Source: an uncultured Chloroflexia bacterium (GTDB taxonomy: Bacteria; Chloroflexota; Limnocylindria; Limnocylindrales; CSP1-4). From it: a stretch of 64,000 bases of DNA. This document shows, piece after piece, positions 1 through 64,000 of this stretch. Numbering within the stretch: the first letter of the stretch is position 1; every line of letters begins with the position of its first letter. The notes beneath the pieces are model-generated. The model did no database searches, had not been told where the DNA came from, and was given only the letters and a program-made list of their open reading frames with translations. The translations under genes were made by a program, and so were the position numbers. Location: positions 13,566 through 77,565 of the forward strand of contig CAVRBO010000002.1 of NCBI GenBank assembly GCA_963719285.1, in the 5' to 3' direction.

Positions 1-2475
1 GCGGCCGGTCGCGTCCCGCGCCCGGCCGAGGATCCACGGCAGGAGCTGCCAGTCGCCCCGGGTCCAGCGGTGCTGCCGGGCGGCCGCGACGAGGTAGTTG
101 GACGGGAACTCGTCGAACAGCTCCACGTCGGTGACCAGGCCGGCCCGCGCGAACACGCCCTCGAACAGGTCGTGGCTGAGCATCGTGTTGTCCGGGACCC
201 GGTCGGCCAGCGCCGCGCTGAACGCGTCGATGTCGTAGATCCCCTTGCCCGTGAAGCTGCCCTCGCCGTACAGGTCCTGGTACACGTCCGAGACCGCCGA
301 CGCGTACGGATCGATACCGGCACCGCCGGAGAAGATCCGCTGGTAGAGCGACGCCTCGTGCTCGGCCGGCAGCGTCGACGTGATCCGCGGCTGGAGGACG
401 CCGTAGCCCTGGGTCACCCGACCCGCCGCAGGATCGAAGACCGCCTCATTGAGGGGGTGGGCCATCGTCGCCACGAGGTGCCCGACCGCGCCGCGCGGCA
501 GGCGGGTATCGGCATCCAGGGTGACCACGTAGCGCACGCCGGGCGGCGGGATGGACGACGGTCGCCCGGTCGCGAGGATGTTCGTGGTCGTCGAGCCGCG
601 CAGCAGCGCGTTGAGCTCCTGGAGCTTGCCCCGTTTGCGCTCCCAGCCCATCCACACACGCTCGACATCGTTCCAGCTCCGCCGGCGATGGAACAGCAGG
701 AACCGGGCCCCTCCGCCGGGCGCCTCGCCATGGCGCTCGTTGAGCCGGTCGATGCCGGCCGCGGCCGCCGACAGCAGGTCATCGTCACCGGGGACGTGTT
801 CGGTCGGCGCATCGAGCCAGTCCGAGAGGAGGGCGAATCGGAGATCGCCCTCCCGGTTGGCGAGGTAGTGGACTTCGAGGCCGTTCACCTGGGCCTCTGC
901 ATCGGCCTCGCTGGTCAGTAGCATCGGCACGACGACCAGGGTCCGGAGCTCGGTCGGGACCCCGGCGTCCAGGTCGAGGCGCGGGAGCCGCCGTGGACCC
1001 AGGACGCCCGTGACCGAGCGGTTCACGAGCGCCACGGCGAGGTCGGATGCCGGGGCGAGGGCCAGCAGCCCGACGACGACGAGGCCGAGGCCCGCGGGAC
1101 CGGCCAGGGCGGACAGTCCGACCAGGATCGCGGCCAGCACCGCCGTGACGAGCGCGATGAACGCGACATACCCGCCCGAGGCCAGGCGGACGTACCGGCG
1201 ACGGAAGCGGACCGGCCGGGGGACCTCGACGCCAAGGCTCCGTTCGAAGGCGATCCGGCCGTGGGAGATCAGGTAGTGGCCGGGTTCGCGCCGTGGCGGC
1301 GGCCGCTCTTCGCTCCCGGTCGCGGGCGAGGGTGGGTGCGCCGTGGGGGGCGCGGTCGGGTTCGGGGGCGTCGGCGCGTCCGCGTCGGCCATGTCGGACG
1401 CCCGGCGAGCGATCTCGAGCTCCGTCAGGCCCGAGTCGCGAGCGAGCTCCTCCACGGCGTGGCGGTACCGGTCGCGGGTCGCGAAGTCCATCGCTCCGAA
1501 CGAGCTCCGCTCCCGCAGGATCGCGTCGACGAGGCTCACGCTCTCGACGAACTGCGCCCAGTCGAACCACGAGATCAGGCGCATGCTCGTGATGACGTTG
1601 CGGACCGTGACGTTCATGGCGGCCTGGCGCTGGTGCTCGAGGCGGACCATCTCCTCCGCCGTCGTGCCCTGCCGGGCGAGCAGGTCCTCGAGCCAGAGCA
1701 GCGCCGGTGTGACCGCCGGGTCCTGGTCGCGCAGGCGCTGGAAGAGCTCCACGCGCGCGGCGACTGGGAGGGACGCCCTGGCCAGCCGGCGCATGGCCGC
1801 CGCCGCCCCGCCCGGGCCGTCCGGGCCCAGGCCCAGTACCCCGTCCGCGAGCTCGTCGGCCTGCTGGCGCGCCACGCGGCCGCGCACGATCCGCTCCGCC
1901 AGCCGGCGCAGGTTGTCGACGAGGAGGATGCGCAGGCTGATCGCGATCGCCCACAGCTCGCCGATCGTGAGCGGCTCGACCTCCTGATAGGCGAGGACCA
2001 TGCGCCGGAGGCTCTCGGGATCGAACCGGCTGTCCGTGTGGGCGATGTACGCCCAGGCCACGCTGAGCACCCGCGGATAGCCCGTGAGGTGGCCTTCGGC
2101 CAGCTTCGGCAGCTCGCGGTAGTAGTCCGGCGGCAGGTCGTCGCGGATCTCCCGCAGCTGCTCGTCGACGATGGGGAAGTTGTCGACCAGCCACTCCGAT
2201 GCCGGGGTGACCCAGCGCTCGTCCATGATCGCCCGGGCCAGGACCCGGTACGACTCGAGCAGCACCCGGCCGTTGTCGGCGATCCGGGGGCCCACGGGGT
2301 GACCTTCGCGCGGCGCGTCTGTGACCCGGTCGGCGGCTGCCAGCGTACGGGCGTGCTGCTCGAGCCGCTCCACGCTGAACAGCTCCGCGAGGATCGGCTC
2401 CTCGAGCTCGACCTGCGGGCCGACGCGGCGGCGAGCGCGACCGGGCGGATCCCGGAGCGACTGATCCGATGTCAT
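1..2475 (-). CDS. ndvB: Cyclic beta-1,2-glucan synthase (Cgs/NdvB/ChvB family), N-terminal ~825 codons; continues off the left edge
   Basis: Manual translation from ATG 2475 is open to position 1 (absent from the ORF track because no stop is in the window). It contains EWLVDNFPIVDEQLREIRDDLPPDYYRELPKL, FHRRRSWNDVERVWMGWERKRGKLQELNALLRG, GEGSFTGKGIYD, LSHDLFEG and RQHRWTRGDWQ, all typical of Cgs GT84. Confidence 0.88.
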   Translation of the reverse strand, partial: MTSDQSLRDPPGRARRRVGPQVELEEPILAELFSVERLEQHARTLAAADRVTDAPREGHPVGPRIADNGRVLLESYRVLARAIMDERWVTPASEWLVDNFPIVDEQLREIRDDLPPDYYRELPKLAEGHLTGYPRVLSVAWAYIAHTDSRFDPESLRRMVLAYQEVEPLTIGELWAIAISLRILLVDNLRRLAERIVRGRVARQQADELADGVLGLGPDGPGGAAAAMRRLARASLPVAARVELFQRLRDQDPAVTPALLWLEDLLARQGTTAEEMVRLEHQRQAAMNVTVRNVITSMRLISWFDWAQFVESVSLVDAILRERSSFGAMDFATRDRYRHAVEELARDSGLTELEIARRASDMADADAPTPPNPTAPPTAHPPSPATGSEERPPPRREPGHYLISHGRIAFERSLGVEVPRPVRFRRRYVRLASGGYVAFIALVTAVLAAILVGLSALAGPAGLGLVVVGLLALAPASDLAVALVNRSVTGVLGPRRLPRLDLDAGVPTELRTLVVVPMLLTSEADAEAQVNGLEVHYLANREGDLRFALLSDWLDAPTEHVPGDDDLLSAAAAGIDRLNERHGEAPGGGARFLLFHRRRSWNDVERVWMGWERKRGKLQELNALLRGSTTTNILATGRPSSIPPPGVRYVVTLDADTRLPRGAVGHLVATMAHPLNEAVFDPAAGRVTQGYGVLQPRITSTLPAEHEASLYQRIFSGGAGIDPYASAVSDVYQDLYGEGSFTGKGIYDIDAFSAALADRVPDNTMLSHDLFEGVFARAGLVTDVELFDEFPSNYLVAAARQHRWTRGDWQLLPWILGRARDATGR

Positions 2476-2599
2476 CTGCGATCTCGGCGCACGGCCCGAA
2501 CCGGCCCGTCCGCGCCTTCACCTGGGGGAACCGGTCGATGATAGCCGCCGCCGAGGGCGCCGGCCCCCGAGAGGCGGACGAGCGTGGCCGAGCCGATAC

Positions 2600-3322
2600 C
2601 TATCGCCGGACCGACGGGGCGTCCAGGACGCCCTCGCGCAGCTCCAGGACCTCGTCGGCGATCTCGAGCAGGGTCGGGTCGTGGGAGGTCAGGAGGAGCG
2701 TGACCCCGTCGTCGATGACGGCCCGCCGGAGGAGCGCGGCGATCGCCCGGCTCGTGTCGTGGTCGAGCTGGGCGGTGGGTTCGTCGGCCAGGACGATGGC
2801 CGGCCGACCCGCCAGGGCGCGGGCGACCGCGACCCGCTGCTGCTCGCCGCCGGAGAGTTCCTCGGGCCGATGGGCGGCCCGCCGGCCGAGGCCCACGCCC
2901 TCGAGCATCTCGGCCACCCGGGCATCGCGCGCGGCGGGCGCCGTGCCGCGCAATCGGAGCGGGATCTCGACGTTCTCGGCGGCCGACAGGATCGGCACGA
3001 GGCTCGACGCCTGGAACACGTGAGACACGGTCTCACGACGCATTCGGACGAGGCCCGACTCGTCGAGCGCGTCCAGCCGCACGCCATCGATGACGACGCT
3101 GCCCGCGTCCGGCCGATCGAGCGCGCCGAGGATGTTGAGCAGGGTCGTCTTGCCCGCCCCGGAACGCCCCGTGATCCCGACGATCGCGCCACGCCGGACG
3201 GTCAGGTCGAGGCCGCGCAGGACGTGGACCACGCCGTCGCCGCTGCGAAAGTCCCGGACGAGGCCGCGCGCGTCGAGGAGCACGCCGTCGGCCGGGGGGA
3301 GCGTGCCGGCGTTATTCGTCAT
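2600..3322 (-). CDS. ABC transporter ATP-binding protein (LolD/MacB-like)
   Basis: Walker A GRSGAGKTT, signature LSGGEQQR, Walker B IVLADEPT, SHD H-loop; ATG 3322 overlaps the upstream stop. Confidence 0.92.
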   Translation of the reverse strand: MTNNAGTLPPADGVLLDARGLVRDFRSGDGVVHVLRGLDLTVRRGAIVGITGRSGAGKTTLLNILGALDRPDAGSVVIDGVRLDALDESGLVRMRRETVSHVFQASSLVPILSAAENVEIPLRLRGTAPAARDARVAEMLEGVGLGRRAAHRPEELSGGEQQRVAVARALAGRPAIVLADEPTAQLDHDTSRAIAALLRRAVIDDGVTLLLTSHDPTLLEIADEVLELREGVLDAPSVRR

Positions 3323-4320
3323 GGCGCGTCGTCCCGGGCGGCATCGCGCCGGGGCGAGCCATCGTCGGGCCAGACGCCGATATGGTCGTGCTCGAGGCGG
3401 AGGCGGACGCGCCGCTTCAGACCGAGGGCCTCCACGTGCGCCCGCGGGAGCTGCAGCCGGCCGGCCTGATCGAGCACCGCGAACTCCTCCCCCTCGAGTT
3501 CGCCCGCCGCATGATCGGCGCCGGCGCGCCGGAGCGTCTCGGTGCTCGTGCGCCCGTCGCGGATGGCGACCGTGCGCTGGACGTGGTCGGCCACGAGCGG
3601 GTCGTGGGTCACCAGCACGATCGACGTTCCGGTTTCCTGGTTCACCCGGCGCAGGGCGGCGAACAGCTCGGCCGCGCTGGCGGTGTCGAGCTTGCCGGTG
3701 GGCTCGTCGGCGAGCAGGACCGCCGGCCTGTTGGCGAGCGCGATCGCCACCGCGAGGCGCTGCTGCTCGCCACCGGACAGGCTGCCGGGGCGGAGTCCGC
3801 GGCGATCCCGGTCGAGACCGACCAGGTCGAGCAGCCCGGTGGTCCGCGCCGCCCGGTCGCCCGCGCCCACCCCGTCGAGCATCATCGGCAGCTCGACGTT
3901 GCCGCCGGCGGTCAGGTACGGCAGCGAGTTCCGCTCCGTCTGCTGCCACACGAACCCGACGGTCCGCCGCCGGTAGTCGGCTCGCTGGCGCTCGTTCAGG
4001 CGGCCCAGGTCGACTCCCGCGACCACGGCCCGGCCGGCGGACGGGCTGTCGAGTCCGCCGAGGATGTTCATGAGGGTCGACTTGCCGCTGCCCGACGCTC
4101 CCACGATCGCCATCACCTCGCCCTGCTCGACCCGCAGGTCGAGACCCTGGAGGGCGACGACCTCGAGTCCCGCGACCGCGTAGATCTTGACCAGGTTGTC
4201 GCACAGGATCGCCGGCCCGTCGAAGGCAGGGCGAAGGTCCTCGATCGTGGCCCGCGGCGCGATCGCGGGCGACGTCGATCCGGCGGGCTCGGGGTCGGTG
4301 GCGAACGAGCGTCGGGACAT
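3319..4320 (-). CDS. ABC transporter ATP-binding protein with C-terminal AbrB/MazE-like extension
   Basis: GASGSGKST, LSGGEQQR, LLADEPTG, THD; C-terminus EFAVLDQAGRLQLPRAHVEALGLKRRVRL resembles an AbrB-type swapped hairpin. Confidence 0.9.
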   Translation of the reverse strand: MSRRSFATDPEPAGSTSPAIAPRATIEDLRPAFDGPAILCDNLVKIYAVAGLEVVALQGLDLRVEQGEVMAIVGASGSGKSTLMNILGGLDSPSAGRAVVAGVDLGRLNERQRADYRRRTVGFVWQQTERNSLPYLTAGGNVELPMMLDGVGAGDRAARTTGLLDLVGLDRDRRGLRPGSLSGGEQQRLAVAIALANRPAVLLADEPTGKLDTASAAELFAALRRVNQETGTSIVLVTHDPLVADHVQRTVAIRDGRTSTETLRRAGADHAAGELEGEEFAVLDQAGRLQLPRAHVEALGLKRRVRLRLEHDHIGVWPDDGSPRRDAARDDAP

Positions 4321-4378
4321 GTCGCCGCTCACCCTACGCGAGATCGGGGTCGGGACGGCGAGTGGCCGCGCGGGACGG

Positions 4379-7141
4379 TCACGTCTCGGCCGACCGGATC
4401 CACTCGGCCACGTTCGACGAGCCGACGACGCGGCCCACGACCAGGACCGCGGCGAGCCCGGCGACCGCCGGCGCCAGGACCGCCAGGGCGATGCCCGACG
4501 GGTCGACCGTCGTCGGCGCGGCGACGGCGACGCCGACGAACCGCTCGATGCCCAGGTCGGGAACGACGAACGTCGCCGTCGCGAGGCCCAGGCCGAGCCC
4601 GCCCACGATGGCGACGACGACGGTCGAGCCGATCTCCAGGACGACGATGCCGACGGCCCGCCTGCCCGGCAGCCCGATGGCCCGGAGCAGCGACATCTCG
4701 GTGGACCGCGTGGCGAGAGCCTGGGCGACGGCGGCTCCCACGACCAGCGCCGCGTAGAGCGCGGCGACGACCTCCGCGATCAGGAACGCCGTCGTCATCG
4801 TGTCCACGAGCGGCGCGGCCCGCAGCGTCGCCGCCACGTCCGACCGGGTGACCAGCGCCAGGCCCGCTCGATACGGCTGGAGCACGGTCTCGATGGCCGC
4901 TCGAGCCTCCGGTCCACCCCGCACGAAGGCCTGGGTCGGCCCGAACGTCCGGCCGGGGAACGCGACCCGGAGGGCGTCGAGCGGCGCCACGAGCCCGCGT
5001 CCGAGCTCGGCGGCCGGGACGAGGTCGCCCACGCCGACCACGACGACGCTGGCGGTGTCCGTACCCATCGACAGGCGGACGACGCTGCCGACCTGGAGAC
5101 CCGTGTCCGATGCGACGCTCGCGGCCAGGACCATGGGAACCGGTCGATCCGGCGACCCGTCGGCCGGCGTGGCCGGGCGGAACCCTGCCGGATACGCCGC
5201 CGCGATCGGTGTCCCGGCGGTGACCGCGGCGTAGCCCGGCGCGTCCAGGCCGATGACGTCGACCGACTGGCCCGTGTAGCCGATCCCGAGCAGTGTTCCC
5301 GCATCCCGGCTCGCGACGGCGGTCGGGCCGATCGCGGCTAGGGCCGTGAAGTCGAGGTTCGGAGGCAGCGTCCCCGGGTGGGTCGCCTCGATGCGGTAGT
5401 CGGCCCCCACTTCCGCGGCGGCCGCCAGGTCCTGGGTCCGGCCGATCGTGGTCGCCACGCTCGAGGCGAGGACACCCGCCGCGACCGCGACGAGGAGGAC
5501 GAGGAGCGGCAGCTCGTGCGTCCGCGGGCCACGGGCGAGGTCCCGGATCGCGTGCAGCGCGACGAAGCCACGCCCGCGGCGGGCGATCCGGGCGAGCCCC
5601 GCCACCACGGCGTCGAACACCCGGAGCATGAGGACCGCGCCGGCGACCGCGAGCATCGCCGGGGCGGCCGCCCGGTACGGATCCGGAGGGGCGGTCGGGT
5701 CCGTCGGCCCGCCCGACCGGAGGGCGACCGCGCTGGCCACCGCGACGATGACGACCGCGGCGTCGAGGACCCGACGCCGGTTGCGGGCATCGATGCTCCG
5801 CTCGGTCCGCTGGCGGCCGCTCGCGAGCGAAGCCCGGGCCGCGCCGAGCCCGCTGGCGAGGAGCAGCAGGATCGCCACGATGCCGACGACGATCGCCCCG
5901 GGGGCGCCTTCGGGAACGCCGGCCACGAGCACGATCGCGAGGACCGCGCCGAGCGCCACGGCGGGGACGACGAGGGCGACCGCCTCGACCAGTGCGATCC
6001 TGAGCAACCGCCGGAGGTCGGCCCCGCGGGCGCGCGCCAGGCGAACGGTCGTGCCCCGACGCCGCGCCAGCGCCGCGGCCACGAGCGCCAGCGCGCCCGT
6101 GCTCGCGACGATCGCGCCGACCGACGCCAGGGCGAGGGCCGTCGCGGCGATCGTCCGTTGGGACCGGTACAGCTCGAGCAGTGGCGACAGGCCCGTCGAC
6201 AAGCCGGGCGTGTCCAGGACGCCGGACCCGCTGAACGGGTGGGCGACGCGCAGCTTGGCCAGGTCGACCGACAGGCGGTCCGTACCAACGGAGGCGACGG
6301 TGTCGAGGTCGAGCGGGAACCGCCAGCGGTAACGAAGGCGCGACTCCGTGAAGTCGCCGACGAGCTGCGGGTACACGTCCGGCGACAGGAGGCCGATCGC
6401 GTGATAGGCGAACAGCTCCTGGGAGAGCTGCTGGACCCCCGGGCTGTCGAGGGTCGCATCGCCGAACCAGCGCGGGTCCGTGGGGTCGGCCACATCGAAC
6501 AGCCCGACGACCCGAGCGCCCGCATAACCGATCTGGTTCTTGCCCGGCACGAGCACGAGCTGGTCGCCCACGCCGACCTTGAGGGTCGTCGCCGTCGTGC
6601 GCGACATCGCCACCTCGTACACGGGCCAGTCGAACTCGGGCTGGTCGCCGAAGGGCCGGACGAGGATGCCGAGGTGGCTCGTGGGTGCCCGGCCGGCGTA
6701 GTAGTGGACGGCGTCCCCGATCGCCGGTTCGATCCGGAACGTGACGCTCGTGATGATCTGGGGCGGGGCGACCGCGAGGAGTTCCTGGCCGTCGATCACG
6801 TCGACCCGCCTGGACACGGCGCTCGCCAGCGAACCGGGCAGTTCGGACTGCAGCTCGTCGCCGGCCGCCGCGACGCCCGCGAGCGGGTCGCCGGTTCCTC
6901 CGCCACCGGGCGTGCCAGGTTCGATCCGTCCGGACCGCTCGAACTCGAGGCCGGATCGGCCCGCTGAGACGGTCCGCAGGAGGGACGGCAGGGCGGCATC
7001 GGTGGTCTTCACGAACCACAGGGGCGTCGCCGTGGCCAGGAACGAGGTGAGGCTCACGACCGCGAACACGGCGATGACCGCGGCCGGCGCCGCCCGGAGC
7101 CAGACGCCGACGAGCCGGAGGACCGCCAGCGGGCGCCTCAC
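4379..7141 (-). CDS. Large FtsX/MacB-like ABC permease (~920 aa)
   Basis: GTG 7141 overlaps the upstream TGA; multiple TM segments, RRGTTVRLARARGA and RSTEMSLLRAIG FtsX-type motifs, and large extracytoplasmic domains. Confidence 0.85.
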   Translation of the reverse strand: MRRPLAVLRLVGVWLRAAPAAVIAVFAVVSLTSFLATATPLWFVKTTDAALPSLLRTVSAGRSGLEFERSGRIEPGTPGGGGTGDPLAGVAAAGDELQSELPGSLASAVSRRVDVIDGQELLAVAPPQIITSVTFRIEPAIGDAVHYYAGRAPTSHLGILVRPFGDQPEFDWPVYEVAMSRTTATTLKVGVGDQLVLVPGKNQIGYAGARVVGLFDVADPTDPRWFGDATLDSPGVQQLSQELFAYHAIGLLSPDVYPQLVGDFTESRLRYRWRFPLDLDTVASVGTDRLSVDLAKLRVAHPFSGSGVLDTPGLSTGLSPLLELYRSQRTIAATALALASVGAIVASTGALALVAAALARRRGTTVRLARARGADLRRLLRIALVEAVALVVPAVALGAVLAIVLVAGVPEGAPGAIVVGIVAILLLLASGLGAARASLASGRQRTERSIDARNRRRVLDAAVVIVAVASAVALRSGGPTDPTAPPDPYRAAAPAMLAVAGAVLMLRVFDAVVAGLARIARRGRGFVALHAIRDLARGPRTHELPLLVLLVAVAAGVLASSVATTIGRTQDLAAAAEVGADYRIEATHPGTLPPNLDFTALAAIGPTAVASRDAGTLLGIGYTGQSVDVIGLDAPGYAAVTAGTPIAAAYPAGFRPATPADGSPDRPVPMVLAASVASDTGLQVGSVVRLSMGTDTASVVVVGVGDLVPAAELGRGLVAPLDALRVAFPGRTFGPTQAFVRGGPEARAAIETVLQPYRAGLALVTRSDVAATLRAAPLVDTMTTAFLIAEVVAALYAALVVGAAVAQALATRSTEMSLLRAIGLPGRRAVGIVVLEIGSTVVVAIVGGLGLGLATATFVVPDLGIERFVGVAVAAPTTVDPSGIALAVLAPAVAGLAAVLVVGRVVGSSNVAEWIRSAET

Positions 7142-10100
7142 GACTCGCCCCGCAGCGGCTCGGTCATCCCGGCACGAGCCACTGTCCGCGACAAAACCGC
7201 GCCCGTGACGCCGACGAGCAGGCCGCTCAGCGCCACGTACCCGGCGATGAGGTCGAGGGGGACGGCCACGAGAGCCGGCGGGAGCGCAGGCCCGCCGCCG
7301 GGGGCGAGCGTCACGGCGGGCAGGACGAGCCACTCGAGCGCGAGCCCGAGCGCGATCCCCCAGCCGACCCCGGTCGCGACCGGGAATGCCTGCTCGAGGA
7401 CCAGCCAGCCACCGATCTGGCGGCCGGACAGGCCGAGCGCCCGGGCGACGGCGAACTCGGCCAGCCGGCTCTGGGTCGACGCCCAAGCCGCCGCCGCGAA
7501 CCCGATGGCGGCGAACCCCGCGGCTGCGGCGGCGGCAAGGATGAGCATCCCCGAGATGGCCAACGCGATCGGGTCGTTGAGATGAGACTCAGTCTCGATC
7601 ACTCGCGAGCGCACGCCCTGCAGCGCGGCCGGTCCGACGGACAGTGCCGCCGCGACCGCCCGGTCGGTGGCCGGCGAGACGGACAGCCACCACTCGTCTG
7701 GCGCCGGGATCGTCCCGTCCGACGCGTACCGGGTCAGCTGGAACGACCCGAGGTCCACGATCGCGATGCCGGTCACGGGCAGGCCCGGGAACGCCGTCAC
7801 GACGTCCAGCGCCCGGATCTTGCGGACCACCGACGACGCGTGGCGGACGAGGATCACGTCGCCCGCCGACGTCCCGGTCGACGTCAGCACGGCCTGATCG
7901 ACCAGGCCCGCCAGGGGTGCACCGGCAAGGTCGGCCAGGGCCGACGGCCGCGCGACGATCGTCTGGGTGCCGGGACCGGTCAGCGGCGCCTCCGGGCCGA
8001 CCGTGCCGGCGATCACGTCTCCGGGCGCACCCGGCGCGGCCGCGAGCGGCGTCGGCCGGACGTCGAACGCGCTCCGGATCATCGTCCAAGCCTGGAACGT
8101 GGCGCCTGCGGCGATCGGCGCCCAGGATCCGCCGGCCGGAGCCAAGCTCGTCTCGAGGCCTTGGATCCCGACGCTCCCGGCAAGGACCTGGCCCCCCGGG
8201 AGTGCCAACTGGAGCTCGCATGCCACGATCCCGGCGGTACGCGCGCCGGCCATCGCAAGGGGCGCCGGGATCGGGACCACGAACGGGTCGCCGGGCGCGC
8301 CCAGGGCTGGACTGGACGTGATCCGGTGGAGGGTCCCATCCGCGTCGCGCACCACGAGGGCCAGGCTCAACCCGGCCCACCCGGCGGGCAGGTTCGCCGC
8401 GCCGCCGACCGGGGACAGGTCCAGGTCCACTCCGACGCGTACGCGCCGTGCGCCTGCGGGCAGCGCGAGCATGGGCAGGTCCGGGCGGGCGGCCGCGAGT
8501 CCGGCCATCAGGTCGCCGAGCGGACGGCCCGCGAGGTCGGGCCGGAACGCCGCGATCGAGCTCATCGCCTCCGGCACGACGGCGAGCAGCATCCCGTGCT
8601 GGAGGTCGGACGCCGTCGCGAAGTCCTCGTGCACGACCGGCGTCGCCCCGGTGACGCCCGGGATCGCGAGATACGCGGCGGCCGCGGCCGTGTCGGCGAG
8701 CGCCGCGCCCGGCCCGACCTGGCCCCGGATGTCGGCTCCGACCGCGTGGGCCGCCTGATCGCGCTGCGATCCCTGCCATGTCCGCGCGTAGCCCACCGCG
8801 AACAGGCCGATCGCGGCGGACATCGCGAACAGGAGCGCCGGCCGTCCGTACGCCGCGGACCGGCGGGCGACGCTTCGGACGCTCAGCGCGCCGGCGACGC
8901 TGCCCCCACGGACCAGCCCCGCTTCCATTCCCCGGCCGATGACCGGCACGATCCGGAGCAGGAGGATCGCGCCGGCCAGCAATCCGATCGCCGGTCCGGC
9001 CGCCGCGAGAGGCGTCGCGGTCACGTCCCCTGGGCCGGCGGATCCGCGCAGCCGCCAGAGCGCGATCGCCCCGATGCCTGCCAGGGCAAGGTCGATCCGG
9101 CTGCGCTGGAGCAATGCCGCGGCTCGCTGTCGGCCGGGCGAGCGGTGGACGCGCGCGAGCGGTCCCACGGCCAGGGCCGTCGGCAGGGTCAGGCCCGCGA
9201 CCGCGACGAGTGCTGCCACGCCTGCCAGCTCGACGACCTCCTGCGAAAGCTGCACGACCGCCGGAGCGATGAGGGCCGATGTGGCAGCCACCGAGGGACC
9301 GGCCGCCGCGAGGAACGTCGCGAGCCACAGGCCGAGGGGAAGGCCCAGCGCCGCAGCCGGAACGGCGACGAACAGTGACTCGATGAGGGCCAGGCCGACG
9401 AGATGGCGCGACGATGCGCCTCGCGCGCGGAGCAGGCTCGTCGTCGCCCGGCGCTGGCCCACGACGAGGGCGGCCACGAAGAGGAGTGCGTACAGCGCGA
9501 GCACCACCATCTGACCGGCCACGAGGCCAGACCCGGAGTCGGCCTGGGTGAGGCCGATCGAGACGGCTCCCAGGAGGCGCGGGAGCTCGGTCCCGACCAC
9601 GATGGCCTGACCCCGGCCGAGCCGGCCGGCAAGCCGGTCGGGCAGCGCGCCGACATTGCCGCCGATCGTCGCCAGGTTCTCCGGCGCGAACGCCTCGAAC
9701 CTGGGGACCGCCCGCCACGCCAGCGAGACGCGAGTCACGATCGTCCGGAGGAGGAGCGCCTGGCGACCGATGAACAGCGGACCGTTGGTGGTGAACGGGC
9801 CGCGCTGCTCGCTGCCGGTGAGGAGCAATGGATCGCCGCCCCAGAACGCGTCCGCAGGGTCGTTCGCGGCGAACACGCCGACGATGTGGACGCGGAACCT
9901 GACCTTCGGGTCGAGTCGGCTCCCGACATCCAGGAGGCTGCCGGCGTCGACGTGCATGGCGAGCGCCGCAGGCTCGCCGACGGCGGCTTCCAGGTCGGCC
10001 GGGCCGGCAGTCGACGGGGCGGTCGGCGGGCCCGCATCCGCGGCCCATCGCCCGCGCAGCAGGTGAGCGTGCGCCTCGATCCCGTCGGCGAACGCAAAGC

Positions 10101-10449
10101 GGGTCGCGGGGCTCCGCGCATCGGCGCTCGGCGGGCCGTAAGCCTCGGACAGCGCCGTCATGGCGATGTCGCCGCTCGCCGGACCGAGTGCTTCGGCGAT
10201 CACGTCGCGGACGGTCGTGTCGAACGCGTCGGCGTCCGATCGGCGCACGTCGATCGACACCGATATCGCGGACGCGACAGGATCGGCCGCAGCCAGCGTC
10301 CGGGCGATCCCGGCACGGACGATGGCATCCGGGTACACCGCCGCGGCGACGAGTACGCCGGCCGCGACGAGGACAACGAGGCCGGCGGCAGCCACGAGCG
10401 CCGCGTCATGCGTCGCGCGCCGCAGTGCGACGCCCAGCCATCCGCCCAT
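7138..10449 (-). CDS. Large FtsX/MacB-like ABC permease (~1,100 aa)
   Basis: RRATTSLLRARGAS and RLAEFAVARALGLS motifs, TM clusters, IGADIRG-type (VGADIRG) segment; same operon as the two ATPases. Confidence 0.85.
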   Translation of the reverse strand: MGGWLGVALRRATHDAALVAAAGLVVLVAAGVLVAAAVYPDAIVRAGIARTLAAADPVASAISVSIDVRRSDADAFDTTVRDVIAEALGPASGDIAMTALSEAYGPPSADARSPATRFAFADGIEAHAHLLRGRWAADAGPPTAPSTAGPADLEAAVGEPAALAMHVDAGSLLDVGSRLDPKVRFRVHIVGVFAANDPADAFWGGDPLLLTGSEQRGPFTTNGPLFIGRQALLLRTIVTRVSLAWRAVPRFEAFAPENLATIGGNVGALPDRLAGRLGRGQAIVVGTELPRLLGAVSIGLTQADSGSGLVAGQMVVLALYALLFVAALVVGQRRATTSLLRARGASSRHLVGLALIESLFVAVPAAALGLPLGLWLATFLAAAGPSVAATSALIAPAVVQLSQEVVELAGVAALVAVAGLTLPTALAVGPLARVHRSPGRQRAAALLQRSRIDLALAGIGAIALWRLRGSAGPGDVTATPLAAAGPAIGLLAGAILLLRIVPVIGRGMEAGLVRGGSVAGALSVRSVARRSAAYGRPALLFAMSAAIGLFAVGYARTWQGSQRDQAAHAVGADIRGQVGPGAALADTAAAAAYLAIPGVTGATPVVHEDFATASDLQHGMLLAVVPEAMSSIAAFRPDLAGRPLGDLMAGLAAARPDLPMLALPAGARRVRVGVDLDLSPVGGAANLPAGWAGLSLALVVRDADGTLHRITSSPALGAPGDPFVVPIPAPLAMAGARTAGIVACELQLALPGGQVLAGSVGIQGLETSLAPAGGSWAPIAAGATFQAWTMIRSAFDVRPTPLAAAPGAPGDVIAGTVGPEAPLTGPGTQTIVARPSALADLAGAPLAGLVDQAVLTSTGTSAGDVILVRHASSVVRKIRALDVVTAFPGLPVTGIAIVDLGSFQLTRYASDGTIPAPDEWWLSVSPATDRAVAAALSVGPAALQGVRSRVIETESHLNDPIALAISGMLILAAAAAAGFAAIGFAAAAWASTQSRLAEFAVARALGLSGRQIGGWLVLEQAFPVATGVGWGIALGLALEWLVLPAVTLAPGGGPALPPALVAVPLDLIAGYVALSGLLVGVTGAVLSRTVARAGMTEPLRGES

Positions 10450-10552
10450 CGTCAAGGTGTCCGGTCGTCCAGGGTCAGGCGTCGACGACGACGGGACGAG
10501 ACGGGCGCACGCGAATCAGGATCTGGAGCGCTCGCGGATCTGGCGTCGGATC

Positions 10553-11092
10553 TCAGTTCTCGGCACCGGCCCGCCATGTGACGAAGGAGCCCCACGCGAC
10601 GAGCGCGGCGCCGACGAGCTCGGTGAGCTCGCCCACGACGCCTATGCCGGTGATCCGGCCCGGCTCCGTGAGCTGGCGAAGGAAGTTGAAGAGGTCGGAC
10701 GCGGCCGGGGCCGCGATCGCGACAGCGAGGCCGGCGAGGATCGTGGCATACGGGATGGGCCACGCCATCGCCCGACCGGAGTGCCGCACGACGACGAAGA
10801 AGATGAGCTCGGCCGACGCGATCGTCGTGCTCACCCAGTTGCCCGGCCCATTGAGCAGGCCGCCCACGATCCAGTCGCCAAGGACGAGCATGAGCGCGGC
10901 GCCGATGACCGCGATCTTCTCCCCGGCCGACAGCCGGGACCACAGCATCGTGGCCGCGGCGCCCGCCGCACTCGCGGCGACCGCTGCCGGCGAGGGTGCC
11001 GGCGGGGGTGCCGTGGCCGCCGGCGAGGGTGCCGCCGGCGGTGCCGCCGGGGCCGCCGGTTCCGGTGGCTGCGGCGATTCGGGCTCGGTCAT
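10553..11092 (-). CDS. Hypothetical membrane protein with Pro/Ala-rich N-terminus
   Basis: SD-like AGGAGG before ATG 11092; about four hydrophobic segments; repeated APSPAA linker. Confidence 0.65.
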   Translation of the reverse strand: MTEPESPQPPEPAAPAAPPAAPSPAATAPPPAPSPAAVAASAAGAAATMLWSRLSAGEKIAVIGAALMLVLGDWIVGGLLNGPGNWVSTTIASAELIFFVVVRHSGRAMAWPIPYATILAGLAVAIAAPAASDLFNFLRQLTEPGRITGIGVVGELTELVGAALVAWGSFVTWRAGAEN

Positions 11093-11224
11093 GGGGACCT
11101 CCTGGGACCAGCCGCCCATGGACCGTGGCGGCCCGTTCGGCCTGGCCACGATACGACGCGCAGGGGCGCGGGTCCACCTCCAGCAGGCCGGAACCACGCT
11201 CGACGATGGAACGTCCATGGCACC

Positions 11225-11671
11225 ATGAGCCGTATGCCTCGTCGGACCACCCTCCTCGTCCTGCTGCTGGCCTTCGTCGCGACCCTGTCCGCGTGCACCC
11301 CATACGTCCAGGGGGGATCGAGCCCGTCGGTGCCGGTCACGCCCGAGGGGACGGCGGGGACCGGGATCGTCGGCCGGGTCCACGCCGGGCCCGTCTGTCC
11401 GGTCTCCCGGCCGGGCGACTCCAACTGTGCCGACCGACCCGTGGCCGGGGCCGTCCTGGTCGTGACGTCGACAACGGGTACGGAGGTCGCCAGCGCGACA
11501 TCCGCGGTCGACGGCACGTTCGGCGTCGCGCTGCCGCCCGGCGACTACATCCTCGTACCCGGGCCGGTCGAGGGGCTTCTCGGCACCGCCCGCCCGATCC
11601 CGTTCCACGTGGCTGGAGACGGCGTGCCCCGCGCGTCGCTCGACGTCGCGTATGACACGGGGATCCGGTGA
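11225..11671 (+). CDS. Putative lipoprotein with carboxypeptidase-regulatory-like (beta-sandwich) domain
   Basis: Signal peptide ending in lipobox LSAC; GPVCPV...C motif; DGTFGVALPPGDY. Confidence 0.7.
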   Translation: MSRMPRRTTLLVLLLAFVATLSACTPYVQGGSSPSVPVTPEGTAGTGIVGRVHAGPVCPVSRPGDSNCADRPVAGAVLVVTSTTGTEVASATSAVDGTFGVALPPGDYILVPGPVEGLLGTARPIPFHVAGDGVPRASLDVAYDTGIR

Positions 11672-12498
11672 CGCTGCTGCGGGTCGCGTTGGTCCAGCTC
11701 GACGCGGGACCCGACCCGGCGGCGAATGTCGCGACGGCCGCCCGACTGGCCGACGAGGCGGCCGCCGGAGGAGCTCGCCTGGTGGCGCTGCCCGAGTCCC
11801 TCCAATACCGGGGCGAGGCAGACGGCTATCGCGATTTTGCCCGACCCATCCCCGGACCGTTCAGCGAGGCATTTTCCGAGGTCGCCCGGCGGCGCGACTG
11901 CTGGATCCTCGCCGGGTCGCTGGCCGAGTCGAGTGCCGACCCGACCCGGCCGTACAACACGAGCGCCCTGATCGCCCCGAGCGGCGACGTGGTCGCCCGC
12001 TACCGCAAGATCCACATGTTCGATATCGATGTGGACGCCGGGCCCGCGGACGTGGAATTGGCCCGGGTGACGCCCGGCGACGAGCTCGTGACTGCCGACG
12101 TCGACGGCGTGAGACTCGGTCTCACGATCTGCTACGACGTCCGGTTCCCCGAACTGTACCGGGCGCTTGCACTGCTCGGCGCTCATGTGCTCACGGTCCC
12201 GGCGAACTTCACGGAGCGCACGGGACGCGACCATTGGGAGGTGCTGCTGCGAGCCCGGGCGATCGAGAACGGCGCCTACGTCATCGCGCCGGCGCAGGTC
12301 AACGGCCCGCCAGGCTCAGCCGCCTACGGACGGACGATGATCGTGGATCCGTGGGGGATCATCGTGGCCCAGGCGCCCGACCGGGTGGGCATCGTCAGCG
12401 CCGAGATCGACACCGCCCGGGTCGCCTCGATCCGGCGCCAGATCCCCGTCCTCGCCAATCGCCGGCCCGCGACATATGAAGCGGCCGCCCGTCGCTGA
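11668..12498 (+). CDS. Carbon-nitrogen hydrolase (nitrilase superfamily, Nit1/deaminated-glutathione amidase-like)
   Basis: Glu-Lys-Cys triad in LPE, YRKIHMFD and ICYDVRFPE; RARAIENGAYV. Confidence 0.9.
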   Translation: MTLLRVALVQLDAGPDPAANVATAARLADEAAAGGARLVALPESLQYRGEADGYRDFARPIPGPFSEAFSEVARRRDCWILAGSLAESSADPTRPYNTSALIAPSGDVVARYRKIHMFDIDVDAGPADVELARVTPGDELVTADVDGVRLGLTICYDVRFPELYRALALLGAHVLTVPANFTERTGRDHWEVLLRARAIENGAYVIAPAQVNGPPGSAAYGRTMIVDPWGIIVAQAPDRVGIVSAEIDTARVASIRRQIPVLANRRPATYEAAARR

Positions 12499-12533
12499 CG
12501 GACGGCCGCTGCGCCGATCGGTGGGACCTGCCG

Positions 12534-14810
12534 CTACGGCAGGACGAGGTGGACCGGGTTGCCCCGGATCTTGGCGGTCCAGGTGGTCACATCGGAGGAT
12601 GTGCCGTTGCCCGACATGTTGTAGCGGATCTTCCACCAGCCCTGTTGCTGGGCCGTGTAGTTGGCCGGGATCGTCACGTCGATGATCAGCCAGCAGCCGT
12701 TATAGATACCGGTACTTCCGCCGCCGGCGTTGGTCGTGATGGCGTTGCCCGTCACGTTCTGCGAGTAGCTCGAGCAGTTCTGCGCGCCGCCGGAGGTGCC
12801 GGTCAGCGAGGACCAGGTCATCGATACGGGCGTCCAGCCGCCGGCGGTCGGGATCTCGATCTGGATGTTCGCGGCGAGGTTGCCGGTGTCGCCCGGGTCC
12901 CACAGGCTCAACTCGAGCGTCTTGCCCGCATGGGCCTGCGGTACCTGGGCGATATAGAACTCGGAATAGGCGCTGCCGCCGGCGACTTCGAGGGGTGAGA
13001 ACATCTGCATCGCGCCAAGGCCGTAGATCTCCGGGGCTGTACCCGAGGCGCTGGCGTAGATCGCGAAGCTCTGTTCGCCGTTGGCGTTCCGCTGCGCGGC
13101 CCCATTGGCTGGGTCTGTGCTGGTCGTATGCAGACGGTAGACCGTCCCGTTCGGGCCGCCACTCAGTGGATTGGCGGGATTGAGCAGGACCCACGAGTCG
13201 TGGTAGTCGCGCCCGTCGCCGTAGACCGAGGACGTCTGCCTGCACTCGGCCTGCCCGTTCGGACCGCCCATGGACGTATCCGATCCATTCAGGTTCGTGA
13301 ACTTGTTTCCGGATGTCTTGATGAGCGTGTCGTCCGCGAGGTTGTAGGGCGTGTTGTTCGTGTTGTAGATCTCGTACCACGAACTCATGCCGTTGTTGCC
13401 GCCGAACCATCGATCGCCCACGCCGGATTGGAGGGCAGTGGCGCAGAACTCGGGGTCGAAGATGTAGACAAATCCGTTCGTCGAACCGGCCGCCATGTCG
13501 ATCGCGTAGTTGTAGTAGTTGACGCTGTCGTAGCACGCCCTGAGCTGCGCCGTCGGACATGGCGGCGCGGCCGTGCTGCCGGTGTCGTAGTAGGGCTGGA
13601 AGGCATCGCCGTTGATGTTCGTGGCGCCTTCCGTGTTCATCGTGCCCCAGAACCCGCGGTAGTTGAGCACGGCACCGTCGGGCTGATAGCAGTCCGAGAC
13701 GCCATTCAGGCAACCGCTGCCCGGGCCCTTGAGGTCCTTGTCGGCGGCCGCGCTCGTCACGTTCGCCGTGTACGTGACCCGGACATTCAGGGTGTCGACC
13801 CGGGCGAAGCGTGCCGCGGCGCAGCTGCCCCGGTTCCAGGTCAGGCGGGCCATGAATCCGGTCGTTGTCGAACTGCCGAAGTCGCCTTGGACCCACGTGT
13901 GGACGGCCCACGGCAGCGTGCTGCCCTGGGATCCGAACGTGTAGGTGACGTTGGACAGGGTCAGGCTCGTCGTGACGACGGTTCCCGAGGCAGCCGGATA
14001 CCAGTTGGTCCCGCCGTTAGGGGTGACCTGCACGCCGATCGTGCAGTTGGCGGCCACCGATGCGGCATCGAGCTTGGCGACGACCCGGACCTCGAGGCCA
14101 TCGATCGTGGCTCCGGCCGGGATGCCGAAGTTCCAGCCGCCCCAGGCCCCTTGCGAACCGTTCGCCGTGTTGCTCGACGAGTAGGTAGTGCCGTTCGCGG
14201 TCGTCTTGTTGTACAGCGTGTTGGTCGATGTCCAGTTGCAGGCCGGTGAACAGCGGTTTGTGCTGGGGACGGCGGTGGGCGCATCCCAGCCGGTATCGGT
14301 CGTCTGCGGTCCCGTGAACGTCGCGTCCTTGATCTTGCCGAAGACACCGTAGTAGTTCTCGGGGCTGCCCATCGCGACGGGCAGGATGAACTCGGCCTTG
14401 GACGTCCGGCTGATCGGGAACGATGCGAGCCCGATGACCCGGGCGAAGAAGGACGGGACGGAGGTCGAGACGGTCACGATCAGCTTGCGATCGTTGTTCG
14501 GGTCCTTCGCCGTGGTGATCGTGGTCCCGTTCACGCCCGACGTGTAGCCGTTCTTGGTGGCCTCGGCCCGGGCGGTCGTGTCCGCGCTGCTGTACAGGTT
14601 CGGCAGCCAGACGACGCCGGCCAGGGCCGCGGCATCGGCCGCGCGCTGGACCCGGAGGGTGTTGGCCCAGTACCACGACACGTCGATGACGATCGCCATC
14701 AGGCCCATGAACGCGAGCATCGCGCCGGCGAAGATGACGATGACCTGGCCGCGCGAGCGGCGGCGGGCCTGCGCTGCGGGTGCGGCCCGCCGGGAGCGGA
14801 ACAGGTTCAC
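12534..14810 (-). CDS. TadG-like Flp/Tad pilus minor subunit or tip protein, copy B (intact, 758 aa)
   Basis: N-terminal RGQVIVIFAG prepilin-like cleavage site plus TM segment and VQRAADAAALAG Tad_N motif, followed by a large Gly/Asn/Thr/Ser-rich, Cys-containing ectodomain. Confidence 0.8.
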   Translation of the reverse strand: MNLFRSRRAAPAAQARRRSRGQVIVIFAGAMLAFMGLMAIVIDVSWYWANTLRVQRAADAAALAGVVWLPNLYSSADTTARAEATKNGYTSGVNGTTITTAKDPNNDRKLIVTVSTSVPSFFARVIGLASFPISRTSKAEFILPVAMGSPENYYGVFGKIKDATFTGPQTTDTGWDAPTAVPSTNRCSPACNWTSTNTLYNKTTANGTTYSSSNTANGSQGAWGGWNFGIPAGATIDGLEVRVVAKLDAASVAANCTIGVQVTPNGGTNWYPAASGTVVTTSLTLSNVTYTFGSQGSTLPWAVHTWVQGDFGSSTTTGFMARLTWNRGSCAAARFARVDTLNVRVTYTANVTSAAADKDLKGPGSGCLNGVSDCYQPDGAVLNYRGFWGTMNTEGATNINGDAFQPYYDTGSTAAPPCPTAQLRACYDSVNYYNYAIDMAAGSTNGFVYIFDPEFCATALQSGVGDRWFGGNNGMSSWYEIYNTNNTPYNLADDTLIKTSGNKFTNLNGSDTSMGGPNGQAECRQTSSVYGDGRDYHDSWVLLNPANPLSGGPNGTVYRLHTTSTDPANGAAQRNANGEQSFAIYASASGTAPEIYGLGAMQMFSPLEVAGGSAYSEFYIAQVPQAHAGKTLELSLWDPGDTGNLAANIQIEIPTAGGWTPVSMTWSSLTGTSGGAQNCSSYSQNVTGNAITTNAGGGSTGIYNGCWLIIDVTIPANYTAQQQGWWKIRYNMSGNGTSSDVTTWTAKIRGNPVHLVLP

Positions 14811-14889
14811 TGGAGGCCTCCTGGACGCGTGCCCGTGGGGGCCCGGCGTGGGGTGGGGGTGGACGTGGTCGTGACCGGGGTCGCGGCGG

Positions 14890-15501
14890 TCATGGGTTGA
14901 GGGCCATGATCGTGCGGTCGTTCATCGGGATGACCCCGCTGCTCGCGCCGCCGCCGAAGAAGCGGGCGATCGACGACAGCGGGGTGACCATGTTGTAGTC
15001 GTAGGTCAGGCTCACCCCGATCGAATCCGGGCTGGCCGCGTTGTTGCGGGTACAGGGCAGCCAGGTCGAGCTCGAGGTCTCGTGGTAGTGGAGCTGGAAG
15101 CCGTCGACCGTCGGCGCGCCGCCGGTGCCGTAGTTCCAGGTGCTCGTCTGGGCGCCGTTCGTCGGCACCCCGGCGCTGGTCGCCTTCCAGATCTTGATCG
15201 TCGTCACGTTGGTCTCGTCGATCGGCGAGCCCGGGCTGGTCAGGACGCGCTCGACCGCGGCGATGATCTGGGGGTCGATCGTCGCGCACACCGCGGCGTT
15301 GCCGCCGCCGTCGGCCAGGGCCGCCCCGGTCCGGGCGCCCTCGCGGGTGGCGTACTCGAGGGTCAGGTTGTGGGTGAACACGAACCCGAACTCGAGCATC
15401 CCGAACAGGATGAGCATGAACGCCGGGACGAGGACCGAGAACTCGACCAGGGCCTGCCCGCGCGAGCGCTCGCGCCGCGGGGCGACGGTGGGGGCGGTCA
15501 C
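14890..15501 (-). CDS. tadE: TadE/TadG-family pseudopilin
   Basis: RGQALVEFSVLVP...ATREGAR TadE motif; GTG overlaps the upstream stop. Confidence 0.87.
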   Translation of the reverse strand: MTAPTVAPRRERSRGQALVEFSVLVPAFMLILFGMLEFGFVFTHNLTLEYATREGARTGAALADGGGNAAVCATIDPQIIAAVERVLTSPGSPIDETNVTTIKIWKATSAGVPTNGAQTSTWNYGTGGAPTVDGFQLHYHETSSSTWLPCTRNNAASPDSIGVSLTYDYNMVTPLSSIARFFGGGASSGVIPMNDRTIMALNP

Positions 15502-16232
15502 AGGACCGGCTCCATCCGCATCGCGTTGGAGCGGGCGAAGTTCCAGCCGGCGCCCGACCAGACCGGGCCGTTGCCGGCCAGGCCGACGAGCCCGCGGATC
15601 GGGGTCTTCCAGGTGTACGTGTAGTTGACCCGCACGCCGATCGTGTCGACCGACGGCATGTGGGTCCCGCCGCAGCCGGCCACGACGTTGCAGCGGCTGC
15701 TCTCGGGATAGCCGTTGGTGGCGATCTGGTAGGGCACCGTGAGCGACGACCCGTCGGGGTAGTTGCAGGTCGTCGTCGTGCCGCTGTGGTTCCAGACGTT
15801 CTTGAGGCTCGAATCGCCGTTCTTGTAGTTGCCGTTCTGGTCGGACCAGTAGATCTCGATCGAGCTGATCTGGTTCGCGTCGGCCGGCGCGCCGACGTCG
15901 TTGATGACCGCCTGGATGATCGCGCAGTCGCTGCCCAGGCCATCGCCCGCCTCGGCCGCCACGAGCGCCGCGTCGCGGCTGGCGAACGCGATCGCCAGGT
16001 TGGCGTTGAACGCGAACGCGAACTCGATGACCGACATCGTGAGCAGGATGAACAGCGGGAAGACGAGGGCGAACTCGACGAGCGACTGGCCCTTCGCCCG
16101 CCGGCGCGGGGCGGACAGGGCGGCCCGCGGGCCGGCGCCGACGAGGGCACTCGGGCGGCGGACCGGGCGGGGGCGGATGCGCCGCCCCCGGCGGGGCACT
16201 CGGGCGAGATCGGTCATGCGGATGGGCCTCAC
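15498..16232 (-). CDS. tadE: TadE-family pseudopilin (start GTG 16232 or ATG 16217)
   Basis: KGQSLVEFALVFP...ASRDAA TadE motif. Confidence 0.85.
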   Translation of the reverse strand: MRPIRMTDLARVPRRGRRIRPRPVRRPSALVGAGPRAALSAPRRRAKGQSLVEFALVFPLFILLTMSVIEFAFAFNANLAIAFASRDAALVAAEAGDGLGSDCAIIQAVINDVGAPADANQISSIEIYWSDQNGNYKNGDSSLKNVWNHSGTTTTCNYPDGSSLTVPYQIATNGYPESSRCNVVAGCGGTHMPSVDTIGVRVNYTYTWKTPIRGLVGLAGNGPVWSGAGWNFARSNAMRMEPVL

Positions 16233-16270
16233 GGTGGCGATGGCGGAGCTGAGGCGCAGTTAATCAATGG

Positions 16271-16290
16271 GACCTTGCGAACCACCTTGC
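16271..16290 (-). promoter_or_regulatory. Two GCAAGGT direct repeats (12-bp period) upstream of the second tad cassette
   Basis: Sense strand GCAAGGTggttcGCAAGGTC; the same motif occurs at 20028..20170 in non-homologous flanking DNA. Confidence 0.5.
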
Positions 16291-16367
16291 AGTCGAGCGA
16301 TCCGGGGCGCCCGCGCACCACGTGCCCCGCGGGTGCTTTCCCGACGGAGCCGGGACCAGGAAACGAA

Positions 16368-16396
16368 GCGACCGCTCGTCGCTGACGAGCGGTCGC
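16368..16396 (-). terminator. Intrinsic terminator downstream of tadG copy A
   Basis: Perfect 13-bp inverted repeat GCGACCGCTCGTC-gct-GACGAGCGGTCGC, followed on the minus strand by TTCGTTTCC. Confidence 0.75.
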
Positions 16397-16435
16397 CCCA
16401 GGTGATCCGGTTGAGGGGTCGGTAACGGCAGGGCC

Positions 16436-18576
16436 CTACGGCAGGACGAGGTGGACCGGGTTGCCGCGGATATCGACCTGCCACGTGGTCGTGTCGTTAC
16501 CGCCATTGACCGTGTACTCGATCTTCCACCAACCCGCGCCCGGTTCGCCCGGCGGCGTCAGTCCGACGGACCCGTAATTGACGGGGAGGGGGATCTCGAT
16601 CGTGATGAGCGCATCGTTGTAGAAGCTGCCGCTGGACGCCGAGGCGGTCTGGATCGAGTTGACGTTGTTCCCGCTGCGTCCGTTATCCGCCGTGTAGCTG
16701 AACGTGGCGTAGTTGTAGGCGTTGCCGTTGGGCGACAGGATACGCAGGAAGGCATCGCCACTGACATCGCCCGGGTCGAACAGCTTGATCTCCATCGTCT
16801 TGCCGGCGTGGACCGCCGCGATCTGGGCCAGGTAGAAGAGTTGCGTTCCGCCGAGCAGGTTGGTGTAGGTCACCATCCGGCCCTGGCCGTAGACCTGCGA
16901 GGCGCCGGATGAGCTCTTCACCCAGGCGCTCCACATGTTCTCCGCATTGGTGGAGTTGTTGCCCGCGACGTTGGTGGTCACGTTGAGGCGATACGTCCCC
17001 GCCGGAAGGCCGGCGGCGAGCTGGTACCACGCGTTGTGATACGGGTCCGCCGAGCAATCGGCAGACGCTGTTCCGGGGAGACCCGAAGTCACCGCTTTGG
17101 TCGGACTGCGTCTTGCCGGCGAACAGGTTGCCCGACGTCGCGACCTGGATATCGTCGCTCGTGTCGAACGGCGTGCCATTGATGTTCTACAGCGAGTAGA
17201 TCGTTGTGACTGGGTTGAGTCGAACCGCCGATCCAGTGATCGCCGGCACCGTAGTTGCCCCCACCAGGGACCGAACCAGTAGCGCAGAAGGTCGGGTCGA
17301 ACAGCTGGACCTGCCCGTTCGGGCCGGCGATGACGACGTTGTAGTCCACGCCCTTGCCGTCGAACTCCGGGTTCGCCCGACTCTTCAGGTTGTCGTTGGT
17401 CGGGTCGAACTGGTCGCCGTTCTCACGGCTCCCGCCCTTCGTGATGTCCGCGCCCCAGAATCCCTGGGTCGGGAGGGTCGCGCCCAACGGGCCGGTGACC
17501 GGCTGGACCGTGTCGGCCGTACTGACCGTGGTGGTGTGCGAGTAGACCACGACTGTCGCGTCGTCGAGCGAGACCGTGCCGCACCCGGCACCCTTGAGGT
17601 GGGTGAGCCGGATCTGGAAGTTGGCCGACGAGAAGTCTCCGGTCGTCCAGGTCGCATGATTGGCGCCCCAGGTGGTGGTATCGGTCGCGCTGCCCAAGGT
17701 GTACCAGGCGTCGCTCGTGGCGATCGTGGGGGTGGTCTGAGGCGCGTTCGCCCAGGTCGTCCCGCCGTTCCACGACACCTCCGCCCTGATCTGGCACGCG
17801 GCGCCGGCCTTGCTGTCCTTCGCCTCGAGGTTGACCTGCAGGCCATCGATCGTGGCGCCGGCCTGGAAGGACCCGAACGAGAAGGTCGTCCAGGCGTCCT
17901 GGTTGTTGTTCGTGCCGGACGTGGTGTACGAGTTGTCCGAGGCATAGGCGCGGTTCGGGTTCGTCCACGCTCCGCCGCTCGTGTTCGACGTGGTGTTGCC
18001 GGTCGGCGCCGATCCGGTCGCAAGGTTGCCCGCGTTGAATCCGGATGGGTTGATGTACGGGTTGGTGGTCGTCGTGGTGACCTTGCTCACGAACGTGCCA
18101 ACGCCGTAGTAGTTCTGCGGGCTGCCCATCGGTACCGGCAGGATGAACTCGGCCTTGGATGTCCGGGTGATCGGGAATGACGAGATACCGATGACCCGGG
18201 CAAAGAAGGATGGCGCCGAGGTCGAGACGGTCACGATGAGGCGGCGGTCGTTGTTCGGGTCCTGGCTCAACGCGATGGTCGTGCCGGCCCCGGGGACATA
18301 CCCGTTCTTCTGGGCCTCGGCGAGCGCCGTGGTCTGGGCGTTGGGCGCCGCTCCTGAGAAGTTGTCGGGCAGCCAGACGACGCCGGCCAGGGCCGCGGCA
18401 TCGGCCGCGCGCTGGACCCGGAGGGTGTTGGCCCAGTACCACGACACGTCGATGACGATCGCCATCAGGCCCATGAACGCGAGCATCGCGCCGGCGAAGA
18501 TGACGATGACCTGGCCGCGCGAGCGGCGGCGGGCCTGCGCTGCGGGTGCGGCCCGCCGGGAGCGGAACAGGTTCAC
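16436..18576 (-). pseudogene. TadG-like protein copy A, disrupted as sequenced (two +1 frameshifts and an in-frame TAG within ~17075-17215)
   Basis: ORFs 17089..18576 and 16436..17179 are the N- and C-terminal parts of a paralog of 12534..14810. The middle frame reads PVTTIYSL*NINGTPFDTSDDIQVATSGNLF, aligning with YEIYNTNNTPYNLADDTLIKTSGNKF of copy B. 2,141 nt minus 2 equals 713 codons. Confidence 0.75.
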
Positions 18577-18655
18577 TGGAGGCCTCCTGGACGCGTGCCC
18601 GTGGGGGCCCGGCGTGGGGTGGGGGTGGACGTGGTCGTGACCGGGGTCGCGGCGG

Positions 18656-19267
18656 TCATGGGTTGAGGGCCATGATCGTGCGGTCGTTCATCGGGATGAC
18701 CCCGCTGCTCGCGCCGCCGCCGAAGAAGCGGGCGATCGACGACAGCGGGGTGACCATGTTGTAGTCGTAGGTCAGGCTCACCCCGATCGAATCCGGGCTG
18801 GCCGCGTTGTTGCGGGTACAGGGCAGCCAGGTCGAGCTCGAGGTCTCGTGGTAGTGGAGCTGGAAGCCGTCGACCGTCGGCGCGCCGCCGGTGCCGTAGT
18901 TCCAGGTGCTCGTCTGGGCGCCGTTCGTCGGCACCCCGGCGCTGGTCGCCTTCCAGATCTTGATCGTCGTCACGTTGGTCTCGTCGATCGGCGAGCCCGG
19001 GCTGGTCAGGACGCGCTCGACCGCGGCGATGATCTGGGGGTCGATCGTCGCGCACACGGCGGCGTTGCCGCCGCCGTCGGCCAGGGCCGCCCCGGTCCGG
19101 GCGCCCTCGCGGGTGGCGTACTCGAGGGTCAGGTTGTGGGTGAACACGAACCCGAACTCGAGCATCCCGAACAGGATGAGCATGAACGCCGGGACGAGGA
19201 CCGAGAACTCGACCAGGGCCTGCCCGCGCGAGCGCTCGCGCCGCGGGGCGACGGTGGGGGCGGTCAC
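18656..19267 (-). CDS. tadE: TadE-family pseudopilin (protein identical to 14890..15501)
   Basis: C-terminal 203 aa of ORF 18656..20182; lies within the repeat. Confidence 0.87.
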   Translation of the reverse strand: MTAPTVAPRRERSRGQALVEFSVLVPAFMLILFGMLEFGFVFTHNLTLEYATREGARTGAALADGGGNAAVCATIDPQIIAAVERVLTSPGSPIDETNVTTIKIWKATSAGVPTNGAQTSTWNYGTGGAPTVDGFQLHYHETSSSTWLPCTRNNAASPDSIGVSLTYDYNMVTPLSSIARFFGGGASSGVIPMNDRTIMALNP

Positions 19268-19998
19268 AGGACCGGCTCCATCCGCATCGCGTTGGAGCGG
19301 GCGAAGTTCCAGCCGGCGCCCGACCAGACCGGGCCGTTGCCGGCCAGGCCGACGAGCCCGCGGATCGGGGTCTTCCAGGTGTACGTGTAGTTGACCCGCA
19401 CGCCGATCGTGTCGACCGACGGCATGTGGGTCCCGCCGCAGCCGGCCACGACGTTGCAGCGGCTGCTCTCGGGATAGCCGTTGGTGGCGATCTGGTAGGG
19501 CACCGTGAGCGACGTCCCGTCGGGGTAGTTGCAGGTCGTCGTCGTGCCGCTGTGGTTCCAGACGTTCTTGAGGCTCGAATCGCCGTTCTTGTAGTTGCCG
19601 TTCTGGTCGGACCAGTAGATCTCGATCGAGCTGATCTGGTTCGCGTCGGCCGGCGCGCCGACGTCGTTGATGACCGCCTGGATGATCGCGCAGTCGCTGC
19701 CCAGGCCATCGCCCGCCTCGGCCGCCACGAGCGCCGCGTCGCGGCTGGCGAACGCGATCGCCAGGTTGGCGTTGAACGCGAACGCGAACTCGATGACCGA
19801 CATCGTGAGCAGGATGAACAGCGGGAAGACGAGGGCGAACTCGACGAGCGACTGGCCCTTCGCCCGCCGGCGCGGGGCGGACAGGGCGGCCCGCGGGCCG
19901 GCGCCGACGAGGGCACTCGGGCGGCGGACCGGGCGGGGGCGGATGCGCCGCCCCCGGCGGGGCACTCGGGCGAGATCGGTCATGCGGATGGGCCTCAC
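19264..19998 (-). CDS. tadE: TadE-family pseudopilin (one residue different from 15498..16232)
   Basis: YPDGTSL versus YPDGSSL; lies within the repeat. Confidence 0.85.
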   Translation of the reverse strand: MRPIRMTDLARVPRRGRRIRPRPVRRPSALVGAGPRAALSAPRRRAKGQSLVEFALVFPLFILLTMSVIEFAFAFNANLAIAFASRDAALVAAEAGDGLGSDCAIIQAVINDVGAPADANQISSIEIYWSDQNGNYKNGDSSLKNVWNHSGTTTTCNYPDGTSLTVPYQIATNGYPESSRCNVVAGCGGTHMPSVDTIGVRVNYTYTWKTPIRGLVGLAGNGPVWSGAGWNFARSNAMRMEPVL

Positions 19999-20027
19999 GG
20001 TGGCGATGGCGGAGCTGGCGGTGGTCG

Positions 20028-20170
20028 GACCTTGATCGGACCTGAGACCGAATATCCCAGTGGGTCCTTGCGAGGGACCTTGCCACGAGGTACCGGTGTG
20101 GCCCGGATGCACCACCCATAAGTACCGGTCCCTCGGGGGGCACGAGAAAATGGGCCTCTGATGTCCTTGC
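20028..20170 (-). promoter_or_regulatory. Cluster of five CAAGG(T/A)C-like direct repeats upstream of the first tad cassette
   Basis: Plus-strand copies GACCTTGA 20028, GACCTGA 20039, GTCCTTGC 20064, GACCTTGC 20076, GTCCTTGC 20163. Confidence 0.5.
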
Positions 20171-20284
20171 ACGGCTGGACATCCGAGCGGATGGCGTGCC
20201 GCGAGTCAGCGCCCCGGTCGGTCCTTCGGCCTTCGGTCGACCCGTGCCGCGGGAGCCGCCGTCGCTCCTCCCCGGTCCTCGTCC

Positions 20285-21974
20285 TCAGCCCTCGAGCGGG
20301 GCCTCCGCGGGCAGCCAGACGGTGAACGCGGCGCCCCGGTCCGTCGCCGTCGGTTCGAGGACGAGATCCCCGCCCATCGCCCGGGCCAGCTCGCGCGCGA
20401 CGTACAACCCGAGCCCGCTGCCGTCCTCCGCGTTCTGGCTGCTGCCACGCTCGAACCGGCCGAAGAGCCGACCCCGGTCGGAGACCGCCACGCCCGGGCC
20501 GTGGTCGGCGATCGTGAGCCTGAGGCGATCGTCGGTCAGGCCGATGCGGACGTCGACCGGGCCTCGTGCGCCGTACTTGACCGCATTGTCGAGCAGGGCC
20601 CAGAGCACCTGGTCGAGCTGGTCCGCGTCGCCGACCGCGAGCCAGCCCTGGCTCTGGTCGTCGAGCTCGAACTGGATCTCCTCGACGGCCAGCGCCTCCC
20701 AGGCCTTGCGGACCCGCGAACCGAGCGACACCACCTCCGCGGTGGGCTTGAGGGCACCCGACTCGAGGCGGGTCACGGTGAGGAGCTGGCGGACCATCCG
20801 GGAGAGGCGATCGGCCTGCTCGGTGATGATCGCCAGGCGCCGGTCCGGATCGGCCCGCGACAGCTGCTCGGCGTATGCCCGGATGCTCGTGAGCGGCGTC
20901 TGGAGGTTGTGGCTCACTCCACGCAGGAAGTCGTCCTTGGCCGCGTCAAGCTCGAGCAGCTGGGTGTTCTGCGCCTCGACCGTCGCGAACAGCTCGGCAT
21001 TCCGGAGCGCGACGCCGACCTGGGCGGCGAATACCTCGAGCAGGTCCTGGTCGGCTCGCTCCCACGTCCGCATGACCGGCGCGTGACCCACCAGGACCCC
21101 GATCCTCTCGTCGCCGGCGCGGAGGTCCGCCCGGATCGGCCGAGGCTCGCCCGGGACGCGGCTCTCGAGCTTGACGGTCGCGGGGTCGACCAGCCGGACC
21201 TCGGCGTCGATGAGCCCGAAGACCTCGCGGGCGTCGGCTCCGGCGCGGCCGATGAGCCAGTCGAGCCCCTGGCGAGGCGTGCTGTGGACGATCGAACCAA
21301 GGATCCGGCCGAGCTCGCGATTGCGCCGCTCGAGGTCCGCGGCGAGCCGGTTGTGGCTCTCGGCGAGACGAGCCAGCTCGTCGTCGCCCGGCAGGTCGAT
21401 CGGGGTCGTCAGGTCGCCCGCCTTGGCCCGGTCCACGGCGGCCGCGATGGCCCGCAGCGGCGCGGTCAGGTCGGCCACGAGGATGTAGGCGGCGAGGCTC
21501 GAGATGAGCGCGGTGACGATGATCGCGAGCAGGAGCAGCCGAGGCGTCGCCGACGCGGAATCCGGGAGTCGCTGGGCGAGCACGAGCAGGAGGCCGAACA
21601 GCGACAGCGGCAGGACCGCCGCCGCGATGAGCGCGAAGGTGAGCCGGGTCGCGAACGCGAACCGGGGCCCCGCCCGCTCGGGCTCGGGACGCCGGAAGAG
21701 CTCGTCGATCTCCTCGGTCCACTCGGTCGGTTCGGGAGGGTCGACGAGGTCGGGGATCGCGGTCGCCGCGTCGGCGAGATCGGCCGACTCCAGGGCGGTC
21801 CCCGGCGTCGGCTCGACGGCCGGTCGGCGGCTGCCCGGCTCGCGTCACGGCCGGGTCGGCGGCCGCCCGGCTCGCGTCCACGGCCGGGTCGGCCGGGCTG
21901 AGCACCCGCTCGGGTGGCGGCGTCGGCGTGGCCGGTTCCGGGGACCGGGTCCTCCCGGGACCGCGCTTCGCCAT
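20285..21974 (-). CDS. Membrane sensor histidine kinase (2 TM, HAMP, GAF-like, HisKA, HATPase); frameshifted near 21818-21881 as sequenced
   Basis: H-box SHNLQTP, N-box LLDNAVKY, DHGPG, GSGLGL. ATG 21974 is coupled to the response-regulator stop (TGATG) but is 2 nt short of being in frame with ORF 20285..21583. Confidence 0.82.
21818..21893. repeat. Short tandem repeat (~2.4 units of 33 bp) in the kinase N-terminus
   Basis: 21849..21881 GGCCGGGTCGGCGGCCGCCCGGCTCGCGTCCAC; 21818..21848 is a 31-bp copy lacking one G and one C; partial third copy at 21882..21893. Confidence 0.8.
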
Positions 21975-22738
21975 CAGGCGTCCGCGGGGGCCAGCGGCGC
22001 GCCGGCCTCGACCGGGTCGCTCCCGTCGCCGACGAGCCGGTAGCCGACACCGCGGACCGTGATGAGGTGGCGTGGATGGTTCGCGTCCTTCTCGAGCTTC
22101 TGGCGAAGGCGACGCATCGTCACCCACAGGTACGAGGGATCCGCGTCCTCCGTGTCGGCCCAGCCACGGGCGAGGAGCGTCTCCGTCGACAGCGTCCGGC
22201 CGAGGTTCGCGGCCAGGGCGTAGAGCAGGCGCGACTCGGTCGGGGTGAGGGCGACCGACGCGCCGTCGACGACCGCCTCGCGGCGGTGCAGCTCGAGCGA
22301 CAGGTCCGGGCCCAGGACGAGCCGCTGCCGGGGGACCCGGTCGCCGAGCCGGCGGAGGACCCGGGTGATCCGGGCCCGCAGCTCCGGGTAGTGGTAGGGC
22401 TTGGTGACGTAGTCCTCGGCCACCTCGTCGAGCAGGTCGGCCTTGCTGTCACCGGCGTCGATGGCCGACAGGACGATGATCGGCAGGTCGGCCCGGCCCT
22501 TGATGACCCGGGCCAGGCTCAGCCCGTCCATCCGCGGCATCATCATGTCGACGATGATCAGGTCGGGCCAGCCCTCGTCGAGTCGCCGCAGCGCCTCCAT
22601 CCCGTCGCGCGCGGTGGTCACGAGGTAGCCGTCGTCGCGCAGTTGCTCGGCGAGGACGACGAGGAGGTTGAGGTCGTCGTCGACGATCAGGATCCGTGGC
22701 GGACCCGCGTCCCGGCCTGTCGGTCCGGCGCTCAGCAT
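21974..22738 (-). CDS. OmpR/KdpE-family response regulator
   Basis: ILIVDDD, DLIIVDMMMP, DYVTKP; C-terminal winged helix LRQKLE...TVRGVGYRL; TATACT 6 nt before ATG. Confidence 0.92.
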   Translation of the reverse strand: MLSAGPTGRDAGPPRILIVDDDLNLLVVLAEQLRDDGYLVTTARDGMEALRRLDEGWPDLIIVDMMMPRMDGLSLARVIKGRADLPIIVLSAIDAGDSKADLLDEVAEDYVTKPYHYPELRARITRVLRRLGDRVPRQRLVLGPDLSLELHRREAVVDGASVALTPTESRLLYALAANLGRTLSTETLLARGWADTEDADPSYLWVTMRRLRQKLEKDANHPRHLITVRGVGYRLVGDGSDPVEAGAPLAPADA

Positions 22739-22769
22739 GGCCCGAGTATAGGCAGCGCCGAGGGCCCGC

Positions 22770-23615
22770 TCAGGGAGCGTGCCGGTCGACGTATCGGCAG
22801 CGCGTCGCGACGGGGCAGTGGGCGCAATCCGGCCGGCGAGCGTGGCAGATCGCCCGGCCGTGCTGGATGAGATTGACGTGCGCCTCGAGCGCCCGGTCGG
22901 GCGGGACGAGGGCGAGGAACAGGTCATGCGCGTCGTCGGCCGATGCCTTCGGCGGGATCAGACCGATCCGCCGGCTCACCCGCTCCACGTGGCGGTCGAC
23001 CGGTACGAGGGGCATCCCGAAGCTGAACATGAGCAGGACCGAGGCAGTCTTCCTGCCGATCCCGTCGATCCGGGTGAGCCAGGCGCGCGCCTCGAGCGGC
23101 GGCATGTCGGCCAGGAACTCGAGCGAGTGGTCGCCGCGCTCCTCACGGATGAGGCGCAGCGCGTTCTGGATCCGGGGCGACTTCGAGACCGCGAGGCCGC
23201 CCGGCCTGATCGCCTCGATGAGATCGGGGAGTGGCGCGACCTCGACCGCGGCCCAGTCGGGCGCCGCTCCGGGCGAGAGCCCCTCGCCGCCCCAGCCCGG
23301 ACCGGGGGCGTGGACCTGGACGGCGCCGCCCGACGGGAACGCCGCCCGGAGGCTCTCGAATGCCCGTTCGGCATTGATGTCGGCGCTGTTCTGGGTGAGG
23401 ATCGTGAGGATGAGCTCGCTTGTGGGATCGAGCCGGCGCACCCAGACCGGCCGCCCGTAGCGCTCGGCCAGCCGCCCGAGCACGAACGTCACGAGTCCGG
23501 GCCGTCGCCGCTCGAGCCCCTTCGCCCAGGTCGCGCCCGGGTCGGAGAAGCGGCGTCGACGCGGTCGCGCCTTTCCCTTCGGTCGGCGCGTCGCCGGGAC
23601 GGCGGTCGGGCTCAA
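22770..23615 (-). CDS. nth: Endonuclease III (HhH-GPD, [4Fe-4S])
   Basis: LILTILTQNS, IDGIGRKTASVLL HhH, VDRHVER, C-terminal CHARRPDCAHCPVATRC; probable TTG start overlapping the upstream stop. Confidence 0.85.
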   Translation of the reverse strand: MSPTAVPATRRPKGKARPRRRRFSDPGATWAKGLERRRPGLVTFVLGRLAERYGRPVWVRRLDPTSELILTILTQNSADINAERAFESLRAAFPSGGAVQVHAPGPGWGGEGLSPGAAPDWAAVEVAPLPDLIEAIRPGGLAVSKSPRIQNALRLIREERGDHSLEFLADMPPLEARAWLTRIDGIGRKTASVLLMFSFGMPLVPVDRHVERVSRRIGLIPPKASADDAHDLFLALVPPDRALEAHVNLIQHGRAICHARRPDCAHCPVATRCRYVDRHAP

Positions 23616-24721
23616 TCCAGGCGCCGTGCGAGCCGTTCGCCCAGGGCGACCAGCGGGGCGGCCCCGAGGGCCATCGCCTCGGCGATCGGGATGGGCCGCT
23701 CGTGCACGGGGACGACCTCCGCGCCGAGCGGGGCGAGCGCGGCGATCCCCTCGGGCTCGACCCCGCCGCCGACCGCGAAGCAGCGGGCACCGCCAGCCTT
23801 GGCGCGGCGGGCCACGCCGAGCGCCGTCTTGCCGAACGCGGTCTGGGCGTCGATCCGGCCCTCGCCCGTGATGACGAGGTCCGCCTGCGCCAGCTTCGCG
23901 TCGAAACCGGTCGCGGCCATGACGAGCTCGACCCCCGGCTCGAGTGCAAGCGACCGGAATCGGCCCCGGAGACACAGGAGCCCGAAACCGATGCCACCGG
24001 CCGCCCCCGCGCCCGGCGTGTCCCGCTCGCGGCAGCCGGCCGCCGGCTCCAGCGCATCGGCGAACCGGGCCAACCGTGCATCGAGGGCCACGACGTCTGC
24101 CGCTGACGCTCCCTTCTGGGGGCCGTAGGTCGCGGCCGCGCCATGGGGGCCGAGAAGCGGATTCGTGACGTCGCAGGCGATCCGCAGCGCGACCTCGGCG
24201 AGCCGCGGGTCGAGCCCGCCCAGGTCGACCCGATCGAGCGCCTCGGATGTGGTCGCCCCGAGAGCCCGGAGCGCGCCCGCGCCTCCGTCGGTGGTCGCGC
24301 TGCCGCCGATCCCGACGACGATGTCGCGCGCACCGGCGGCGATCGCCGCCATGAGGAGCTCGCCGGTCCCCCGGGTGGATGCGGCCGCGGGGTCGCGCTC
24401 GCTCGCGGTCAGGAGCGACAGCCCGGAAGCGGCCGCGAGCTCAACGACCGCCCGGCGGCCGTCGGACGATGCGAGCCAGCGGGCGTCGATCGGCCGACCG
24501 AGCGGATCGTGCACGCGCGCGGTGCGTCGCTCCCAGCCGCCGGCCGCCTCGATCGCCGCGAGTGTCCCCTCCCCGCCGTCGGCGAGTGGGGCGAGCAGGA
24601 GCCGATCGTCCGGGCGGGCGCGGGCCCAGCCGTCGGCCAGGGCGCGGGCGACTTCGACCGAGGTGAGCGAGCCCTTGAACGAGTCCGGAGCGAACAGGAC
24701 CGTGAACGGCCGCCCGCTCAC
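23612..24721 (-). CDS. glxK: Glycerate kinase (GlxK/GarK class I)
   Basis: APDSFKGSLTS, PLADGGEGT, GIGGSATTDGGAG, GAAGGIG, ITGEGRIDAQTAFGK. Confidence 0.9.
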   Translation of the reverse strand: MSGRPFTVLFAPDSFKGSLTSVEVARALADGWARARPDDRLLLAPLADGGEGTLAAIEAAGGWERRTARVHDPLGRPIDARWLASSDGRRAVVELAAASGLSLLTASERDPAAASTRGTGELLMAAIAAGARDIVVGIGGSATTDGGAGALRALGATTSEALDRVDLGGLDPRLAEVALRIACDVTNPLLGPHGAAATYGPQKGASAADVVALDARLARFADALEPAAGCRERDTPGAGAAGGIGFGLLCLRGRFRSLALEPGVELVMAATGFDAKLAQADLVITGEGRIDAQTAFGKTALGVARRAKAGGARCFAVGGGVEPEGIAALAPLGAEVVPVHERPIPIAEAMALGAAPLVALGERLARRLD

Positions 24722-26715
24722 CGCAGGGCCGGCTCGACGATCGGCACGGACGTGACGGCCCCGGCCATCCGGCGGCGCTCGAGGTACTCGGGGATGCGCA
24801 CCATCGGCGGGCGCTCCTGGTCGGCCAGCTCGATGATCTCCAGGCCGAGGCGGCCCTTCCCGGACCGGGGCAGCTTCATGGTCGAGCCGAGCTCGGCGAA
24901 CAGGCGCGCCTTGCGCCGTTCCTCGAGCCGCTTCATGACCGCGTGGATGATCACGAAGCTCATCCGCGAGAGCCCCTCGAGCTCCTGGTTGCGATGCAGC
25001 CGCCGCTCCAGGTCGACCTGGCCAAGGCCCTCGAGCCCGACACGTTCGGCGACATCGATGAGGTGGCCGATCTCGACGGCGTAGCCGGTGAAGAACGGGA
25101 TCGACTCGAGCAGCGTGCGGCGCGCCGCGTACTCTCCCGACAGGGGCTGGATGAGTCCGGAGAGTTCCGGGAAGAACAGGTTGATGAGCGGACGGGCGAC
25201 GAGTTCCGTGACGCGTCCGCCGCCGCCCTCCTTGAGCCGGCCCTCTTCGACGATCGGACGCTGGTAGTAGCCTTTCACGTACTGCAGGCGGGGCTCCACG
25301 AGGAGCGGGCCGAGCGTCCCGTAGACCATCCGCGGATGCCAGTTGCGGACGTCCGTGTCGGCCCACACGATGATGTCGCCCGAGGTCTCGTAGACGGACT
25401 TCCAGAGCGCCTCGCCCTTGCCCGTGAACGACCCGTAGCGGGCAAGGACGTCCGGATGCTGGACCACCCGGGCACCCTCCGCTTCGGCGATCGCGCGGGT
25501 CCGGTCCGCCGATGCCGAGTCGATCACCAGGATCTCGTCGAGCAGCGGGAAACGGCCCATGAGCTCGCGCATCGCGCGGTGGACGATCGGGCCGATCGTC
25601 TCTTCCTCGTCCAGCGTCGGCAGGACGAGGCTGATCGTCAGGCCCTGCTTCTCCTTGAGCTGGACCAGCCGGCGCAGGTCGGAGAACTCGGAGTGGTGGA
25701 AGTTCGCCTCGGCGAACCAGCGCTCGACACGGGCCGGGACGGCGCGGGCATCTTCGGCCGCACGGTCGGCGGCGGCCAGGGACTCCGCTCGAGTGGCGAG
25801 CTGCTCGAACGTGCGGTGCGAGATGGCCTCCCGGGTCTTGACCACGATGACGGTCGGCTTGGCGCGCGCGGCGATCGCCTCGGGGAGTGCCCCGAACAGG
25901 TGCGCGGCGCCATCGCCGTCGGCCCCCGGACCGGCGGACGCACCCATGACCACGAGGTCCACGAGCGTGGCCTCACGCAGGATCGCGTTGCGGACGTTGG
26001 CCGCCTCGCGGACGCGCGCCTCGACCTTGCCGCTCACGTGCTGCTTGACGAACGCGGTCAGGGCCCGCTCGGCCTGGGCGCGCACGGCCGCGGTGATGCC
26101 CGGCGGAACGAGGTGGAGGGCGAAGATCTCGCCGTCATGGCGACGCGCGAGCGCGTCGGCGAAGCGCAGGGCGAGCTCGGCGTGCGGGCCGCCGCGGACA
26201 GGGACGAGGATCCGCTTGAGCTCCGAAGAGCCGCGCTGCTTGATGACCGCGATGTCCGTCGGCGACTCGCGGACCACCTCGTCGATCGTGGGCGAGATGA
26301 CCGGCACGTGACCGTCGCCCCGGTGACCGTTGGCGCGGCCATCGGACTTGGCCGCGCCGTCGCGGGCGCTCGCCGTCTTGCCGCCCCAGCCGAAGATGAG
26401 GAGGTCGGCCTCCTGCTCGGCGGCGGCCTCGATGATGCCCTCGGCGGCGTGCCGGCCGATGCGTACGATCGGGTGGATCGTCGTGCCCTCCGGCACGAAG
26501 TCGAGGACGCGCTGGAGGAGCCGACGGGCGTGGCGGGCCCGCGTCGCGCCCTCGGACAGGGGCATGCCCTCGGGCACTTCCACGATCCCGAGTGCGGTCA
26601 GCTCGCCGGTCCGCTCATCCATGAGGGCACTGCCGAGCCGGATGAGTTCGGCAGCGGTGCTCGGGTTGGCGACCGGGATGAGGATGCGCGCGGGGAGCGG
26701 GGGGCGGCTCGTCAT
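24718..26715 (-). CDS. gpgS: Fusion of two universal-stress-protein (USP) domains to glucosyl-3-phosphoglycerate synthase
   Basis: USP motifs RILIPVANP and RILVPVRGGPHA...DLVVMGAS; GpgS motifs SLVLPTLDEEETIG, GKGEALW, GGGRVTELVARP, QPLSGEYA, YAVEIGHLID. Confidence 0.85.
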   Translation of the reverse strand: MTSRPPLPARILIPVANPSTAAELIRLGSALMDERTGELTALGIVEVPEGMPLSEGATRARHARRLLQRVLDFVPEGTTIHPIVRIGRHAAEGIIEAAAEQEADLLIFGWGGKTASARDGAAKSDGRANGHRGDGHVPVISPTIDEVVRESPTDIAVIKQRGSSELKRILVPVRGGPHAELALRFADALARRHDGEIFALHLVPPGITAAVRAQAERALTAFVKQHVSGKVEARVREAANVRNAILREATLVDLVVMGASAGPGADGDGAAHLFGALPEAIAARAKPTVIVVKTREAISHRTFEQLATRAESLAAADRAAEDARAVPARVERWFAEANFHHSEFSDLRRLVQLKEKQGLTISLVLPTLDEEETIGPIVHRAMRELMGRFPLLDEILVIDSASADRTRAIAEAEGARVVQHPDVLARYGSFTGKGEALWKSVYETSGDIIVWADTDVRNWHPRMVYGTLGPLLVEPRLQYVKGYYQRPIVEEGRLKEGGGGRVTELVARPLINLFFPELSGLIQPLSGEYAARRTLLESIPFFTGYAVEIGHLIDVAERVGLEGLGQVDLERRLHRNQELEGLSRMSFVIIHAVMKRLEERRKARLFAELGSTMKLPRSGKGRLGLEIIELADQERPPMVRIPEYLERRRMAGAVTSVPIVEPALR

Positions 26716-28097
26716 CCGGCCGCGTTCCAGCGGTCCACGAGGTACGGCTTGAGGAGCTCGAACTCGCGGGCCTGGCGCTCGACCTGGACCTCCGCTTCAT
26801 CGGTGGTCCGGTCGCGGGTCTCGATGATCAGGCTGCCGACGCGGCCGAAGTAGATCGGCACGAGCGCCTCGACGTACCGGTCGATCGGGGCGCCCGGCGC
26901 GCGGGCGGTGACGACGAGGTCGTAGATGAGGCGTGCCCAGGCATCGTCCGGGAAGTGGAACGCGGCGAGAGACTCGGCCGCTTCGCGCGTCGTGAGGGCG
27001 GGCGGCACCTTCCCCGCGGGTAGCCCGACACTGTCCTGGGCGATCCTGGCCCGCGCCGCGTCCACCGTCGCTCCGGCCTGGTGGGCGAGGATCTGCACCG
27101 CCGCGAGGCTGGCCGGCGAAAGCATCTCGGCCCAGGTGGATCCGAGCGTTCGAGACCCGGTCTCGAATTCGGTCAGGAGGCGGAACGCGTCCACGTCGAG
27201 GGGCGGCGGTTCGAGGATCCGCTCGAAGCCGTAGGCCGGCACGTCGTGACTGCCGCGGATGGGCAGCCACTCGGCGGAATGGGTCGCCGCCATCCGGAGG
27301 ATCGTCCCGAGGACCTGCCGGAACATCGGCCCCAGGTCCGCGCCCGGGTCCTTGGGGTCGTGCACCTTCGCCCCGAGACGCGCCTGGCAGACCGCGAATC
27401 CCCCGGTCAGGGCGTGGGTCGTCATCCAGATGTCGATGCCGAACTTGCTGATGTCGGGCGTCCAGTCGTCCTGGGCGAGATAGTGCCGGATGAGGTCGCC
27501 CGACACGCCGAAGTCGCCCCCGATCGGCTGACGGATGCGCTTGCCGTAGAGCGCCCGGGTGAGCGGGTAGGTGACGGTGTTGGTGATCGTCCCGTCGTAC
27601 TTGTAGCGGGTGTACAGCGGCGCGGTGTAGTCGTAGCCGCCCTTGAGGATCGGCCCGGCGAGCAGTTCGACCCACTCGGGCAGGATCGAGCGCAGATCGC
27701 TGTCGACGACGACGAGGGCCTCGACGTCGAGGGCGGCGGCGATCTCGAAGACGGTCCGCAGGGCCGCCCCCTTGCCGCCCACGCCGTCGATCTCGGGGTA
27801 GGTCAGGCTGACCCGGGTGAGCCGGTTCTTCGGCCGGACGAGGAGGATCTGCTCGATGTATTCGGGTGGCTCCGTCTCGACGACGACGCGACTCGTCCCG
27901 TCCGGCGAGCCCGCGTCGGAATTGACGAGCACGGGTCGCAGGTCGGGGAAGTACTGGACGAGCCCGGCTTGAGCGGCGCGCACGACGTAACCGATCGTGG
28001 CGGCGTTCTTGAAGCTGGGGATGCCGACCATGATGTCGGCCCGGCCCAGGGCCGCGATCTCGTCGCGGACGGCCGGCTGCAGGACGGACGAGGGCAT
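26712..28097 (-). CDS. Glucosylglycerate synthase / mannosylglycerate synthase-like glycosyltransferase (GT78-like)
   Basis: VGIPSFKNAATIG, VNSDAGSPDGT, GKGAAL, VDSDLRS, RYKYDGTITN, IRQPIGGDFG, FGIDIWMT; TAGGGT 7 nt before ATG. Confidence 0.75.
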   Translation of the reverse strand: MPSSVLQPAVRDEIAALGRADIMVGIPSFKNAATIGYVVRAAQAGLVQYFPDLRPVLVNSDAGSPDGTSRVVVETEPPEYIEQILLVRPKNRLTRVSLTYPEIDGVGGKGAALRTVFEIAAALDVEALVVVDSDLRSILPEWVELLAGPILKGGYDYTAPLYTRYKYDGTITNTVTYPLTRALYGKRIRQPIGGDFGVSGDLIRHYLAQDDWTPDISKFGIDIWMTTHALTGGFAVCQARLGAKVHDPKDPGADLGPMFRQVLGTILRMAATHSAEWLPIRGSHDVPAYGFERILEPPPLDVDAFRLLTEFETGSRTLGSTWAEMLSPASLAAVQILAHQAGATVDAARARIAQDSVGLPAGKVPPALTTREAAESLAAFHFPDDAWARLIYDLVVTARAPGAPIDRYVEALVPIYFGRVGSLIIETRDRTTDEAEVQVERQAREFELLKPYLVDRWNAAG

Positions 28098-28187
28098 CGC
28101 CTTCACCCTACCACCACACGGTCGCTTCCGCCCGGGTGCTCCGAGCCAGGCCGACCCGGTGACGGCTGTGCCGCCGGCGGACGCGGG

Positions 28188-28874
28188 TCAGCCGTTCGGG
28201 ATCGTCGCCACCGCCCAACCCGGGTTCGGCAGGCCCGGTGTGTACCGGCTGTTGGCGCTCTTGTAGGCGAGCTCGCCGAACCCGAAGGCGCGCCAGCTGA
28301 CGATCCAGGTTCCGAGCGGCGGCCGGACGTAGACGCCCCGGCGCAGGCGCTCGCCCTCCACGAACGCGGTCTCGAGGATGCGCTTGCGCTCGAGGAGCGG
28401 GATGTCGAGAAGGGATTGGTCGTCGATGGACAGGAGGTCGACCGCCACGAACGTGAGGGGCAGGTCCGGATCGATCGGGGTCGCCTCGTTCGAGCCCATG
28501 AGCCGGTTCGAGCGCATGCCGCCCAGGAACATCTGGTTGAGCATCTGGCCATGGCTCGGGACGGCCGGCCCCATCGTCCGGGCAAGCGCCGGGTCGACGT
28601 TCGGCTGGCGGGTGAGGTACCCGTCGATGACGAGCGTGTCGGCGCGGACCGACTCCTGGAGGCTGGTGACGATCGGTTCGAGCCGCGCGTCGTCGATCGG
28701 TTCGCCGTGCTCGTCGAGGAATGCCGGCACGGCATCGGGTCCGGCGACGACGACGATCGTCCGGTCGCCGCCCCACAGTGGCTCCACGATCGGATCCTCG
28801 ATGCTTCCGGCGCGCTGGGTCCCGAACCCCTGTGGCCGCCAGGTCGGGCTCGCGCTCGTCGCGTGCTCCTCCAT
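28188..28874 (-). CDS. Stand-alone ATP-dependent DNA-ligase-like adenylation domain lacking the catalytic lysine
   Basis: Motif I reads VEPLWGGDR (expected EPKxDGxR), III IDGY, IIIa FVAVDLL, then PLLERKRILE and YKSANSRYTPG; no OB domain. Confidence 0.7.
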   Translation of the reverse strand: MEEHATSASPTWRPQGFGTQRAGSIEDPIVEPLWGGDRTIVVVAGPDAVPAFLDEHGEPIDDARLEPIVTSLQESVRADTLVIDGYLTRQPNVDPALARTMGPAVPSHGQMLNQMFLGGMRSNRLMGSNEATPIDPDLPLTFVAVDLLSIDDQSLLDIPLLERKRILETAFVEGERLRRGVYVRPPLGTWIVSWRAFGFGELAYKSANSRYTPGLPNPGWAVATIPNG

Positions 28875-28951
28875 CCCGGCATCGTATCAGGGCCTGTTCC
28901 GTGCTCCGCCAGGGCGCTCGCGCGCTCGACGCCGCGCCCTATCATCGCGGC

Positions 28952-30277
28952 GTGGCCAGCTTGCCGGCTCGCGTCCCCGGACAGCCCCGTGCGATCGGGC
29001 TGATCGGCGCACTCGGCGCGCTCACGCCGTCCGGCCGGGCGGGCGTCCCGATCGCCTGGGCCCTGTACGACTTCGCGAACACGATCTACAGCTACGCGGT
29101 CGTGTCGTACGCGATGTCCCTGTGGACGGTGGACCGCCTCGGGCCGGCCGACGGCCAGTTCTGGTTCGGCATCGCGAACGCGGTGTCGGTGGGGCTCAAC
29201 GCCCTCGTCTCGCCGGTCCTCGGCGCGGTCTCGGATCGGGGCGGCAGGCGTCTGCCGTTCCTGCTGTTCTTCACCGGGCTGTGCGTCGTGTCCACGGCCG
29301 CGATCGCGCTGGTCCCGGGAGGGGGCGATCCGCTCGCGTTCCTCGGCCTGACCCTGTTCGCGATCGCGAACTTCGCGTACCAGGCGGCCCTCATCTACTA
29401 CGACGCGACCCTGCCGGTCGTCTCGAAGCCCGAGTCGCGCGGTCGGGTGAGCGGGATCGGCGTCGCCACCGGCTACCTCGGCACGATCCTGATCGCGCTC
29501 CTCATCCTCGTGACGGCCTCCGGCTTCCAGCCGCTCACGTTCGTCATGGCCGCGGTCCTGTTCGCCCTGTTCGCCGCGCCGATCTTCCTCGTGGTCCGCG
29601 AGCCCAGGCACAACGACTACCGGTTCCGGATCGCGGACGCGCTCGGCTCGTGGGCCCAGCTGGGGCAGACGATCCGCGACGCGGGCGAAGTGCCGGGCCT
29701 CCGCCGGTTCCTGGTCGCCCGCCTCTTCTACACCGACCCGGTCAACACGGTCATCGTCGTCATGTCCGTGTTCGCGACGCAGGCGATCGGTCTGAGCGCC
29801 GCCGGCGCGAACATCGTCCTGCTCATCCTCACGGTCGTGGCGGTCATCGCGTCGTTCGGCTGGGGCTTCCTCGTGGAGCGGATCGGCCCGAAGCGGACGC
29901 TCATGTACGTCCTGGGTTCGTGGTGCGTCGGGCTGGTGATCGCGGGCTCGATCCTCGCGCTGCCGACGTTCCTCATCGCGGGCGCGCTGCTGGGCAGCGG
30001 CCTGGGCGGTGTCTGGACCTCCGATCGGGTGTTCATGCTCCGGCTGTCGCCGCCCGACAAGGTCGGCGAGTTCTTCGGGCTGTACGGCCTGGCCGGGAAA
30101 TTCAGCGCGGTCACCGGCCCGGTCCTGTACGGGGTCATCGTGTCGACGCTGCTCGACGCGGGCTGGGGCAAGGGCGCCTACCAGGTGGGCATCCTGAGCT
30201 TCCTGGTCCTGATGGTCATCGGGATCGTCCTGCTCCGGTCCGTGCCGGACCGCCTCTCGGAGCCCGTCACCGCCTAG
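28952..30277 (+). CDS. MFS transporter (UMF1/YxiO/Atg22-like)
   Basis: AWALYDFANTIY, PVLGAVSDRGG, YYDATLP, GEFFGLY; about 12 TM segments; TATCAT 6 nt before GTG. Confidence 0.87.
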   Translation: MASLPARVPGQPRAIGLIGALGALTPSGRAGVPIAWALYDFANTIYSYAVVSYAMSLWTVDRLGPADGQFWFGIANAVSVGLNALVSPVLGAVSDRGGRRLPFLLFFTGLCVVSTAAIALVPGGGDPLAFLGLTLFAIANFAYQAALIYYDATLPVVSKPESRGRVSGIGVATGYLGTILIALLILVTASGFQPLTFVMAAVLFALFAAPIFLVVREPRHNDYRFRIADALGSWAQLGQTIRDAGEVPGLRRFLVARLFYTDPVNTVIVVMSVFATQAIGLSAAGANIVLLILTVVAVIASFGWGFLVERIGPKRTLMYVLGSWCVGLVIAGSILALPTFLIAGALLGSGLGGVWTSDRVFMLRLSPPDKVGEFFGLYGLAGKFSAVTGPVLYGVIVSTLLDAGWGKGAYQVGILSFLVLMVIGIVLLRSVPDRLSEPVTA

Positions 30278-30284
30278 GCATGCG

Positions 30285-31073
30285 TCAGTAGCCGGCGGTG
30301 AGGCCGAAGTCGATCGAGATCGCCGCGCCGGTGATCGGGGCGGCCTCGGGTGTCGTCAGGTAGCGGATGAGCTCGGCGACCTCGGCGGGTCGGATGAACC
30401 GGGCCGGCCGTTGTGGGTAGGCCGCCAGCAACCCCCGCAGGTAGGCCTCGGGGTCGCCACCGCCGAACGTGTCGGCCTGGTAGTGGATCATCGGCGAGTC
30501 GACGTCGCCGGGGCAGACCGCGTTCACCCGGATGCGTCGCGCGGCGAGCTCGACGGCGAGCGCCTTGCTCAGGATGACCACGCCGCCCTTCGAGGCGCAG
30601 TAGATCGCCGCGCCCTTGTTGCCCCACAGACCGGCATCGGAGGCCAGATTGACGATGCACCCACCGGCCGCCTCGAGGGCCGGGATGGCGTACCGGCACA
30701 TGAAGAAGGTGGCCTTGAGGTTGACGTCCATCACCCGGTCCCAGTCGGCCCCGGTCATGGTGTCGGACGGGCCCTCGACCCAGACGCCGGCGCAGTTGAC
30801 GAGGACATCGAGGCGACCGCCCCACGCCGTCGCCGCCGCCACCGACCGTTCGCACTCCGCCACGGACGCCAGGTCGGCCACGACGCCGCCGGCATCGATG
30901 CCCGCCGTCCGGAGCTCGCCGAGGGCCCGGTCGAGGCCGGGTCCGTCGCGGTCGACGAGGAAGACGCGCAGGCCGTCCGCCCCGAGCCGGTCGACCGCCG
31001 CCCGGCCGATGCCGGAGGCAGCGCCGGTGACGAGCGCGACGCGCGATCCGGTCGCTGCCGAGGCGTCGGACAT
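30285..31073 (-). CDS. Short-chain dehydrogenase/reductase
   Basis: TGAASGIG, VNCAG, YCASK, RVNAVCPG. Confidence 0.9.
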   Translation of the reverse strand: MSDASAATGSRVALVTGAASGIGRAAVDRLGADGLRVFLVDRDGPGLDRALGELRTAGIDAGGVVADLASVAECERSVAAATAWGGRLDVLVNCAGVWVEGPSDTMTGADWDRVMDVNLKATFFMCRYAIPALEAAGGCIVNLASDAGLWGNKGAAIYCASKGGVVILSKALAVELAARRIRVNAVCPGDVDSPMIHYQADTFGGGDPEAYLRGLLAAYPQRPARFIRPAEVAELIRYLTTPEAAPITGAAISIDFGLTAGY

Positions 31074-31867
31074 CAGTACCAGGCTTCCCTGGCGCCCTTG
31101 AACTCCTGGATCGTGTTGCCACCGTCGACGACGATGCCCTGGCCGGTCACGTAGCTCGCCGCGTCCGAGGCCAGGAACGCGATGACCTCGCCGACTTCCG
31201 CCGGCGTCCCCGACCGACCGAGCGGCGTGTTCTCGCCCCCGATCGCCTCGTGGATGAGCTGCGAGGCCGAGGCGATCCAGCCCGGCAGGACCGCGTTGAC
31301 GGTCACTCCCCGGGGCCCCATCTCGATCGCGAGGCCATGCACCAGGCCCATGATCCCGGCCTTCGCCGCGGAGTAGACCGTCGAGGCCGGGTTGCTCACG
31401 ATCGGCCCGGTCACCGACGAGACGAACACGATGCGCCCCTGGCCGGACGCCACGATGGCCGGCAGGGCTGCCTTCGTCACGGCGAACGGGATGCGCAGGT
31501 TCTGGGCGATGCCGCGGTCCCACTCGTCCTCGGTCATGTCGAGGACGTCGTTCGAGACCTCCTCCGCGCCGACGGTGACCATCCCCGCGTTGTTCACGAG
31601 GATGTCGAGCCGGTCATGGGCCGCGAGGACCTCGGCGATGAGCGTCGCGGCCGCGCCCGGGACCGTGAGGTCGCCCACGTGGCCGCTGGCCGCGACGCCC
31701 GCGCCGCGGAGCTCGGCGACCCGGTCGTCGATCCGGGCGGTCGTCGACGCGATGGCCAGGGTCGCGCCGCCGGCGCCCAGGATGCGGGCCGTCGAGAAGC
31801 CGATGCCGTGCGGCCCGCCGGCGCCCGTGACGAGCGCGACCCGGCCCGCGAATTGTCCGTCGCCCAC
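31073..31867 (-). CDS. Short-chain dehydrogenase/reductase (FabG/UcpA-like)
   Basis: VTGAGGPHGIG, VNNAG, YSAAK, TVNAVLPG. Confidence 0.9.
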   Translation of the reverse strand: MGDGQFAGRVALVTGAGGPHGIGFSTARILGAGGATLAIASTTARIDDRVAELRGAGVAASGHVGDLTVPGAAATLIAEVLAAHDRLDILVNNAGMVTVGAEEVSNDVLDMTEDEWDRGIAQNLRIPFAVTKAALPAIVASGQGRIVFVSSVTGPIVSNPASTVYSAAKAGIMGLVHGLAIEMGPRGVTVNAVLPGWIASASQLIHEAIGGENTPLGRSGTPAEVGEVIAFLASDAASYVTGQGIVVDGGNTIQEFKGAREAWY

Positions 31868-31877
31868 GTTGCGGGCC

Positions 31878-32870
31878 TCAGCCGCGGTCGCTGTAGCCGG
31901 CCGGATGAGCGCGCCGCCAGGCCCAGGCCGAGCCGATCATCTCGGCCAGCGATCCGTGGCGGGGCTCCCAGCCGAGCCGCTCGCGGGCGCGCTCCGTCCG
32001 GGCGACCAGGACCGGCGGGTCGCCCTCGCGGCGGGGCCCGATGCGGGTCGGGATGGGATGGCCCACGACGCCCTCCGCCGCCGCGACGACCTGGCGGACG
32101 CTGAAGCCCGAGCCACTCCCGAGGTTGCAGGCGACGAACGCCGGGGCGTCGACCGCCCCGGTCGCTTCGAGTGCCCGGATGTGGGCGTCGGCCAGGTCGA
32201 CGACGTGGATGTAGTCACGGATCGGCGTGCCATCGGGCGTGGGGTAGTCGCCCCCGAAGAGCTCGAGCTCCTCGTTCCGTTCCACCGCTCCGAGGATGTT
32301 CGGGATGAGGTGGGTCTCAGGGTCGTGGACCTCCCCGTACGCGTCGGATGCCCCGGCCGCGTTGAAATACCGGAGGCTGACGCTGCGCAGGCCGTACGCC
32401 CGTCCGTACCAGTCGAGGGCGCCCTCGAACGTCCGTTTCGTCTCGCCGTACGGGTTGATCGGCCGGAGCGGAGCGTCCTCGGGGATCGGCGTCGCTTCCG
32501 GTTCGCCGTACACCGCGGCCGTGGAGCTGAACACGACCCGCATGACCCCGGCCGCCCGCGCCGCGTCGAGCAGGGCGATGCCGCCGGCGACGTTCTGCCG
32601 GTAGTAGCGGGCCGGCTCGCGGATCGACTCGCCGACGAGCGAGCGAGCCGCGCAGTGAAGGATCGCGTCGACCCGATGGTCGCGCAGGGCGGCCATCGTG
32701 GACGCCTCGACCCCGTAGTTCTGGCGGAGGTGGGTGACTCCCGCCGGCACGGCGCCCGGGTGTCCGGTCGAGCAATCGTCCATGACGATCGGCACGTGCC
32801 CGGCGGCGATCAGTGCCTCGACCGTCACCGACCCGATGTACCCGGCGCCGCCGGTGACGAGGACCCTCAT
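31878..32870 (-). CDS. galE: UDP-glucose 4-epimerase
   Basis: VTGGAGYIGS, FSSTAAVYG, NPYGETK, LRYFNAAGA, GTPIRDYIHV. Confidence 0.93.
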   Translation of the reverse strand: MRVLVTGGAGYIGSVTVEALIAAGHVPIVMDDCSTGHPGAVPAGVTHLRQNYGVEASTMAALRDHRVDAILHCAARSLVGESIREPARYYRQNVAGGIALLDAARAAGVMRVVFSSTAAVYGEPEATPIPEDAPLRPINPYGETKRTFEGALDWYGRAYGLRSVSLRYFNAAGASDAYGEVHDPETHLIPNILGAVERNEELELFGGDYPTPDGTPIRDYIHVVDLADAHIRALEATGAVDAPAFVACNLGSGSGFSVRQVVAAAEGVVGHPIPTRIGPRREGDPPVLVARTERARERLGWEPRHGSLAEMIGSAWAWRRAHPAGYSDRG

Positions 32871-33376
32871 CGATCCCGAGGCGGCCGGACCTGCTGCAGG
32901 TCGGCGGCCGGCCACTCGACGTCCGGACGCCCGCCCGGGGACGGTCGGACGCCGGGGTCGGCCGGCAGGTCGCTCGCGAGAGGCACGGGAGCGCCCGGCT
33001 CGGCGGCCTGCGACTCGGACGTCGTCGTGGGTCCGGGCGATGCCTCTTCTGCGACCGCGGGCTCGGCGTCGGACGCCGGGCCGGGGGCCTCGACCGGCTC
33101 GGTGGCGACGGGCGGGCGGACCTCCTCCGGATGGGCGGCCTCGAGCTCGGCCACCAGCCTGCGCGCGACGGCGTTCTCCGAATCGACCTTGAGCGCCCGC
33201 CGGCCGAATGCGATGGCCGTCCGATCGTCGCCCTTCAGGCGGGCGACCTTGGCCAGTCCGACGATCGCGATCGCGTTCTGGCTGTCGGCGTCGATGGCCT
33301 GCCAGTACAGGCGTTCCGCCACGTCGAACGCTCCCGTCCCGAGCGCGCGCTCGGCCTGGAGCAGGAGCTCGATCAT
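32867..33376 (-). CDS. TPR-containing protein with disordered C-terminus
   Basis: AERLYWQAIDADSQNAIAIVGLAKV TPR pattern; translationally coupled on both sides. Confidence 0.7.
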   Translation of the reverse strand: MIELLLQAERALGTGAFDVAERLYWQAIDADSQNAIAIVGLAKVARLKGDDRTAIAFGRRALKVDSENAVARRLVAELEAAHPEEVRPPVATEPVEAPGPASDAEPAVAEEASPGPTTTSESQAAEPGAPVPLASDLPADPGVRPSPGGRPDVEWPAADLQQVRPPRDR

Positions 33377-34809
33377 CCAGCCTCCCTCGAGGGTCCGGGC
33401 GCCGGCCGGCCGGTCGACGCAGCAGCGCTGTCCGCCATCGTAGAGGCCAGCTCGCGGGCGAGTGCGACGAGGGTCGCGGGACGGTTCAGCGAGGGTTCGG
33501 TCATCACCCGCTCGAGGAGGGCGTGGAGGATCAGGCCGACCAGCGGGCCGGGCACGAGCCCGAGCTCGCGGATGAGGTCGTCGCCGCGGACCGCGAGGCC
33601 GGACAGGTCCAGGACGACGTTCCCGGCCAGCTCGGCGGCGACCCGTGAGCGGAGCGTACGCAGGCCGCCCGCATCGGCCGGCACGCCGCTGCCCAGATTG
33701 TCCGCCTCCCGGAGAGCGAACAGGTCGTCGAGGCGGGCCGGACCCACCTTGGCGATGAACCGCCGGACGGCGGCGTCGCTCCAGGCGGGCTCGTACGCGA
33801 ACATGTGCTGACGGACGAGATGGGTCACCTCGTCGATCGTCTCGCGTGGCGCATGCCAGGCCCGCAGGAGGTCGCCCGCCAGCTCGGCGCCCACGACATC
33901 GTGGCCGTAGAAGTGCCCATCGGCCGCCGTGACCGGCTTGCCGACGTCATGGAGGAGCGCCGCCCAGCGGACCGTCCGGTCGCGGCCGGCCGCCGCGGTC
34001 GCGTCGACCGAACGCAGCACGTGTGCCCACAGGTCCTCGCCCGGGATCTTGTTCTGCTCGATGCCCCGCTGGGCCTCGAGGACCGGCGCGATCGCGGCAA
34101 GCAGCCCGGTGTCGGCGAGGATCCGCAGGCCGACCGAGGGCCGGGGGGCGTCGAGGAGCTTCCCGAGTTCGGCCACGATCCGTTCACCGGACAGGTGCGC
34201 CGCCAGGGGGGCGGACGCCGCGATCGCGTCGAGCGTCGCGGGCTCGATCGTGAAGTCGAGCACGGCCGCCAGGCGGGCGGCGCGGAGCATCCGCAGCGCG
34301 TCCTCGTTGAAGCGGATGGCGGGGTCGCCCACGGCGCGCAGGACTCGCCGCTCCGTATCGGCCCGCCCGTCGAACGGATCGACGAGGTGGGTCGGCTCGC
34401 CGGGTGCGCCCCCGTACGCCATCGCGTTGACCGTGAAATCGCGTCGTCCCAGGTCGAGCTCGACCCGGTCGCCGAACTCGACGTGGTGCGGCCGCCGGAA
34501 GTCCGCGTACTCGTGATCCGAGCGGAACGTCGTGATCTCGACGTCCCCGGGTCGCCCGGAGCCGGGGCCGTCCGAGCCCCCGGCCATGTCCACGCCCACG
34601 GCGACCGTCCCGAACACGTTCTCGTAGCGCGCCGCGGGGAAGAGTCCGACGACCCGGTCGGGCAGGGCGTCGGTCGCCAGGTCCCAGTCGTCCGGCTCCC
34701 GGCCGAGGAAGTGGTCGCGCACGCTGCCGCCGACGACATACGCCTGATGGCCGCCGGCCCGCAACCGGTCGAACAGGGCCTGCACCGCCGGCGGGACCGA
34801 CAGCGTCAC
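33373..34809 (-). CDS. cca: CCA-adding enzyme / poly(A) polymerase family nucleotidyltransferase with HD domain
   Basis: VGGSVRD, DWDLAT, RRDFTVNAM, EDALRMLRA, LLHDVGKP. Confidence 0.85.
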   Translation of the reverse strand: MTLSVPPAVQALFDRLRAGGHQAYVVGGSVRDHFLGREPDDWDLATDALPDRVVGLFPAARYENVFGTVAVGVDMAGGSDGPGSGRPGDVEITTFRSDHEYADFRRPHHVEFGDRVELDLGRRDFTVNAMAYGGAPGEPTHLVDPFDGRADTERRVLRAVGDPAIRFNEDALRMLRAARLAAVLDFTIEPATLDAIAASAPLAAHLSGERIVAELGKLLDAPRPSVGLRILADTGLLAAIAPVLEAQRGIEQNKIPGEDLWAHVLRSVDATAAAGRDRTVRWAALLHDVGKPVTAADGHFYGHDVVGAELAGDLLRAWHAPRETIDEVTHLVRQHMFAYEPAWSDAAVRRFIAKVGPARLDDLFALREADNLGSGVPADAGGLRTLRSRVAAELAGNVVLDLSGLAVRGDDLIRELGLVPGPLVGLILHALLERVMTEPSLNRPATLVALARELASTMADSAAASTGRPAPGPSREAG

Positions 34810-34843
34810 ATCCGCTCCCCCGGGCGACGACACCCGGCCCGCC

Positions 34844-35359
34844 TCAGTTCCGGCCGAGGAAGAGGTAGTCCCGCCAGTTCTCGTTGCGGACGTCCTGGAG
34901 GTACGGCACGAAGAGTGAGTAGACGTCGCTCCGCGGCTCGAACGGTGCGCGCTGGAGGCGGAACCGGGCCTCATCCAGCGTCTTGCCACCCTTGCGATGG
35001 TTGCAGCCCTTGCAGGCCGCGACGAGGTTCTCCCAGGTGTGGCCACCGCCGCGGTGTCGCGGCACGACATGATCGAGGGTCAGGTCGTTCGACTGGCGCC
35101 CGCAGTACTGGCAGGTGTGGCGGTCGCGACTGAAGATCTCGCGCCGGGTCAGCTTGACCCGGGGGCGGGGCCGGCGGACGTGGTGCTGGAGACGGATGAC
35201 CGACGGCGCCCGATAGGCCTCGCGGGGCGTGCGGATCTCCTGGTGGTCGAACTCGATCACCTCGGCCTTCTCTCCGAAGACGAGGCGGAACGCCCGCGGC
35301 AGGTTGCAGACGTTCAGGGGTTCGTAGTTCTGGTTCAGGACCAGTACGACACCGTCCAT
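34844..35359 (-). CDS. HNH endonuclease (McrA-like)
   Basis: LVLNQNYEPL, RDRHTCQYCG, TLDHVVP...GG...WENLVAACKGCNHRKG. Confidence 0.9.
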   Translation of the reverse strand: MDGVVLVLNQNYEPLNVCNLPRAFRLVFGEKAEVIEFDHQEIRTPREAYRAPSVIRLQHHVRRPRPRVKLTRREIFSRDRHTCQYCGRQSNDLTLDHVVPRHRGGGHTWENLVAACKGCNHRKGGKTLDEARFRLQRAPFEPRSDVYSLFVPYLQDVRNENWRDYLFLGRN

Positions 35360-35573
35360 CGGCGGGAGGATAGCAGGAGGCGCGCGAGGGGGATCGGCGT
35401 GACCCGTTCAGGCCCCGTTCGGACATGCGGGCCGGGACATGGAGGATCTGGGAATGGCCGCGGATCCGTACGGCCGTGGGTGCAGACCGGTGGCGTCATG
35501 CCCGCGCCGCCCGTTCGATGCACCTTTGGCCATGGACCCGGGGACCGCGGATCCGCTGACCCGCGCTCGGACC

Positions 35574-36506
35574 TCAATCCGCGCGGCCGGTCGGCGCGCC
35601 CGTCGAGGCGTCCCAGCCGCCGGCCTGGCCGACCTTGGTCGTGAGCGGTCGGCCCAGGATGCCTGCCGCGAAGCGGGCTGCCGCGAGGACGCCGGCCAGG
35701 TCGACGCCGTGCTCCCACCCGGACGCGTCGAGGAAGTAGACGAGGTCCTCGGTCGCGAGGTTGCCGGCCGCGCCTGGCGCGTACGGACAGCCGCCCGTAC
35801 CTCCGGCGGCCGCGTCGAAGCAGCGGACGCCGGCTACGAGACCCGCCGCCACGTTGGCCAGCGCCGTGCCGCGGGTGTCGTGGAAGTGGTAGGCGATCCG
35901 CTCGATCGGGATCCCGCCGGCGATCGCCGCCGCGGTGAGCGCCGCGACCTGGTCCGGTACGCCGACGCCGATCGTGTCGCCGAAGCAGATCTCCTCGGCG
36001 CCCATCTCCAGCAGCCGGTGCCCGACGGCGACGACGGCCGACGGTTCGACCCGGCCGGTGTACGGACAGCCGAACGCGGTCGAGACATAGGCCCGGCGCC
36101 ACCAGCCGCGCTGGCCCGCCCGGGCGAGGACCGGCTCGAAGGCGGTGAGCGACTCCTCGACGGTCATCCCGATGTTGCGCTCCGTGAACGCGGACGAGGC
36201 CGCGCTGAAGACCGCGATCGCGTCGGCGCCGGCGGCTTCGGCCCGCTCCAGGCCGCGCAGGTTCGGGACGAGGACCGGATATCGAACGCCCGGCGCGCGA
36301 GGCAGGCTCCGCAGGAGCTCATCGGCGTCGGCGAGCTGGGGGATGGCTGTCGGCGAGACGAAGCTCGTCGCCTCGATCTCGCGCAGGCCGGCGGCCGCGA
36401 GCAGGTCGAGGAACCGGAGCTTGTCCGCCGTCGCGACCGGCGTCGCCTCGTTCTGGAGGCCGTCGCGTGGCCCGACCTCGTAGATGCGGACGCGTCGGTC
36501 GGTCAT
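35574..36506 (-). CDS. hmgL: Hydroxymethylglutaryl-CoA lyase (LiuE/MvaB-like)
   Basis: EVGPRDGLQNE, SFVSP, TAFGCPY, GDTIG, HFHDTRG, GGCPYAPGAAGNLATED. Confidence 0.92.
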   Translation of the reverse strand: MTDRRVRIYEVGPRDGLQNEATPVATADKLRFLDLLAAAGLREIEATSFVSPTAIPQLADADELLRSLPRAPGVRYPVLVPNLRGLERAEAAGADAIAVFSAASSAFTERNIGMTVEESLTAFEPVLARAGQRGWWRRAYVSTAFGCPYTGRVEPSAVVAVGHRLLEMGAEEICFGDTIGVGVPDQVAALTAAAIAGGIPIERIAYHFHDTRGTALANVAAGLVAGVRCFDAAAGGTGGCPYAPGAAGNLATEDLVYFLDASGWEHGVDLAGVLAAARFAAGILGRPLTTKVGQAGGWDASTGAPTGRAD

Positions 36507-36528
36507 CGGCCCGAGGATCGGCCGGCGG

Positions 36529-36705
36529 TCAGACGCGCGGCGGGGTCATCGCGCGCTCCACGCGAGCGATCTCGACCTCGATCTTCGCGAGCTCCTCGAG
36601 CGCGGCGTGGTACGCCTCGCTGCCGAGCGGGGCCGTGTCGCGTCTCCGGCGGGCCGCGACGTGGTCGATCAGCAGGCCTTCGCGCGTCTTGGTCGGTTCG
36701 GTCAT
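36529..36705 (-). CDS. Small hypothetical protein (58 aa, helical)
   Basis: MTEPTKTREGLLIDHVAARRRRDTAPLGSEAYHAALEELAKIEVEIARVERAMTPPRV; SD GGAGGAGG and ATGA overlap with the carboxylase stop; not in the ORF track. Confidence 0.7.
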   Translation of the reverse strand: MTEPTKTREGLLIDHVAARRRRDTAPLGSEAYHAALEELAKIEVEIARVERAMTPPRV

Positions 36706-38795
36706 CGTGCCTCCTCCACGGGCAAGGGTAGCGCGGCGTCGTCGATCGTCGCGAGCTGGTCACCTCGGCCCACCTGCGCCCCCGGCCGGACCGCGATCTC
36801 CGTCACCCGGCCTGGCCCCGGTGCGAGGACCGCGTGCTCCATCTTCATCGCCTCGAGGGTGACGAGCGGCGCACCCGCCTCGATGGCGTCGCCGACGGCG
36901 ACATGGACGCGGACGACCGAGCCGGGCATCGGGGCTTCCACGGCCCGTGGCCCGCCGCCGCGGACGTGGCCGGCCGCGGCCCGGGCGGCCCGGTCGACGT
37001 CCGGGGGAGGTGCCAGGCGGAACGCGACGCTCCGACCGCCGACGTCGATGAAGGCCGTGCCACCGACGAGGACGCCCGGCGGATCGGGCGAACCGATCGG
37101 GACCGGTGACGGCGGTGGCACCATGACGGACCGCTCGGAGCCGTCGTCCGCCGCCAGCCGGACGACCGGCGCGGCGTTGAGCCGGAAGGCGCCTGCGAAC
37201 GCATCGCCGGTCGACGACGAGCCGGCGCCGCCAGTCCGCCCGAGGAGCCCGGCGGCGGCCGCCCACGCCCGGTCGGGGAGCCCGCTCCGGGCCGCCCAGT
37301 CGTCCGGCGGCCAGATGCGGTCGAGCGTGTCCGTCCGGATGAGGCCCTTGCGGATCGCCGGCTCGCGCACGAGCCAGCGCAGGAACCGCAGGTTCGTCAC
37401 GACCCCGACGACGACCGTCGCGTCGAGTGCGCGCTCGAGCCGCGCGAACGCCTCGTCCCGGTCGGCGCCGGCGGCGACGATCTTCGCGAGCAGCGGGTCG
37501 AACCGGGGGCCCACATCCGTCCCGATGGCGATCCCGGCGTCGACCCGGATCCCATCGCCGGCGGGCCACGTGAGCGCCTCGATCGTGCCCGTCGCGGGCA
37601 GGAAGCCGTTCTCGGCGTCCTCGGCGTAGAGGCGGACCTCGACGGCATGTCCGCCTGTCTCGATGCGGCGATCGACGCCGGCCTGGTCGAGGTCGATCTC
37701 CGCGAGCGCGGCGCCACCGGCGATCGCGAGCTGATCGGCGACGAGGTCGCGCCCGGTGACGGCTTCGGTGACCGGATGCTCGACCTGGAGCCGGGTATTC
37801 ATCTCGAGGAAGTACGCGCGCCCGTCGTCGGCGACGAGGAACTCGCACGTGCCGGCGCTCCGGTAGCCCACGGCGCCGGCGAGCCGCAGGGCCGCGGCGG
37901 CCATCGCGGCGCGGGTCTTCGGGGCCAGGTCCGGTGACGGTGTCTCCTCGAGGACCTTCTGGTGGCGGCGCTGGAGGGAGCAGTCGCGCTCGCCGAGATG
38001 GACCCCGGCGCCCTGACCGTCGAACAGGACCTGGACTTCCACGTGGCGCGGCCCCTCGAGGTAGCGCTCGAGGATGAGCCGGTCGTCGCCGAAGGCGGCC
38101 TGCGCCTCGCGGCGGGCGACTTCCAGGGCGCCCGGCAGGGCCGCCGGGTCGCGCACGACCCGCATGCCCTTGCCGCCCCCGCCGGCCGAGGGCTTGACGA
38201 TGAGCGGCACTCCGATCCGTTGCGCGGCCTTCGCGAGCGCCCGGTCGGACTGGTCGGCCGCGTCGTAGCCGGGCAGCGTCACGATCCCCTGGTCGGCCGC
38301 CAGCCGGCGCGCGGCCGCCTTGTCGCCCATCGCCCGGATCGCGGAGGCGGGCGGGCCGATCCAGCGGATGCCGGCGTCGGCGACCGCGGCGGCGAAGTCC
38401 GCCTGCTCGGCCAGGAAGCCGTACCCAGGATGCACAGCGTCGGCACCGGCCGCGCGCGCGGCCGCGACGACGGCCGGTCCGTCGAGGAGGTCCACGGCCG
38501 GCGCGTCGCCGGTGCCGGGCACGACCGTGCGGATGCCCAGGCGGTCCGCCGTCCGCCGGATGCGGGCCGCGATCTCGCCGCGGTTGGCCACGAACAGCAC
38601 CCGGATCGGGTGGACGGCCTCCACGTGGCGACGCTCGCCCTGAGCGATGAACGCGTCCAACGCGTCAGACGCGACACGCCACCGTCCCCCGACGCGTCGG
38701 GCCGGCAGCTTTCCGGCCGCGATCCAGCGCTGGACGGAACGCGTCGTCGCGCCGATCCGCGCGGCCGCCTGGCTTGGACTCAGTTCATCCGACAT
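36702..38795 (-). CDS. Biotin carboxylase/BCCP subunit (methylcrotonyl-CoA carboxylase alpha, LiuD-like) with N-terminal Xis/MerR-like HTH
   Basis: N-terminus ELSPSQAAARIGATTRSVQRWIAAGKLPARRVGGRWRV; ANRGEIA, HPGYGFLAE, GGGGKGMR, FLEMNTRLQVEHPVTE, biotin motif EAMKME. Confidence 0.9.
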   Translation of the reverse strand: MSDELSPSQAAARIGATTRSVQRWIAAGKLPARRVGGRWRVASDALDAFIAQGERRHVEAVHPIRVLFVANRGEIAARIRRTADRLGIRTVVPGTGDAPAVDLLDGPAVVAAARAAGADAVHPGYGFLAEQADFAAAVADAGIRWIGPPASAIRAMGDKAAARRLAADQGIVTLPGYDAADQSDRALAKAAQRIGVPLIVKPSAGGGGKGMRVVRDPAALPGALEVARREAQAAFGDDRLILERYLEGPRHVEVQVLFDGQGAGVHLGERDCSLQRRHQKVLEETPSPDLAPKTRAAMAAAALRLAGAVGYRSAGTCEFLVADDGRAYFLEMNTRLQVEHPVTEAVTGRDLVADQLAIAGGAALAEIDLDQAGVDRRIETGGHAVEVRLYAEDAENGFLPATGTIEALTWPAGDGIRVDAGIAIGTDVGPRFDPLLAKIVAAGADRDEAFARLERALDATVVVGVVTNLRFLRWLVREPAIRKGLIRTDTLDRIWPPDDWAARSGLPDRAWAAAAGLLGRTGGAGSSSTGDAFAGAFRLNAAPVVRLAADDGSERSVMVPPPSPVPIGSPDPPGVLVGGTAFIDVGGRSVAFRLAPPPDVDRAARAAAGHVRGGGPRAVEAPMPGSVVRVHVAVGDAIEAGAPLVTLEAMKMEHAVLAPGPGRVTEIAVRPGAQVGRGDQLATIDDAALPLPVEEAR

Positions 38796-38849
38796 GCCTG
38801 TCGCGATCGTCGCATCCGTGGACGCGACGCGCAACCGCGGACCGCGCGC

Positions 38850-39974
38850 CTAGGCGAGCGTTCGCGAGGCGAACCGCTCCAGCTCGGCGAGCGCCGCGGG
38901 CAGGTCCATCCGGCCGAAGCCGATCCGGAAGTGGTTGCCCGGATGGCCGAAGGTCGAGCCGGGCAGGAGGAGGACCCCTTCGGCCTCGACGAGCTCCGCG
39001 GCGAAGCGGTCGATGGGCACGTCCTCCCGGAGCCGAGGGAACCCGATCGAGCCGCCCCTCGGGCGGACCCAGTCGAACGTGCCCGCCCACCGCTCGAAGA
39101 AGCCGTCGAGCAGGGCCATGTTGTCGGCCACGATCGAACGCGACCGCGCCAGGACCCGGTCCCGTGCCCGGAGCGCGATGAGCGCCAGGACCTCCGCCGG
39201 CGCCGAGGAACAGATGGTCGTGTAGTCCTTGAACGCGGCGCAGCGCGCCAGGAGCGCCCGGTCGGTCGTCGCCAGCCAGCCGATCCGCAGGCCGGCGAGC
39301 GCGAACGACTTCGACATGACCCCGAGCGAGATGCCCAGCCCGGGCAGCGCATCGCCACCCGTTGGCAGCCGATCCGCCTCGCCGACTTCGAGGAATCGGT
39401 ACACCTCGTCGGCGAGAAGGTGGATCCCGCGGGCCAGGCATGCGTCCGTCAGCGCCCGCCACTCCGCGTGGGTCGGCAGCATCCCGGTCGGGTTGTGCGG
39501 CGCGTTCACCACGACGAGCCGCGTCTCGGGCAGCATCGCCGCCACGAGCCGCTCGACATCGAGCGCCCAGCCGTCCGCCTCGCGGAGCTCGTGGAGCGAG
39601 ACCTCCGCACCGGTCGCGCGGCCCACCTCCCACAGGCTCTGGTAGCCCGGCCAGGTCACGATCGCGTGGTCGCCCGGGCCGAGCATCACGTTGGCCAGGC
39701 AGAAGATCGCTTCCTCGGCGCCGGCGAAGACGAGGACGTCGTCGGGCGCGACGCGTTCGTACAGCTTCGCGATCTCCGCCCGCAGGAGCGGGTGGCCGGT
39801 CGATTCGGTGTAGCCGAGCCGGAGGCCGGCCCACAACGCCCGCGTCTCGTCGTCCGCGAGCTCCAGCAGGTCCGCCATCCCCCAGCCCTCGACGTCAGAG
39901 GCACACAGCAGATACCGGACCGCGAACTCCCAGCGCGCGAAGAACCGCTCGAGCTCGAAGTCGGCGATCCGCAT
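38850..39974 (-). CDS. PLP-dependent aminotransferase class I/II
   Basis: FELERFF, LGYTESTG, NAPHNPTG, ADEVY, MSKSFALAGLRIGW. Confidence 0.9.
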   Translation of the reverse strand: MRIADFELERFFARWEFAVRYLLCASDVEGWGMADLLELADDETRALWAGLRLGYTESTGHPLLRAEIAKLYERVAPDDVLVFAGAEEAIFCLANVMLGPGDHAIVTWPGYQSLWEVGRATGAEVSLHELREADGWALDVERLVAAMLPETRLVVVNAPHNPTGMLPTHAEWRALTDACLARGIHLLADEVYRFLEVGEADRLPTGGDALPGLGISLGVMSKSFALAGLRIGWLATTDRALLARCAAFKDYTTICSSAPAEVLALIALRARDRVLARSRSIVADNMALLDGFFERWAGTFDWVRPRGGSIGFPRLREDVPIDRFAAELVEAEGVLLLPGSTFGHPGNHFRIGFGRMDLPAALAELERFASRTLA

Positions 39975-39979
39975 CCGGC

Positions 39980-40789
39980 CTATACCTCGCCGTCCGGTGC
40001 CCAGGCGGCAGGACGACGTTCGGTGAAGGCGCGGAAACCCTCCTGCGCCTCGTCGGTCTGGCGCTGCGTGGCGATGACCCGGGCCGTGTGCCACTTCGAC
40101 GAACCGTGGGGCAGGCCGCGGACCTCGCGGACGATCGCCTTCGCCGCCCGGGCGGCCGTCGGACCGGCGGCCAGCAGGTCCCCGATCGCCGCGTCGACCG
40201 CGGCATCCAGGGCCGCGTCGCCCTCCACGACTTCGTGGACGAGCCCGATCCGCTGGGCGCGGACCGCGTCGAACCGGCGACCGCCCGGGAAGAGGGCACG
40301 GGCGTGGGTCTCGCCGATCTTGGCGATGACGAACGGGCTGATGACGGCGGGCAGGATCCCCAGCCGCGTCTCCGTGAACCCGAAGCGCGCGCCGCTCTCG
40401 GCGATGACGAGGTCGGACACCGCGCACAGGCCCATCCCGCCGCCGAGCGCGGCGCCCTGGACCCGGGCGATGACCGGTGCCGGGCACGAATCGATCGCCT
40501 CGAACATCTCGGCCATCGCCATGGCATCGGCCTCGTTCGCGTCGCGGTCGAGAGCCATCGCCGCCCGCATCCAGTCGATATCGGCCCCGGCACAGAAGCT
40601 CTGCCCGGCGCCGGCCAGGACGACCGCCCGGAGCTCGACCGCGCTCTCCCTGGCGAAGGCCACGAACGCGGCCCGCAACTCGGCGATGAGCGTGGCGTCG
40701 AAGGCGTTGTGGACGGCCGGCCGGTCGAGCGTCACCCGGGCGACGACGTCACCCGGTCCGGATCGTTCGAGGCGCAGCCGCTCACTCAC
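39980..40789 (-). CDS. Enoyl-CoA hydratase (methylglutaconyl-CoA hydratase, LiuC-like)
   Basis: LDRPAVHNAF, FCAGADI, GAALGGG, FGFTETRLGILPAVISP, EAQEGFRAF. Confidence 0.88.
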   Translation of the reverse strand: MSERLRLERSGPGDVVARVTLDRPAVHNAFDATLIAELRAAFVAFARESAVELRAVVLAGAGQSFCAGADIDWMRAAMALDRDANEADAMAMAEMFEAIDSCPAPVIARVQGAALGGGMGLCAVSDLVIAESGARFGFTETRLGILPAVISPFVIAKIGETHARALFPGGRRFDAVRAQRIGLVHEVVEGDAALDAAVDAAIGDLLAAGPTAARAAKAIVREVRGLPHGSSKWHTARVIATQRQTDEAQEGFRAFTERRPAAWAPDGEV

Positions 40790-40819
40790 CCGCGCATCGT
40801 AGGCTGGTAGGCTCGTGCC

Positions 40820-41407
40820 GTGCGCGTGAACGACCTCCTGAATCTGCCGCCCGATCTGCCGATCCCGCGCGACGACGGGGCGTGCGCCCACCTGGCGGGG
40901 ATGGCGTGGCCGCCGATCGGGCTGCTGGCCACGGACGGCTCGACGGTCCACCTCGACGACCCCGCCGCGCCACGGACCGTGGTGTTCGCCTATCCCCGGA
41001 CCGGGCGGCCGGGCGAAGATCCGCCCGGCGGCCTGGACGCGTGGAACGCGATCCCCGGCGCCCGCGGTTGCACGCCCCAGGCGTGCGCCTATCGCGATCG
41101 CCACGCTGAGCTCAGCGCCCTCGGCGTACGGGTGTTCGGATTGTCGACCCAGGACAGCGCGTACCAGCGCGAGGCGGTCGCACGCCTCCATCTGCCCTTC
41201 CCGATCCTCAGCGACGAGAGCCTCGAGCTCCGGCGCGCGCTGCGCCTGCCGACCTTCGAGGCGGCCGGTCTGACCCTGTTCAAGCGCTTCACCCTCGTCG
41301 TCGACGGGGGCCGCATCGAGCACGTCCTGTACCCGGTGTTCCCGTCCGACCGCGACGCGGAACAGGTCATCGCCTGGCTGCGAGGGCCCGGATCCGTGCG
41401 GAGCTGA
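40820..41407 (+). CDS. Peroxiredoxin (BCP/AhpC-TSA-like)
   Basis: YPRTG...GARGCTPQAC, GLSTQ, KRFTLVV. Confidence 0.87.
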   Translation: MRVNDLLNLPPDLPIPRDDGACAHLAGMAWPPIGLLATDGSTVHLDDPAAPRTVVFAYPRTGRPGEDPPGGLDAWNAIPGARGCTPQACAYRDRHAELSALGVRVFGLSTQDSAYQREAVARLHLPFPILSDESLELRRALRLPTFEAAGLTLFKRFTLVVDGGRIEHVLYPVFPSDRDAEQVIAWLRGPGSVRS

Positions 41408-41411
41408 GCGC

Positions 41412-42191
41412 ATGCTCGTCGGCATCGACCATCTCGTCATCGCGACCCCGGACCTCGACGGGGCGGTCGCCCGGCTCCGCAAACGGCTCGGCATCGAGGC
41501 CGGCGGTGGCGGCGTCCACCCGGGGCTCGGGACGGAGAACCGCCTCGCCTGGTTCGGCGACAGCTACATCGAGCTCATCGACGTGACGGATGGGGCGCGA
41601 GCCTCCACCTCGTGGCTCGGCGGGCCGACGCTCCGCCTCATCGAGGAACGCGGCGGGGGCTTCGTCGGCTACGCGCTTGCATCGGACGACCTCGCCGCCG
41701 ATCTCGCGACGCTCAAGGCCGGGGGCTCGACGCTGGAGGGGCCGACCGCCGGGGAACGGCGACGCCCCGACGGTGCGACGGTCCGCTGGCAGCTCGCCGT
41801 CCCCGCCCTGGTCGGCCCGACCGCCCCGCCGTTCCTCATCGAGCACGACACGACCGCCGCCGAGTGGACGCCCGGGGAGCGCGCGGAACGAGCCGCCAGC
41901 ACGCATCCGGTGGGTGGAGCGCTCCGGCTCGTGGCGCTCGAGATCGCCATGGTCGACCCGGCGCGGGTCGCGGCGGCCTATCGCGTCGGCGTCGGGGTGA
42001 CGGCCCGGCCGTGGCTCGACGACGGCGACTGGGCGCTGGCGGGAATGGTCGGGGAGCAGCGGATCGTGCTCCGGCCGGCCGAGAGCGCGATCGGCCCGTC
42101 GGTGGTCATCCGGCTGTCATCGACCACCGACCGGCCGGCCACGGCCGACATGTTCGGCTGCCGCTTCGTCATCGAGCCCGCCGAGGCCTGA
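41412..42191 (+). CDS. VOC/glyoxalase-like protein
   Basis: IDHLVI, GGVHPGLGTENRL, YIELI, RPDG...W, PFLIEH. Confidence 0.85.
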   Translation: MLVGIDHLVIATPDLDGAVARLRKRLGIEAGGGGVHPGLGTENRLAWFGDSYIELIDVTDGARASTSWLGGPTLRLIEERGGGFVGYALASDDLAADLATLKAGGSTLEGPTAGERRRPDGATVRWQLAVPALVGPTAPPFLIEHDTTAAEWTPGERAERAASTHPVGGALRLVALEIAMVDPARVAAAYRVGVGVTARPWLDDGDWALAGMVGEQRIVLRPAESAIGPSVVIRLSSTTDRPATADMFGCRFVIEPAEA

Positions 42192-42229
42192 CGCCGGCCG
42201 GTCTGGCCCGGAGCACATCTGGTCGGCGG

Positions 42230-42949
42230 TCAGGCCGCCAGGTCCAGGGGAGCACCCGACCTCGATGGCACGCCGGTCGATCGTCGCCTCGCCCGGGCCG
42301 CGACCGACGCGACGATCCGGTACACGAGCAGGAAGACGACGATGTCGATGGCGACCACGTAGACCCACCGGACCGGGCCGGCCGAGTCGGTCCCGGCGCC
42401 GATCCCGTGCGCAGTCGCGCCGATGAACGCCAGGAACGTGGTGTAGTGGAGCAGGCGCCAGGCGCGCTGCCCGATCCGCCGGCGGAGGTAGAAGCTGGCC
42501 ACGACGACGACCGCGAGCCAGAACGACAGCTGGCCGAGCCCGACCCAGATCGGCCGGTAGCTCGTGGCGAACGGCACGGCGAGCTCGACGAGCGAGGTCG
42601 GCACGGTCCTGTCGAGGCCGAGCAGCGCGCCGTGGATGCCCGCGAGGCCCAGCCCGACGGCGGCCAGGTCCTGATGGAGGGTGAAGGTGATGGGTCGGTG
42701 GGCGATCGCGTCGAGGATCTTGGTCGACAGAAGCAGTCCATAGACGACCGAGCCGGCCAGCGCGAAGTAGGCGAGGAAGCCCATCGATCGCGAGGCGAGC
42801 CAGGGGATCGCTCCGGCCTGGGTCGATGCGACCCGCGCGATGAGGCCCACCGCACTCGGTACGGTGGCCCCGAGGACGATCCCCAGGCCGATCGCGGCGA
42901 GCCCCCAGCGGGTCAGGGAAGTCGCCGGAGAGAAGCCACGGAACTTCAT
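42230..42949 (-). CDS. Ferric-reductase-like (MsrQ-type) diheme transmembrane protein
   Basis: WLASRSMG; four His in TLHQDL, GIHG, WRLLHY, TAHG; no fused cytosolic FAD/NAD domain. Confidence 0.8.
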   Translation of the reverse strand: MKFRGFSPATSLTRWGLAAIGLGIVLGATVPSAVGLIARVASTQAGAIPWLASRSMGFLAYFALAGSVVYGLLLSTKILDAIAHRPITFTLHQDLAAVGLGLAGIHGALLGLDRTVPTSLVELAVPFATSYRPIWVGLGQLSFWLAVVVVASFYLRRRIGQRAWRLLHYTTFLAFIGATAHGIGAGTDSAGPVRWVYVVAIDIVVFLLVYRIVASVAARARRRSTGVPSRSGAPLDLAA

Positions 42950-43962
42950 GACAGCCACCGAGCGGAGGACGGCGAGGCGAGGACGTCGCCACGATCGGTG
43001 AGCGCGATGAGGGCACGCAGGCCCGGTCGATCCAGCAGCGCCTCGCCGGCCACGGATCCCAGGATCACGAACTGCTTCGCGGCGATCTCGGCGGCGCTCG
43101 CGGAGTCGGCCAGGACCGTCGCCTGGACGATATCGGTCACGGCCGGCCGGCCGGTCCGCGGGTCGATCAGATGGTGCCCGACCGTCCCCCCGTGCGACCA
43201 GCGATGCACGCTCGTCCCCGACGTCGCGAGTCCGAAACGCTGGCGGCGTGAAGGATCGAGGCCCGTCACCTCGAGCGTCGCGAGGTCCGTGGACGCGGTG
43301 CGAGGATCGGCGATCCCGATCCGCCACGACTCACCGAAGGCGAGCGCGATCGACAGGTCCCCGTCCGCATCCACGACGACCGCCGGGTATGCCTCGAGCG
43401 ACGCGGCGGCCCGGTCGGCGATCCAGCCCTTGGCGATGCCGTCAAGGTCGAACCGGACTCCCGGCGCCCGCGTCACCAGGCCGGCGCGTCCGCCCGACTC
43501 GATCGTCCATGACCGGTCGGCGGTTGCGTCGGTGGCCGCCACGGCGGCTGCTGTCGCGCCGGTCGGGAACTCGGCCGCGAGGCGGGCGTCGAGCAGCGTC
43601 GCGTCGACGATGCCGTCGGTCTCGGCGGCGGCGGTGACCGCGCGAGCGAGGACCGCGGCGAGGGTGGCGCCGACTCGGATCGAGGCAGCGGGATCCGCGT
43701 TCAGGCGACTCAGCTCCGAGGCGGGCGTGAAGCGGGTCAGTCGATCGGCCCACGAAGAGATCCTCCGGAGCGCCCGCCCGACGTCGCGGCGCGCACGCTC
43801 GCCTTCCGGTCCGGGTCGTCCGGAGATGGCTCCCGCCCCGGGCCGGACGTAGACGCCCACGCGGCCACCCATCAACCAGGCGTCGGCCGAGACGACGTCG
43901 GACATCCCATGCTCCTGCATCGGGATGGCCCGGTTCGGGGCCATCGCCGGCGCCGCGCTCAT
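42946..43962 (-). CDS. apbE: FAD:protein FMN transferase
   Basis: LMG, RFTPASELSRLN, DLDGIAKGWIAD, DADGDL, GLATSG, HHLIDPRTG. Confidence 0.9.
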   Translation of the reverse strand: MSAAPAMAPNRAIPMQEHGMSDVVSADAWLMGGRVGVYVRPGAGAISGRPGPEGERARRDVGRALRRISSWADRLTRFTPASELSRLNADPAASIRVGATLAAVLARAVTAAAETDGIVDATLLDARLAAEFPTGATAAAVAATDATADRSWTIESGGRAGLVTRAPGVRFDLDGIAKGWIADRAAASLEAYPAVVVDADGDLSIALAFGESWRIGIADPRTASTDLATLEVTGLDPSRRQRFGLATSGTSVHRWSHGGTVGHHLIDPRTGRPAVTDIVQATVLADSASAAEIAAKQFVILGSVAGEALLDRPGLRALIALTDRGDVLASPSSARWLS

Positions 43963-44435
43963 GGCTTGCCCGACTGGCGGGTCGTCGTCACGACGACGAC
44001 CCGCGGCGTCGGATTCGGCGCGGCCTTGACCACCGCACTCGGAGGGGCGGTCTGGCCGGGTTTGAGCTGGATGTAGCGGACCTTGTGCTTGATGGACGGC
44101 ACCGGGACGACCTCGGCCGGGACCTGGCTCAGGGTCGTGCCGGCGTCGGTGGGGGCCGGAGGCGACACGATCGCGGTGGCGATCGCGCTCATCGCGGCCA
44201 GGCCGGTCAGGCCGAGCAGGAGCCTCATGGGCCGCGAGTCCGGCCGTGCCGGGCCGACGCGTGCCACGGCCGGACGTGACGGCGGGGCGGAACGCGGCCC
44301 ATCGGGGCTCGTGACCTCCCGCGGCTGCGGCGGAGCGCCCGTCGCCGCCGCGCGATCGAGGAGCACCCGCGACGGCAACGGTCGGGGAGGCAGGGTGCGC
44401 TCAGGGCGCGCCCCGGCCGGTCGAGGATCGCTCAT
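43959..44435 (-). CDS. Hypothetical Pro-rich single-TM protein ending TTTRQSGKP
   Basis: C-terminal part of ORF 43959..44804; TGATG/ATGA coupling to both neighbours; one hydrophobic segment. Confidence 0.7.
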   Translation of the reverse strand: MSDPRPAGARPERTLPPRPLPSRVLLDRAAATGAPPQPREVTSPDGPRSAPPSRPAVARVGPARPDSRPMRLLLGLTGLAAMSAIATAIVSPPAPTDAGTTLSQVPAEVVPVPSIKHKVRYIQLKPGQTAPPSAVVKAAPNPTPRVVVVTTTRQSGKP

Positions 44436-44713
44436 CAGTCGCCCCCGCCTTCTCCGCCGGACTCGGTCTCGCGTTCCCCGACGGCCGCCGGCACCGACTT
44501 GTGGACGACGACGGTCGCCGGCTTCTTCGGCGGAGCGACGTAGACCGTGTCGATCTGGACCTGGGCGGTCGGGTCGGGCGCGCCGGCGACTTCGATGTTG
44601 GCGGCCGCTGGAGCCGCGGGTGCGCTCGGCGACAGACCCGCCACGGACATGCCGACCACGAGCGCGGCGACTGCCGCCAGGCTGGCGACGAAGAGAGCGA
44701 TGCGCTGGATCAT
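44435..44713 (-). CDS. Small exported or membrane-anchored hypothetical protein (92 aa)
   Basis: SD GGAGG; MIQRIALFVASLAAVAALVVGMSVAG signal-like N-terminus; IDTVYV motif; acidic Gly-rich tail. Confidence 0.7.
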   Translation of the reverse strand: MIQRIALFVASLAAVAALVVGMSVAGLSPSAPAAPAAANIEVAGAPDPTAQVQIDTVYVAPPKKPATVVVHKSVPAAVGERETESGGEGGGD

Positions 44714-44857
44714 GCGGAGGACCTCCGATGCGGATGGCGAGTGATGGACCCACGGTCGGGTCGGCGGATGGGCGGGCGTTGTGGCGCAGATGAGAACGCT
44801 CCAAGACAGGCCCCGGGCCACTCGACGGGTCGGGGGAGGGCGCCTAGCATCGGGATC

Positions 44858-45532
44858 GTGAAGATCCTGCTGGTCGAGGACGAACCGAAGCTCGCGGCGC
44901 TCATCCGGCGCGTGCTGGTCGCCGAGCGCCACGTCGTCGACGCCGCACCGGACGGCGCGAGCGCCATCGCCCTCGCCACCGCCGGTCCGTATGACGTCGC
45001 GATCGTCGATCGGATGCTGCCGGACATCGACGGCCTGGCGGTGATCCGGGTGCTCCGTTCGAAGGGCATCCAGACGCCCGTGCTCATGCTCACCGCGCTC
45101 GGGTCCGTCGAGCAGCGGGTGAGCGGACTCGACGCCGGTGCCGACGACTACCTGCCGAAGCCCTTCGCGTTCGCCGAGCTGCTCGCCAGGATCCGGGCAC
45201 TCGGCCGGCGCGATGGAACGCCGGTCGAGGCAAAGTTCACGGTCGGCGACGTCGAACTCGACGAAGCGCGCCACACCGTGCGCGTGGGCGATCGCGCCGT
45301 CGACCTCTCGGCGCGCGAGTTCGCCCTGCTCGCGTTCCTCATCCGTCATCCCGGACAGGTCCTGACCCGCCGCCAGATCCTCGATGGCGTCTGGGGTGCG
45401 GAACCCGACGTCTATTCCAATGTCGTCGACGTGTACGTGCACTACGTGCGGCGCAAGCTCGGCGAGCTCGGTCGGGGCCGCCGGCTGCGAACGGTCCGGG
45501 GTGTCGGCTACACGCTCCAGGCCGATGACTGA
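44858..45532 (+). CDS. OmpR-family response regulator
   Basis: KILLVEDE, DRMLP, GADDYLPKPF, TVRGVGY; TAGCAT 7 nt before GTG. Confidence 0.93.
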   Translation: MKILLVEDEPKLAALIRRVLVAERHVVDAAPDGASAIALATAGPYDVAIVDRMLPDIDGLAVIRVLRSKGIQTPVLMLTALGSVEQRVSGLDAGADDYLPKPFAFAELLARIRALGRRDGTPVEAKFTVGDVELDEARHTVRVGDRAVDLSAREFALLAFLIRHPGQVLTRRQILDGVWGAEPDVYSNVVDVYVHYVRRKLGELGRGRRLRTVRGVGYTLQADD

Positions 45533-46823
45533 CCCGGCCCGGAAGGCCGACCAGGCGGCGCGGCTGGTCGCTTCCACCGGCCGGCGCCTGTACATCACGA
45601 GCCTGCTGCTGATCGCGCTGCTCATCGTCGGGATCGGCGTCACGACCGGGCTGGCGGCCCTGGGTGCACTCGACGCGGACGTGGATCGCGCCCTCGAGGC
45701 GACCGCCCGGACGGCCCTTGGGCGGCTCGACGGAGAGCTGCCGGTCGCGCAGGAGTCGGACGAGTCGGCGGAAGTGGCGCCCGCGTCCGCCGACACGTTC
45801 GTCCTGTACGTGAGCCCGACCGGGGAGATCGTCTCGGACCCGTCGCGCGTGGCACTGCCCGGCTTGCCGGTCGCGGCGGCGCTGTCGGAGGCGTCCCGCG
45901 TGGGAACGGACCTGCGAACCGTCGAGCTCGGCGGCGTCTCCGTCCGCCTCGAGACGCTCCCGATCGGCCCGCCATCGCGACCGACCGGGTTCGTGCAGGC
46001 CGGATTCGTGCTGACGCTCCACGACGCGCAGTCGACGAGCCTCGTCGTGGCCATCGCCCTGGTCGGCGTGGTCGGCCTCCTCGGCGCGGCGCTCGTCACG
46101 CTCCTCGTCGTGCGCCGCGCGCTCGACCCGATCCGCCGGTCGTTCGCCGCCCAGCTCCGCTTCGTGGCCGACGCGTCGCATGAGTTGCGCACGCCGGCGA
46201 CGATCATCCGGGCGACCGCGGAGGTGCTCACCCGCGAATCCCTGGTCATGCCCGACGGCGGCCCGCTCCTCGCCGACATCGTCGCCGAGAGCGATCGCCT
46301 CGGCAGGCTGGTCGGCGACCTCCTCATGCTGTCGACGAGTGGCGCAGCCGACCTCGCCCTCGAGCGCACCGCGGTGGACCTGCCCGACCTGCTCCGGGAC
46401 ACCGTCCGGCGTGTCGTGCCGCTCGCGGACGAGAAGCGGGTCGACGTGGTGGTCGATGTCGTGGGGACCGCCATCATCGATGGCGACCGCGACCGGCTCG
46501 TCCAGCTCGTGCTCATCCTGGTCGACAACGCCATCGACCACGCCCCGGCGGGCACATCCGTCGAAGTCGCCCTGCGGCGGCGAGGCGGCTCCGTCCTGCT
46601 GTCCGTGACCGATCGTGGCCCGGGCATCCCGGCCGAGGAACGCGAGCGTGTCTTCGCACCATTCGCGCGCCTGCCCAGCGCGGCGTCCGAACGGCGCGAA
46701 GGAGCGGGTCTCGGCCTCGCGATCGCCCGCCGGATCGCCGAGGCGCACGGCGGCACGATCGTCGCGCAGGCCGGGCCGGGGGGCGGCGCACGCCTGGAGG
46801 TGACCCTGCCCGTCCGCGGATGA
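45525..46823 (+). CDS. Sensor histidine kinase
   Basis: Two TM segments, DASHELRTP, LVDNAIDH, DRGPG, GAGLGLAI. Confidence 0.92.
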   Translation: MTDPARKADQAARLVASTGRRLYITSLLLIALLIVGIGVTTGLAALGALDADVDRALEATARTALGRLDGELPVAQESDESAEVAPASADTFVLYVSPTGEIVSDPSRVALPGLPVAAALSEASRVGTDLRTVELGGVSVRLETLPIGPPSRPTGFVQAGFVLTLHDAQSTSLVVAIALVGVVGLLGAALVTLLVVRRALDPIRRSFAAQLRFVADASHELRTPATIIRATAEVLTRESLVMPDGGPLLADIVAESDRLGRLVGDLLMLSTSGAADLALERTAVDLPDLLRDTVRRVVPLADEKRVDVVVDVVGTAIIDGDRDRLVQLVLILVDNAIDHAPAGTSVEVALRRRGGSVLLSVTDRGPGIPAEERERVFAPFARLPSAASERREGAGLGLAIARRIAEAHGGTIVAQAGPGGGARLEVTLPVRG

Positions 46824-46925
46824 GGGTTCTCACATCCGTGCCACAGGGCCCACCCATCGCCCGGCGGCAGGCTCCGGTCAGCGCGCACGACATGAGATCG
46901 GGCGGCTGCACACCGGGAGTCCCCC

Positions 46926-47213
46926 ATGGCCTACGTCATCGCCGAACCGTGCATCGACCACATGGATCGGGCCTGCGTCGATGTGTGCCCGGTCGACTGC
47001 ATCACCGCGGATCCCTCCGACAGGAAGCTCTACATCGACCCCGAGGCCTGCATCGACTGCGGCTCGTGCGAGGCGGCCTGCCCGAATGGCGCGATCTTCC
47101 GCGCGGACATGCTGCCGGCACCCTGGGCCGGCTACGCCTGGGTCGACGCCGCCTGGTACGCGGATCCGGCGGCCGCGCGGGACGAGATCGACCAGCTCCT
47201 CGGAGCGGCATGA
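46926..47213 (+). CDS. fdxA: 7Fe-type ferredoxin ([3Fe-4S]/[4Fe-4S], FdxA-like)
   Basis: CIDHMDRACVDVCPVDCI and CIDCGSCEAACP. Confidence 0.88.
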   Translation: MAYVIAEPCIDHMDRACVDVCPVDCITADPSDRKLYIDPEACIDCGSCEAACPNGAIFRADMLPAPWAGYAWVDAAWYADPAAARDEIDQLLGAA

Positions 47214-48073
47214 CGACCGCGACCGGCGCGAGCGCGACCCACGCGCACGCCGTGCAGCGGCCGCTTCCCGCGCGGCCGCTTCCGGCGCGGCCACTCCCCG
47301 GCCGAACGCGGCCGTCAGCGCCTCGACAGATCGCGCCTCCGACGGCGACCAACGCGACCCTCGTCGAACGGATCGACCTGACCGAGACGACGACCATCGT
47401 CCGCGTGCGACCCGACGACGGGCCGCGGTCGTTCGCCCCGGGCCAGTATTTCAGCCTCGGCCTGGAGATCGACGGCCGGATCGTCCAGCGCCCGTATTCG
47501 ACGGCATCCGCACCGGGCTCGATGGAGCTCGAGTTCCTCATCCGGCGGGTCGAAGCCGGCGTGTTCACGCCGGTGTTGTGGGCGACCCGCGCCGGGGATC
47601 GCCTATCGCTCGGACGAGCCAAGGGTGTCTTCACGCTGGCACCCGACGACGAGCGGCAGCCGGTGCTCATCGCGACCGGGACCGGCCTCGCACCGTTCGT
47701 GGCGATGGTCCGGGCAGGTGCCGGCCGGCCGGATCCAGCGCCGGCCGTGGTCGTGCACGGCGTCGCGCACGCCGGGGAACTCGCCTACCACGACGAGCTG
47801 TCCGCCCTCGCCGCCGCCGGACGGATCGCCTACCTGCCGGTCGTCTCCCGGCCGGCTCATCCGGCGAACACCGGCTGGACGGGACCGGTCGGGCGGGTCC
47901 CCGACACGCTGGCGGCGATCGTCGCGCGCGGCACCTTCGATCCGGCGGCGTGCGTCGCCTACCTGTGCGGGAACCCGGGCATGATCGGCGCGGCCGGTGC
48001 GGTCCTGGAGAGCCTGGGTGTGCCACCGGAGGCGATCATCACCGAACGCTACTGGGCCCCCGCCTCAGGGTGA
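47210..48073 (+). CDS. fpr: Ferredoxin--NADP+ reductase (bacterial Fpr type)
   Basis: GQYF, RPYS, ATGTGLAPF, YLCGNPGMI, ERYW. Confidence 0.85.
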   Translation: MTTATGASATHAHAVQRPLPARPLPARPLPGRTRPSAPRQIAPPTATNATLVERIDLTETTTIVRVRPDDGPRSFAPGQYFSLGLEIDGRIVQRPYSTASAPGSMELEFLIRRVEAGVFTPVLWATRAGDRLSLGRAKGVFTLAPDDERQPVLIATGTGLAPFVAMVRAGAGRPDPAPAVVVHGVAHAGELAYHDELSALAAAGRIAYLPVVSRPAHPANTGWTGPVGRVPDTLAAIVARGTFDPAACVAYLCGNPGMIGAAGAVLESLGVPPEAIITERYWAPASG

Positions 48074-48097
48074 CCCAGGGACGTCAAGCCCCCGGGA

Positions 48098-49750
48098 TCA
48101 CATCCGGAAGACGCCGAACCGGCTCTCGGGGATCGGCGCGCAGAGGGACGCCTCGATGCCCATCGCGAGGACCCTGCGCGTGTCGAGCGGGTCGATGACC
48201 CCGTCGTCCCACAGGCGCGCGGTCGCGAAGTAGGGCGAGCCCTCGCGCTCGTAGGTCTCGAGGATCGGCGCCTCGAAAGCTTCCCGTTCGGCGTCCGAGC
48301 CCCACGTCCCGCCGGGGAGCGAGCCCTCACGGACGGTGGACAGGACCCGGGCCGCCTGGAGCCCGCCCATGACGCTGATCCGGCTGTTCGGCCACGACCA
48401 CAGGAGGCGCGGCCCGTACGCCCGGCCGGCCATGGCGTAGTTGCCGGCGCCGAAGCTGCCGCCGATGAGGATCGTGAACTTGGGCACCTCGGCGCCGGCG
48501 ACCGCGGTGACCATCTTCGCGCCGTCCTTGGCGATCCCGCCGGCCTCGTATTCGCGGCCGACCATGAACCCGGTGATGTTCTGGAGGAACACGAGCGGGA
48601 TCCGGCGCTGGGCCGCCAGCTCGATGAAGTGGGCGCCCTTGAGCGCCGACTGGCTGAACAGGATCCCGTCGTTCGCGACGATCGCGACGGGGTAGCCATC
48701 GAGGTGGGCGAAGCCGCACACGAGCGTCTCGCCATAGAGCGGCTTGAACTCGTGGAACCGGCTGCCGTCGACGAGGCGGGCGATGATCTCGCGCACGTCG
48801 ATAGGGCGGCGCGGGTCGGCCGAGACCGTGGCGTACAGGCCGGCGGCGGAGGGGCCTGCGCCCTCGGCGGTGCCCGGGTCGGCGGGGATGGCCGGTGGTT
48901 CGGGCGGGCGGCGGTCCCACGGTGGCTCGGGCGGCTTGCGGTTGAGGTTGGCGACGATGGACCGGCCGAGCGCGAGCGCGTGCTCGTCGTCAAGCGCGAG
49001 GTGGTCCACGACGCCGGAGATCCTGGCGTGCACGTCGCCCCCACCCAGATCCTCGGCCGTGACCTCCTCGCCGGTCGCCGCCTTCACCAGCGGCGGCCCG
49101 CCGAGGAAGATCGTGCCCGTGCCCTTGACGATCACCGTCTCGTCACTCATCGCCGGAACGTACGCACCGCCGGCCGTGCACGAGCCCATGACCAGGGCGA
49201 TCTGGGGGATCGCGGCCGCCGACAGGCGGGCCTGGTTGTAGAAGATCCGGCCGAAGTGGTCGCGGTCCGGGAAGACCTCCGCCTGGAGGGGCAGGAACGC
49301 GCCGCCCGAATCGACCAGGTAGAGGCACGGCAGCCGGTTCTCGAGGGCGATCTCCTGGGCGCGGAGGTGCTTCTTCACGGTCAGCGGGTAGTAGGTGCCG
49401 CCCTTGACCGTGGCGTCGTTGGCGACGACCACGCACAGCGTCCCTTCCACCCGGCCGATCCCGGTGACGATGCCCGCGGAGGGCGCGTCACCCTCGTACA
49501 GGCCGTCGGCGGCCAGCGGGCTCAGCTCGAGGAAGCCGCTGCCGGGGTCGAGCAGCCGGTCGATCCGCTCGCGGACCGGCAGCTTGCCCCGCTCCCGATG
49601 GCGGGCGATGGACCTCTCGTCCCCACCGGCGCCGCGGCCCGCGACCTCACGCTGGCGGCGCCGCAGATCGGCGACAAGCGCCGCCATCGCCCCGTGGTTG
49701 GCCCGGGTCTCCGGGGCGGTCGGGTCAAGACGGCTCCGTAGGACGGCCAT
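48098..49750 (-). CDS. Methylcrotonyl-CoA carboxylase beta (carboxyltransferase, LiuB-like)
   Basis: [53 protein letters not shown]. Confidence 0.9.
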
Positions 49751-50012
49751 GGCCGCGATGATACGCGGCGCCCAGCAGGGCGAAGCCGCCGACGACAAGC
49801 CCGACGGCGGCGGCCATCCAGGGCCCGACGTCCGGTCCGTCGGCGCAGTCGACGGAGCAGCTGCTCGACACCCGCGTGAACAGGAAGAGCCAGGTCGTGC
49901 CCCACGCGATGAGGGTTCCGCCGGCGCCGATGGGCCGCGGGCGTGCCAGGCATCCGACCGCGATCGCCAGCGGGCCCAGGAGTGGCACACCAACCGAGAA
50001 CGTCACGACCAT
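49725..50012 (-). CDS. Small hypothetical membrane protein (true start uncertain; frame open to 50063)
   Basis: Three to four hydrophobic segments and a CSVDC motif; the upstream in-frame extension SPGAFGLGFVAGALGGL is also hydrophobic. Confidence 0.5.
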
Positions 50013-50063
50013 GAGGCCGCCGAGTGCGCCCGCAACGAACCCGAGGCCGAACGCGCCGGGCGA

Positions 50064-50291
50064 TCATCCGGCCTCGCGCGCCCGGTACCAGCGCAGGTCG
50101 GCTCGACCGAAGCCGCCTGCAGGCGGCACTCCGGCGCGGATGACTTCGGGCGAGAGCGGCGTCCGGGTCAGGGCGAGGTCGGGTGGCGGCACGTCGGCGA
50201 AGGGCAGCGGGTCGACGACGCCCTCGGCCAGGATCTCGACCTGCGCGCGGGCGACGAACCCGGTCCCACCGGTGATCGCGACGCGGCTCAT
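50064..50291 (-). pseudogene. Internally deleted remnant of an NAD-dependent epimerase/dehydratase
   Basis: Rossmann start MSRVAITGGTGFV joined directly to a C-terminal-like segment (QVEILAEGVV...GGFGRADLRW); only 75 aa. Confidence 0.6.
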
Positions 50292-50349
50292 CGGTCGCGG
50301 CCCGACGCGAGTTCGCCCCGAAGCAGTCGTCGCCTCGTGCGGAGCGTGG

Positions 50350-50901
50350 TCATGCGACCGTCTTTGTGGACGCTCGGCCGCCCGGCGCGGCGAGCGCGAA
50401 GAGCGGCAGGCCGAAGAACAGCGTTCCGAAGAAGGTGGTGGTCAGCCAGCTCGACGCAGCCACGGTTGGGCTGATCCTCCCGGCGGTCTGGGCGGCGTCG
50501 AGGCCTCCGAGGACGATCGCGGCCGCAGGCAGGACCACGAAGCCGAGGCCGAGGACGACCTTCACGATCGCCGGCACGTCGCCGAACCGCGCGCCGGGCC
50601 GGAACGCGAGTGCAACCACGACAGCCGCGATGAACTCGATGACCGCGAACTGCGCCCAGAAGCTCACCGGCTGAGTCGGGTAGTAGTACGCGTCCGGATC
50701 GGTCACGACGGGCGCCACGGGCAGGTTCGGCAGCACGCCGAGCAGCGCGATCGTGGCCTGGACCAGGAGGGCTGCGACCAGGACGACGACGTGCGAGCGG
50801 AGCCACGGAAGGATCTGGTAGTCGGTGCCGCTCGAGGATGGCACCTGCCACTGACTCCCCGGAACGGACAGCGGGTCGGTCGGTTTGGTCGGCGTGGTCA
50901 T
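50350..50901 (-). CDS. Hypothetical membrane protein
   Basis: SD GAGGT before ATG; about four hydrophobic segments. Confidence 0.6.
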   Translation of the reverse strand: MTTPTKPTDPLSVPGSQWQVPSSSGTDYQILPWLRSHVVVLVAALLVQATIALLGVLPNLPVAPVVTDPDAYYYPTQPVSFWAQFAVIEFIAAVVVALAFRPGARFGDVPAIVKVVLGLGFVVLPAAAIVLGGLDAAQTAGRISPTVAASSWLTTTFFGTLFFGLPLFALAAPGGRASTKTVA

Positions 50902-51029
50902 GGCGAGCACCTCTTGTGCTACTCTGGTCTAGCAAGTTATGGACCGAATACCTGCTACTGTCAAGTGGCGCGTTTCCGACGCGCACCGGCGGCTCGCGAG
51001 CCCGCGCGGCGGGGCATGGCTGTGCCACG

Positions 51030-51812
51030 ATGTCCGTTGACGTGACCACCACCGCCACCGCTCGCCGCACCGCCCGACCGACGCCGTCGAGCGGCTCGTC
51101 CGTGCGCTCCACGTCCGAGCGGGCGGAGGCGATCCGGCGCGCGCTCGCCGACGCGTGGGGCCAGATGGGCGCGGCCTGGGGCGTCGCTCCCGCCATCGCG
51201 CGGGTCCACGGCTATCTGCTCGCCCACCAGGCGCCGCTCACCGAGCGGGAGGTCCGCGAGGCGCTCGGGCTGAGCCACCGCGCGGCCAGCCTGGCCCTCG
51301 CCGAATCGGAGGCGTGGGGCCTCGTCGAGCGGGTGCCGGAGCCGCGTCGCGTGGGCCGGCGCGGGCCACCCGGCGTCGCGTTCAAGGCCGTCGGCGACCA
51401 CTGGCAGTGGTTCATCCGGATCGTCGAGCAGCGCAAGCTCCGCGAGGGCGATCCGGTCCTCGTCGTGATCGCCGACGCGGCCGAGGAGGCGCGCCAGGCC
51501 GTCGCCGAGCATCCCGCCGACGTCGAGCTCGTCGCGCTGCGCGACTGGTTGACGAGCTTCCACGACTTCGTCCGGCTGTTCGACCGGTCGATCGGGATCG
51601 TCCCGCAGCTCGATCCCCGTCAACTCGAGCGTGCCCTTCGGCTCATCGGCCGGATCCCGGACGAGACCGCGTTACGTCTCGTCCGCCTCCTGGTCGAGAT
51701 CCCCGACGCCGACGTGCTCCCGCTGCTCGAGACGATGTCGCGCCTCTCCCCGGCCGGCGCGCGCCGGGCGACGAAGCTGATCGCGGGCGTGGTCCGGACG
51801 GTCAGCCGCTAG
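51030..51812 (+). CDS. GbsR/MarR-like transcriptional regulator
   Basis: WGQMGAAWGVAPAIARVHGYLL, LTEREVREALGLSHRAASLAL, WGLVERV winged-helix pattern. Confidence 0.78.
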   Translation: MSVDVTTTATARRTARPTPSSGSSVRSTSERAEAIRRALADAWGQMGAAWGVAPAIARVHGYLLAHQAPLTEREVREALGLSHRAASLALAESEAWGLVERVPEPRRVGRRGPPGVAFKAVGDHWQWFIRIVEQRKLREGDPVLVVIADAAEEARQAVAEHPADVELVALRDWLTSFHDFVRLFDRSIGIVPQLDPRQLERALRLIGRIPDETALRLVRLLVEIPDADVLPLLETMSRLSPAGARRATKLIAGVVRTVSR

Positions 51813-51840
51813 GGCCGCGACCGCCCCCGGAATCGCCGAT

Positions 51841-51968
51841 ACCACCCCCCGTGGTGTTCGCCACGGTCCCACGCGACACACCGTTCCACGTCGTGCTCGG
51901 CACACCACGCACGGTGGTAGCCGGCGCGAAACGCGGCGGTCCGGCTCCCTACCACCACCCTGGGTGGT
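51841..51968. repeat. Three copies of the palindrome ACCAC-N5-GTGGT in an intergenic region
   Basis: 51841..51855, 51904..51918, 51954..51968. Confidence 0.8.
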
Positions 51969-52156
51969 AGATGCAGCCGCAGGGCCGAGGGCCGAGGGAC
52001 GATCAGCTGGCACGTTCCACGCCACGCCCTCAGCCGTGGTTCGTGCCAGCGCGAGCACGGCCGCATCACGCCCGCGACATCCGGCGCCGAACGGCCGCGA
52101 ACCGTCTCGCGGATCGCCGGTCGGACCCGGCCCCGTAGGGGCCACGCCGAAGCTCG

Positions 52157-52165
52157 TGCCATAAT
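52157..52165 (+). promoter_or_regulatory. Candidate extended -10 element for pdxST
   Basis: TG-c-CATAAT about 100 bp upstream of the pdxS ATG; stands out in GC-rich DNA. Confidence 0.45.
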
Positions 52166-52266
52166 CGAGGCCGCGGGCAGCGACCCGACCGACTCGAACG
52201 GGCGAGGACCCCGGGGCCAGCACGGCGGGCAGCGAGCGCGCGCAGAGACCAGAGGTTCACCTCAGC

Positions 52267-53154
52267 ATGACCGTCGATACGTCCACCTGGGTCACGAAGA
52301 AGGGCCTCGCCCAGATGCTCAAGGGCGGGGTGATCATGGACGTCGTCACGCCCGAGCACGCACGGATCGCCGAGGAGGCGGGTGCGGTGGCCGTCATGGC
52401 CCTCGAGCGCGTGCCGGCCGACATCCGCGCCTCGGGCGGCGTCGCCCGGATGAGCGATCCGGCCATGATCGAGGGGATCATGAAGGCCGTCTCCATCCCG
52501 GTGATGGCGAAGGCGCGGATCGGTCACTTCGTGGAGGCCCAGATCCTGGAGGCGCTCGGCGTCGACTACATCGATGAGTCCGAGGTCCTCACCCCGGCCG
52601 ACGAGACGAATCACATCGACAAGCACGCCTTCAAGGTCCCGTTCGTGTGCGGTTGCCGCAACCTGGGCGAGGCGCTCCGCCGGATCAACGAGGGCTCGGC
52701 GATGATCCGGACGAAGGGCGAGGCCGGGACCGGCAACATCGTCGAGGCCGTCCGCCAGCTGCGGGCCGTCCTGTCCGAGATCCGCCGGCTCCAGGGGATG
52801 CGCGAGGACGAGCTGTTCGTCGCCGCCAAGGAGCTCCAGGCGCCATATGAGCTCGTCAAGGGCGTCGCGGCCGAGGGCAAGCTCCCGGTCGTCAACTTCG
52901 TCGCCGGCGGCATCAGCACCCCGGCCGACGCGGCCCTCGTCATGCAGATCGGCGCGGAGGGCGTGTTCGTCGGCTCGGGCATCTTCAAGAGCGAGGACCC
53001 GGCCCGGATGGCGAATGCGATCGTCCAGGCCACGACCCACTTCGACGACGCCAAGATCCTGGCCGACATCAGCAAGGGCCTGGGCGCCCCGATGCGGGGG
53101 ATCGCCCTCGAGACCATCCCCGAGCAGGAGCGGCTGGCCGTTCGCGGTTGGTGA
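52267..53154 (+). CDS. pdxS: Pyridoxal 5'-phosphate synthase lyase subunit
   Basis: [55 protein letters not shown]. Confidence 0.97.
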
Positions 53155-53202
53155 GCGGCCCAGGGCGCGGAGAGCGCTGACGGTGCGGGGAGCGCTGACG
53201 TC

Positions 53203-53841
53203 ATGAAGATCGGGGTCCTGGCGATCCAGGGCGCGTTCATCGAGCATGTCCGGACGTTCCGGTCCATCGGGATCGAGGCGGTCGAAGTTCGCCTGCCGTC
53301 CGATCTCGACGGCGTGGCCGGCCTCGTCCTGCCCGGCGGCGAGAGCACGGCGATGCGCCGGCTCATCGAGCGCTGGGAGCTGCGCGAGCCGATCATGCGC
53401 CTCGCGGCGAGCGGCGCCCCGCTGTTCGGCACCTGCGCCGGCATGATCCTCGTCGCGAAGGAGATCACCTCCGGCGAGCCCGCGGTCCTGCCGCTCCTGG
53501 ACGTGACCGTCGAGCGCAACGCGTTCGGCCGCCAGCTCGACTCGTTCGAGGCCGATCTGAGCGTGCCGATCCTGGGCGACCAGCCGGTCCACGGCGTGTT
53601 CATCCGGGCGCCCGTCATCACCCGCACGGGCCCGGGCGTGGATGTCCTCGCCCGCCTCGAGGATGGCCGGATCGTCGCCGTCCGCGAGGGCAACGTCATC
53701 GCCACGGCGTTCCATCCCGAACTCGCCGGCGAGACCCGCTTCCACCGGCTCGTGTCCACGATGGCCGCCGAACACGACGACCCGGCCGAGGGCAGCGGCC
53801 GCCGCCACATCCCCACCCGCCGCGAGGCGAGCGCCCGATGA
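53203..53841 (+). CDS. pdxT: Pyridoxal 5'-phosphate synthase glutaminase subunit
   Basis: GVLAIQG, PGGEST, GTCAGMI, RNAFGRQLDSFE, FHPEL. Confidence 0.96.
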   Translation: MKIGVLAIQGAFIEHVRTFRSIGIEAVEVRLPSDLDGVAGLVLPGGESTAMRRLIERWELREPIMRLAASGAPLFGTCAGMILVAKEITSGEPAVLPLLDVTVERNAFGRQLDSFEADLSVPILGDQPVHGVFIRAPVITRTGPGVDVLARLEDGRIVAVREGNVIATAFHPELAGETRFHRLVSTMAAEHDDPAEGSGRRHIPTRREASAR

Positions 53842-53899
53842 TCGGACCGGAACCGCGGCGGCCCGCCGATCTCCGGCACCAGGGGCGAGGACCCGCCCG

Positions 53900-54949
53900 G
53901 TGAGCGCCCGGTCCGGCAAGGTCCGGATGGCTCGCCTGACCGACCTCGCGGCCCTCGGCGAGCTGTCGCGCCTGTGCCAGGGCGACGGCGCCCTGACCCG
54001 GTCGCTCGGCCTGCCGGTGAGTGGTCCGCCGATCGGGATGTTCAACCTGTTCCGACTGCCGCTCGGCGCCTTCAGCCCGCACGATCTGCTGTACGTCTTC
54101 GAGGACGACGGCCGGCTCGCCGGGCTCCTTCGCGTGGAGCGCGAGAGCCATCGAGACGAATGGACGGTCGTGGAGCTCGACGGGATCGGCCAGGCCGAGG
54201 CCGGCGACATCCGCTTCCGGCTCGTCCAGCACCTGCTTCGCGACGGCAGCAAGCGCGGCGCGGTCCGGTTCCACGTGGCCTGCGCCGACACGGACGGCAA
54301 CGTGGAGCTGTTCATGCAGGCCGGCTTCGTCCGCTATGGCGAGGAGATCGTGCTCTCGCGGCCGTCCGGTCCGGAGCTGCCCACGCCGTGGACCGACGAG
54401 GAGACGACGGAGCAGCGCATCCGGCCCGCGGTCGTGCTCGACTCCCTGGCCCTCGCCCGCCTCTACAACACCGCGACCCCGGCACCCGTCCAGCGCCTCG
54501 AGGCCCTTCGGCTCGCGGACTGGGAGCGCCAGGGCACGTCCTGGCGTGTCCCGCGGTCCTCGCTCGCGCCGATCCTCCGCTTCGCGGACGTCGAGGCGTT
54601 CGCCCAGGAAGCCGAAGGCGGCGGGAAGGACGGGACGGTCCTCGACGGCTTCCTCCAGGTCGGGGTGGCCAAGGAGGACCAGCCCCACTATCTCAAGGTG
54701 ATGGTCCGGCCGGGCGCCGACAGCGGGCCACTCATCCGGTTCGGTCTGGGCGTGATCGCCGCGCGGACACCGAAGGATGCGGACCACCGCCACGACCACG
54801 GGGTCATCGCGCCCGTCCGGACGTACGAACACCCGGTGGATCGGGCACTGGAGGACAACGGCTTCGACCCCATCTCGACCGTGACGCTGCTCATGAAAGA
54901 GACCCTCGTCCGGGTCGCGGAGCCGGCCCTCGTGCCGGCCGTCCGTTGA
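53900..54949 (+). CDS. Hypothetical protein with probable tandem GNAT-like folds
   Basis: [12 protein letters not shown] and [16 protein letters not shown]-like starts; VELFMQAGF; start GTG 53900 or ATG 53927. Confidence 0.6.
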
Positions 54950-54969
54950 TCCCCAACCAGGGAGGCGAC

Positions 54970-57183
54970 GTGGCACCACTCGACCGCAACCGCGAGGCGA
55001 TGGACGATCTCGACCTGCTCCTCGGCGCGCTGCCCATGGAGGTCGTGGCCGCCGTCCACGCCCTGCCCGACAAGTCGCAGCTCATCGAGGTCGTGCTCGA
55101 CCTGGGTCGCCGGCCGGAGGCGCGCTTCCCGAACAGCGAGGTGATCCTCCTCGACCGCGAGGTGACCGAGGCCGACATCGACCACGTCGTGGACCACATC
55201 GGGAACTTCGGGGACGACAACCGGGCGGGCATCGAGCGGACGCTCCACCGCATCTCGGCGATCCGCAACCGCAAGGGCAAGGTCGTCGGCCTCACCTGCC
55301 GGATCGGCAAGGCGGTGTTCGGGACGATCGAGATCATCCAGGACTTCGTGGAGTCCGGGAAGAGCATCCTGATCATGGGCCGGCCGGGCATCGGCAAGAC
55401 GACGATGCTGCGCGAGGCTGCGCGGGTGCTCGCCGACGACCTCGGCAAGCGGGTGGTCGTGGTCGACACCTCGAACGAGATCGCCGGCGATGGCGACATC
55501 CCCCACCCGGCGATCGGCAAGGCTCGCCGGATGCAGGTCCGCACGCCCTCCCTCCAGCACGAGGTGATGATCGAGGCGGTCGAGAACCACATGCCCCAGG
55601 TGATCGTCATCGACGAGATCGGGACGGAGCTCGAGGCCCAGGCCGCCCGGACGATCGCCGAACGCGGCGTCCAGCTCATCGGCACGGCCCACGGCAACAA
55701 CCTCGACAACCTGATGCTCAACCCGACCCTGTCGGACCTCATCGGCGGGATCCAGACGGTCACCCTGGGCGACGAGGAGGCCCGCCGCCGGCGCTCACAG
55801 AAGAGCGTGCTCGAGCGCAAGCAGCCGCCCACGTTCGACGCGATCATCGAGATCCAGGACCGTGAGCGGGTCGTCGTCCACGGCGACGTCGCCGAGACGA
55901 TCGACGCGCTGCTGCGCGGCGAGGCGGTCGCGCCCGAGCTGCGCTGGCGCGACGAGGAAGGTGTCCATCGCTCCCAGTCACGGCCGCGCCCGTCACCGCG
56001 CGAGCAGCTCGGCGCCGAGCGGTTCGCCGGCCTCATCGGCAGCGGCCAGCCGTGGCGGATGGAGCCGGGTTGGCGAGGAGAAGGCGCCTATCGGAGCCCC
56101 GGCTTCGGGGCGGCCGGCGGGACGACGTTCCACGAGGGTGACCGGAGCGGCTACCGGCCGGGCTATCGCCCCGGCACGTCCGGGGGCTGGCGCCAGACGC
56201 GCGGCGGATCCACCCGCGAGTCGGGCTCGCGCGAGGGCGGGCGAACGCGTGCGTCCGGGCTGCCCGGCGGCGGACTCAATGGCGGCGCGGGCGACCCGTC
56301 AGCCGGTCGGCTCGTGATGCCCGGGGAGCATTTCGGCCCCGACCGGGTGGCGGGTGCCGGGCTGTCCGTCCGGCCGGAGGATCGGCCGTTCGTCGCCGGC
56401 GACATCGCCGACCGGGGTCCGCTGGAACGTGGCGCGCCGGCTCTCACCGCGGACGATCGGGCGCGCGACGCGCGCGAACGCGGGCGCCAGAAGGCGTGGC
56501 GCGACCAGGCCGCTCGGGCCATCGACGCGCTCAAGGCGGACGAAGGGACCGGGCCGGTCAACGCCGAGGAGATGGCCGCGGCGGCGGACCGGGCCCTGGC
56601 TGCGGTCGCCGCGCTGCCGCCGGTGGACCTCGAGGCGGACGAGCCCGAGGAGGCCGACGAGCCGGACGAGGCGGGGACGACCGTCCTCCATGTCGAGAAC
56701 GCCGGCACCCTGCCGACGCTCCGTGTCCTGCCCCAGGGCATCAGCCGCAAGCGGCTCGAGCAGTCGATCCGCGAGCTCCAGCTGCCGGTGATCATCGCCC
56801 GCGATGTCGACGAGGCGGACGTGGTCATGACCCTCCGCCCGGAGTACCGCCAGAAGACGCCCGTCCTGCGCGAGGCCGAGGAGCGGGCGATGCCGATCTA
56901 CGTCCTCAAGACGAATTCGGTCCAGCAGATGCAGGCGAGCCTGACCTCGATCTTCGCGCTCGAGCTCGACCCGCGCGACGCCGCGATGCGCGAGACGGAG
57001 GAGGCGATCGACATCGTCCTGAGCCGCTCGGAACCGGTCGAGCTGGCACCGCAGAACGCGTACATCCGGCGGCTCCAGCACCAGATGGCCGAGCGGGCGA
57101 ACCTCGTCTCCCGCTCCCGCGGCCGCGAACCGTACCGCCGCGTGCGCCTCTACCCGGACGTGGCCCGGACCGCCTGGCGCTGA
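54970..57183 (+). CDS. SpoIIIAA/Ycf45-type AAA+ ATPase with C-terminal R3H domain
   Basis: [47 protein letters not shown]; R3H motif [14 protein letters not shown]; SD GGAGG. Confidence 0.88.
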
Positions 57184-57187
57184 CCGG

Positions 57188-58618
57188 CTAGCGGAACTCC
57201 CGGCGGAGGGCTGAGACGGCGGCGTGGTGGCCGCACATGCCGTGGACGCCGCCGCCGGGTGGCGTTGCCGACGAGCAGAGGTAGATGCCTTTCGCCGGCG
57301 TCGCGTACGGGTCGAGCGAGGGGACCGGGCGGAAGACGAGCTGGCGCCAGTCCTGGACTCCCACGTTGATATCGCCGCCGACATAGTTCTCGTCGTAGGC
57401 GGCGACCTCGGTCGCGTTCTTCGTGGCCCGGGCCAGGATGAGATCCGCGAAGCCGGGAGCGAAGCGCTCGATCTGGGCCTCGATCCGGGCGGTCATGTCC
57501 AGCGTCGACCCGGACGGCACGTGGCAGTAGGCCCAGGCGGTGTGCCTGCCGGCGGGCGCCCGCGACGGGTCGAACTGGCTCTGCTGGACGACGAGGACGA
57601 ACGGGCGCTCGGCGTGCCGGCCGGTCGCGACCTCGGATTCGGACGTTGCGATCTCTGTGAGCGTGCCACCGACGTGGACCGTGCCGGCTCCTCGTACGGC
57701 GGCGTTCGTCCACGGGATCGGCGCCGAGAGTGCCCAGTCGATCTTGAAGATGCCCGGGCCGTAGCGGTAACGCTCGAGGCGTCGGCGGTACCCGGCCGGG
57801 AGACGGTCGCCGCAGACCTCGAGCATCGTTCGCGGCGACGTCGCGAAGAGGATCGCCTTCGCCGGGGGGAGCTCGTCGAGGCGCCCGATGCGCCGACCGG
57901 TGACGACCTCACCGCCGAGCGATGCGAGCTCTGCCACGAGCGCATCGGTGAGCACGCCGCTCCCGCCGGCGATCATCGGCCAGCCGACGGCGTGCGCGAA
58001 GAGGCCCAGCGCGAGCCCGAACGAGGCGCTCAACCGAGCCTCGAGCCGCAGCATCGAATGGGCGGCGAGGCCGCCGAACAGGGCTTGGGCCTCGTCCCCA
58101 CCGAACCGCGAGCGCGCGAGCCCCACGGCAGAGCGCAGGGCGGGGAGCCCGAAACGGGCCAGCGCGAGCGGATGTCGCGGGACATGGACGACCGGCCCGA
58201 GCAACTCGGGCGCAAGCTTGTCGACCTCGCCCGAGATGCGCCCGAATGTCCGGCGCCAGGCCCGCCCGTCGGTACCCAGCCCAGCGGCCGTCGTCTCGAC
58301 CGAGCGATGGATGATCCCTGCCCGTCGGCCATCGAGCGGCTGGGCGACGGGCACGTCCGGGTGGATGAACGTCACTCCGTGAGCGGCGAGGTCGATCGAG
58401 CGGAAGAACGGCGACGCAAGGGCCGTCGGATGGATCGCCGAGCAGGGATCGTGCCGGTAACCGGGGAGCGTCAGCTCTGCCGTTCGAAGGCCGCCGCCGG
58501 GGGTGTCGGCCGCCTCGTAGACAACGACCGAGCGCCCGGCCCGCGCGAGCGTGATGGCCGCGGCCAGCCCGTTCGGACCCGATCCGACGACGATCGCATC
58601 GGGTGCGTCGGTCGTCAC
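57188..58618 (-). CDS. FAD-dependent oxidoreductase, phytoene-dehydrogenase-like
   Basis: VVGSGPNGL, EAADTPGGG, HDPCSAIHP, YVGGDI, CSSATPPGGGVHGMCG. Confidence 0.88.
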   Translation of the reverse strand: MTTDAPDAIVVGSGPNGLAAAITLARAGRSVVVYEAADTPGGGLRTAELTLPGYRHDPCSAIHPTALASPFFRSIDLAAHGVTFIHPDVPVAQPLDGRRAGIIHRSVETTAAGLGTDGRAWRRTFGRISGEVDKLAPELLGPVVHVPRHPLALARFGLPALRSAVGLARSRFGGDEAQALFGGLAAHSMLRLEARLSASFGLALGLFAHAVGWPMIAGGSGVLTDALVAELASLGGEVVTGRRIGRLDELPPAKAILFATSPRTMLEVCGDRLPAGYRRRLERYRYGPGIFKIDWALSAPIPWTNAAVRGAGTVHVGGTLTEIATSESEVATGRHAERPFVLVVQQSQFDPSRAPAGRHTAWAYCHVPSGSTLDMTARIEAQIERFAPGFADLILARATKNATEVAAYDENYVGGDINVGVQDWRQLVFRPVPSLDPYATPAKGIYLCSSATPPGGGVHGMCGHHAAVSALRREFR

Positions 58619-58664
58619 GAGCGGACCGTCATGCGGCAGCCGCGCCACGCCTTCGCGGTCGCCG

Positions 58665-58837
58665 TGACGGCCAGGTCGTCATATCGGGCGTTGGCGACTG
58701 ACAAGGGCCGCGGCGGGCCGTCCGAGACGGCGCCCAGGGCGCGATCCGTGCTCATTGACCGAGCCGGAGGCCGACGCAACACCTCGCCGAACGACCGTAA
58801 CGGCCCGCTTGGCCGCCGTATGACGACCTGGGCGTCA
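58665..58837. other. 173-bp intergenic element bounded by 19-bp near-perfect inverted repeats (candidate structured RNA or MITE-like element)
   Basis: TGACGGCCAGGTCGTCATA (58665..58683) versus TATGACGACCTGGGCGTCA (58819..58837), one mismatch; inner complementary pair GCGGGCCGT / ACGGCCCGC. Confidence 0.5.
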
Positions 58838-58877
58838 TCCAACAGCACAAGGGGCGGTCGCGCGGCGGAACCGGCGT

Positions 58878-59627
58878 TCAGCTCGGGGCGCGTCGGTTTA
58901 CCCGGCGCGAGATCCAGCGCACCGGCGCCGTGACCGTCGAGATGGCCGAGTTGATCGTGGCGCTGTGGCGCAGGTTCCGGACGTGCCGCCACTGGCGGCG
59001 CTTGTCGACGCACGTCTTCTGGGTATCGACCAGCGGTTCGGCCACGCCGACGCTCCGCGCGAGCGACTCGAGCGTCTGCTCCCAGAACCTGTCGTTCATG
59101 CGGCTGCCGCCGAAGGTGTAGGCGAGCTCGTCGAACGGGTCCGACGCGCGCTCGAGGGCCTGTGCCTGGGCAACGGTGACGTCGCCGTCGCGGAACGCCG
59201 AGAAGGTGATCCATGCCGAGAGGGTATGTCCTTCCGGGGTCATGAACGTGAACGACTCGTCGTCCGCGTAGAGGACCATCACGCCCGTTGACAGGCGGAC
59301 GGGTGCGCCGGGCAGCGGCGCGAGGTCGAGGAGCGCGACTTCGCCCGGCACGATCCCGGCCAGGGGAGCATGGAACCGGCCGCTCTTCGGCCAGAACGTC
59401 GCGAAGTCGCGCTTCCAGACGGTGATGAGCGCCTGGGGCGTCACATCCGTGCCCTCGAGGCGGACGCGGAACGTCTTCTGCCACATCCGCCCGAAGCCGT
59501 GGAGTGGCCCGGTCACTTTCCGGCCGGTGACCGTGTCCTGGGGACCGGTGGCGGTGGTGGCCAGGCGTTCGACCGGACGCGCCCAGGCGTCGCGGTCGCG
59601 GGGAGTTCGCGGTTCGGCGGTCGTCAT
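58878..59627 (-). CDS. Conserved hypothetical protein (possible SRPBCC/DUF1990-like fold)
   Basis: GFGRMWQKTF, STGVMVLYADDESFTFMTPEGH; SD AGGAG; coding-like codon bias. Confidence 0.65.
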   Translation of the reverse strand: MTTAEPRTPRDRDAWARPVERLATTATGPQDTVTGRKVTGPLHGFGRMWQKTFRVRLEGTDVTPQALITVWKRDFATFWPKSGRFHAPLAGIVPGEVALLDLAPLPGAPVRLSTGVMVLYADDESFTFMTPEGHTLSAWITFSAFRDGDVTVAQAQALERASDPFDELAYTFGGSRMNDRFWEQTLESLARSVGVAEPLVDTQKTCVDKRRQWRHVRNLRHSATINSAISTVTAPVRWISRRVNRRAPS

Positions 59628-59653
59628 GGCGGGGCTCCTTAGGGCGGCGAAGG

Positions 59654-60010
59654 TCAGCCGGCGGCGGCCAGGGCGTCCGCTTCGGTGTCGTGGATGCCGA
59701 TCGCCTCGTCAAGGCGGGTCAGCGCGAGGATCTGGCGGTAGTGCTCGTTGAGGCCCACCGCGAGCAGGCGCTGGCCCTGCCGCTGGATCCGCACGAGGAG
59801 GGTGACGAGCAGGCCGATCCCACCGCTGTTCATGTACTCGAGGCCGCTGAAGTCGAGGAGGATCGTCCGGGCACCGCCGGCTGACGCCTGGGCGTACGCG
59901 GCCATGAGCGCGGCCTCGCTGCCCGACGTCACGTCGCCGTCGATGCTGATCACGCTCACGCTCGGGTCGCTCGTCGATCGGACCCCGACGCGGGTGGCCG
60001 TCTCGCTCAT
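59654..60010 (-). CDS. STAS anti-sigma-factor antagonist
   Basis: ILLDFSGLEYMNSGGIG (phosphoacceptor Ser), YRQILALTRL. Confidence 0.92.
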   Translation of the reverse strand: MSETATRVGVRSTSDPSVSVISIDGDVTSGSEAALMAAYAQASAGGARTILLDFSGLEYMNSGGIGLLVTLLVRIQRQGQRLLAVGLNEHYRQILALTRLDEAIGIHDTEADALAAAG

Positions 60011-60366
60011 GGTCGTCCTCCGTCGCTGGCTGCCGAGACGGGCGTCTCGTCGAGCATCGTCATGAAGTCCGAGAGCCGCGTGATCCGGAAGATCTCGCGG
60101 TAGTGCTCGGTCAGCCCGCGGGCACGGATCTCGCGGCGATCGCGTCGCGCGTCGGCCAGGAACCGCACGATGAGCGCGATCCCGGTGCTGTTGATGTAGT
60201 CGACATCGCCGAAGTCGAGCTCCACCGCGGACGCGCCCAGCGCCTCGGCGCGCTCGTAGGCGCCGGCGATCGCGGCGTCGGCGTCCCGGTCGATCTGCCC
60301 GCTCAGGACCACCCGGGCGAGTTCAGGGCCGCCGTCGACGACGGCCTCAAGCGGACGTGCGGCCAT
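60007..60366 (-). CDS. STAS anti-sigma-factor antagonist
   Basis: LDFGDVDYINSTGIA, YREIFRITRL. Confidence 0.92.
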   Translation of the reverse strand: MAARPLEAVVDGGPELARVVLSGQIDRDADAAIAGAYERAEALGASAVELDFGDVDYINSTGIALIVRFLADARRDRREIRARGLTEHYREIFRITRLSDFMTMLDETPVSAASDGGRP

Positions 60367-61993
60367 CGTGGCCTCCTTCCAGGTCGAGGGTCAGGGTCAC
60401 CGTCTGGTTGTCTTCGCCCGGTGTCACTTCTACCCGGTCGACCATGTGCTTGATGAGGAACAGGCCCCAGCCGCGGGGCTTCTGAAGCCCGGCGAGCTTG
60501 GCCTCGATGTCCGGCTCCTCCGCGTCGTCGCCGGGGATGGGGCCGCCGAGGGCGCGATCGACGATCGCGATCCGGAGCTCGGCGTCGGTCACGGTCACGC
60601 GGATCTCGACCGGCACGTCCGGCGAACCGCCGCTGCCGTACTCGATCGCGTTCATCGCCGCCTCGCTCACGGCCGTCTTGAGTCGCTCGAGGCGGGCGGG
60701 TTCGATCGCGAGCGGGGCGACCGCCTCGGCGACGCGCTCCATCGCCTCGCGCTCGTTGCCGAGCTCCCCCGGCAGGACCAGGTCGAGGAGCGTCCGCTCC
60801 ACCGGATCGGCCGGCCGCCCGTCCCGGGCGAACTCTGACGCCGCATGACCGTTCGAGCGGCGGATCGTGACCAGGGTGATGTCGTCCTCCTGCTCCCAGC
60901 CTCGGCCGGTGAAGGCGTGGAGCCCGAGGAGCAGGTCGTCGATGAGCTCGCCCCCGGCGAGGTCGGACGCCATGGCCTCCCGCAGCCGGGGGAAGCCGTA
61001 CATGTCGCCACTCGGGTCGTGCGCCTCCACGAGCCCGTCCGAGTAGAGCAGGACGTTTCCGCCCGGCTCGATGACCGCTTCGCGTTCCTCGTAGGTCATC
61101 CCTGGGAGCAAGCCGAGGGGCATCCCGGTCGCTCGGAACTCGATGACTCCGTCCGCGGTCCGGACGTATGGCAGGTTGTGGCCGGCGTTCGCGAACACGA
61201 CCCGCCCGGTCCGCGGGTCAAGCACGAGATAGAGGCACGTCACGAACATCTTCTCGGGCATCTCGGCGACGAGGAGTTCGTTCGCGTGCTCGAGGACCTT
61301 CGAGGGTGACACGAGCCGCGGGGCGTCGCCGCGGAGGATGCTGTGGGTCCGTGCCATCACCAGGGCCGCGGGCACGCCTTTGTCCGTGACGTCGCCCACG
61401 ACGATGCCGATCCGCCCGTCGGGCAGTTCGATGAAGTCGTAGAAGTCGCCGCCGACCGCCCGTGCAGGACCGTAGTAGGCCGCGATCTGCCAGTCATCGA
61501 GCTTCGGCAACTCGCGCGGCAGGAACTGCTGCTGGATGAGCGTCGCGACCCGCATCTCCTCGGCATACCGCTCCCGGGACTGGAGCTCGGCGGCCTGCTC
61601 CTGGACCAGCTGGGCGACCCGCACGGCGGGCGCGGCCTGGGCGGCGAGGCTGGCGAGGAGCCGCCTGTCGTCCGTGGAATACTCCTGCTCCGACAGACGC
61701 GGTCCCAGGTTGAGCGTACCGATCAGCTCACCCTGGCTGACCAGCGGCACGACCAGGACGACGCCGGCGGCCTGCATCACGCGCAAGGCGGGCGAATCGA
61801 GTTCAAGGGTGGACACATCGACCGGGCCCGGCGCGGCCTGCAGGTAGGCGAGCAGCGGATCGTTCGGAGCGATGTCGATCTCGGGGCCGGTCGCGACCGC
61901 GGCCGGGGCGGCGAGCGGGAGGGTCGCGCTCGTGACGTCGCCGGCGTCCCGGCCGATGCGGAGGGTCCGGCGGACCGTTCGGATCAACGTCAT
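60347..61993 (-). CDS. Half-GAF + SpoIIE/RsbU PP2C phosphatase + RsbW-like HATPase fusion
   Basis: VGGDFYD, GDVTDKG, YSDGLVEA, EDDIT; EAAMNAIEY and RGWGLFLI; N-terminal VVPLVSQGELIGTLNLG...DDRRLLASLAAQAA. Confidence 0.9.
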   Translation of the reverse strand: MTLIRTVRRTLRIGRDAGDVTSATLPLAAPAAVATGPEIDIAPNDPLLAYLQAAPGPVDVSTLELDSPALRVMQAAGVVLVVPLVSQGELIGTLNLGPRLSEQEYSTDDRRLLASLAAQAAPAVRVAQLVQEQAAELQSRERYAEEMRVATLIQQQFLPRELPKLDDWQIAAYYGPARAVGGDFYDFIELPDGRIGIVVGDVTDKGVPAALVMARTHSILRGDAPRLVSPSKVLEHANELLVAEMPEKMFVTCLYLVLDPRTGRVVFANAGHNLPYVRTADGVIEFRATGMPLGLLPGMTYEEREAVIEPGGNVLLYSDGLVEAHDPSGDMYGFPRLREAMASDLAGGELIDDLLLGLHAFTGRGWEQEDDITLVTIRRSNGHAASEFARDGRPADPVERTLLDLVLPGELGNEREAMERVAEAVAPLAIEPARLERLKTAVSEAAMNAIEYGSGGSPDVPVEIRVTVTDAELRIAIVDRALGGPIPGDDAEEPDIEAKLAGLQKPRGWGLFLIKHMVDRVEVTPGEDNQTVTLTLDLEGGHDGRTSA

Positions 61994-62076
61994 GGCCCTG
62001 TTCTACCCCTCCGTCGTCCGGATTCCGTTACGAAAGGATCCAGTGTCGTGGATTCGGAACGCCAATAGAGTGCGGG

Positions 62077-63333
62077 TCACGGCTTGCGCAACCAGACGCC
62101 GACCGACGCCGGCGCGACGGTGCTCGTGATGATGGTCCTCAGCTCGCCGCCCAGGTCCTCCACGTTGATCTCGTCTCGGAATCGGGTTCCGAGTGCCGCG
62201 ATGGCTTGGCTCGCGTCGTATCTCGCGCGGTCGAAGCTACGGTCCACCCCGGTCTGGATGCGCCGACGGACGGGCTGGAAGAGCGACGCCACGACGAGGG
62301 TGGAGACAGCCACAGCCAGGGCGCTCCCGCCCGTGAGGGTGGCGAAGAACGCCTGCAGACCGACGACGAGCCCGACGAACACCGCGGCGAGCAGGCCGGT
62401 CACGAGCGCCCAAGCGAGCGTGCGGCTGATGATTCGGTCGATCGAATAGAGCTTGTAGCGCAGGACCGCGATGCCCACGGCGATCGGCAGCAGCGCGGGG
62501 CTCGACACGGCGAGCAGGCTGAGGGCGGTGGTCTGGCCCGACCCATCGGTAAGGCTGAGCGAGAGGAGGACGATGACGGCGACACTGGCGGCGGCGAACC
62601 ACTTGAGCTGCTCTCGCTCCACGCCCCGCGAGCGTCGGAAGCGGATCGTGATGCCGGCCAACGCCAGCACGAGCGCACCGAACAGGGCGATGGCGTACAG
62701 GACTTCCCCGAGAGGCGCGATGGTCTGGAGCCAGGCGATGCCTGCGATCGCAAGGGGGTTGCGGCCCTGGCCGTCCGCGATCGGGCCGGGCCGAGTGGCG
62801 ATCAGCAGGCTGCCGACCGTCAGTGCTGCCGCGATCGCCCGAACCGGCCACCGCCAACGAGGGCCCGGGAGGCGCCCGTCCGGGAAGACGAGGGCCAGCA
62901 GGCCGCCGCCCACGACAAGCGTCGGGTTGACCCCCATCCCACCGAGGAGGGTCAGGAGGGCGGCGAGGGGATCGTCTACTCCGACCGTGGCAGTGAGCAC
63001 CGCCCCGAGGACATAGCCAAGGAACGTCAGCACCATCAGGACGGCCCCGACCATCATGACGAGGCCCACGCGGTTCTCCGACAGCCGGAGCGTGAGGACG
63101 GCGCCGACGCTCGAGAAGGCCAGGACGTCGACAGCCAATCCGACGAACGTGGGATCGATTCCACCATCGGAGACGCCGCCCCGGTGTCCACTGGCGACGA
63201 CGATCGCGACGGCACCGATCAGCGTTCCCATCCACGTCGCGCCAACGGCCACCAGTCGGATCGTGCCGAGCGTCGGCGGAGCGGACGCGCCGCCTGTGCC
63301 GACCCCGACGGGCATGAGCGCCCTGTCCCTCAT
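62077..63333 (-). CDS. Multi-pass membrane protein ending in a GAF N-terminal-like segment
   Basis: About 10 hydrophobic segments; FPDGRL, REQLKWF, AVLRYKLYSID; C-terminus FDRARYDASQ...RDEINVEDLGGELRTIITSTVAPASVGVWLRKP. Confidence 0.8.
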   Translation of the reverse strand: MRDRALMPVGVGTGGASAPPTLGTIRLVAVGATWMGTLIGAVAIVVASGHRGGVSDGGIDPTFVGLAVDVLAFSSVGAVLTLRLSENRVGLVMMVGAVLMVLTFLGYVLGAVLTATVGVDDPLAALLTLLGGMGVNPTLVVGGGLLALVFPDGRLPGPRWRWPVRAIAAALTVGSLLIATRPGPIADGQGRNPLAIAGIAWLQTIAPLGEVLYAIALFGALVLALAGITIRFRRSRGVEREQLKWFAAASVAVIVLLSLSLTDGSGQTTALSLLAVSSPALLPIAVGIAVLRYKLYSIDRIISRTLAWALVTGLLAAVFVGLVVGLQAFFATLTGGSALAVAVSTLVVASLFQPVRRRIQTGVDRSFDRARYDASQAIAALGTRFRDEINVEDLGGELRTIITSTVAPASVGVWLRKP

Positions 63334-64000
63334 CAATCGCCCGGCCGGGCGGACGGACGGAGCCAAACCGCGACCGAGCGTGGCGCGAGGTTCTGTCCGA
63401 CGGTCGTCCGGAGCTCGCCTCCGAGGCGGTCGAGATCGACCTCGTCGCGAAGCCGGGCGGCGAAGCCCTCGATCGTCTGCGCGGCGTCGTAGCGGGTCCG
63501 GTTGAAGCGCCGGTCCACCGCCTTCGACACCCGCCGCCTGAGCGGCTGGAAGAGGGCGAACACTGCGAGCGTCGAGGACGCCACCGCGAATGCCCCGCCC
63601 CCACCCGTGAACGTGGCCAGGACCGACTGGACGAGGGCGAACCCGGCTGCGTACACGGCCACGAGCATCACCGTCAGCAGGGCGTAGGCCAGCGTCCGGC
63701 TGATGATCCGATCGATCTCGTAGAGGCGGTAGCGCAGGATCGCAAGTCCGGCCGCGACCGGGATGCCGAGCGCGGCGGCGAGCACGACGATCTGGAACGG
63801 CTTGGCCTGGCGGCCGGTCAGCACGTACTCGCCACCCGACAGGAGCAAACCGACGCCGACGCCGCTGCAGGCGAGGAGCAGCCACTTGATCTGCTGACGC
63901 GCGTCGCCGCCCACCGAGCGAAACCTGTAGAGGAGGCCCGCCGCTCCCAGGCCGATCGCGAGGAGCAAGGGAACGAAGATCGCGGTCCCGGCGACCGACG
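63333..64000 (-). CDS. Paralogous multi-pass membrane protein (5' end beyond the window)
   Basis: RQQIKWL, AILRYRLYEID; C-terminus FNRTRYDAAQ...RDEVDLDRLGGELRTTVGQNLAPRSVAVWLRP; frame open to 64000; TGATG-coupled to the next gene. Confidence 0.8.
   Translation of the reverse strand, partial: SVAGTAIFVPLLLAIGLGAAGLLYRFRSVGGDARQQIKWLLLACSGVGVGLLLSGGEYVLTGRQAKPFQIVVLAAALGIPVAAGLAILRYRLYEIDRIISRTLAYALLTVMLVAVYAAGFALVQSVLATFTGGGGAFAVASSTLAVFALFQPLRRRVSKAVDRRFNRTRYDAAQTIEGFAARLRDEVDLDRLGGELRTTVGQNLAPRSVAVWLRPSARPGD

Follow-up and report, generated by a model that had tools for sequence, protein, structure and literature searches.

How two adjacent minor-pilin gene sets come to share one part almost letter for letter and to differ deeply in the rest, and what such a pair would do for a pilus, is the question raised by a locus of an uncultured soil Chloroflexota. 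In the window (the whole stretch of 64,000 nucleotides that was analysed), two TadE-TadE-TadG cassettes, A and B, lie side by side on the (-) strand. The answer that we favour, and hold to be probable, is that they are two tandem tip modules of a Tad (type IVc) pilus, with a base shared through gene conversion, tips of different type and expression regulated through a promoter box, and that the interruptions of the second TadG gene are assembly errors. The hosts are abundant, uncultured soil Chloroflexota, the surface biology of which is essentially unknown.

Cassette A encodes the TadE/TadF-like minor pilin TadEb (15498..16232), the TadE-like minor pilin TadEa (14890..15501) and the TadG-like large minor pilin TadG1 (12534..14810). 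The two small pilins match PF07811 (6.6e-12 and 6.8e-15, respectively) and are 89% and 90% identical to their orthologs in the relative G002, and the intact, 758-aa TadG1 matches PF13400 and is 77-84% identical to its orthologs. In cassette B, the corresponding genes are those of the TadE/TadF-like TadEb' (19264..19998; PF07811 was matched on its counterpart in copy A), the TadE-like TadEa' (18656..19267) and the chimeric TadG2 (16436..18576; PF13400). As seen in the translations, both TadEs carry a G/Q...E5 prepilin-peptidase signal (G/QSLVEF in TadEb' and G/QALVEF in TadEa'). An NCBIfam search gave no informative match for TadG or the TadEs; the Pfam matches to TadE and to the TadG N-terminus uphold the assignment of these genes to minor-pilin cassettes in an earlier, sequence-only reading of the locus. 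In the AF2 model of TadG1 (pLDDT 85), residues 21-66 form a long N-terminal helix and the ectodomain beyond it is built of several all-beta domains, which, together with PF13400, fits a large TadG-like pilin with a hydrophobic N-terminal helix and a big modular C-terminal domain. A fold search of this model against the PDB returned only weak jelly-roll or CBM-like matches with a TM below 0.2, so no claim is made on a ligand.

The shared part of the two cassettes is a direct repeat of 1,650 bp, in which copy A (14602..16251, (-)) and copy B (18368..20017, (-)) lie at an offset of 3766 and differ at exactly two positions (99.88% identity); blastn against the window's own genome found no third copy. 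Each copy begins 19 nt 5' of the first TadE ORF and ends at codon 69-70 of tadG, thereby taking in 209 bp of this gene, such that copy B comprises the leader, TadEb', TadEa' and TadG2 codons 1-69. The mismatch at 15292 (GCG/GCC) is synonymous in Ala70 of the 203-aa TadE, which leaves the TadEa' and TadEa proteins without any difference. The second mismatch, at 15749 (TCG/ACG), exchanges Ser for Thr at residue 162 of the 244-aa TadE, with Thr in TadEb'. Beyond the repeat, the C-terminal parts of the TadG bodies share 36% amino acid identity, and dS along the gene rises from 0.02 in codons 1-70 to 1 or more in the body.

Several lines of evidence point to gene conversion as the origin of this pattern. 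Identity tables and incongruent trees agree that, within the tract, paralogs are closer to each other than to their orthologs, and that the reverse holds outside it. In the 5' part, the paralogs within the genome are identical, while orthologs between genomes reach only about 90%. Residues 1-70 of TadG2 are 100% identical to TadG1 and 50-54% identical to the orthologs of what we term type 2, whereas in its C-terminal part the identity falls to 36% with TadG1 and rises to 75-79% with the type-2 orthologs. Likewise, the proteins cluster by type in the tree of C-terminal parts (support 100/99 and 99/98) and by genome in the N-terminal tree. The tract has sharp borders at 14602 and 16251, and tracts of different age are present. 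Sliding nucleotide identity along TadG2 reads, in order, 100% A-type, type 2, about 83% A-type and type 2 again; nt 1-209 are identical to TadG1, an A-type patch occupies nt ~300-420 and the remainder is a type-2 body. The older patch indicates that conversion happened more than once, and the 1,650-bp block, with its 0.12% divergence, is the most recent tract. Judged from these sequences, cassette B is a chimera in which cassette-A sequence has replaced the TadE pair and the TadG head by interlocus gene conversion. A search of the literature for conversion in cassettes of minor-pilin genes brought up no relevant work.

The repeat with its two differences, one of them synonymous, the strong divergence of the TadG bodies and the homogenisation of the 5' constant part by conversion had all been put forward in the sequence-only reading, and all are borne out. 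Two further proposals survive in part. The TadG ectodomains do differ in origin, but not as a fast-diverging duplicate: by the tree of their C-terminal parts, the two bodies are ancient paralogs whose types recur across genera, and each is closer to orthologs from other genera than to the other body. The 3' ends of the two tadG genes are indeed identical over 30 nt (12534-12563 and 16436-16465), and over 55 nt they are 85% identical. A second converted flank at this end is rejected, as the motif GNPVHLVLP is invariant or nearly so in an alignment of ten sequences and its conservation across genera extends to the codons, with another genus sharing 29/30 bases.

The history of the locus was traced by comparing the loci of other genomes through alignments and ORF lists. 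As had been anticipated, cassette number differs among relatives: the window has two, and G002, L064, L065 and G001 have one. The gene of a sensor histidine kinase (20285..21977, (-); TM, HAMP, GAF-like, HisKA and HATPase in Pfam) is followed by a type-1 cassette in G002, L064 and L065 and by a type-2-like cassette in G001, and in the single-cassette relatives the slot is taken by a VWA gene or by some other gene. In L068/69/70/72/77, of a sister lineage, the type-2 orthologs come with their own TadE pair, which is 43-50% identical to the window's, and this cassette sits after rny. The window's genome has an empty site there, with rny-site flanks that are 84-86% identical in DNA. G015, from another genus, also has two tandem cassettes, with a 1,291-bp TadE block that is 100% identical and TadGs that have diverged. 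The TadE pair of G015 is likewise only 45-50% identical to the window's, so that the low identity of the type-2-linked TadE pair has to be read against the calibration given by the flanks. A metagenome contig, L085, carries a type-2-like TadG end, a hairpin and a promoter box, followed by TadE-TadE-TadG.

These comparisons raise the possibility of a more general process, in which a resident base block, which comprises two small pilins and the head helix of TadG and fits the one Tad machine, would repeatedly be copied onto other-type TadG bodies as these move between loci (the rny site and the kinase site). That the pattern recurs in two genera would speak for maintenance of the process by selection, and against a chance product of tandem repeats. 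We regard both the matched block and its repeated copying onto incoming bodies as tentative and lean against them at present; if they were true, any ectodomain could be made compatible with the host pilus.

TadG2 is not a single open frame in the window, which the sequence-only reading had missed. Two frameshifts and a stop fall within 160 bp, such that frame 1 extends to ~17221, frame 2 contains an in-frame TAG at 17188-17190 and frame 3 runs from ~17063. All three sites are read through in short-read contigs of two runs, X1 and X2: over 17106-17327, an X1 contig departs from the window only at two of the lesion sites, and an X2 contig differs from the window in length at the third. Since intact copies exist in the population, the breaks are most likely local errors of long-read metagenome assembly. 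Programmed frameshifting or stop read-through was rejected because the contigs of the other runs read these sites in one frame.

Cassette B could instead be a decaying duplicate, with TadG2 a true pseudogene, the 5' block the trace of a recent partial duplication and no second tip. Three inactivating lesions within 160 bp, none of them in a homopolymer, speak for a truly decaying TadG2 in this strain, as does the fact that close relatives manage with one cassette at the locus. However, each lesion site is read through by contigs of independent runs, the rest of the gene, which is 2.1 kb long in all, is free of lesions and keeps the invariant residues of the family, and type-2 orthologs are intact in several relatives. 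The neighbouring histidine kinase gene also shows a comparable one-base discrepancy that points to assembly error: by comparison with the G002 and L064 orthologs, its first ~34 codons lie in another frame in the window, with a shift near 21820, and X2 contigs differ by one base in length at 21819/21821. Decay is thus improbable, though it keeps some weight. A practical lesson is that short-read contigs should be consulted before an interrupted frame in a long-read MAG is taken as evidence of a pseudogene.

The tandem order itself must be weighed against an assembly artefact, in which strain haplotypes with a TadG1 or a TadG2 cassette at one locus were stitched together at the 1,650-bp block that they share. 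The underlying assembly is of a soil metagenome and has local errors, relatives carry one or the other type of cassette after the kinase gene, and positions 16252-16390 of the inter-cassette junction are in no public read or contig, with no run containing 16225-16445. The short-read contigs end at the repeat borders; they are short and of low depth, and cannot span a 1.65-kb repeat. The tandem order consequently rests on the assembly and on the analogous arrays elsewhere. These arrays, in G015 and L085, argue against the artefact, as do the 3' flank of TadG2, which is unlike that of TadG1, and the X1 contig that joins 16391-16435 to the TadG2 end. Furthermore, the junction has a natural-looking terminator and a cassette-A promoter box orthologous to that of G002, the window's contig is 215 kb long in a genome of 5 contigs, and the older A-type patch in TadG2 requires long co-residence of both types. 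We therefore consider stitching very unlikely, and retain the reading of two tandem tip modules in one genome.

Both modules have the outer signals of independent expression, identified by alignment and folding. The candidate promoter region of cassette A (16257..16288, (-)) contains the direct repeat AAGGT-N7-AAGGT (16272-16288) followed by GATTAA, and that of cassette B (20048..20081, (-)) contains AAGGT-N7-AAGGA (20065-20081) followed by GATATT. At both cassettes, the AAGGT-N7-AAGGT box would occupy the -35 position, with a GATATT-like -10 element next to it. The cassette-A box is closest in sequence to the box of G002 and L065, and boxes occur upstream of cassettes in the window (twice), G001 (twice), G002, G015, L064, L065-67, L079 (twice) and L085. 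A hairpin terminator with a 14-bp stem follows TadG1 (12481..12509, (-); -38 kcal/mol, z -4.1), and a homologous hairpin with an 11-bp stem, then GCUUCGUUU, follows TadG2 (16370..16394, (-)). A consensus promoter and terminator scan of this 72% GC DNA returned nothing relevant; both hairpins were missed by a simple terminator scan because they have no long T run. Each cassette thus appears to be its own transcription unit, of two TadE/TadF-like minor pilins and one TadG-like pilin, in keeping with the earlier view of the cassettes as separate units.

Next to the kinase gene lies that of an OmpR/PhoB-type response regulator with a receiver and a winged helix (21974..22927, (-); Pfam Response_reg and Trans_reg_C). 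Its true start is likely near 22738, and the G002 ortholog begins MLSAGPTG. Kinase and regulator genes adjoin the cassettes in G000, G001, G002, L064, L065, L079, G017 and G021. This linkage of regulator and target, together with direct-repeat boxes that overlap the -35 position, makes it most likely that the adjacent OmpR-type two-component system activates both cassettes through the boxes. The spacing of these, 12 bp, is a little out of the ordinary for OmpR/PhoB sites, and neither the third cassette of the genome nor the core tad locus has the box. Its use as a genome-wide regulon marker was rejected, as relaxed matches elsewhere fall in coding Lys-Asp or Lys-Val runs. The two-component system and the AAGGT-N7-AAGGT box nonetheless provide a concrete candidate regulon. 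Among the RNA runs screened, none contained the region.

The earlier proposal that recombination between the direct repeats excises or amplifies the 3,766-bp unit and so switches the tip, here taken as a reversible, RecA-mediated process, has very little chance of being right: long, nearly identical direct repeats can indeed be deleted or duplicated, and cassette number does vary, but both cassettes, with their own start codons, box and terminator, are expressible without rearrangement, the repeats, cassettes and neighbours contain no recombinase, inverted repeat, invertible segment or silent promoterless donor, the single-cassette relatives, given the genes in their slots, are not simple deletion products, and a deletion would be irreversible without a second template.

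The favoured reading, of two tip modules, requires a pilus machine for them to serve, and one is encoded in the same genome (Flp, CpaF/TadA, TadB, TadC, TadZ, CpaB and an A24 peptidase). A different contig, C3, holds four flp genes together with CpaB, TadZ, CpaF, TadB and TadC, and TadE and TadG are absent from this core tad locus. C1 holds the A24 peptidase and a third TadE-TadE-TadG cassette, which is accompanied by a CpaB gene. By analogy with the KilL/KilM/KilN Tips of Myxococcus, the three N-terminal helices of a module may form a base that primes and caps the filament, and the TadG ectodomain would be the exposed end that gives specificity. The two modules would then offer one common base and different tips.

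The canonical tadE-tadF-tadG genes (Aggregatibacter actinomycetemcomitans, Pseudomonas aeruginosa and Caulobacter cpaJ/K/L-type) share two features with the present ones: a TadE-family N-terminal domain that carries a prepilin-peptidase motif, and a large TadG whose N-terminus matches PF13400. Here, in contrast, the set occurs three times per genome, away from the core locus, and the TadG ectodomain, which has no VWA domain, is built of stacked beta-sandwich domains that no solved structure matches well. In Neisseria pilE/pilS, a single expression locus receives variable sequence from silent copies that lack promoters. That system shares with the present one conversion among tandem or dispersed pilin copies that have a constant N-terminal part and a differing exposed part. 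However, it is the constant part that is copied here, each copy has its promoter, and nothing points to programmed exchange at high frequency.

In type II secretion systems and type IVa pili, the minor-pilin complexes GspH-I-J-K and PilV-W-X-PilY1 prime assembly and sit at the tip (reviewed in PMC10191384). Their top subunit has no Glu5, as is the case for the TadG described here, with its N-terminus G/QVIVIF. These tips are nevertheless built from other protein families; each machine has one set, and no tandem alternatives are homogenised by conversion. Alternative tip complexes that diversify Tad pili have, to our knowledge, been shown only in Myxococcus.

The Kil (Tad-like) pilus of Myxococcus xanthus has Tip1-4 complexes of KilL/KilM/KilN, which are TadE/TadF/TadG homologs (PMC12075869, Nat Commun 2025). 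In both systems, a single Tad machine draws on several paralogous sets of three minor-pilin genes, some of them away from the machinery genes, and a large TadG-like subunit with a variable C-terminal domain is placed, or here would be placed, at the extremity, above a three-helix bundle as the base. The present sets differ in being tandem, in a monoderm-type soil Chloroflexota, and in having a dedicated two-component system and promoter box; their role as tips is putative, as would be any function in predation or adhesion. Their base DNA is also kept identical by conversion, and one TadG is a chimera of head and body. Together with the replicate in another genus, the locus suggests how tip repertoires may be built and kept working: recombination would keep the machine-facing base uniform as ectodomains of old, distinct types are swapped in. 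What is new here relative to the alternative tips of Myxococcus is that the base parts are kept near-identical by recombination and the tip domains are of old, distinct types.

The window carries two tandem TadE-TadE-TadG cassettes, A and B, whose genes all lie on the minus strand and which share a 1,650-bp repeat (14602-16251 in cassette A and 18368-20017 in cassette B, at an offset of 3,766). Each copy runs from 19 nt 5′ of the first TadE ORF to codon 70 of tadG, and the copies differ only at 15292, a synonymous difference at Ala70 of the 203-aa TadE, and at 15749, which is Ser/Thr162 of the 244-aa TadE. Within the own genome (3.4 Mb, five contigs searched) the block occurs at these two sites and no more. 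The final 30 nt of tadG1 and tadG2 are identical as well, and the genes are followed by strong, mutually homologous minus-strand hairpins (12481-12509 after TadG1, 16370-16394 after TadG2). Comparison of window and genome shows that the sequence-only reading had described the repeat and the shared gene ends correctly; its claim that each cassette has its own terminator and upstream motif agrees with the paired hairpins and with a box 5′ of both cassettes.

TadG1 (12534-14810, minus strand) is an intact 758-aa ORF, and TadG2 (16436-18576, minus strand) is frame-broken in the window. Comparison of 12 TadG sequences argues that the two bodies are ancient paralog types, here called type 1 (or A-type) and type 2. 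In its C-terminal part TadG1 is 79% identical to a protein of G002, a relative in the same genus, and 58% identical to one protein of G015, which belongs to another genus; TadG2 is 71% identical there to a protein of the relative G021 and 62% identical to another G015 protein, and the identity between TadG1 and TadG2 is only 36%. The types separate in an ML tree of residues 375-758 with support of 100/99 and 99/98, and the tree of residues 1-160 clusters by genome: the own genome pairs with G002, and the G015 copies, three in all, form one group. Between TadG1 and TadG2, dS is 0.02 for codons 1-70 and reaches ~1 or higher in the body. An origin of the bodies as a diverging duplicate was ruled out, each being nearer to other genomes' proteins than to its partner.

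Related metagenome contigs bear on how a type-2 body came to follow this TadE pair. Five of these (L068, L069, L070, L072, and L077) carry TadG2-type orthologs with 75-79% C-terminal identity, and the TadE pair 5′ of these genes shares only 43-50% identity with the pair in the window. The flanking genes on the contigs share 84-86% DNA identity with the own genome, and this puts the contigs at about the distance of a genus; TadE orthologs at that distance are ~88-90% identical. The TadE pair of the window is the type that accompanies TadG1-type genes in the single-cassette loci of G002, L064, and L065-67. Along tadG2, cassette-A sequence at 100% identity fills nt 1-209 and type-2 sequence nt 211-300; A-type sequence returns over nt ~300-420, there at only ~83% identity, and beyond nt 450 the gene is type 2 throughout. 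The patch at nt ~300-420 is equally distant from TadG1 and from the L065 ortholog, and thus represents an older event. Judged by nucleotide identity along the gene, this mosaic is the hallmark of recurrent interlocus gene conversion among paralogs residing together, with the A type as donor and cassette B as a chimera made from cassette A. The 3′ end does not belong to this picture. GNPVHLVLP is invariant or nearly so in a 10-sequence alignment, and a G015 tadG gene has 29/30 terminal bases in common with the window, so that the identical 30 bp were rejected as a second converted flank. Of the homogenized constant flanks proposed around a variable TadG, the 5′ one therefore stands, on the evidence of the mosaic and dS, and the 3′ one reflects mere conservation.

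In these relatives the type-2 cassette lies directly downstream of rny, and the corresponding site in the own genome (C1:507858-507947) is empty. Comparison with L068, L069, and L077 places a complete type-2 TadE-TadE-TadG cassette at rny in a sister lineage; the location of tip cassettes therefore differs between close relatives.

Other genomes offer parallels. G015 has two tandem cassettes sharing a 100% identical 1,291-bp block that begins at the promoter box, spans both TadE genes, and reaches into the start of tadG. Identity then stays at ~90% across the TadG head, the bodies diverge beyond it, and a third TadG follows. By these features G015 reads as an independent replicate of the pattern in the window. 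Analogous repeats in the relative G017 are only 73-85% identical, so homogenization is recurrent yet not universal. The order in metagenome contig L085 (a type-2-like TadG end, a hairpin, a promoter box, and TadE-TadE-TadG) mirrors the inter-cassette junction of the window. G017 also holds a far larger tip-cassette array than the window (C15:76000-106200), with about twelve TadE-domain matches and at least two TadG genes in 30 kb and the orthologous kinase in its middle. In G003, of the same genus, pairs of TadE matches with identical scores on C40/C149 and C19/C22 may reflect additional near-identical cassettes or else duplication of the contigs.

An OmpR-type response regulator and a HAMP/GAF histidine kinase lie immediately 5′ of the cassettes on the coding strand. 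Upstream of each cassette is a box, AAGGT-N7-AAGG(T/A), with a GATATT-like hexamer ~8 nt on, a putative activator-box layout in which the box would replace the -35 element. In its strict form the box occurs in the own genome at these two sites only. Upstream regions built in this way also occur at cassettes in G001 (twice), G002, G015, L064, L065-67, L079 (twice), and L085, and kinase-cassette linkage recurs in G001, G002, L064, L065, L079, G017, and G021. No such box precedes the type-2 cassette at rny. By being grafted onto the A-type head at the kinase locus, the type-2 body would thus also have come under the putative two-component circuit.

The sequence-only reading overlooked that TadG2 has no single open frame. 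In a tblastn search with TadG1, homology to TadG2 is collinear but passes through three frames in succession, and the middle segment contains an in-frame TAG. The lesions are near 17221, at 17188-17190, and near 17063, none of the three in a homopolymer. The window derives from a soil metagenome, and short-read contigs from two sequencing runs, X1 and X2, cover the lesion sites. A contig of X1 matches the window across 17106-17327 except at exactly two lesion sites, its reading at the TAG position being the residue of the G021 homolog, and a contig of X2 differs from the window in length at the third. Because both read the region in one frame, an intact TadG2 exists in the population. The lesions are likely to be local assembly errors; that TadG2 is a strain-specific decaying copy is less likely. 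The neighboring kinase gene has a similar one-base discrepancy near 21820 with respect to X2 contigs and orthologs. At its 5′ end (21790-21980) the first ~34 codons (MAKRGPGRT...) overlap the regulator stop out of frame with the remainder; the X2 contigs have one extra base at 21819/21821, and orthologous kinases are single-frame. This is probably another assembly indel.

It could also be asked whether cassettes of two strains were joined in assembly, given that no public contig spans 16252-16390. However, short-read contigs from other samples stop at the repeat borders, the 3′ flank of TadG2 is unlike that of TadG1 (45 nt of it confirmed by an X1 contig), and the junction consists of a terminator and a promoter box orthologous to that of G002. 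The older conversion patch moreover needs long co-residence of both TadG types, and equivalent arrays exist in G015 and L085, all of which makes such stitching very improbable.

Cassette number varies among relatives, as had been suspected. At the kinase locus, a single type-1 cassette is present in L064 and also in G002 and L065-67, where it is accompanied by the kinase and a VWA/DUF7507 surface protein. The one cassette of G001 has a TadG that is short and type-2-like, and the window has two cassettes. With such differing sets, the repertoire varies over evolutionary time. A programmed switch, in which recombination between the repeats changes the expressed tip, is highly unlikely, given promoters and terminators on both cassettes, neither a recombinase nor an inverted repeat found nearby, and single-cassette relatives that are no simple deletion products. 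The observation in the sequence-only reading is confirmed and its interpretation partly supported. In single-cassette relatives (L052 11436-13001 of G002; L065 2088-3623) the slot between kinase and cassette is taken by a membrane-anchored VWA + DUF7507/DUF11 surface protein, and in the window by cassette B. The slot seems to be a place where surface or adhesion genes vary.

The TadE/TadG assignment is borne out by Pfam: both small cassette proteins match TadE and both large ones the Tad/TadG N-terminal domain. The small pilins carry prepilin-peptidase motifs with Glu5 (G|QSLVEF and G|QALVEF), and TadG has G|QVIVIF, without Glu5. Tip cap subunits of type IV filaments likewise lack Glu5. An AlphaFold2 model of TadG1 (58 homologs as input; pLDDT 85, pTM 0.72) predicts one long helix (residues 21-66), a pilin-like sheet, and several beta-sandwich domains, for which the PDB returned nothing better than weak jelly-roll/CBM-like matches. 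TadG1 homologs number in the hundreds, the named ones being Chloroflexota MAGs. The Tad machine is encoded elsewhere in the genome: its locus on contig C3 (277782-285461) has four tandem flp genes, cpaB, a ParA-type TadZ with an N-terminal receiver domain, cpaF, tadB, and tadC; neither TadE nor TadG was found in it. Just upstream of it are genes for a HisKA_3 kinase and a LuxR-type regulator. C1 carries an A24 peptidase gene and a third TadE-TadE-TadG cassette (C1:728970-732780; L013 10970-14779), whose ~513-aa TadG has no counterpart of the variable beta-sandwich insert of TadG1 (residues ~160-385) and which is followed by a second cpaB gene.

The Kil Tad pilus of Myxococcus draws on four paralogous KilL/M/N (TadE/F/G-like) sets. 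The predicted products are heterotrimeric tips in which three helices make up the base and KilN provides a variable extremity, and TadEFG are proposed to form tips likewise elsewhere (Herrou et al., PMC12075869). The locus in the window fits this kind of tip set. Unlike the Kil sets, those described here are in tandem, occur in Chloroflexota, and have a dedicated, putative two-component circuit and box. The novelty lies in this layout and circuit and most of all in concerted evolution that affects precisely the base-encoding DNA, combined with a TadG that is a head/body chimera.
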